32,000 nucleotides of DNA, taken from contig MTSL01000114.1 of NCBI GenBank assembly GCA_002794465.1, forward strand, positions 6,829-38,828. The letters run 5' to 3'. The notes below the pieces were generated by a model. That model searched no databases. It saw only the letters and a list, made by a program, of their open reading frames with translations, and had not been told where the DNA came from. This DNA is from Paramicrosporidium saccamoebae KSL3 (taxonomy: Eukaryota; Fungi; Cryptomycota). Both the position numbers and the translations under genes were made by a program. Shown piece after piece: positions 1 through 32,000 of the stretch; the stretch's first letter is position 1, and each line of letters starts with the position of its first letter.

Positions 1-379
1 CATCATCTTGATGTACATAGCCTGAAATATTTCTCATCTTTACCTCATGGTCAGTTGTAGTCTGCCCATTAACAAGAATGTTGCCACTCAAACTACTCTT
101 CTTTGAGATTCCCGTCACGGCGGCGAGAATGTTTAGCAGCGTGGTCTTGCCGGCTCCAGAAGCGCCCATGACAGCCGTAGTTCTTCCTGCACGGAACAGC
201 GCATTAACTCGATCCAAGATTACTTTAGGAGGCGAGTCTTTGAGCTTTGAAGGCACCGAAAATGTAACATTTTGACACGATAAAGTAAGGCTTGCATCGG
301 GTCTGGCCAATACAGAATCCCGTTTCATATAGGACACGTTGAGCACTTCATGTTGTTGCTTGAAAGAGGCGTCTGCCAT
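1..379 (-). CDS. ABCG (White-like) ABC transporter, N-terminal part, runs off the left edge
   Basis: Manual translation from ATG 379: MADASFKQQ...LTLSCQNVTFSV...ILDRVNALFRAGRTTAVMGASGAGKTTLLNIL...SGNILVNG...SGYVHQDD (Walker A, NBD-first, ABCG Q-loop YVxQDD). The frame stays open upstream to another ATG at 463. Confidence 0.9.
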   Translation of the reverse strand, partial: MADASFKQQHEVLNVSYMKRDSVLARPDASLTLSCQNVTFSVPSKLKDSPPKVILDRVNALFRAGRTTAVMGASGAGKTTLLNILAAVTGISKKSSLSGNILVNGQTTTDHEVKMRNISGYVHQDD

Positions 380-461
380 TGATGAAGCAAAGGACGCCAC
401 GCCATTTTTGGACAGAATGCGTTGAAATAGTAAAATGCAAATTGCAGTAAATTTGTTAAAC

Positions 462-2317
462 ATGTGGTTGGATGTCAATGTTGCATTTCGGAGATATGTC
501 GAAAAGATGGTTTCCTCCACTGAAGGGATGAAGATTTTACTACTCGATAGAGAGACAGTAGAACATTATATTAATCTCATCGCTAGGCTGGGATGCTGAG
601 TTCGGTGGTCTCCCAGTCGTACTTGTTAGAGAATGAAGTTTATTTGACTGATTTCCTGGCAAATGTGAACCGCGAAGAGATTGGTGGCCTGAAATGTCTA
701 GTTTTTGTCCGGCCTACGGCTGTAAACGTTGACCTTGTCATTAGAGAGCTCTACGAGCCGAGGTATCCGGAATATCATATCTGTATTTGCGTTGATGATT
801 TGAATGCTTCATTTAGAAAGATTTGTCAAACAGTCTAAAGAATGTGCAATTAGAACGGATAGCAGAGGCAGACAAATTTGAAGTTGTGCACCAAGTCCAG
901 GTATCATGGGAGACAGTGTCGTCAATATTTTAGGAATATTTTGCTGATTTCTATGTCTTGCACGAGAATCATGCAAGCCTGCAGCTTGGGTCTGTAATTG
1001 GCCAACAGTTGAATTCGTGGAATCGCAAACTGCTGTGCCGCTCAACCGAGGGACTAGGAGCACTACTTCTCAGTTTGAGGAAGCGGCCATTAATTAGATA
1101 CGACCGGGCGTCTTTGATGGCCACCAACTTGGCACACGAGATTCATGACTTGATGGAAAAGGAAGAGGGACTCTTTGATTTCCGACAGTCTGACTCTAGT
1201 CCAATTTTGCTGATTCTTGACAGAAGATTTGACTTGATAACTCCACTGCTACTACAATGGACATACCAAGCCATGGTTCACGAAATCTTTGGAATTAGTA
1301 ATGGCAGGGTGAATCTTGACGTGGATGCTTTGTCGGGATCCCTTGAAGATCCGCCGGTAAACAAGTCTGGTACTCGGGAGCACGTCATTTGCACCGGTCA
1401 AGATGCATTTTACCGAGACAATGTGGACAGCACCTTTGGTGATTTAGGAGAAAATGTCCGCATGCTTGTTCAAACATTTCAGGAACGAACTCTGCAGCAC
1501 CAAAGCCAACTGGATTCTATCCCTTCCATGAAGCGGTTTATTGAGGACTACCCAGAGTATCGTCGCATGTCCACATATGTCTCAAAGCATGTTGCTCTGG
1601 TAGGGGAAATATCAAAACGGGTGGAAGCCTTTAATCTCTTGCAGCTCTCTGAAATTGAACAAAATATTGTTACCAACACAGGGAACATTCAGGAAGTCAC
1701 TTTTATGCTGCAGCGAGAGGATATCGCACATCGACTAAAGGTGAAGCTTGCAATTATTTATGCACTTTGTCATTCCCAATCTCCGGCCTTTGACTTTTTG
1801 TCATTTATCGATTTGCTTAGAAATTGCGAATTTTCGCCAGATGATATTTCTGTATGTTTCCTTGATTGTCAGTTTACTTTGTAGCTTGTCGACTTTGCAA
1901 TGAAATTTTCTCTTCCAGATATGGTCCCATCGTCCGATGCCATTTCCATGAGCAGTCTTCGGGGGCGGGGCCTTGCTTCCCTCTCCAATCAAGTAGTGCT
2001 TGGATGCCATTCATAGTCTGTAGGACAACTCTAATGTGTACACAAGGCATGTCCCTCCCATTTTGGATATTGTGGATTCTTTGGTACGGGGCAGGCTACC
2101 TCTGTCAAATTATCCCTTTCTGAAGAGCCCCTCTACAGATCGACCGCAGGAAATTATCGTGTTTATGGTAAACGGAACTACTTACGAGGAAGCGTCGTAT
2201 TTACGGAAATACTGCCAACTGCTTCCTGGTGTCAGCGTCGTCTTGGCAGGAACGACTGTACACAACAGTTCTAGTATTATGGATGAGCTCTTGCAAATCC
2301 GTGATGAAGTGCTGTGA
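462..2317 (+). CDS. VPS45: Vacuolar protein sorting 45 (Sec1/Munc18 family), 563 aa, 6 exons
   Basis: Exons 462-557, 587-782, 821-900, 934-1851, 1885-1992, 2024-2317 join in frame. Motifs: GMKILLLDRET, EVYL, FVRPT, EADKFEVVHQVQEYFADF, LLILDRRFDLITPLLLQWTYQAMVHE, SKHVALVGE, NVYTRHVP, IIVFMVNGTTYEEA. Confidence 0.95.
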
Positions 2318-2641
2318 AGCATTGGATGCAGTGAAAGTAGCGAATGTGGCTAATTAAGTCAATGTCGATTCTACTGCTAATCAGTGGATTTATGCGGATA
2401 TATCGGGTATCGACTCTATTACTAATTAGTGGACTGATGGTGGCGTAGTGGGCGTCAATTATACTATCAATCAGTGAGTATCGATTCTTTATTCATCAAC
2501 GGATTTACAATTGGTTGATTCTCGAGTACCGGATTTCAAGGCATATCTGCATCTGTTTACCCATTTGTGAAACTATCAGGACTGTTCAATCAAAAATAAA
2601 CAAGCTTCTTCTAACAAGCCTTTGTTGCAATATTATAGCCA

Positions 2642-3113
2642 TCATATTCCTAGCATTGTTGATAGGTGTAGCGTCTGTTTAGATTTTTTCTCTCGATCTT
2701 TCATATCTTGCATTACTTGTATCCTCTCATGGACCTTTTCCACCGATTCCCATCCCACAAATGACGGTAACCCAAAGTCATCGGTAGCTTCATCAATTAC
2801 ATCCACACGGCCTTCTGCATCGGTTTCAACCAAGCGTCTCGTAAGGGCTTGGGCATCATTAAGACTGGTACCGTAGACACTGGTAGCACTGCGGTCTGCT
2901 AATCGTTGCATGAGTTCGCCCATGTCAGGTGTTTCGTCCAACAAATATCCACAGAATGGGCAAGCATCACCTTTTTCCTGGGAGCACTGGATTCTCCCGC
3001 ATGTTAAGCAGTTGGAGGTGTACTTATGAACCTGTCCTGGAAATCTTAAATTACGCAGAGTCAAAGGTACCTTGGCAAGAGCAAGCGCCCGCAGCTTGCG
3101 GCCAGCCTTGCAT
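2642..3113 (-). CDS. RQT4: RQT4/TRIP4(ASC-1)-like C2HC5 zinc-finger protein, short form (~145 aa)
   Basis: Splicing intron 3037-3070 gives MQGWPQAAGACSCQGQVHKYTSNCLTCGRIQCSQEKGDACPFCG (C2HC5 finger), followed by RVDVIDEATDDF. Start is uncertain (3113 vs 3145). Confidence 0.75.
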
Positions 3114-3143
3114 TCTAGAGTCCCAGGGTGGGACAGAGTTGAC

Positions 3144-3502
3144 ATGCAAGACGAGGTATCTTTGCCAGTCGTGACGCTGATTATTTATTGCAGTATTTCG
3201 TCTTGGATTTTGGAGATGACCCTGACATCCACGCTCTTTTGCAGCGCATCCCCCATGACCGCGTAGCCTATAATACCCACGTACGCCTCTGACCACACTA
3301 GCCCACCTTTTAGTTTTCTGAAAATGCAGCCTCTGTCACGGTAGATATCAATGGGATGCTGTTTAAGGGACCAAGCCTGCCCACTATTGGCACCGATCTG
3401 ATTACTGTCAAGTCTGAAGGACAACATCAAGTTCTTGCGACTTCCACGAGACGATATGTTGTAAAACAGTTTGTACAGAGTCTATCAGACGATGTGCAGT
3501 AA
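3144..3502 (+). CDS. Small protein (95 aa), probable TFIIIC subunit 6 (GTF3C6/Sfc7)-like domain; missed by the ORF track
   Basis: Exons 3144-3155, 3194-3280, 3314-3502: MQDEYFVLDFG...ASVTVDINGMLFKGPSLPTIGTDLITV... This resembles the TFIIIC_sub6 pattern (PxLqig..lFxGxwxxTiGTdli). Both introns are canonical GT-AG. Confidence 0.6.
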
Positions 3503-3588
3503 GACAGCTTGGACATAAAGTGGCATGTTGTAAAGCAATCTGTTCAAAGTTTATAAATCCTATAATTACTATAGACTCGACATGCAAG

Positions 3589-3671
3589 GGCAAGATGGCC
3601 GAGTGGTTAAGGCGTCAGGTTTAGGCCCTGATCTCCGCGAGGGGGCAAGGGTTCGAACCCCTTTCTTGTCA
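3589..3671 (+). tRNA. tRNA-Leu(TAG)
   Basis: Acceptor GGCAAGA/TCTTGTC-A, D-arm TGGCCGAGTGGTTAAGGC, anticodon stem TCAGG-TT TAG GC-CCTGA, long variable arm, GGTTCGAACCC; TTTT at 3678-3681. Confidence 0.95.
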
Positions 3672-3735
3672 ATTACCTTTTGTCTGCTTCACTTTTGCAG
3701 GCACTACTGGGAGGATCTAAAAACTGCTGGGTTTA

Positions 3736-4197
3736 TCAAAGAATGACTCTACTGACTAGATCGCATCCTGTCACCATTAATGCTGAATAGGCCACTATTG
3801 CTGGAAGCGTCTTCATATTGCCTCTTCCTAAGGGGGATTAGCCATTCACGGTGGCAATTACCAACGACACCGTACATCAATATACCCGACACGACTCCCG
3901 CAGATATTGCGTTGAAAAGGTCGGGTTTTTCCACTTGTCGCTGTCCCCGGACCTCCATAAGCGTTCTTCTTGTAACTACAGGCTATTAGAATAATGAGAT
4001 GCTCACTCAATGATGTTGAGGCCCACATGGCCAATGTTCCTGATGTCCAGACTGCAGACCTGGCAACGGACGTCCGTGTCAGTATTCCAAAAATGCTTCC
4101 AGCAAACAGCCCTACTACTCCTACAGGCTCTCTTTTACTCGCATGCAACTCTACCTGCAGTGCCCCCAACGGCAGTGCATAGACGTCCCGCTTCCAT
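3736..4197 (-). CDS. Tim17/Tim22/Tim23/Pmp24-family four-TM membrane protein (~120 aa)
   Basis: Exons 4197-4155, 4120-4007, 3975-3862, 3827-3736: MEAGRLCTAVGGTAGVVGLFAGSIFG...DLFNAISAGVVSGILMYG..., with glycine zippers and a DxxNAIxAG motif. A further 33-nt intron could extend the end to 3673. Confidence 0.65.
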
Positions 4198-4221
4198 AAG
4201 TTCGCCGGTGTGCATTCCAAC

Positions 4222-4227
4222 AAAAAA
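4222..4227 (-). terminator. RNA Pol III T6 terminator after tRNA-Ile
   Basis: A6 on the plus strand (T6 on minus) 2 nt past the discriminator base. Confidence 0.8.
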
Positions 4228-4229
4228 CG

Positions 4230-4303
4230 TGGTCCTTGGCAGGATCGAACTGCCGACCTTGGCGTTATTAGCACCACGCTCTAACCGACTGAGCTAAAGG
4301 ACC
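4230..4303 (-). tRNA. tRNA-Ile(AAT)
   Basis: Reverse complement GGTCCTTTAGCTCAGTCGGTTAGAGCGTGGTGCT-AAT-AACGCCAAGGTCGGCAGTTCGATCCTGCCAAGGACCA folds as a cloverleaf. Confidence 0.95.
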
Positions 4304-4311
4304 GCAAGTCG

Positions 4312-4385
4312 CACCCCAGCTGGGAATCGAACCCAGAACCTTCTGATTAGAAGTCAGACGCGCTATCCGATTGCGCCACTGAGGC
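4312..4385 (-). tRNA. tRNA-Arg(TCT), intronless
   Basis: Reverse complement GCCTCAGTGGCGCAATCGGATAGCGCGTCTGACT-TCT-AATCAGAAGGTTCTGGGTTCGATTCCCAGCTGGGGTG folds as a cloverleaf. Confidence 0.95.
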
Positions 4386-4446
4386 TACTGATACCATTGG
4401 GGGATTTTATTACCAAATAGCAAGTGGTGAGCAATAGGTGGTGAAT

Positions 4447-4560
4447 GGTATTTGTCCAATGTTTGGGCGCCATGTCGGCGAGTTTCTACCAACTGGTAAC
4501 TCCCTGCCGCCCAATTTAGCTTGTATTGGCACCGTGGTAATACTCCTACCATGCAACATC
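4447..4560 (-). repeat. Dispersed ~120-bp intergenic element, copy 1 (reverse orientation)
   Basis: Reverse complement contains GGAGTATTACCACGGTGCCAAT (21/22 identical to 9159-9180) and the core AACTCGCCGACATGGCGCCCAAACATTGGAC (4484-4454). Confidence 0.8.
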
Positions 4561-4671
4561 ACAGCAAGAGTATATCTTTATTAAAGGCACCTTACAGGCT
4601 GCCACCTTCAACACATCAGATTGTGGGTTAGCCGCCAGGATTACCAATCAGAAGCGGGCGCGGTTTAACAG

Positions 4672-6893
4672 TTATTTTTTGGCCAGCTCATCGTATGCAT
4701 GCTTTGTAGCAAACGGCCTAGGACCCAAGAGTTCAATGACGTCTTCACGATTCAGTACCTCCTTCTCTAGTAATCTCAATGCCAACTTTTCCACTTCGGC
4801 TCTTTTTTCCGAAAGCAAGGCGACAGTTCGTTCATAGGATTCGGCCACCATTTTCCGAGCTTCTTCGTCAATCATCTTGGCAGTCTCCTCAGAGTAAGGA
4901 CGCTGGGTTAGGGAAGAATTTTCAGACTGCTCGTCAAACGACAGGGTCCCAATGCGCGGATTCATGCCAAAAATGGCGATTTGAGAATAGGCCAACTTTG
5001 TGACTTTCTGGAGATCATCACGAGCGCCGGTAGTTACACTTGCATGCCCAAAAAACATTTCCTCAGCAACTCGACCCGCCAGAGTCATTGCCATTCGGTC
5101 TGCTAGTTGGGACCGGCTGTATAGGTATTGATCCTTTGGAAGATATTGGGCATAACCCAAGGCTCCAATGCCACGAGGAATGATAGAGACCTTGAGGAGA
5201 GGATCAGCATGTTCTAGAAACCAGCCAGCAACTGCATGTCCAGCTTCGTGATAGGAAACTAGCCTTTTTTCTTCAGGAGATAATACGCGACTCTTTTTTT
5301 CTAACCCAGCGATGACTCGCTCAATGGCCATGTCAAAGTGTTTGTCATCAACAAGATCCGAGTTGAAGCGTGCTGCAATGAGGGCTGCTTCGTTGCAGAC
5401 GTTGGCAATGTCGGCACCTGCAAACCCTGGTGTCAAGAATGCCAGTCTTTGAGAGAGAGCAGCTTTGTCTGAGCGAGTCTTTATCGGCCCGAGATGGACA
5501 GCAAAAATATCTTGGCGGCCCTTCAGGTCGGGCTTGTCAATGGCAATCATTCGATCGAATCTGCCGGGTCTTGTCAAGGCTGGATCAAGGACGTCCGGAC
5601 GGTTTGTACCCGCCAGGACTATAATTTGATCAGTGGACGCAAATCCGTCCATCTCAACTAAAAGTTGATTCAGGGTATTCTCACGCTCATCGTTGCCACC
5701 CCCGCCCAAATATCCACCACGTCCCCGAGCCTTTCCGATCGCATCAATTTCATCAATGAAAACGATGCAGGGAGCCATTTCGCGGGCCTCGTTGAACAAG
5801 TCTCTGACGCGCGACGATCCTACACCCACAAACATTTCAACGAATTCGCTTCCAGAGACGCTAAGAAAAGGAACATCAGCTTCGCCTGCTGTAGCCTTTG
5901 CCAACAGCGTCTTTCCTGTTCCAGGTGGCCCGCTCAGAATCGCCCCCTTTGGTATTTTTGCGCCCAACCGTTGGTACTTGGCGGGCTCTTTTAGAAACTG
6001 GACAAACTCCATAATCTCCTCCTTTGCCTCGTCCATACCGGCGACATCCTTGAAGCGGACCTTTACCAAAGTTTCTGAATTGTACAATTTAGCTTTTGAC
6101 TTGCCAACATTGAAGATGCTGGCAGCGCCACCAGATCCAGCCCGCTGGCTGGCTCTCCAAAGAGAGTAAAAGATGTACGCTGTCAATATGGTTGGGGCAT
6201 ACTGGAGAAGGGTGGTGAATGGCCCCGGACTGCTCTGCTCATATGAAATTGGGACTCTTTGGGACTTTGGAGTTCCCAAGTCATCTTGGGCCTGCTCCAA
6301 CGCCTTCTCAAAGGAATCAACTGAGCCGATAGTAAAGTAAACCGGGAGTGAAGAAGCAGAGCCGGATTTGAGTACAATTCGGACAATATTTTTGTCAAAA
6401 ACGACTAGACGATCTACGGTTCCTCGTTCCAAGTAATCACTGATAAATTGAGGAAATGTGATCTCGTGGGTCGGCGTAATCATCGATTGGTAAAGATACC
6501 AAGTAGCTGCTGCGCCTACCAGCATCGCAGGCCAGGAGACGTTACTGAAATCTGGCATAGGGTTCTTTTTATCACCTCCCCGACCTTTGCTGCCCTTGTC
6601 CTCTTCCTCGGGCTCCTCCTTTCTTCCCTCGGGCTCGCGTGTCCCGCCTCCCGAGCCTCGAACAACTCGAAATGAAATTGGCCCGAGTCTCGCAATTTCC
6701 TCATCTTTCAGCTTTCGTGGGTGCCCTCCGCTGTAGTGTCGTCTCGACATCAGACAGTTACTATAGTGCGCCACTCTAAAAAGTAAATCAAAATTACATG
6801 TATCAGTGCATACGGAATAGTATGGTGCACACCTTTTCGATTTCCCAGTGAATTCCACAGGCCCGCCAATGTAAGGCGCTTGGAAGGGTGCAT
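4672..6893 (-). CDS. AFG3: Mitochondrial m-AAA protease subunit (AFG3/YTA12/AFG3L2 family, FtsH-like), 727 aa
   Basis: Walker A GPPGTGKT, Walker [12 protein letters not shown], zinc motif HEAGH, two N-terminal TM segments. A 38-nt intron (6776-6813, GTATGC..TTTTTAG) links ATG 6893, giving the presequence [42 protein letters not shown]. Confidence 0.93.
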
Positions 6894-7397
6894 TCTACCA
6901 CGGCGAAAAGATAATTAATTTCTCAAGCCGGGCCTTCCTCCCAAGTGTAGCACATGGTAAAATAGTTGTGGCGTAGTGGACTGATTAGCGGGTTCTGTTG
7001 ATGAGCGAATTAGTTCTCTTAAAGTATGTGGCTCCTTTATAGGCAGCCGCTCTTAGTGTAACAGGAGCGGATCGTGAGATTGCATAACTACCTGCGCTGG
7101 GGCCATCAATTATAAGCAGATACTGTTTAACAGGTTCCTTATTCAAAATGGAACGCCCAAGGTCGAAACTGGTCAATCACAAGCTTCCCTCTTCATTACA
7201 TCTCTCATAGTTCTTTATTATATGCCTCACCTTTCCATTGCACCCTTAAACGCGACTTGGCTCACTACTTACCCTTCACCTCTCTAACTAATTAATCTAT
7301 TTCATATAGTAAAGGGACCTCACCACAAGCACAAGCCTCACAAAGGCGTAATGATTTTAAATGCTCTTATCGTTGCGGCTACTCATAGACGAGTAGG

Positions 7398-7472
7398 ACT
7401 TTTGAACTTTTGAACTTTTGAGCTTCTGGACTTTTGAACTTCTGACTTTTGAACTTCTTGAACCTTTTGATT
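7398..7472 (+). repeat. Degenerate tandem 7-9-mer (C)TTTTGAA, about 9-10 units
   Basis: acttttgaacttttgaacttttgagcttctggacttttgaacttctgacttttgaacttcttgaaccttttgat. Confidence 0.8.
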
Positions 7473-7522
7473 TCTTGGCTTCTTCATTGGCGGTGCCCTA
7501 TATATCAACCCTCACAGTCATA

Positions 7523-9142
7523 ATGATTTTTAACATTGCAGCCGTCCTAAAGTCCATCCAAATCTTTACTTGGGATGTAAATTATTTGGCCGAGTTGGCA
7601 TCAAGAAAGTCACGTTTTTCTTCAAGGCCCAATCTATATCGCCAATTACCCCACTCCAAGTTGATCCCTCCATTAGTGGCTAGGAAGCAGCGATACCTAC
7701 ACCGACTGGGCATGCCGTTGAGGTTATTACTGAGGTTGGCACATCTTGGAGTCATATTCGGTCCAGCGTTTCTCCTGGTCGCACCCATTTGTGCCCTCTC
7801 ACCAGGTCGGAAAAGGCCGTTACTGCATGGAATTATGTATTGGTGCTTGCAGAGGGCAGGCGCTACCTTTATAAAGCTCGGTCAATGGGCCTCAACTCGT
7901 CCGGATATACTCTCTCCCGAACTGTGTCGAGTTCTCTGTGAGCTGAACTCACGGGCACCGGCCCACAGTATGACTTGGAATAGACACGTATTCAGATCGG
8001 AATTTGGAGTGGAACTGGAGCAGATCTTCCGGGACTTTGACTGCAACCCTTCGGGTTCCGGGACAGTTGCTCAAGTACACAGAGCTTGGCTGCGCAAGAG
8101 CGGATTAGAGGTTGCCGTGAAAATATGCCATCCAAACATTGAAGAACATATTGAGAGAGATTTACGACTAATGAAGATTATGGCCGAGGTCGCCCATTCG
8201 ATTCCGCTGTTCAGGAACTTTAATCTCCCCGAGGAGGTCGGGTATTTTTCACAAATGATGCGACAGCAACTCAACTTGAGGCATGAGGCCTATGCTCTGG
8301 ATCACTTTTCTCGCAACTTTTCATATTGGAAAAATGTCCATGTGCCAGTTCCTGTCTACCAGTTTGTCTCGACTCACATTCTTACAGAAACGTTTGCCAC
8401 GGGAACGGCAATTTCGGCATTTTCTTGCGACTCTCTGGAAGAAAGTTTGACGGATCCGGAGAAAGAAGTCTGGACTCTGGCCAAGACGCAAATTGCAACC
8501 ATTGGATTGCAGTCCTTCCTGCAAATGCTGCTCTGGGACAACTTTGTGCATGCCGATCTCCATCCTGGAAACATATTTGTTAGATTTGTCAATAAGCGTG
8601 GAAAAGTGTATTGGAGCGATCGTCCTTCAAAAGAGCTAGTTCATTTGATTGCCCAAGAAGATCTCATCCCTCAACTTGTCTACCTCGACACGGGCCTAGT
8701 GACCCAATTGTCGAGGAAAGATTTTCAAAACTTTAATGATCTCTTTAAAGCTCTTGTACTGCACGGCGACGGCTACCGCGCAGGACAGTTGATTATTGAA
8801 CGGTGTCCTCCACAGCACAGGTCGCGCATAGTTGATCCAGACGGATTTTGCCGATCCATGGACACAATCGTCCAACCAATCTTTCGCAATGTTTCGCTAA
8901 AGTTGAAGAGTTTTGCTATTGCACCAATTATCTTCCAGGTGTTTGATCTTGTCAGGGACCATCGAGTGCATTTGGACGGGTCTTTTACCAATCTGGTGAT
9001 GAGTTTTGGCTGTGTAGAAGGCTTGGGCAGACAGCTCTCTCCTGACCTTAACTTGCTTCCATTTTTAGCAAGCGCCGCACTCCAATATTTGGTAACCAAC
9101 GTTGCCTTTAAGCTTGATCAAATACGTGACAACGCTGCGTAA
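7523..9142 (+). CDS. ABC1/UbiB (ADCK2/Cqd1-like) atypical mitochondrial kinase
   Basis: GATFIKLGQWASTRPD (KxGQ), SGSGTVAQVHRA, VAVKICHP, HADLHPGNI, DTG. First ATG is 7523; the ORF-track start lies in the tandem repeat. Confidence 0.9.
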   Translation: MIFNIAAVLKSIQIFTWDVNYLAELASRKSRFSSRPNLYRQLPHSKLIPPLVARKQRYLHRLGMPLRLLLRLAHLGVIFGPAFLLVAPICALSPGRKRPLLHGIMYWCLQRAGATFIKLGQWASTRPDILSPELCRVLCELNSRAPAHSMTWNRHVFRSEFGVELEQIFRDFDCNPSGSGTVAQVHRAWLRKSGLEVAVKICHPNIEEHIERDLRLMKIMAEVAHSIPLFRNFNLPEEVGYFSQMMRQQLNLRHEAYALDHFSRNFSYWKNVHVPVPVYQFVSTHILTETFATGTAISAFSCDSLEESLTDPEKEVWTLAKTQIATIGLQSFLQMLLWDNFVHADLHPGNIFVRFVNKRGKVYWSDRPSKELVHLIAQEDLIPQLVYLDTGLVTQLSRKDFQNFNDLFKALVLHGDGYRAGQLIIERCPPQHRSRIVDPDGFCRSMDTIVQPIFRNVSLKLKSFAIAPIIFQVFDLVRDHRVHLDGSFTNLVMSFGCVEGLGRQLSPDLNLLPFLASAALQYLVTNVAFKLDQIRDNAA

Positions 9143-9146
9143 GGCT

Positions 9147-9268
9147 GTTGTGTGGGGGGAGTATTACCACGGTGTCAATATAAACGAGCTACATGGAACT
9201 GTTTATTATCAATTGGTGTGTCCACTTATAGACTCGTCGTTATGGTGTCCAAACATTGGAGAGAATCT
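9147..9268 (+). repeat. Dispersed ~120-bp intergenic element, copy 2
   Basis: GGAGTATTACCACGGTGTCAAT (9159-9180) and core GACTCGTCGTTATGGTGTCCAAACATTGGAG (9231-9261). Confidence 0.8.
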
Positions 9269-9361
9269 TTCCACCTCCCAACTCTGACTCTTCTTTCCAC
9301 AATTGAGCAATACCTAGCTAAACATTCCACTACCTCACAAGGCGACAGCTTAGAACGGGAA

Positions 9362-9389
9362 CGCCTCTGTCATGTACGTAACGGAGGCG
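9362..9389. repeat. 28-bp hairpin, copy 1
   Basis: CGCCTCTGT-catgtacgta-ACGGAGGCG; 22/28 identical to 17861-17888. Confidence 0.75.
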
Positions 9390-9837
9390 ATGTACCCAAA
9401 GGTCAGCTTTGAGTTGTACTTGTGAGATTCATTCCAGCCATATTGGGGATGGCGGCCTATTATAAAGACGCTACATGTTTTAATAAAAGCTATCGCTATC
9501 GCGTGCTAACAGACTCGGTTCCGGTTTAACAAAGCTATAATTATGGATCAAAGTGTCGCGTAGTGGGGATGAAGCCATAGACTTTGCCAGGCGGAAAGGG
9601 GGGGGGGTTGTTCACTGCTAGTCCTGGAATAGTATGAATGCACATCTCGCTGTCCCCAAATACTCGGCAAAGTGATCCACTCTAGCTCACAAATACGTCT
9701 TCTCCAACCTAGGGAACCATTCTCAAATACCCAACTAGTCAATCTTCTACGTCACAAAAGAGTGTCCTCAATGGTAAATGGACTTTCATGAATATGATAA
9801 ATTTTTATGAATCTATTTCTAGCGGTCTACTAGTTTC

Positions 9838-12144
9838 TTATTTGCGGACAAAGAAGACGATAGCACCACCAATAACGACGATAGCGAGGATACCAGTGAT
9901 AATCCAGCCCCATGGAAGCGAAGATTCGGTATCGACCGTAGGGAGAGGGTTAGTGGTAGAGCGCTTCACCCAAGCAGCGCGAGCATCTTGGCTAAGCTTG
10001 GCCTTGTTGTCTTCGATGACCTTGTTGACAGCAGCCAAGTCAGTGTTGTCAGCTCCAATGTTCTCAACCTGTTCGGCAGTGAGACTTCCAAAGCTGGGAA
10101 CGATGGCAGCGATTTGCTTGGCACTCAACTGGCGGAGGGCGGCAGGCTTGATAGTCTTATCCATAACGATGACAGCAATGGTTTCAACCTTGAGACTGGC
10201 CAGTTGCTTGGCGCTGAGCACTGGAATGCGCTTAATAGTGTTGATGTCGGTGGGGGCAATGTTGAAAGTGACCATTTCAGAAGGCTTCTCAACCTTACTA
10301 GAGAGGAGGGCCAACTGCTTGTCGTTGAGGTGATCCAAAGTGTAACCGAAAGTGTTCCATTGGCTAATGTCAGTATTCTCAAAGGTATTATCTGCGAAAT
10401 ATCTGACACGATCGGGGATTTCACTAGCAAAGCTCATGATCGCCAAGCAAGATCCATCGAGTTCGGAGAGGGCTTCCTTGTTAATCTTCAAGAAAACGGG
10501 CTTTGTGACAGTAGAGCAGAAGTCTCCAGTGGCAATAGCCTTCAACAACTCGGGCTTCATCTTTTCGAGCTCTTCATCGTTGAGCTCAGGCTCAATGGTC
10601 TCGAAAGGTCTTCCCTTGACGAGAGAGGGCGTGCTCTTCATGGAAGCAAGGTCAACAGGGAAAGTGAAAAATTCGGTACAGGCAGAGGAGACATACTTGA
10701 GAGACTTGATGGACTTGTACGTTTCGATATCAGTGACCAAAGAGCAAGCATGCTTACCAACCTCAATCTTGCTGGAGAGATTCTTCATGCAAGCCTCCTG
10801 GTTCGCCAAAGTCATCAAATCAAGAACAGCCAATCCCTCGTAGGAAGTGCCGCGACGTTCGACCGACAGATTCTCAAAGTTGCTAGCAGACAGACGGGAC
10901 AAGATTTCAGGGTCAAGAGGTTCCAAGGTGGTAATGACGGAGATGAGGACGTTCGGGTCTTGATTTACGGCAAGATTCTTGGGAGTCGTGGTGATAGTTA
11001 CCTTGTTCTTAATGTCACCATCTTTCGGCAAGTTGGCAGCACCAGTCTTGGTGGACATGACCTTGTTCAAGAAGGGCTTCGTAAAGCTCTCCTTATCCGC
11101 AGGCTTCAAGGCCTTGACGACCTGAGCGTACAAAAACTTGTCCTTCTCCAATTCACCAAAGATAGTGGGGGGGATTTCTCTCCAGAGCTCTCCGAGGGGT
11201 TTCGAGGTAGAGGGAAGGATGTAAGAAGCAAGGCAGGCAGCGGTGACCTTCTTGATGGCTGTCTTGGTGACCTTATTCAGGGCCAATTGGGAGCAGCGCG
11301 TAGCGGAATCAGTCTTGATTCCATAGTTCAGGAGCTGATCAGCAGAAATCTTCGCGGCATTTACACCATCGAGAGGCGCCTTGAGACGGGAAAAGATGTC
11401 GGACCTCATGTAGGGAACCTGTTCATGGATGTCGGTTGTGCCGATATTCTGGATTGCAGCAAAGCAGGCGGGGGTGAGTCCAGTTACGCTATTCTTATTC
11501 ATGTGAGTCACAAAGGTCGCATCCAAGACTCCACAGTAGGTTTCTTGATCCTTGTCGTCAATCTGCTTAAATGCCTCCCAGAATGCCTTTGGCATTTTAT
11601 GCAGAATGGCAGGGCTAATGTTGGTGGTGCGGTTCATAGCTTGGAGAACCAGGCTTCCTCCCTTCACGACGAAACTGATATCAATAGCACTGAGGTCACG
11701 GTTTGGGCGAGCCTTGTAGAATGTAACGGCTTCCTCGGCAGACGCGGGAGACTCCAGGAAGAACTTTTTGATATTAGAGTTCTTTCCAGTATGGTCCAGG
11801 TAGTAGCCAAGACCAGGTAGGAGAAACTCTTTATAGGTATCAAGGAGTTCTGGGGTCAACGAGCCCAAAAAGGTGGGCATGTCAGTCTTCGTCTTGGTCG
11901 TAAACGTAGTAGGATTCATCTTGACAAGACGGTCCATAAGCCTGACAAAGTTGCGCAGTTTTTCAGCTTTGCTGGGCGCAGGAAGAGTGACAGCACCGGT
12001 AAGGTCAGCATTAGTAGCGATAGACCTCAGGACCTGGTTGGTATTCTTCTTAAAGTAATCGAGGGTCAATGTGGTGTCAGCGTGATCAAACTGAGCGCTG
12101 ACAGCACCACAAAGGAGCAAAGTGGAGAAGACAGAAAGTTTCAT
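9838..12144 (-). CDS. Orphan type-I membrane/surface protein, 768 aa, with signal peptide, degenerate helical repeats and C-terminal TM
   Basis: MKLSVFSTLLLCGAVSA|Q signal; WIITGILAIVVIGGAIVFF-VRK anchor; recurring L[ST]xxQ/C motifs; intronless long ORF. Confidence 0.85.
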   Translation of the reverse strand: MKLSVFSTLLLCGAVSAQFDHADTTLTLDYFKKNTNQVLRSIATNADLTGAVTLPAPSKAEKLRNFVRLMDRLVKMNPTTFTTKTKTDMPTFLGSLTPELLDTYKEFLLPGLGYYLDHTGKNSNIKKFFLESPASAEEAVTFYKARPNRDLSAIDISFVVKGGSLVLQAMNRTTNISPAILHKMPKAFWEAFKQIDDKDQETYCGVLDATFVTHMNKNSVTGLTPACFAAIQNIGTTDIHEQVPYMRSDIFSRLKAPLDGVNAAKISADQLLNYGIKTDSATRCSQLALNKVTKTAIKKVTAACLASYILPSTSKPLGELWREIPPTIFGELEKDKFLYAQVVKALKPADKESFTKPFLNKVMSTKTGAANLPKDGDIKNKVTITTTPKNLAVNQDPNVLISVITTLEPLDPEILSRLSASNFENLSVERRGTSYEGLAVLDLMTLANQEACMKNLSSKIEVGKHACSLVTDIETYKSIKSLKYVSSACTEFFTFPVDLASMKSTPSLVKGRPFETIEPELNDEELEKMKPELLKAIATGDFCSTVTKPVFLKINKEALSELDGSCLAIMSFASEIPDRVRYFADNTFENTDISQWNTFGYTLDHLNDKQLALLSSKVEKPSEMVTFNIAPTDINTIKRIPVLSAKQLASLKVETIAVIVMDKTIKPAALRQLSAKQIAAIVPSFGSLTAEQVENIGADNTDLAAVNKVIEDNKAKLSQDARAAWVKRSTTNPLPTVDTESSLPWGWIITGILAIVVIGGAIVFFVRK

Positions 12145-12209
12145 GGACGGACAGTGCCCCCCGGGGGAAGCCTCTTTTTATTTCGCCACTGGGGCCCTGA
12201 CCCATGCTG

Positions 12210-12352
12210 TGACCAATAGAAATTTAGTTACGTTTTTGTGGGATTACTATTGGTCAAGAGGAAGATTTCCCGATTCAGGGATTTTGATTGGTAGATGGTG
12301 GCCAATCAAAAGCAGTAGTCATCGGGACGCCGAGACTGGCAACGTCCATTGG
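12210..12352. promoter_or_regulatory. Cluster of five CCAAT/ATTGG boxes upstream of the 768-aa surface protein gene
   Basis: CCAAT at 12213 and 12302; ATTGG at 12249, 12287 and 12348. TGACCAATAG/CTATTGGTCA is a perfect inverted pair (12210-12219, 12247-12256). Confidence 0.55.
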
Positions 12353-12701
12353 TCAGTTCCTTGGACTTTGTGACATGGGAACAACCTGTGTACAGGAACT
12401 ATTAACTGTTATCGCACACACCAAATGACGGCTGGTTTTGCGGGGTAGAATACATTTATTATAGGAAGGATTCTTTAATCTGACCATGCTCTAAATAGAT
12501 AGAGGTTACTATCCCTTAACCGCGATTTGGTTCACCACGGGACAAAGCTACAACCCCCCGTGGTCTCTGTTTTGAGGACTCAAGATAGGGTCACAAGTGA
12601 AGCTTATAGTAAAGACTCAGTTTGGAGCGTTAATCCGTTATGTAATTTCTCACAGTCGACCCTTTGTTGGGGGTTATTGATCCTTTATATATTCTTTCAC
12701 A

Positions 12702-13154
12702 CTAATCAATAATAAGCTCATCCAAGGCCCAATCTTCAAATGACCCGTCTGGGAGAAACCGTCTAATAATTAGCGGTATCTTTCTCTCCCTCAGCTCTTT
12801 GGCTGCAATTTGCAAAGGGTCTGTCTCTCCCTCCAGTTCCACCATGGGTGGGGCGTTCAGGCTTAGCTGTAGCGCCCGGGTTCCCAAGACACGGGCTCTC
12901 TCATACTTGGTTAGGTAGCGAGTTGTCATGCGCTGGGTGCGGTCTATGGAGGCACCAGTCGCGAGGATGGAAAAATCTTCTGTGGGTTCATCGCCGTGCA
13001 GTAAAACGTCACGGTCGACGGTGGGCTCGAGGTCGCGCTCGGCTGGCTCCCCTTCGGCGTCCTCGAGGACCTCCTCCTCCTCAGGCATCATGTATTCTTC
13101 CTCATTATAATCGTCCCCAACATTGTCATATCCTCCATCTTCGGCGTCAGACAT
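12702..13154 (-). CDS. RPB6: RNA polymerase I/II/III shared subunit RPB6 (RPABC2)
   Basis: Acidic N-terminus, then [28 protein letters not shown]...[12 protein letters not shown]...[18 protein letters not shown]. Confidence 0.97.
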
Positions 13155-13552
13155 TCTCCAAGTACACTGCCAATACCAGGGCCAGTCATGAGGTTGTGAG
13201 ATGTGTGGGGCGGGTGAGATGTATCGGGTGTGGAAATTGTATGGGGTACGTGAGATTCTTGTGAGATATGTAAAGTGTGTGTGGGGGGGGGAGGATTGAA
13301 ATTAGTCTGAGATATGTGAGCTGTTTGAGGTTCCTGTGAGGTCTTTATGTAAGAACAACCGAGGGACCCCTATCCATGCTGTCGCAGCAAGTATCAAAAA
13401 ATTTCAAACTGTATATATGTAAGACTTGCGATAGTACAGATTCTGTTGAATATTCTTAATCTGCAGATATATTCACTCTACGAGTACTTATACTCACACA
13501 ACACACAATAATAGACCCTTTGGCCCTTGCCCCGGCCGCCTCCCCACCCTCA

Positions 13553-13906
13553 ATGACAAATCCAATTTTCGAACGATACTTTCAACGAGCTGCTATGTTG
13601 ACCAGTAAGACATTTGATGCACCACGCTCTTGCATCTTTCGCAAGCACCATGCCATGTGGTCCGCCCTCGGAGATGCCAAGCCCAGCAGCGTTCCCACTG
13701 CCGAGTTGGTGGAACGAGTCGGGGATCGGGCCTGTCACCATGTCCTCTGGTTAAAGGACGATGGCGTGGCCCTCAGAGACTCTACGTCATACCGGGACGG
13801 CAAACGTGGTGGACTATATACAAGGAGGAATGAGCTTGCCGTTAAAGACTACATGAATCGGGTGCACAAGGTAATGTCCCGATTACACGCGGCAGCTGCA
13901 GAATAA
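13553..13906 (+). CDS. Hypothetical protein (117 aa)
   Basis: ATG-initiated ORF filling the space between RPB6 and NUP82; stop embedded in AATAAA; no motif recognised. Confidence 0.55.
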   Translation: MTNPIFERYFQRAAMLTSKTFDAPRSCIFRKHHAMWSALGDAKPSSVPTAELVERVGDRACHHVLWLKDDGVALRDSTSYRDGKRGGLYTRRNELAVKDYMNRVHKVMSRLHAAAAE

Positions 13907-13915
13907 ATACCACAT

Positions 13916-15577
13916 TTATTGTTTTTCGAACGACAGTGCCTTAATTTGGTCCTGAATGTGCTCGAGGAGTGAGGTTTGTGACAGCAAACTATCCAACACT
14001 GGGGGTGATGTTGTTGACAATTTAGTCTGTAGAGTCTCCAGGCGGGACAGTATAGAAGCGAGCTCTGTTCCACCTTGGCTGGGTTGCAGGTTTTCTCCAA
14101 CTCGAGGGAGTCCTTTATCCAGTCGTGCAATCTTGTCCGCAGCACTGGCAGTGTGTTGAATTGCAGCTTTGGCCCGATTAACGACCAGATTTGCCCATTC
14201 CTTCTGTCTCATCCCCAACTCGTTCAATATTAGCATTCTCCGCTTCAGTTCTTCCGCTAGTTTTGCACACTTGATAAGCGTCTGCATTCTCCAGGATTGA
14301 ATGATTTTCAGAGTCTCCTCCAAGGAATTTTCATCCAAGTCGCGCGGGAATTTAATAGTTTTGAGATTTGCAGGGACACATAATTTGGGAAGGCATATGC
14401 TTGGCAACGGTGCCGCATCCAGTTTGGGCGCGACGGTGGGAACAAAATGTTCGGCAATTGATTTTAATAACGGCTCTGCGCTCCTTGGTATGTGGGCAGA
14501 ATCCACATTCATGGCCTCGTCAAGATACATTACAGAGCGTCCAAATAGCATTGCGTCCACAATGGATAGATTTGATTTAATAGTGGAAACTTGAGATTTT
14601 GAAATCTGCTTAATGTCCCCATCCACAGCCATTTCTGTCAGCCAATTCATCTGTATGGACATTATTCGGTCCTGGAGGACTAACAAAAGCTCATAGGGCT
14701 CCGCATAGTCAAGTGATAACACTGTCGATGGAGGGAGTCGGATGCTCTCCACCAGAGTCAAAATCTGGTCATCAAGAGACTTTTCCCAGCAAGGACGGAT
14801 TGCATGTTCTAGCATAAATATGTTTAATCTTCCAGACAAGCTGGCGACGGCGAGAAATTCCATCCCGTCGTGTCTAAAAGCCTTTAACGCCACTGCAGAG
14901 GAATCATCCAGAGGCTCTGGCTGGAGTAAGAAGGGTCCCTGAACCTTTGGCTCGTTTTCACCAGCCATTGGCTTTAACGGTCGGTTCAGTTGGTGCTTCC
15001 GACTTTCAAATTTGCAGTAGAATTTTGCCCATTCTTCGTTGTTCACCAGTTCTTCTTCATCTGGACAGGCGGAAAGTTCATCGGCAAGACAAGGGGACGG
15101 CAATATCGGCGACATTGCTAGCAGGTCGCCATTCTCCATGGCCACCCATAGAACCTCTCCCAGAGTTGTCGCATTGACACATCGCAGAGTGTAATCTTCG
15201 GGGGAACGGACCTTTGTCCGCATTTCTATCCTACCACTGGTAGCATTCGCAATTATAAAAGAGCCTGCCGCAGTAAGGACACTGACATGATTTCCAGTGG
15301 CACTGGCCTCATGCCATGCACACCACACGATCCGGTCCCGTAAGAACTGCTCTTGCGGAACTAGCAGCGTTGTCTCTCCTTTCCTAGTATCCACTGAAAC
15401 GACCGGACCGGCAGGGCCATAAATGGCAACGAGCTTGTCGTTAACCCTATTGCGCACAATCTGTGCGTCTGTAATTTTCCTGTTCAGTTGCGTTATGGAG
15501 CATTCCTGTCCATGATAGAGACCCAATGTTTCTTCAGATTCAAGACAGGCATAGCAGTCGACTCCCAAGAGAGCCAT
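13916..15577 (-). CDS. NUP82: Nucleoporin Nup82/Nup88
   Basis: Beta-propeller motifs (AWHEASATGNHVSVLT, LWVAMENGDLLAMSPILP, QGPFLLQPEP) plus a C-terminal coiled coil. Confidence 0.8.
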   Translation of the reverse strand: MALLGVDCYACLESEETLGLYHGQECSITQLNRKITDAQIVRNRVNDKLVAIYGPAGPVVSVDTRKGETTLLVPQEQFLRDRIVWCAWHEASATGNHVSVLTAAGSFIIANATSGRIEMRTKVRSPEDYTLRCVNATTLGEVLWVAMENGDLLAMSPILPSPCLADELSACPDEEELVNNEEWAKFYCKFESRKHQLNRPLKPMAGENEPKVQGPFLLQPEPLDDSSAVALKAFRHDGMEFLAVASLSGRLNIFMLEHAIRPCWEKSLDDQILTLVESIRLPPSTVLSLDYAEPYELLLVLQDRIMSIQMNWLTEMAVDGDIKQISKSQVSTIKSNLSIVDAMLFGRSVMYLDEAMNVDSAHIPRSAEPLLKSIAEHFVPTVAPKLDAAPLPSICLPKLCVPANLKTIKFPRDLDENSLEETLKIIQSWRMQTLIKCAKLAEELKRRMLILNELGMRQKEWANLVVNRAKAAIQHTASAADKIARLDKGLPRVGENLQPSQGGTELASILSRLETLQTKLSTTSPPVLDSLLSQTSLLEHIQDQIKALSFEKQ

Positions 15578-15952
15578 GGTTGAATTTATTTTTGTGGTAT
15601 TTTAAATCCTATCGTGAGATAGTGTAACTACAGACCAGGGATTTCAATAAAGGGACTTGTTACGCATCTCACACTTATAAATCCAGTGAGTCCCCATCCA
15701 CTTGGGATCCAAATAGGCTCTATTTAAAGCACTACTAGGCTGGCGGCCGATCATTAGGCTCTGTTAAACTGTCGCGTAGAGGGGGCGTGCCACGGAATTT
15801 GATGAACTAGCTCCCTCATCAAGCCTTTTACAGTCCCATCACTCTACAGATGGACGCAGACTCTATTAACTTACAGATACCCGGCCATTGACTACGTCTC
15901 AGCAATTAGATTTATCGATATATCCTTTCACAGTCCAGTCCCTGGCTCGCAG

Positions 15953-16076
15953 AGATGTTATGCTGCATGGTGAGTGTATGTATGGTCACGGTGTTAACAT
16001 GAATGGGCGACGGGACTATTCAGTACCAGTCGGTATGGACTCGCCGGCATGGTATCCAAATATTGGAGAATCGCCA
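15953..16076 (+). repeat. Dispersed ~120-bp intergenic element, copy 3
   Basis: CACGGTGTTAAC (15987) and core GACTCGCCGGCATGGTATCCAAATATTGGAG (16038-16068). Confidence 0.8.
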
Positions 16077-16148
16077 TCTTCATATTTAAACAAAATCCAG
16101 CCCTCAGCTAAACGTCCCACTACTTTACAGATATACTATTACAATAGT

Positions 16149-17351
16149 TTATTGAGTGTCTTGAATTCTGTCTAATCCATTCGCTGCCATCCACTGCATG
16201 CATGCCCCCAACAGGGCATCAAAGGTCTCAAAGTCGCCGTTACGAACTTTTCTGATGAACTCATTATGTCTAGCCGCCGCTGGGTTTACTCTCTTGAGCT
16301 GACGTCTGAACGATCTGGCGAATAAATTATTGACAGACCCTTTCTCCCCCAAGGCACCATATACGAGGGACCATAGTAGATGGCTCTGACTCATAACGGC
16401 ATTATCGCCAGATGTCTCGATCCATTTTGTAAGCGTTTTTGAAATACCCAGCTTGGTGAGTTCAGACAAAAGAGCGCGGATTATGGGAACCATTACGGGG
16501 CCGACAGTCTTGGATAGTCCTTCGACATTGTCTGATAAAGCGCTGTAGATTAAGCTGGTCCTTTCCCAGGGAGTTAGGGTTGCAAGCTTTTCTACCGTCA
16601 TATCACCATCTGGTCCATAAAAGTAGGGATCATTCATCAGAATCATGTAGTAATCACGGTTGACCCCGCTGAAACGATCAATGACCTCTTGAGGCTCCAA
16701 CTTTTTCAAAGGGCATGCATGAGCGTCACGAAACATTTGTGGAAGAGCCTCTATAACGTTTTTCGAAAGAGTGAGTTGCTCAGCAGTTGGCTCTGTGGCC
16801 TCTTCCGGGACACTAGGAGACTCGGAATCTGCGTCGCTAGATTCGGCGCTGTTCACAGGAAGTACCGATGATTTAGCCTTGCCGAGCTCGACACGGCGCT
16901 TCTGGCTAGGCTCACGAGACTTTTCTCTCACACTAAAACGACGGAGCTTGGAAAGACGGAGACTGGGACGACGGGAATCGGGGCGACGGGGATCGGAACG
17001 ACGGAGGCTGGAGCGATTGAGATGGGAAAGCACTCTGCGACTATGAACCTTGCGAGTACCAAGTCTCCGACTCAATTGCTTTGTCGGGGGCATTTTTGAT
17101 GCAGTCGATCTTCTTGGTAGCCTTGTGGCAACACGGGGGGCCTTGTCTGCATCCTCTTGAAGAGCCTGCAGGTACAAGGTTGTTAGCGAGGACAAGTCAT
17201 TCCACTTAGGACGGCTCTCCATAGTAGGACTCTCTTCGGGACTGGAATGGTTTTCGGATAATTCATGTCCGGCATCTATTCCCCAAAATGACTCGCGATA
17301 TGATGCATTGGTCAGGACGAACAGACTTGTAATCAAAGCGACAGACTTCAT
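16149..17351 (-). CDS. Orphan secreted protein (~400 aa) with an Arg/Ser-rich basic tract
   Basis: The second Met gives signal peptide MKSVALITSLFVLTNA|S, followed by SRRVLSHLNRSSLRRSDPRRPDSRRPSLRLSKLRRFSVREKSREPSQKRR and a helical C-terminal domain. Confidence 0.8.
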   Translation of the reverse strand: MKSVALITSLFVLTNASYRESFWGIDAGHELSENHSSPEESPTMESRPKWNDLSSLTTLYLQALQEDADKAPRVATRLPRRSTASKMPPTKQLSRRLGTRKVHSRRVLSHLNRSSLRRSDPRRPDSRRPSLRLSKLRRFSVREKSREPSQKRRVELGKAKSSVLPVNSAESSDADSESPSVPEEATEPTAEQLTLSKNVIEALPQMFRDAHACPLKKLEPQEVIDRFSGVNRDYYMILMNDPYFYGPDGDMTVEKLATLTPWERTSLIYSALSDNVEGLSKTVGPVMVPIIRALLSELTKLGISKTLTKWIETSGDNAVMSQSHLLWSLVYGALGEKGSVNNLFARSFRRQLKRVNPAAARHNEFIRKVRNGDFETFDALLGACMQWMAANGLDRIQDTQ

Positions 17352-17860
17352 TCGCAAAAAAATCGACAGAGAAAACAAATTATCCAATCAGGGGTTATCC
17401 TGCCCATTTTGGGGTTTGGAAGCCTGGCCGGACGCTTCTGGATTAGAGGCCACCAATCATGGGCGGAGTCTATCTAACAGGGGCCTTTCAAACTAAATAA
17501 TTAAAATACTGCTGTGAAGGAGTACATCATGTTAGACAACATCCGCTTACCATTGGTGAATCCGACTCAAATAGCGGTTCCACGGCCCGGTTTGGTTATA
17601 TTAAGGGTGGCAAACCATAAAGGTGCCATATACTTTAACAAACGATAGCTCACCCATCAACCGAAGCTGTATACTTTAATAAATGGAGTTTGCTCATCAA
17701 CACACTACATGTACGAGCCAGAGGTAAACAGTGTCCGCTCATGATTGGGGTAGTCTATGTGCCATATGATTTACTAAAGATAATCAAGATATACCCCCGC
17801 TATTCAACAGCCTTTACATAGGCCTCACAATTAAAACTCAAAGCCAGTCTTCAGACACAC

Positions 17861-17888
17861 CGCCTCTGCTATATGCATAACAGAGGCG
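17861..17888. repeat. 28-bp hairpin, copy 2
   Basis: CGCCTCTG-ctatatgcataa-CAGAGGCG. Confidence 0.75.
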
Positions 17889-17935
17889 TACCCGTAACAT
17901 TCAGCATGCATTAAAAAGCTTTATAAAGGCGTGTC

Positions 17936-19270
17936 TTAATTCTTGTTGGGAGGAGTGGGGGCAGTGTAGGGGATGAATTCAACGCCGCCCATGTATGGAC
18001 GTAAAACTGTGGGAACAGTAAAGCCTTCGGGGGTCTGGTAATTCTCCAAGATGCAACAGAGTGTGCGCTCTGTGGCAGTCAGAGTGCTGTTCAGACAGTG
18101 CACATAGCGCTTCTCGCGATCTCCCATCTTACGAAGGCCACAGCGGATCTCAAGTCGGCGCGACTGATAATCTGTGCAATTAGAACAGCTGACAAGCTCC
18201 TTGTATTCGCCGTAGACGGGGAACCATGCCTCCAAATCGTACTTTTTAGCAGCTGCGTTGTTCAGTGCACCGGAAACAATGCCGACAATGCGATACTGCA
18301 GACCCAGGGACTGATAGAATTCTTCCGAGTAGCCGATCATCTGGTCAAACATTTCCCAAGACTTTTCCGGCTCACAGATGGCAAATTGTTCCACCTTTTC
18401 AAACTGATGGATACGATAGATGCCCCAAGTGTCCTTTCCATGAGAGCCAGCCTCCTTACGGAAGCACGTGCTATAGCCAGCGTACAAGATTGGCAGCTGT
18501 TTTTCGGGCTGCTCAAACCATTCTTCAGCGTGCATAGAGGCAATGGGCTGTTCAGAGGTGGCAATCAGGTATCGGTCCTCCTCCCCAGGAACTTTGTAGA
18601 GCTGCTCGTCAAAGTCTTCCAATTGAGCACATCGTCCCATCATCTCCTTGAGCATCATGAAGGGCGTCTGCAGGAGAGTATAGCTGCGCTTTGCCAAGAA
18701 ATCCATCCCGTAATTGATGAGTGCCTGATTGAGACGCACACCGACATTTTTCAAAAAATAGCCACGATGTCCCACCACCTTGGAGCCTCGTTCCGGGTCG
18801 TAGCCCTCAAGACGAGCAAGCACTTGGTGGTGGAAAAGACCTCCCTCCAGTTTCTTTGGCTCCTGGCCGTCCTTCCAGTGATACCGAACCAGGTCGTTGT
18901 CCTTTTCGTCACGGCTGTCAACGACGCTACCATGGACGATATTGCCAACAGTAGTCAACTTGACGTTTCTCAATTTTTCCTTCTCAGCCATGGCAGTGGT
19001 GGCATCCTCCTTTTGTTTGACTACGGCGCTTCTTTTTTCAATCAGCTCGGATGCATCTTCTTTGCTCTTCATCTTTTCGGCAATGAGGGTTTGGAACTGA
19101 CGGGCCTCCTTGTTGAGCTCGTCGACGACGAAACGCAGCTTTACCCATTCCTTGTCGAGTTCAATAATTTCGTCAACGAGTTCGACAGAGGCGCCGCGCT
19201 TGCGCTGCGAATCCTTGATCAGCTCAGGCTTTCCGCCCTTATCCACTCGGAACAGATTAATGTCCAACAT
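17936..19270 (-). CDS. SES1: Cytosolic seryl-tRNA synthetase
   Basis: MLDINLFR N-terminal coiled-coil arm, YLIATSEQPI, FRKEAGSHGKD..GIYRIHQFEKVEQF, ELVSCSNCTDYQSRRL, HCLNSTLTATERTLCCILEN. Confidence 0.97.
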   Translation of the reverse strand: MLDINLFRVDKGGKPELIKDSQRKRGASVELVDEIIELDKEWVKLRFVVDELNKEARQFQTLIAEKMKSKEDASELIEKRSAVVKQKEDATTAMAEKEKLRNVKLTTVGNIVHGSVVDSRDEKDNDLVRYHWKDGQEPKKLEGGLFHHQVLARLEGYDPERGSKVVGHRGYFLKNVGVRLNQALINYGMDFLAKRSYTLLQTPFMMLKEMMGRCAQLEDFDEQLYKVPGEEDRYLIATSEQPIASMHAEEWFEQPEKQLPILYAGYSTCFRKEAGSHGKDTWGIYRIHQFEKVEQFAICEPEKSWEMFDQMIGYSEEFYQSLGLQYRIVGIVSGALNNAAAKKYDLEAWFPVYGEYKELVSCSNCTDYQSRRLEIRCGLRKMGDREKRYVHCLNSTLTATERTLCCILENYQTPEGFTVPTVLRPYMGGVEFIPYTAPTPPNKN

Positions 19271-19331
19271 CCTTTGCTTTAGGTTCTACTTTCCCAAATT
19301 AGGCCGCCGGGGTGGGGTCGTCAGGTCTCCA

Positions 19332-19850
19332 ATGCTCCTTCCAGCCTCCAAGAAGTGGAGGTGGAATCGCGCCAATGTAAGAAAAGTATTTGGTAGCATT
19401 GCAAAGTTTGCCAAAGTGGATCTGAATGGCTGGGCGGTTGCAATCGAACTTGTGGGCCGAGACCGAATGCGCCTCCTTAATTTTAAACATCGCGGAATTA
19501 ACAAGACGACGGATATATTATCGTTCAAGTTGAATGACTATTCACCCGGTGAATTTTGTCTCGACTCGTCTGAAGACGGGGGGCCTTTGGGAGAAATTAT
19601 TGTGTGTCTGCCGCATGTTTTGCAAAAATACAATCACCCTAACCCGCGGATCCTGGACCGGAGAATGGAGCGTCTCTTTGTTCACGGACTTGCCCATTTA
19701 ATGGGATATGATCATGACGTCACAGCAGAGTACAAAAAAATGATTTCATTCGAGAGTTACCTACTACGTAGGCTTTACCAAAGCCAATCTGTTCCACATA
19801 GACTTGGAAACCGTTCAATGTATTGTCATTACAAAATGAGTGATTTTTGA
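19332..19850 (+). CDS. YBEY: YbeY/UPF0054 endoribonuclease (probably mitochondrial ribosome biogenesis factor)
   Basis: RMRLLNFKHRGINKTTDILSF, LGEIIVC and the zinc motif LFVHGLAHLMGYDHD. Alternative upstream ATG at 19260. Confidence 0.9.
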   Translation: MLLPASKKWRWNRANVRKVFGSIAKFAKVDLNGWAVAIELVGRDRMRLLNFKHRGINKTTDILSFKLNDYSPGEFCLDSSEDGGPLGEIIVCLPHVLQKYNHPNPRILDRRMERLFVHGLAHLMGYDHDVTAEYKKMISFESYLLRRLYQSQSVPHRLGNRSMYCHYKMSDF

Positions 19851-20039
19851 ATGGTATTTCAGTGTGGTTTATGATCCGTGTGAGGCTTTCATTGTAACAA
19901 AAACCAAAAGGTCTTGGTCCATTGAATATTTGCGAGACTTTCAGTAACGACTGAGAAGGCTTGATTTATAACCCTCCCCCACCCGCACCCACACTCACTC
20001 ACACAATAGACCTTTATCCCTGGTCTTTGGATATAGTTT

Positions 20040-20655
20040 ATGTGGCCCGCTGACGGGTGGGTTGAAGTTGCCCTTTCTGGAGGCGAGCCCTTCCATGGCC
20101 AAATATTCCAGGTTGACGAGCACCTTGGCGTCGCAGTTTTAATGCGCCCCATAATCCCTGCAGACTATTCAAGCCTCCCGGCGCCCCTCCGGCCTGCCCT
20201 CAACCACACGGTGCAGATCGTTGCCCTTTCCTCCGTGACTTCTGTGAAGACGGTGGCGGGTCCGGATGGCGAAGCAGTGGAGTTACCGGCGGTGAGGCCA
20301 GTCAAGGTGGAGCGTCTGATGCGACGGGAGGCCCGATCGGTGCAGAAGAGACAATGCATGGTTGACGGCCAGGCACCCAGTGGAGCCAGCCAAGAAGCAG
20401 TGGCTATTTATACTGCATTGGCAAAGACGTAACAATTCATAGATTATTTAATTTTGTAGACTTCCATGCTATTGGTATCGAGCCGAAGCTCCTTCGGACG
20501 AACCACCCACCATAGTGGTTTTGGAAGAGGTCTATGTCTGTTCTCCATACACGCCAGGAAGTTGTCGTGGTACTATCAAGAGCAGTGCCGGCTTGGTGGA
20601 GCGTGTCAAAAAGGTTCTCGAGGGTGAACGTCGACGCCTCGGTTTGGATAAATAA
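20040..20655 (+). CDS. LSM12: LSM12 (Lsm plus anticodon-binding domain), 194 aa
   Basis: Exons 20040-20428 and 20460-20655; AIYTALAKTLPCYW...IVVLEEVYVCSPY...C...ERVKKVLE matches the Lsm12 AD domain. Confidence 0.85.
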
Positions 20656-20694
20656 ACTACTGCATGATTGTGTTGCGTGGTGGGGGGTTGTGGG

Positions 20695-20800
20695 TGGTGT
20701 TATGTGGTGGGAGTATTATCACGGCGACTGGGATTCAAGTTGGGCGACAGAGAGTTGCCAGCCGGGATGGACTCGCCGGCATAGTGTCCAAACACTGAAG
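20695..20800 (+). repeat. Dispersed ~120-bp intergenic element, copy 4
   Basis: GGAGTATTATCACGGCG (20710-20726) and core GACTCGCCGGCATAGTGTCCAAACACTGAAG (20770-20800). Confidence 0.8.
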
Positions 20801-20853
20801 AGTCAATAAGATCAAACATTAAAGAGTCAATATGATCAAACATCAAAGAGTCA
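20798..20853 (+). repeat. 24-bp tandem duplication (2.3 copies)
   Basis: AAGAGTCAATAAGATCAAACATTA / AAGAGTCAATATGATCAAACATCA / AAGAGTCA. Confidence 0.85.
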
Positions 20854-21161
20854 CTGTTTGTATTCCTCACCTCTGACTCTCCTGTTAATATTTAGATCAA
20901 CACTCAGCACTCAACTAAACAACCACTCCACTATCACCACTGCGCAATGATTGCAATATTATCTTTGGTCTCCTTTCTTGGGCTGACCAATGGGGAGGGT
21001 TGGCTTGTTGTGGTTGGCCGCTCTATTGGGACTTGCTATTCTTAGCAACGGGAGAGGGAGACGAATGGGACAAGACGGGTATATAAACAAAGGGGCGGCA
21101 AGTCGACAACCGCCACAACACAAACGGTACGACACCCTCTTGAAACCTGACCTGCCTAGAA

Positions 21162-21586
21162 ATGCCTGTTGACGCACCTTTTGATTGTTTCTCCAAGAAC
21201 GGTTACGAACATGGATTCTGTGGATGTCTCCGTGATCCGCTCTACTGTATCGCCACCTACTTCTGCCCGTGTCTGGTGGTTGGTCTGGTGACTGGTCAGA
21301 TGGACGGAGGTTCCTTCAACGTTGTGACCTGCTGCTGCGCTCCTCTTGGTGCCTATCGCAACCGTCGCAAGGTGCAAGACATGTTCGACCATCACGAGTC
21401 TGAGGATGGATCCATCTTGGCCGTTGCATGCTGTCCCTGTTGCGCGTAAGACTTGTCATTGTGATTGTGATGTTTAGGATCGTCCAGGATGCTCACGAAT
21501 GGAACAGCCGTAGACCCGACAAGAGAACCGATGCTGCTCCCGCTGCCGTCATCCCGCCCGCTGCCGCCGAAGCCCCAGTGGTCTAA
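21162..21586 (+). CDS. PLAC8/cornifelin-family Cys-rich protein, 130 aa
   Basis: Exons 21162-21445 and 21478-21586: HGFCGCLRDPLYCIATYFCPC...CCPCCAIVQDAHE. Confidence 0.85.
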
Positions 21587-21896
21587 ACGTCCTTGTGGTG
21601 CCGACACAAGATGGAGAGTAAAAAAGAAGAATAAAAAGCTAAAGGCAGGTCTATGTAAATGGGTGTTTGGGTCGGGTTGAGTTAGGGGGTAATATAGTAA
21701 TAAGGTGGCGGTAGTATGGGCATCATGATGGATTGAAATAATGTGTTTGATTGATGGAAGAGACAATAATTAGTGATCAGAAAGGTGTATCAGTGATTAA
21801 GAGCTATATCAATGGTTAAGAGTCATAAATAATGAATGAGCAATGATGGATGCCATGGTCCGCTGTTATTGTCTACACAATATATACTGCTATTCT

Positions 21897-23436
21897 CTAA
21901 GCAATGTCCCTTGTGGGGGAGAGAATACAATTCAGATAGTATTTGACACCGGAGGGAGAATCATCACGACACAAAATGCCAGCCTTTTCAGACTTTTCCA
22001 AATAAAGAATTGAAATGGACAGGGTCATATTAGCTTTACGAGACACTGCAAGGGCGTCAACGCAATCCAGTTCATCGACAATCAAGCTTTTCACGGTCCT
22101 CATAATGACTGCATCGGTCTGGTCCCGAGACTGGACAACCAGCAGACCGCTGGGGAGCTTACAGAGTTCAACCGGCATGGAAAGATCCGACATGAGCGAG
22201 GCAGCACGGAACAAGTCTTCGGGAGAGACGAGATTTGTGCCCCGGGCTCGATTATACAGACAGTACACATCAGCAAGTGGCAACATTGGCGATTTCCGAC
22301 GCTCTAAAAGCCTGAAAATGAAATCGCCCAATTGTCTTGAGAGCTCTTTGGTGAACGAGTTGCCTGTCGTTTCCTTGGTCACCGCCCCAGCAACTCCCAT
22401 TTCCAATAGTAAATTGCGAAAGTCCCGTTCCGTCTGCTCATCCACACTATCAGATTTGTTTGCCAATTTATTCGAGACGCTCTCGGCAAGCTTCACCATC
22501 TCCGAGGCTTTGCTCATTAACGAGTCCAAATCATTAAAAGCCACTGACAAATTGGCATCAGTGTCCTGTTGTGAAATGTTCACCCGTTTAAGCAATCCAG
22601 CGACTCCGCCGACCGACGGATCAAAGACACGTTCTTCTCGTCGTTCATACGTCTAAATCTCATGAATAATGTCTGCAAGACGTACCGTCCATTCTTGCTT
22701 CTGTATGGCCATTTGGAGATGCGCAAGAAAGTTGGATGGCCCCACTCCACGAAACGAGAGACGAATGTAATCATCGCCGCCCTCAGACACGGACTCTGTT
22801 AGCTCTGGAGATGCACGCGGCATCAGTCTCGGCGTGCCACACATCTCACAGGCTTGCAGAACAGACTTGTTGACAAAGGTGCAAATGTGACAATCCCATC
22901 CGACATCTTTTGGGGCGAGTTTCTCTTGGGGCCGTGGCACACCACAAATACCGCATTTGATTTTGTCAGTTGTGTTCCGTTCAGAACAAATGGTGCAAGT
23001 CCAGAATGAAGGCTGTGGAGAGTTGACAGTCTTTTCTGAAGTGATAGAACATGCCGGATGGAATGGAGACTGTGTACATTTGGGCAGTAGGAAGAGTGTG
23101 ACCTTGGGACTGCTCTTCAGGAAGCCCGACTAATCCATTAGTACGCAAAGCCATCTCACCTTTGAAGTGTGCCTACTCACCAGACTAAGACTCAGAGATA
23201 TAGAGTTATCTACAGGACGGACTGCGTCTCGCCATAATATTCGGTGGTTGGTTAGTATTAGCGATCCATCCTGGTATTCTGCTGCCTGCACATCTCTACA
23301 AAAGGTCACTGGAATTCTCCTACTTGTACCGGTCATATAAGGCGACTTTTGGGATTAGCAGTAGCTCACTTTCATGCTCCAACAACTGGGCTCTCTGTGT
23401 CCGCTGGTCAACGGTGAGTCTGTCCCACCTATCCAT
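21897..23436 (-). CDS. VPS36: ESCRT-II subunit Vps36 (split GLUE, two NZF fingers, winged helices), 480 aa
   Basis: Exons 23436-23330, 23295-23160, 23129-22686, 22652-21897. Motifs: YQDGSLILTNHRILW, SGFLKSSPKV, WTCTIC..CGICG, WDCHICTFVN..CEMCG, IRLSFR, AFNDLDSLMSKA, DVYCLYNRARGTNLVSPEDL. Confidence 0.93.
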
Positions 23437-23612
23437 TCAGCCAATCACACTTCTGTGCGTTGTTGCAGTGAGAGCGAGAATGAGAGTAAGAGTGAAAGGG
23501 AGGATGAGTGTGAGGATCAAATACTCCCGGCTATTACTATAATACAATCTCTATACGCATAAATGCCTCGCACACTTTATTGAAGCAATTGCTCGTGATT
23601 AATCCCAAAGTA

Positions 23613-23933
23613 TTATTCGTGGCCAGACAGTTGCTGCAGATCAGAGATCGAAGGACAGTTTAAATTTCCGGCAAATTTGCCCTCTTCCCTCAAATCATCC
23701 CATCGTGAGACCCAGTTTTGCGGACAGATAATCTTGTAGTTTCGCTTAAAATAGTCGCAGGGACTAAAGTCTGCACCCTTGGCTGCAACGCACATGTGGT
23801 AGTCGACATAGTTTTGCCAGCAATTTTTGGTCTGGTTGGCGTTGGGGAAGCGTGGGTCAAAGGGAGCGGTGGAGAGGACGACGCTATCGGGGTCGTTTTG
23901 GAGTTGCTCGAGGGTGGGAGCTGAGTTTGGCAT
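23613..23933 (-). CDS. COX12: Cytochrome c oxidase subunit 6B (Cox12)
   Basis: [27 protein letters not shown]...[18 protein letters not shown] (CX9C-CX10C). Confidence 0.96.
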
Positions 23934-24204
23934 TGCGCAATCTTTCCGTTCCTTAAAGGAAAAATCAAATTGCTATTGAGAAGTTTCTAATCTGTATGAG
24001 GCCTTGATTCGAGTGAGGTCTACATCGTAGTAATAATCGAGGGTTTTTGATATGTGATGTACGCACTCTCTCATATATGTAAAGGTCCGTTTTCCTTGAA
24101 CCATATATATACCTTCACTTTCTCATTTTAACCCACTCGCTCTTATATCCGCTTTCACAGTCCCTGGTCTTAGATACACTCTCTGACACTTTTCCACTTT
24201 ATTA

Positions 24205-24887
24205 ATGAGTTCTAATTCTTTGCAAAACCCCATCTTGTATTCATACTGGAGAAGCTCAGCCGCTTGGAGAGTCCGCATAGCGTTAGAATTGAAGGGAATC
24301 CAGTACGAATATCGTGCTGTCAATCTCGTGCAAGGCGAACAAGTAAACCCATCAGTATTTACTCAGCCAAGTAGAGAAGCGATGATTACAAAAAGAATGT
24401 CCATCCTGGTGGACTTGTCCCTGCCCTCCAGATCTCTGAGAGTCAGGCCCCTCTGACTCAGTCCATTGCCATCCTCAGCTATCTCGAGTCATTAGCGTCG
24501 CCCTCTTTGCTGCCCGAGGACCTATTGATGCGGGCCCATGTGCTGGAGCTCGTCTACACCATTGCATGTGACACACATCCTCTTCAGAATTTGCGCGTCC
24601 TCCAGACATATCCCGAGGACGATCGCCCCGATCATGCCAAGCGCATAATTTCCTCGGGATTGACGACTTTTGAGCTGTTACTGGGGGAACAATTTGGAAA
24701 ATGTTGCGTTGCGGACGAGGTTACCTGGGCTGACATTGTTCTTGTGCCACAGGTCTATAATGCTCAACGATGGGGTGTGCAGATGGAACAATTTCCGAAA
24801 ATCTCCAAAATCTACGGACATTTAATCACACTGCCTGCATTCATCGCAGCCCACGCAGATAACCAGCCAGACGCTCCTAAACAGTAA
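24205..24887 (+). CDS. GSTZ1: Glutathione S-transferase zeta / maleylacetoacetate isomerase, 216 aa
   Basis: Exons 24205-24342 and 24375-24887: [67 protein letters not shown]. Confidence 0.92.
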
Positions 24888-24892
24888 CTTTA

Positions 24893-25216
24893 TTAAAACT
24901 CTTTGCCATGTTTCACGTCATCGTGTATGATACTGAAATTCGGACGTTTTATATTACGGCGCTCACAAGCAAGTATCTGTCTGAAGCGCACCACTCCCTC
25001 CATCCCGTATCGTTCAGCGCAACGTTCCAGTTCTGGTCGCTGGAGATTATCCAGATGGTGAGCGTAGAATATTAACACATCGTGGGTATAGGCTATCCAT
25101 TCTTCTGGCGTGCAGGGAGGACTCAGCAGCTTGGGTATCATTCTGAAGCCACTGAATATGCCTCCCCATTGCGCAAAAACTAGAGAGAATGACAACAGAC
25201 CCCAAATGAGATGCAT
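24893..25216 (-). CDS. Orphan small secreted protein (107 aa)
   Basis: Signal-like MHLIWGLLSFSLVFA|Q, three Cys, stop embedded in AATAAA. Confidence 0.65.
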   Translation of the reverse strand: MHLIWGLLSFSLVFAQWGGIFSGFRMIPKLLSPPCTPEEWIAYTHDVLIFYAHHLDNLQRPELERCAERYGMEGVVRFRQILACERRNIKRPNFSIIHDDVKHGKEF

Positions 25217-25489
25217 GCAGGAGGTGAAAGAGCGCCCAGCTGTAAAGTGACGAATTGATTGGCTAGTTTCCTCTGAACGGCTGGTCCTTCATTAAGTGAC
25301 AGGGTATTCATTATCGGACATGCGGGGGATTAGATAAGAAAATTCAAAAGATTCAATCACGAGCTAGATGGTTTTCCTTCTGCTCAATAAACCTCGTAGC
25401 TTTATCCGTAGTAATCCTCCCCGTCACGCGATATTTATGGAGAAAGTGCCCCCAATCAAAGAGTCTGTACTTGTAACCGCACAAAATAT

Positions 25490-26098
25490 TTATATTAGTG
25501 CCACCTTGTTTAGATGTAGCAGCTCTTCAGCGAGACGAAAACGTAATACATAAATGTCGTTTTTCTGGAGATCCGCAGTCATATCCCGGTGGACTCGCAC
25601 GGTGCCCACTTCTTCGAGTACTCTACAAATAACGTGCGCGTCCGTCTTGGGTTGTGCAACCAGTTCGTCTGTGGGTAGTTCTGCCAACCCGGCAGGCAGA
25701 TGCTTCAATACGGAGCCCTCGAATGCCTTTGCTTTACACTTTGCATACCGACCCAGATAGACTCGTTCTTCTGGCGACAACAAAGTCTCATCTTTCAGCC
25801 AATATATCCAATACGCTTCAATTTTTGCCAATCTGCAGCGCAAATAGGAGGCAATGACATAACGTAGCCGTTCTACTTCCATCTGGTACAGCGTATTGAG
25901 ATGGGCGTCGAGTTGTTCACTGAGGAGCGCCTGCTGGTTGGCAATCAATTCGAGGAGGTTACTAATGAGCTCTGTGGCATAGGGCAGCAATGTGGGAGAG
26001 AGTCGCTCGTTGAGCCACACCTGGAATAATGCAGATACTTCCTCCTCTGGCTGCGTCTCATTGTACATGGAGAATGCCAGGCCATCGCTCTCCAACAT
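25490..26098 (-). CDS. SLD5: GINS complex subunit Sld5 (GINS4)
   Basis: WLNERLSPTLLPY, LYQMEVERLRYVIASYLRCRLAKIE, LLSPEE, P..DAHVICRV, IYVLRF. Confidence 0.92.
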   Translation of the reverse strand: MLESDGLAFSMYNETQPEEEVSALFQVWLNERLSPTLLPYATELISNLLELIANQQALLSEQLDAHLNTLYQMEVERLRYVIASYLRCRLAKIEAYWIYWLKDETLLSPEERVYLGRYAKCKAKAFEGSVLKHLPAGLAELPTDELVAQPKTDAHVICRVLEEVGTVRVHRDMTADLQKNDIYVLRFRLAEELLHLNKVALI

Positions 26099-26375
26099 TG
26101 AGAAATATTTTCTTTTAATAGATCTGTCGAAGAACTAAGGTTATTTATTTGAAGACGGCGGCGTTTTTTAGAGGTCGCTACCCTTTATGATTGTGGGACT
26201 ACCAATAATGAACGGATATTTTTTAACAAGATTTACATTCAGTGTAATCAGTATAAAAACATGTTATGAAATTAATGTGGAATTGTCGTCTGAATTGGAA
26301 CTATCAAATCGTCGCCCAACGGCATCTACACGTACCCTGGCTTCGCTGTTGTTTCGCCGGACTGCTCGTCGTCTA

Positions 26376-29303
26376 ATGTCATTTTCGGATAAAAGCCGCG
26401 TTGAATCCCTCACCCCGTTTCCCAGCAGCGTTCCTTTTACGGATGCACGTCGACTGGAGTACTGGACTGCCCAGAAGACGCGTCAAACGTTCTTGGACTA
26501 TTTTGTGGAGGCCTGTGGCCACAGCTTTGTTCCGAGCAGTGCAACCATCCCACACGACGATCCAACGCTCCTTTTCGCCAATTCGGGAATGGCGCAGTTC
26601 AAGACCATTTTCCAGGGAGTTATTGACCCAGCTGCACCTTTTGCCAAGCTGAAGAGGGCGGCAAATTCGCAAAAATGCATTCGTGCAGGAGGAAAGCATA
26701 ATGACCTGGAGGATGTTGGCAAGGACGTGTATCACCACACTTTCTTTGAAATGTTGGGAAATTGGTCTTTTGGAGACTATTTTAAGAAGGAAGCAATTTC
26801 CATGGCCTGGGAACTCTTGACCACAGTGTATGGACTCCCCAAAGAGCGTCTCTATGTGACCTACTTTGGAGGAGACGAGCGATGCAACCTTCCTGCCGAT
26901 TTGGAGGCAAAACAGCTTTGGATGGAGGCTGGTGTTGCCGAAGAACGTGTTCTTCCCTTTGGAATGAAGGAGAATTTCTGGGAAATGGGAGAGTCTGGAC
27001 CCTGTGGACCATGCTCAGAAATCCATTTTGATCGGATTGGTGGACGCGATGCCTCGGCTATGGTGAATATGGATGATCCTGATGTCCTTGAGATATGGAA
27101 CTTGGTTTTCATGCAATTTAACCGTGAACTTGATGGATCCCTCCGCTCTCTTCCCAACAAACATGTAGACACGGGAATGGGTTTTGAACGCGTCCTCTCT
27201 GTCCTCCAAAATAAGCGCTCAAATTATGACACTGACGTCTTTATGCCCATCTTTGCTGAGATTGAGCAGCGTTCCGGTTGTCGTCCATACAGTGGAAAGG
27301 TAGGAAGAAGCGAAGATGTGGACGGCATTGACATGGCATATCGTGTCATTGCTGATCACATCCGCACTTTGACATTCTCCATCTCTGATGGCGGTTGTCC
27401 TTCCAACGATGGTCGTGGCTACGTCCTCCGTCGAATTCTACGTCGTGCTGTCCGCTATTCCCACGACAAGTTGAAGGCTTCCCCAGGCTTCTTTGCCAGC
27501 CTCGTTGACATTGTTGTTGAGCGTTTTGGCGATGCATTCCCCGAGATTAAAAAGTCACCAGAGTTGGTCAAGGAGCTTTTGTTAGAGGAAGAGACTCAAT
27601 TCCGCAAGACCTTGGAACGCGGTTTGGTTCAATTTGGCAAATTCTCAAAGACTGCCAAGGACGGCGTTCTTTCTGGCTCTGATGTCTGGAGACTTTATGA
27701 CACTTATGGCTTCCCTGTGGATTTGACACGTCTGATGGCAGAAGAGGCAAACTTGAGAATTGACGAAGACGGCTTCCTGGTGGCCCAAAGCACTGCCAAG
27801 GAGCTGAGTCGCGCTGGAAAACACTCTGACTCTGACAACCCCCTTAACAAGGTGACCATTGATGTCCATTTGGCCAGTGATTTGGAGAAGAAACACACGA
27901 CACCCATCACTGATGATTCCTTCAAATATACCGACTCTATTGTTGAGGCCAAAATTGTCGGTTTAATTTCCGAGGGTGAAGTAGTCTCTTCCCTTCCGTC
28001 AACATCTGACGTGAAATATTTTGGAGTGTTGCTGGATCGTACCAACTTTTATGCCGAATCGGGAGGACAAGTTTATGATGAGGGAGTGATCACTGGAGCT
28101 GACGGACAAATGGAATTTGCCGTCGAGGCCGTCCAATCATATGGTGGATATGTTCTGCATGTGGGTTACCTTAAATATGGTGGGATCTCTGTTGGAGAGA
28201 ATGTCATTGCCACCTTTGATGAAACGAGACGGCGTCCCCTTCGTCATAATCACACTGCAACCCATTTGCTCAATTACGCAATCGGAAACGTAATGACTGA
28301 ACAGAATCCAGACCAGAAGGGCTCCCTTGTGGCTCCTGATCGTCTCCGCTTTGATTTCAACTCTACCAAGGCTCCTTCCAGTGAACAAGTTGAACAGATT
28401 GAGTCGATTGTAAACGGATTCATTGAAAAGAACTTTGAAGTATCCACTATGCCACTTCCCCTGGAGCAGGCAATGGCACTTCCCGGTCTTAGAGCAGTCT
28501 TTGGTGAGACTTATCCCGATCCAGTGCGCGTAGTCTGCGTGGGTGCTCCACTTTCTCAAGTCCTCGCCAACCCCACCGATGATCGCTGGAAAGACGTGTC
28601 AGTAGAGCTATGCGGCGGTACACATGTCAAGAGGAGCAGCGACATTAAAAAGTTTTTGATTCTCACCGAATCGGCCATCGCCAAGGGAATCCGTCGCATT
28701 GTCGCTGTGACTGGAGAAGAGGCTGTCAAGGCCCAACAGCTGTCACGTGAACTCGATGGTCGTCTGGAGGCCATTAGCAGGAAGAGCATTATGGACGAGG
28801 AAGCTATAAAGTCACTTTCCAAAGACGTCGATGAGGCTGCCATTTCCCTTTTGGAGAAGAATAGACTCCGTGATGGAGTTGCAGCTGTGCGACAAAAGAT
28901 GGTGGATGCAGACAAGGCAGTCCGTCTGACACAATCTCGTCTTGCTCTCGACACTGTTGCGCCCTTCCTGGAATCCACTGCCCATCCCGTTGTGGTGAAG
29001 CGTATTGACGTTGGTGACAACGGAAAGGCTCTTCTGGACGCCCTGAATGCTCTTAAGAAAGCGGGACATTCTGGTCTCTTGTATTCTGTGGACCAGCAGT
29101 CTGGAAAGATTCATTACTACAGCGTCGTGGCCGAGCAACACAAGTCGCTGGATGCGTCGGAATGGGCAAAGGTCTTTGGAGAGCCGCTCGAGGGACGATC
29201 AGGCGGCAGAGCACTTGCTGCCCAAGGAAGTGCTCCCATGCGGGATTGTGCTGATGCTGAAAGGTTGGCCTTGGAATTTGCATCCATCAAGGTCAGAGAC
29301 TAA
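26376..29303 (+). CDS. ALA1: Alanyl-tRNA synthetase (cytosolic AUG form; probable non-AUG mitochondrial extension from ~26319)
   Basis: DDPTLLFANSGMAQFK, HHTFFEMLGNWSFGDYFK, DTGMGFERV, editing motifs HTATHLL and ELCGGTH, C-Ala domain GGR..AAQG. Confidence 0.96.
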   Translation: MSFSDKSRVESLTPFPSSVPFTDARRLEYWTAQKTRQTFLDYFVEACGHSFVPSSATIPHDDPTLLFANSGMAQFKTIFQGVIDPAAPFAKLKRAANSQKCIRAGGKHNDLEDVGKDVYHHTFFEMLGNWSFGDYFKKEAISMAWELLTTVYGLPKERLYVTYFGGDERCNLPADLEAKQLWMEAGVAEERVLPFGMKENFWEMGESGPCGPCSEIHFDRIGGRDASAMVNMDDPDVLEIWNLVFMQFNRELDGSLRSLPNKHVDTGMGFERVLSVLQNKRSNYDTDVFMPIFAEIEQRSGCRPYSGKVGRSEDVDGIDMAYRVIADHIRTLTFSISDGGCPSNDGRGYVLRRILRRAVRYSHDKLKASPGFFASLVDIVVERFGDAFPEIKKSPELVKELLLEEETQFRKTLERGLVQFGKFSKTAKDGVLSGSDVWRLYDTYGFPVDLTRLMAEEANLRIDEDGFLVAQSTAKELSRAGKHSDSDNPLNKVTIDVHLASDLEKKHTTPITDDSFKYTDSIVEAKIVGLISEGEVVSSLPSTSDVKYFGVLLDRTNFYAESGGQVYDEGVITGADGQMEFAVEAVQSYGGYVLHVGYLKYGGISVGENVIATFDETRRRPLRHNHTATHLLNYAIGNVMTEQNPDQKGSLVAPDRLRFDFNSTKAPSSEQVEQIESIVNGFIEKNFEVSTMPLPLEQAMALPGLRAVFGETYPDPVRVVCVGAPLSQVLANPTDDRWKDVSVELCGGTHVKRSSDIKKFLILTESAIAKGIRRIVAVTGEEAVKAQQLSRELDGRLEAISRKSIMDEEAIKSLSKDVDEAAISLLEKNRLRDGVAAVRQKMVDADKAVRLTQSRLALDTVAPFLESTAHPVVVKRIDVGDNGKALLDALNALKKAGHSGLLYSVDQQSGKIHYYSVVAEQHKSLDASEWAKVFGEPLEGRSGGRALAAQGSAPMRDCADAERLALEFASIKVRD

Positions 29304-29494
29304 GTTCTAGTTACACACGAGTTACTATACATCAAACCAATAAAGGGTGTTAAAGGTCGAGTAAAAGGATTGACGCCGATGCCATTTTATTGATATTGTC
29401 ACCAGAGGACTACAGGTTGACCCGTTTCAATGCGCTCTGGAACGACCAACTTGTTCCCAGCTGCGCTCTTATTGGTCGCCTGATGTTGGCCTTC

Positions 29495-29553
29495 TGGCCA
29501 ATCATATGCGCTACAGAAGAAATCGACTGGCAGTCTTTCGATATGATTGGCCA
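29495..29553. promoter_or_regulatory. Perfect 13-bp inverted repeat carrying two opposed CCAAT boxes, upstream of a secreted-protein gene
   Basis: TGGCCAATCATAT (29495-29507) ... ATATGATTGGCCA (29541-29553), 33-nt spacer. Confidence 0.6.
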
Positions 29554-29630
29554 AGCCGCGACTCGTTGGCCATGATGTCCACCGACAGGAATAAAACCCT
29601 GCCGTGCGGTCCAGGGGTCGATACTGAACG

Positions 29631-31157
29631 ATGAACATTACTGCTGCTGCCCTCTTTGCGCTCGTTAGTGCCGTGACAGCCTCCAAGTTCAACCTTGAAA
29701 AGGCTAACGAGGCCGAAATACTTGCTTCTCAACTGAATGAGCTTCATGGTCTGGAGGTCTACCCCAAGTTGGAACGTACTCTGTTCAACCTTCCCGAAAA
29801 CTATGATACTATTGTCGCACTGTCAGGGTACTTCCCGGAGCTTAAGAATGTCCGTGAAGCTGCAGATCTTGATGCTGAAATCATCAGAATCTTGAAGAAA
29901 AGCGCTGCCCCAGCTGCTCATCCTATTATTGATGAGAACTTGAAGCGCAATCCCAAATTGGCCATTAAGGAACTCGTAGAAACCATGAACAGCGGAAACA
30001 AAAGTTTGGTTAATACCGTGACTCTTATTACGGCCGACCCTGATCAAGTTTCTGTCAATGCTATAGGCGCGAAATTCCCTGAGATTCTCAAGGCAGTCGA
30101 TTCTAGTTTTTTCGCCTTTGACGACATCTTTAACTATGCTACCACCCCTCTAGCTAAGCGGCAGGTTCAAAAGGTCGATGATAATGACCGAAAGAGCATT
30201 CTGAGATTGCTTCATAAAGCTGTCATCTCCGCCGCGCCTGGTGCTACCGCTAACCAGATTCATGCCGCAGTTCTTGAGGATATTGTTAAACTTGCCCCTA
30301 CTCTTCCCTCCGCGCCTGTACCAGCACGTGATCCGTTCTACCAATTAGCTGAAGGTTTGCGCAAACGTGAGGCTTCCTTTGCGACTCTCAGTGCAGGTAA
30401 TGCCAAGGCGGAGTTTTCAAGAATCGTCCTTGCCCACACCACCCCTAAGTACGCCAACCTCATCAAGAGCAAATTGACGTCTAATCCCGAGCAAGTTGCC
30501 AAGCGCATACTCGATAAAGTCAATTCCGGGCCTACAACCTCTCCCATTAGCGACGTTGCCTTTGAGATTGTGATTGAGGAAGTTATGCAACATCTTAAGG
30601 CTGCCGATGGCGTCTTGGCTTCGATCCCTACTGACAGCATCGCAAAGGCCAATGCTTTCATTCGCGCAGCGATAGTAAAGACTGTTACTGATGACGACTT
30701 GAAAGCTGCCGTAAATCGAAGAGTCGTGAATACGGGTCTTGCTGAAACGTGCGCTGGATTCCTTGGATTCCCTGCCGACGCCAAGAATCGCCGTGCTGCT
30801 AAAGACATTAAGGCGGCGCTGGAGAAAACCCGTGAAGAGGCTTTGACCAAGGCTATTAAGAGTGATCTTGCCGCGATTTCGTCTAAAGCCGGAAGAATGT
30901 TCTCCCCAGGCACCAGTGGCAAATCCTTCGAGGATTATGTTCATACGCCATTGATAAAACCTATTGTGGACGGCCTTCCGAGCAACACTCCCAAAAGAGC
31001 AACCTTCAAGACGGATGTTGAGGCATATTTGAAAGCCAATCCATTGGTCTTGACTGATATGGTTCTCCAAGAACTCAACAAGCCCGCCACCATTAAAACT
31101 TTGGCCCAAGCTTTGGGCGCAGTGAGAACCGAAATTCTCAACTGGAACTTTAACTAA
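29631..31157 (+). CDS. Orphan secreted alpha-helical protein (508 aa)
   Basis: Signal MNITAAALFALVSAVTA|S; Ala/Lys-rich, one Cys, no TM segment, intronless. Confidence 0.85.
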   Translation: MNITAAALFALVSAVTASKFNLEKANEAEILASQLNELHGLEVYPKLERTLFNLPENYDTIVALSGYFPELKNVREAADLDAEIIRILKKSAAPAAHPIIDENLKRNPKLAIKELVETMNSGNKSLVNTVTLITADPDQVSVNAIGAKFPEILKAVDSSFFAFDDIFNYATTPLAKRQVQKVDDNDRKSILRLLHKAVISAAPGATANQIHAAVLEDIVKLAPTLPSAPVPARDPFYQLAEGLRKREASFATLSAGNAKAEFSRIVLAHTTPKYANLIKSKLTSNPEQVAKRILDKVNSGPTTSPISDVAFEIVIEEVMQHLKAADGVLASIPTDSIAKANAFIRAAIVKTVTDDDLKAAVNRRVVNTGLAETCAGFLGFPADAKNRRAAKDIKAALEKTREEALTKAIKSDLAAISSKAGRMFSPGTSGKSFEDYVHTPLIKPIVDGLPSNTPKRATFKTDVEAYLKANPLVLTDMVLQELNKPATIKTLAQALGAVRTEILNWNFN

Positions 31158-31269
31158 TGCAACACAAGCACAATCGCCACTAGAGTAGATGAACTAGACC
31201 CAAGGAATACAATCTAACTATAAACGTACAATAGACATAAGGGGGTGTTTTACTACAGATTCTGATCAT

Positions 31270-31929
31270 CTAGAGAAACTTGACGATCGACAGATAGAAC
31301 AGATAAAAGCATGGCATCAGGGCAGAGAGGAAACAAAAGACACGTCCACGGTGCATATCCAGGGCGTAGCTGATGACATACATTTTGCGGGCGGTGAGGA
31401 AATAGGTGACCATCTCCAAGACTTTGTCGTCGGCGATCCCGGCATTCCAAGAGACCATCACTGAGGCGAGCAGAAGGATAAAGGCCTCAATGTTGTTGCT
31501 CTGAGAATGATAGAGACGGGTAGAGACGCCGCCCAGGGCAGACCGTTGTTCACGGGGACGACTCAATTCCATGCAACGACCGGCTGCCAAGATGGCCATA
31601 AAGGGCATTATTACGGTCATCAAGAGGAAGGTGACTAGTGCATACCATGCAATTGCCAAATACGTCAAAGCACGGGCCTTTAGCGCTCCCAATCCCAGGG
31701 GTGTGAGATAGAGTTTTGTGGCCATGGGACAAACAAACTTGGTAATCAGACCGAAGCGGAGAGTGGCCAAGAAAACAGCCACCACTCCGAGGGCGAGGAT
31801 GGTGTGCAAAGCGAGCGTCTCTGAGACATGTTTAGTCGTCGGACTCACTTTGGAGCGGCCGCCCTTTGATTCGGTCGTTGATTTGCGGGGAGTGGCACGG
31901 CGGGCAGGTGATCGGGAACGGCCGGCCAT
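31270..31929 (-). CDS. MAPEG-family membrane protein (microsomal GST-like) with a basic N-terminal extension
   Basis: TM helices and motif RLYHSQSNNIEAFILL...FLTARKMYVISYAL (the family H/RxxxNxxE...RxxH/Y pattern). Confidence 0.7.
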   Translation of the reverse strand: MAGRSRSPARRATPRKSTTESKGGRSKVSPTTKHVSETLALHTILALGVVAVFLATLRFGLITKFVCPMATKLYLTPLGLGALKARALTYLAIAWYALVTFLLMTVIMPFMAILAAGRCMELSRPREQRSALGGVSTRLYHSQSNNIEAFILLLASVMVSWNAGIADDKVLEMVTYFLTARKMYVISYALDMHRGRVFCFLSALMPCFYLFYLSIVKFL

Positions 31930-32000
31930 GTTTAGCCCGCCAGGGCAATTCCCGCCTTTTCTCTCATTGGTTTGTTTGGATCTACAAAGTCCGGGGGGGG

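Follow-up and report, generated by a model that had tools for sequence, protein, structure and literature searches.

In animals the mitochondrial AlaRS comes from a separate gene, AARS2. In fungi a single gene can serve both compartments: the AlaRS genes of S. cerevisiae, S. pombe and C. albicans use upstream near-cognate codons (PMC3245939, PMC7049704), and swaps between AUG and near-cognate starts have been reported repeatedly for fungal AlaRS (PMC7049704). As cited in PMC3245939, Tang et al. (2004) trace the mitochondrial isoform of S. cerevisiae ALA1 to the tandem codons ACG(-25)/ACG(-24). N-terminal extensions initiated at CUG in Kozak context occur in animals and plants (PMC5666671), and mitochondrial isoforms from alternative starts have also been described (PMC12718117). 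A non-AUG mitochondrial AlaRS is already known from yeasts, and no new mechanism is proposed here.

The locus analyzed below lies in the window, by which we mean the whole stretch of 32,000 nucleotides under study. Like S. cerevisiae ALA1, it has one AlaRS ORF, ahead of which a near-cognate codon lies in frame and has A at -3; acidic residues are missing from the extension, which is rich in Arg, Ser and Thr, no AUG separates the two starts, and the first AUG would give the cytosolic form. It differs from ALA1, which has tandem ACG codons and a 25-residue extension, in having a single candidate CUG and a predicted extension of 13 residues, and in a metazoan-style ACC...G context as opposed to the yeast-preferred AAR. 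With the fungal AlaRS genes of PMC7049704 it shares the logic of leaky scanning, with CUG as the candidate start in the core clade and AUG in more distant relatives (P0012, P0014 and P0016); unlike them, it belongs to an uncultured lineage known from metagenomes, and its start and context are invariant in eight core-clade genomes. Such invariance is without description in the cited fungal AlaRS literature. As in the CUG extensions of animals and plants, a CUG flanked by a purine at -3 and by G at +4 would add a targeting peptide, but those extensions concern other genes.

The AlaRS gene and a conserved heptamer upstream

The gene and the elements next to its 5′ end are as follows.

26376..29303, plus strand: AlaRS ORF from the first AUG, 975 aa plus stop; proposed cytosolic isoform
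Start 26187, plus strand: public gene call P0001, 1038 aa
26334..26340, plus strand: heptamer ACC-CTG-G, the CUG start candidate, with A at -3, CC at -2/-1 and G at +4
26337..26375, plus strand: CUG-initiated extension of 13 codons, (M)ASLLFRRTARRL, the proposed mitochondrial presequence; possibly continues into MSFS...
26319..26321, plus strand: earlier candidate ACG, single, context cgcccaACGg with C at -3; probably not the main initiator

That the gene encodes AlaRS, as a preliminary description of this DNA had stated, is borne out by Pfam: the ORF at 26376-29303 matches tRNA-synt_2c (E=1.7e-209), tRNA_SAD (1.2e-13) and DHHA1 (7.4e-07), and the enzyme is full-length, with catalytic, editing/SAD and C-terminal domains all present. 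It is presumably the only AlaRS in the genome. The AUG at 26376 stands in the context cgtctaATGt, with C at -3; in relatives the first AUG is found 1-12 residues ahead of a conserved SD..V..LTPF motif.

The window was compared with seven metagenomic relatives whose AlaRS is 67-84% identical. Thirteen codons ahead of the AUG and in frame with it is CTG 26337, a codon one base removed from AUG and with a purine at -3. The heptamer that contains it, ACC-CTG-G, is identical and in frame in all eight genomes (window, L001/2, L003, L004/5, L006, L007/8, L009 and L094), at a spacing from CUG to AUG that ranges from 36 to 105 nt and is always a multiple of three. The upstream regions of these genomes are otherwise unalignable, and the sequence 5′ of ACC is devoid of any conservation. 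Among the seven 250-nt upstream regions compared, ACC-CTG-G is the sole k-mer of at least 5 common to all, and none of 5000 dinucleotide shuffles of these regions shared any 6- or 7-mer.

The pattern of substitution is equally distinctive. The synonymous sites of both ACC and CTG are unchanged across genomes whose GC3 runs from 0.39 to 0.80, while the next codon varies (GCT/GCG/GCA/GGG); given each gene's own usage of Thr and Leu codons, conservation of the heptamer has P ~10^-9.2. Because these synonymous sites are frozen, selection must have acted on the nucleotides and not on a Thr-Leu dipeptide. Beyond the core clade, a metagenome scan with an AlaRS alignment (universal motifs) provided a negative control comprising only relatives of at most 53% identity: ACCCTGG was not found in 21,228 nt upstream of these 77 distant AlaRS loci. 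On this comparative evidence the invariant ACC-CTG-G is the signature of a putative CUG start in optimal Kozak context. Two further elements were sought: a stabilising hairpin 3′ of the CUG was unsupported (mean z +0.57), and an Rfam search of 25900-26700 (E up to 1) matched no RNA family.

The preliminary description had placed the start elsewhere, at ACG 26319, from which translation would yield M-ASTRTLASLLFRRTARRL. The ACG is indeed in the same frame as ATG 26376, with intervening codons that read T-ASTRTLASLLFRRTARRL; G follows it at +4, and the acid-free stretch lies downstream. ACG is the codon of yeast ALA1, and cases of redundant non-AUG starts have been described (PMC3245939), so that the ACG could also be a minor, redundant start beside the CUG. 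Against this, a C at -3 disfavours non-AUG initiation (PMC3245939), a conserved in-frame ACG upstream of the CUG, where sequence conservation ends, is missing from every relative, and unlike the tandem ACG of S. cerevisiae, with its A at -3, ACG 26319 is single and has no counterpart in the relatives. With all eight genomes sharing ACC-CTG-G, initiation at the ACG is improbable. What stands of the earlier proposal is a non-AUG mitochondrial presequence, in the form of a conserved, AUG-less in-frame extension; the codon assigned to it becomes CUG 26337.

The in-frame extension

In the window the extension, (M)ASLLFRRTARRL, contains four Arg and no Asp or Glu, and has a maximum hydrophobic moment of 0.69; presequence character was judged by composition and by hydrophobic-moment heuristics. 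The 19 open codons seen in the window alone are not beyond chance; the comparative data, by contrast, make the predicted extension highly non-random. In eight genomes the upstream frame is open, acid-free and rich in Arg, Leu and Ser. The seven extensions that were scored total 178 residues, of which 31 are R/K (4-6 in each) and none is D/E, where composition predicts ~5.5 acidic residues; their hydrophobic moment is higher than that of the other two frames, neither of which resembles a presequence. The eighth, from L094, reads (M)ASLFASLRRGS. A pattern M-A-[SFL]...L.RR recurs downstream of the CUG. A presequence cleaved by MPP would have Arg at -2 or -3 from the cleavage site; Arg stands at -2 from the normal Met in the window (RRL followed by MS) and in L001 (PRI followed by MS), the other relatives not being uniform in this respect. 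Over the 534 nt between CUG and AUG in seven genomes there are no in-frame stops, against 4.1 expected and six in frame +1; the same intervals contain no out-of-frame ATG and one in-frame ATG. The interval in the window has neither a stop nor an out-of-frame AUG. That relatives conserve the extension is an argument for its translation from a near-cognate codon, the arrangement known from yeast ALA1.

A different view of the heptamer is that it is an untranslated regulatory element (a promoter, an initiator or a protein-binding site in the 5′-UTR), that only the protein from AUG 26376 is made, and that a leader rich in C/T and poor in A simply happens to read like a presequence. The extension region is only 13% A, which alone lowers the numbers of stop, ATG and Asp/Glu codons, and the upstream ATGs that lie just 20-23 nt before the CUG in some relatives mean that the heptamer may adjoin the transcription start. 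A regulatory element does not account for the constant frame with AlaRS in eight of eight genomes, the contrast in stops between the in-frame and +1 readings, the missing acidic residues or the recurrent pattern after the CUG. ACCCTGG is also not enriched elsewhere in the window: with three matches against 3.2 expected, it was rejected as a general genomic or promoter motif. Moreover, relatives with AUG-initiated presequences show that AlaRS needs one. We regard a purely regulatory heptamer as very unlikely.

Those relatives, the more distant P0012, P0014 and P0016, have their AUG-initiated presequence at the same place, which implies that AlaRS in this group is N-terminally dual-targeted. The window also encodes an FtsH-type AAA/M41 protease and an ABC1/COQ8-like kinase, and the contig of one relative encodes COX6B; together these imply respiring mitochondria in need of organellar Ala-tRNA. 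It is conceivable that the CUG extension is translated and plays another role, either in a different compartment or in regulation of the downstream AUG, given that it is short (13 residues in the window, and short in L094 too). The composition and amphipathicity are typical of presequences, however, the hydrophobic core of a signal peptide is absent, and the arrangement parallels that of the dual-localised fungal AlaRS (PMC7049704). Such a role is very unlikely.

DNA upstream of the CUG and possible alternative starts

The features of this region are listed below.

25490..26098, minus strand: divergent SLD5 (GINS) gene, with Pfam Sld5 and SLD5_C
26187 and 26208 (26187..26210), plus strand: in-frame ATGs, use improbable
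26252..26258, plus strand: TATAAAA, 85 nt upstream of the CUG; possible core promoter element
26278..26375, plus strand: zone free of ATG in all frames

The position of SLD5 confines the AlaRS promoter and leader to 26099-26336, and L001-L005 and L092 likewise have an Sld5-family gene in this divergent position. Every sequence feature reported in the preliminary description was found as described, among them the TATAAAA, the absence of ATG in every frame from 26278 to 26375, the acidic nature of the in-frame stretch further upstream with its out-of-frame ATGs, and the lack of any splice acceptor. As to the last, AG is absent from 26251-26393 and next occurs at 26394-26395, within the coding region; since the relatives also have no conserved AG beside ACC, an upstream AUG exon joined by splicing is unlikely. 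The TATAAAA was rejected as a conserved promoter element because it is confined to the window: the 220 nt preceding the CUG contain no TATA box in any of the seven relatives.

If the transcript were longer, a long isoform could instead start at AUG 26187 or 26208, in line with the public 1038-aa call. The two ATGs share the frame of AlaRS, and the first 17-20 residues read from them are without acidic residues. The frame, closed by a TAG at 26169, is open from 26172, that is for 55 codons upstream of the CUG, which is unexpected in AT-rich DNA (P ~0.02). The ATGs themselves, however, are situated in promoter-like DNA: GC is 22-30% over 26180-26300 and jumps to more than 50% from ~26300, ~75 nt ahead of the AUG. 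Downstream of them come an acidic stretch, EINVELSSELELS, and three out-of-frame ATGs (26261, 26266 and 26275) that would block production of the cytosolic form from such a transcript. In none of the seven relatives does an in-frame ATG read through to the CUG, and two of them, L007 and L094, have an in-frame stop 4 and 9 codons upstream of it, respectively. An upstream AUG would also leave the conserved ACC-CTG-G unexplained. There is little chance that this reading is correct, and the 1038-aa call from ATG 26187 is probably wrong.

A proposed two-start reading of AlaRS

The account that fits best, and one we think likely, is that a single AlaRS mRNA would give rise to two proteins by leaky scanning, first past CUG 26337 and then to AUG 26376. 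The transcript would start between ~26278 and 26336, and scanning ribosomes would reach the CUG first, in its ACC-CUG-G context. A minority may initiate there with Met-tRNAi, adding the 13-residue extension M-ASLLFRRTARRL, a predicted presequence that is positively charged, acid-free and amphipathic, with Arg at -2 from the normal Met; this long isoform would be imported and would charge mitochondrial tRNA-Ala. Most ribosomes would bypass the CUG and, meeting no AUG before 26376, make the cytosolic enzyme. The absence of ATG in any frame from 26278 to 26375 permits leaky scanning of this kind. We infer from sequence comparison both that the CUG is used as a start and that import is directed by the extension. 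The two-start reading corrects the gene model of AlaRS: its likely products would have 975 aa when translation begins at AUG 26376 and 988 aa when it begins at CUG 26337. Several observations count against the CUG model. The extension in the window is short, no stabilising hairpin follows the CUG, and the 55 open codons ahead of it leave some room for a form made from an upstream AUG. Moreover, L004 and L009 each have an out-of-frame ATG, 20-23 nt before the CUG, that opens a uORF overlapping the main AUG, which either forces very short leaders or goes unexplained.

The preliminary description went on to suggest that the yeast mechanism is either deeply conserved or convergent. Deep conservation is not supported: at a slightly greater distance, relatives begin at an upstream AUG (P0012, P0014 and P0016) or have other candidate near-cognate codons. 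Because start codons differ among relatives, and because swaps have been published (PMC7049704), turnover or convergence is the better reading. On the two-start reading, dual targeting of AlaRS by a non-AUG start would reach beyond the ascomycete yeasts to an uncultured clade of fungal affiliation. The comparison also yields an unusually clean signature of selection on a near-cognate start together with its Kozak context, and this signature could help to locate unannotated mitochondrial isoforms in eukaryotic genomes assembled from metagenomes.

A bolder idea, which we put forward with considerable doubt, is that ACC-CUG-G is a fixed 'second start codon' in this clade, kept through saturating synonymous divergence (GC3 as above). 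Were this true, the start-site stringency of the lineage would be tuned, with CUG in a metazoan-type Kozak context setting the ratio of mitochondrial to cytosolic enzyme; other single-copy, dual-targeted genes across the genome might share the ACC-CUG-G device, and non-AUG starts of this sort may lie hidden in many AlaRS annotations from early-diverging fungi that have no presequence.

The window also carries a SerRS gene, which was examined for an extension of this kind; none was found, and an in-frame TAG is located 5 codons upstream. The best named matches of both SerRS and AlaRS are fungi, which fits a fungal-lineage affinity.

The AlaRS gene and its upstream reading frame

The alanyl-tRNA synthetase (AlaRS) gene is complete (Pfam tRNA-synt_2c, E = 1.7e-209; tRNA_SAD; DHHA1) and its frame remains open upstream of the first ATG as far as a TAG at 26169. 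The features of the region are as follows.

25490-26098 (-): SLD5/GINS gene (Pfam), upstream neighbour of AlaRS
26187 and 26208: ATGs upstream of AlaRS, in frame
26252: TATAAAA, upstream of AlaRS
26261, 26266 and 26275: ATGs upstream of AlaRS, out of frame
26334-26340 (+): heptamer ACC-CTG-G, with CTG at 26337
26376-29303 (+): AlaRS open reading frame, 975 codons

An ACG at 26319 shares the frame of ATG 26376, no ATG is present in any frame from 26278 to 26375, and the AG dinucleotide is absent from 26251-26393; all sequence features listed in the preliminary description (ATG, ACG, TATAAAA, and the ATG-free and AG-free stretches) were found as described. GC content is 22-30% at 26180-26300 and exceeds 50% from ~26300, ~75 nt before the AUG. 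Because the SLD5/GINS gene occupies 25490-26098, the AlaRS promoter and leader are confined to 26099-26336.

Relatives were identified by AlaRS protein search and the DNA of each was fetched (loci carry the prefix L). All are metagenome-derived: six show 70-74% identity and one, partial, shows 67%. Pairwise identity among the window and the six full-length relatives is 69-84%; these are thus distinct species. A divergent Sld5-family gene lies upstream of AlaRS in L001-L005 and also in the more distant L092. The gene neighbourhood is conserved in part among L001, L003, L004, L007, L009 and L091: on the far side of the upstream neighbour is a GST gene in L001, L003, L004, L007 and L091, and a MAPEG-family gene is found downstream of AlaRS in L001, L002, L007, L008 and L009, and in the window at 31270-31929 (-). 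The window AlaRS is without an intron; that of L094 carries one of 38 nt (GTAAGC...TCTAG, 2259-2296) after the codons for ...NSGMTQ, and the clade therefore possesses ultra-short, canonical spliceosomal introns.

An invariant heptamer and the extension that follows it

The exact heptamer ACC-CTG-G is present, in frame with AlaRS, in the window and in all seven relatives, its CTG lying 36-105 nt before the AUG. The flanks of the heptamer cannot be aligned among genomes: ACCCTGG and its sub-words are the sole k-mers of at least 5 nt common to seven 250-nt upstream regions, and dinucleotide-preserving shuffles of these regions gave a common 6- or 7-mer in 0 of 5000 trials. Third-position GC of the compared AlaRS genes ranges from 0.39 to 0.80; nevertheless, Thr is encoded by ACC and Leu by CTG in every case, while the Ala codon that follows is not fixed (GCT, GCG or GCA, with GGG once). 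Given the codon usage of each gene, and even granting a conserved Thr-Leu dipeptide, the invariance of ACC and CTG has P ~10^-9.2, which argues for selection on the nucleotides themselves: A at -3, CC at -2/-1, CUG, and G at +4. Judged from sequence, ACC-CUG-G has the form of a near-cognate start codon within an optimal Kozak context. The upstream regions of 77 distant AlaRS genes, 21,228 nt in total, do not contain the heptamer, and the window shows no enrichment for it, with 3 occurrences against 3.2 expected. No stabilising hairpin was predicted 3' of the CUG (mean z +0.57), and no Rfam family was matched.

The frame preceding the annotated AUG is open and presequence-like in each of the seven relatives. 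Across the CUG-AUG intervals of seven genomes (534 nt) there are no in-frame stops against 4.1 expected, and six in frame +1; against 4.8 ATGs expected in total, none occurs out of frame and one occurs in frame. Translated from the CUG as Met, the seven scored extensions span 13-35 residues and each contains 4-6 R/K and no D/E (31 and 0, respectively, in 178 residues); their hydrophobic moments exceed those of the other two frames. An eighth, that of L094, is (M)ASLFASLRRGS, 12 residues. The opening M-A-[S/F/L]...L-x-R-R recurs. The window extension reads M-ASLLFRRTARRL, followed by MSFSDK, with Arg at -2 from Met.

Proposed initiation at CUG and its alternatives

The preliminary description proposed that a mitochondrial presequence is made by non-AUG initiation at ACG 26319, as in ALA1 of Saccharomyces cerevisiae. 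Non-AUG initiation is supported as the kind of mechanism; the codon is not, the conserved ACC-CTG-G pointing to CUG 26337 instead. Position -3 of ACG 26319 is a C, and none of the relatives shows a counterpart to this codon.

The public gene call (P0001, 1038 aa) begins at ATG 26187. In the window the 55 codons preceding the CUG (26172-26336; 36% GC) are open in the AlaRS frame, with P ~0.02 from composition, and an AlaRS isoform started from an upstream AUG therefore keeps a small probability. ATGs 26187 and 26208 lie in AT-rich surroundings and are followed by an acidic segment and the three out-of-frame ATGs. In-frame ATGs reading through to the CUG occur in the window alone, as does the TATAAAA, and in none of the seven relatives; in two of these a TGA lies upstream of the CUG, by 4 codons in L007 and 9 in L094. 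Frame +2 of the CUG-AUG interval likewise lacks stops in the seven genomes measured, and both this and the open 55 codons are probably effects of composition. Comparison with the relatives indicates that P0001 (26187-29303) is too long, exceeding a product begun at AUG 26376 by 63 codons and one begun at CUG 26337 by 50.

Under initiation at the CUG, ribosomes would scan a short leader leakily; some would initiate at CUG 26337, yielding an imported AlaRS isoform, and the remainder would arrive at AUG 26376, itself with a C at position -3, yielding the cytosolic enzyme. In L004 (2879) and L009 (1041) an out-of-frame ATG lies 20-23 nt before the CUG, opening reading frames of 62 and 36 codons, respectively, that overlap the main AUG: the leaders may be at most 20 nt long, or a regulatory layer may have been added.

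ALA1 of S. cerevisiae uses tandem ACG codons, ALA2 of V. polyspora uses ACG(-23) and TTG(-28), and putative non-ATG starts have been mapped in A. gossypii, C. glabrata and K. lactis, the key context feature being A at -3 (PMC3245939). Repeated swaps between AUG and near-cognate starts have been concluded for fungi (PMC7049704). From comparison with these studies, the window AlaRS is placed, on testable criteria, with the near-cognate-initiated enzymes and is predicted to work like them. It differs in its codon (CUG), in its context (ACC...G rather than the AAR of yeast) and in the strict conservation of both within the clade; the narrower likeness to the ACG arrangement of S. cerevisiae does not hold. 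The case is useful for annotation, and as a clean comparative signature of a non-AUG start.

Relatives at 58-64% identity have upstream frames that are AUG-less and presequence-like, without the heptamer: in L093 the AUG is preceded, at about the same spacing, by AAC-ACG-TTG-C, L095 has att-CTG-t, L090 reads TASALLRSRVW... and L092 reads LLFYPFSLLKFRSLFRK. Three further AlaRS proteins (P0012, P0014 and P0016) show an upstream AUG, then a presequence, then an internal Met. It follows that an N-terminal targeting extension is needed in common across the wider group, while the initiator turns over. Among P0027-P0117, most of the AlaRS proteins annotated in early-diverging fungi (Rhizophagus, Gonapodya, Batrachochytrium, Basidiobolus and Rhizopus) start no more than 4-20 residues ahead of the conserved W..VR motif, without a presequence; in Geranomyces variabilis and Synchytrium endobioticum a presequence is present and is AUG-initiated. 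Non-AUG starts that escaped annotation may be common.

Mitochondria, SerRS and affinity of the organism

Three further genes of the window are relevant.

4672-6858 (-): FtsH-type AAA/M41 protease
7418-9142 (+): ABC1/COQ8-like kinase
17936-19270 (-): seryl-tRNA synthetase (SerRS), cytosolic-type

The first two are typical of mitochondria and, together with COX6B encoded on the contig of one relative, indicate respiring, functional mitochondria. Such mitochondria translate within the organelle and so require organellar Ala-tRNA. An in-frame TAG lies five codons before the AUG of SerRS, which is thus a single-isoform gene without N-terminal extension, consistent with the distinct cytosolic and mitochondrial SerRS of fungi (PMC7049704). 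Its nearest relatives, at 80-85% identity, are metagenome sequences.

A fungal-lineage affinity of the organism is plausible, since the best named matches to AlaRS (55-58%) and SerRS (61-67%) are all fungi except two entries, the AlaRS of 'Perkinsus sp. BL_2016' and the EukProt SerRS 'Partr'. The former (P0021), an alveolate according to NCBI taxonomy, groups with proteins for which the best named matches are fungal, and L092 (protein P0019), which is close to it, has the same divergent SLD5-AlaRS synteny as the window; the taxonomic label on this AlaRS deserves a check.
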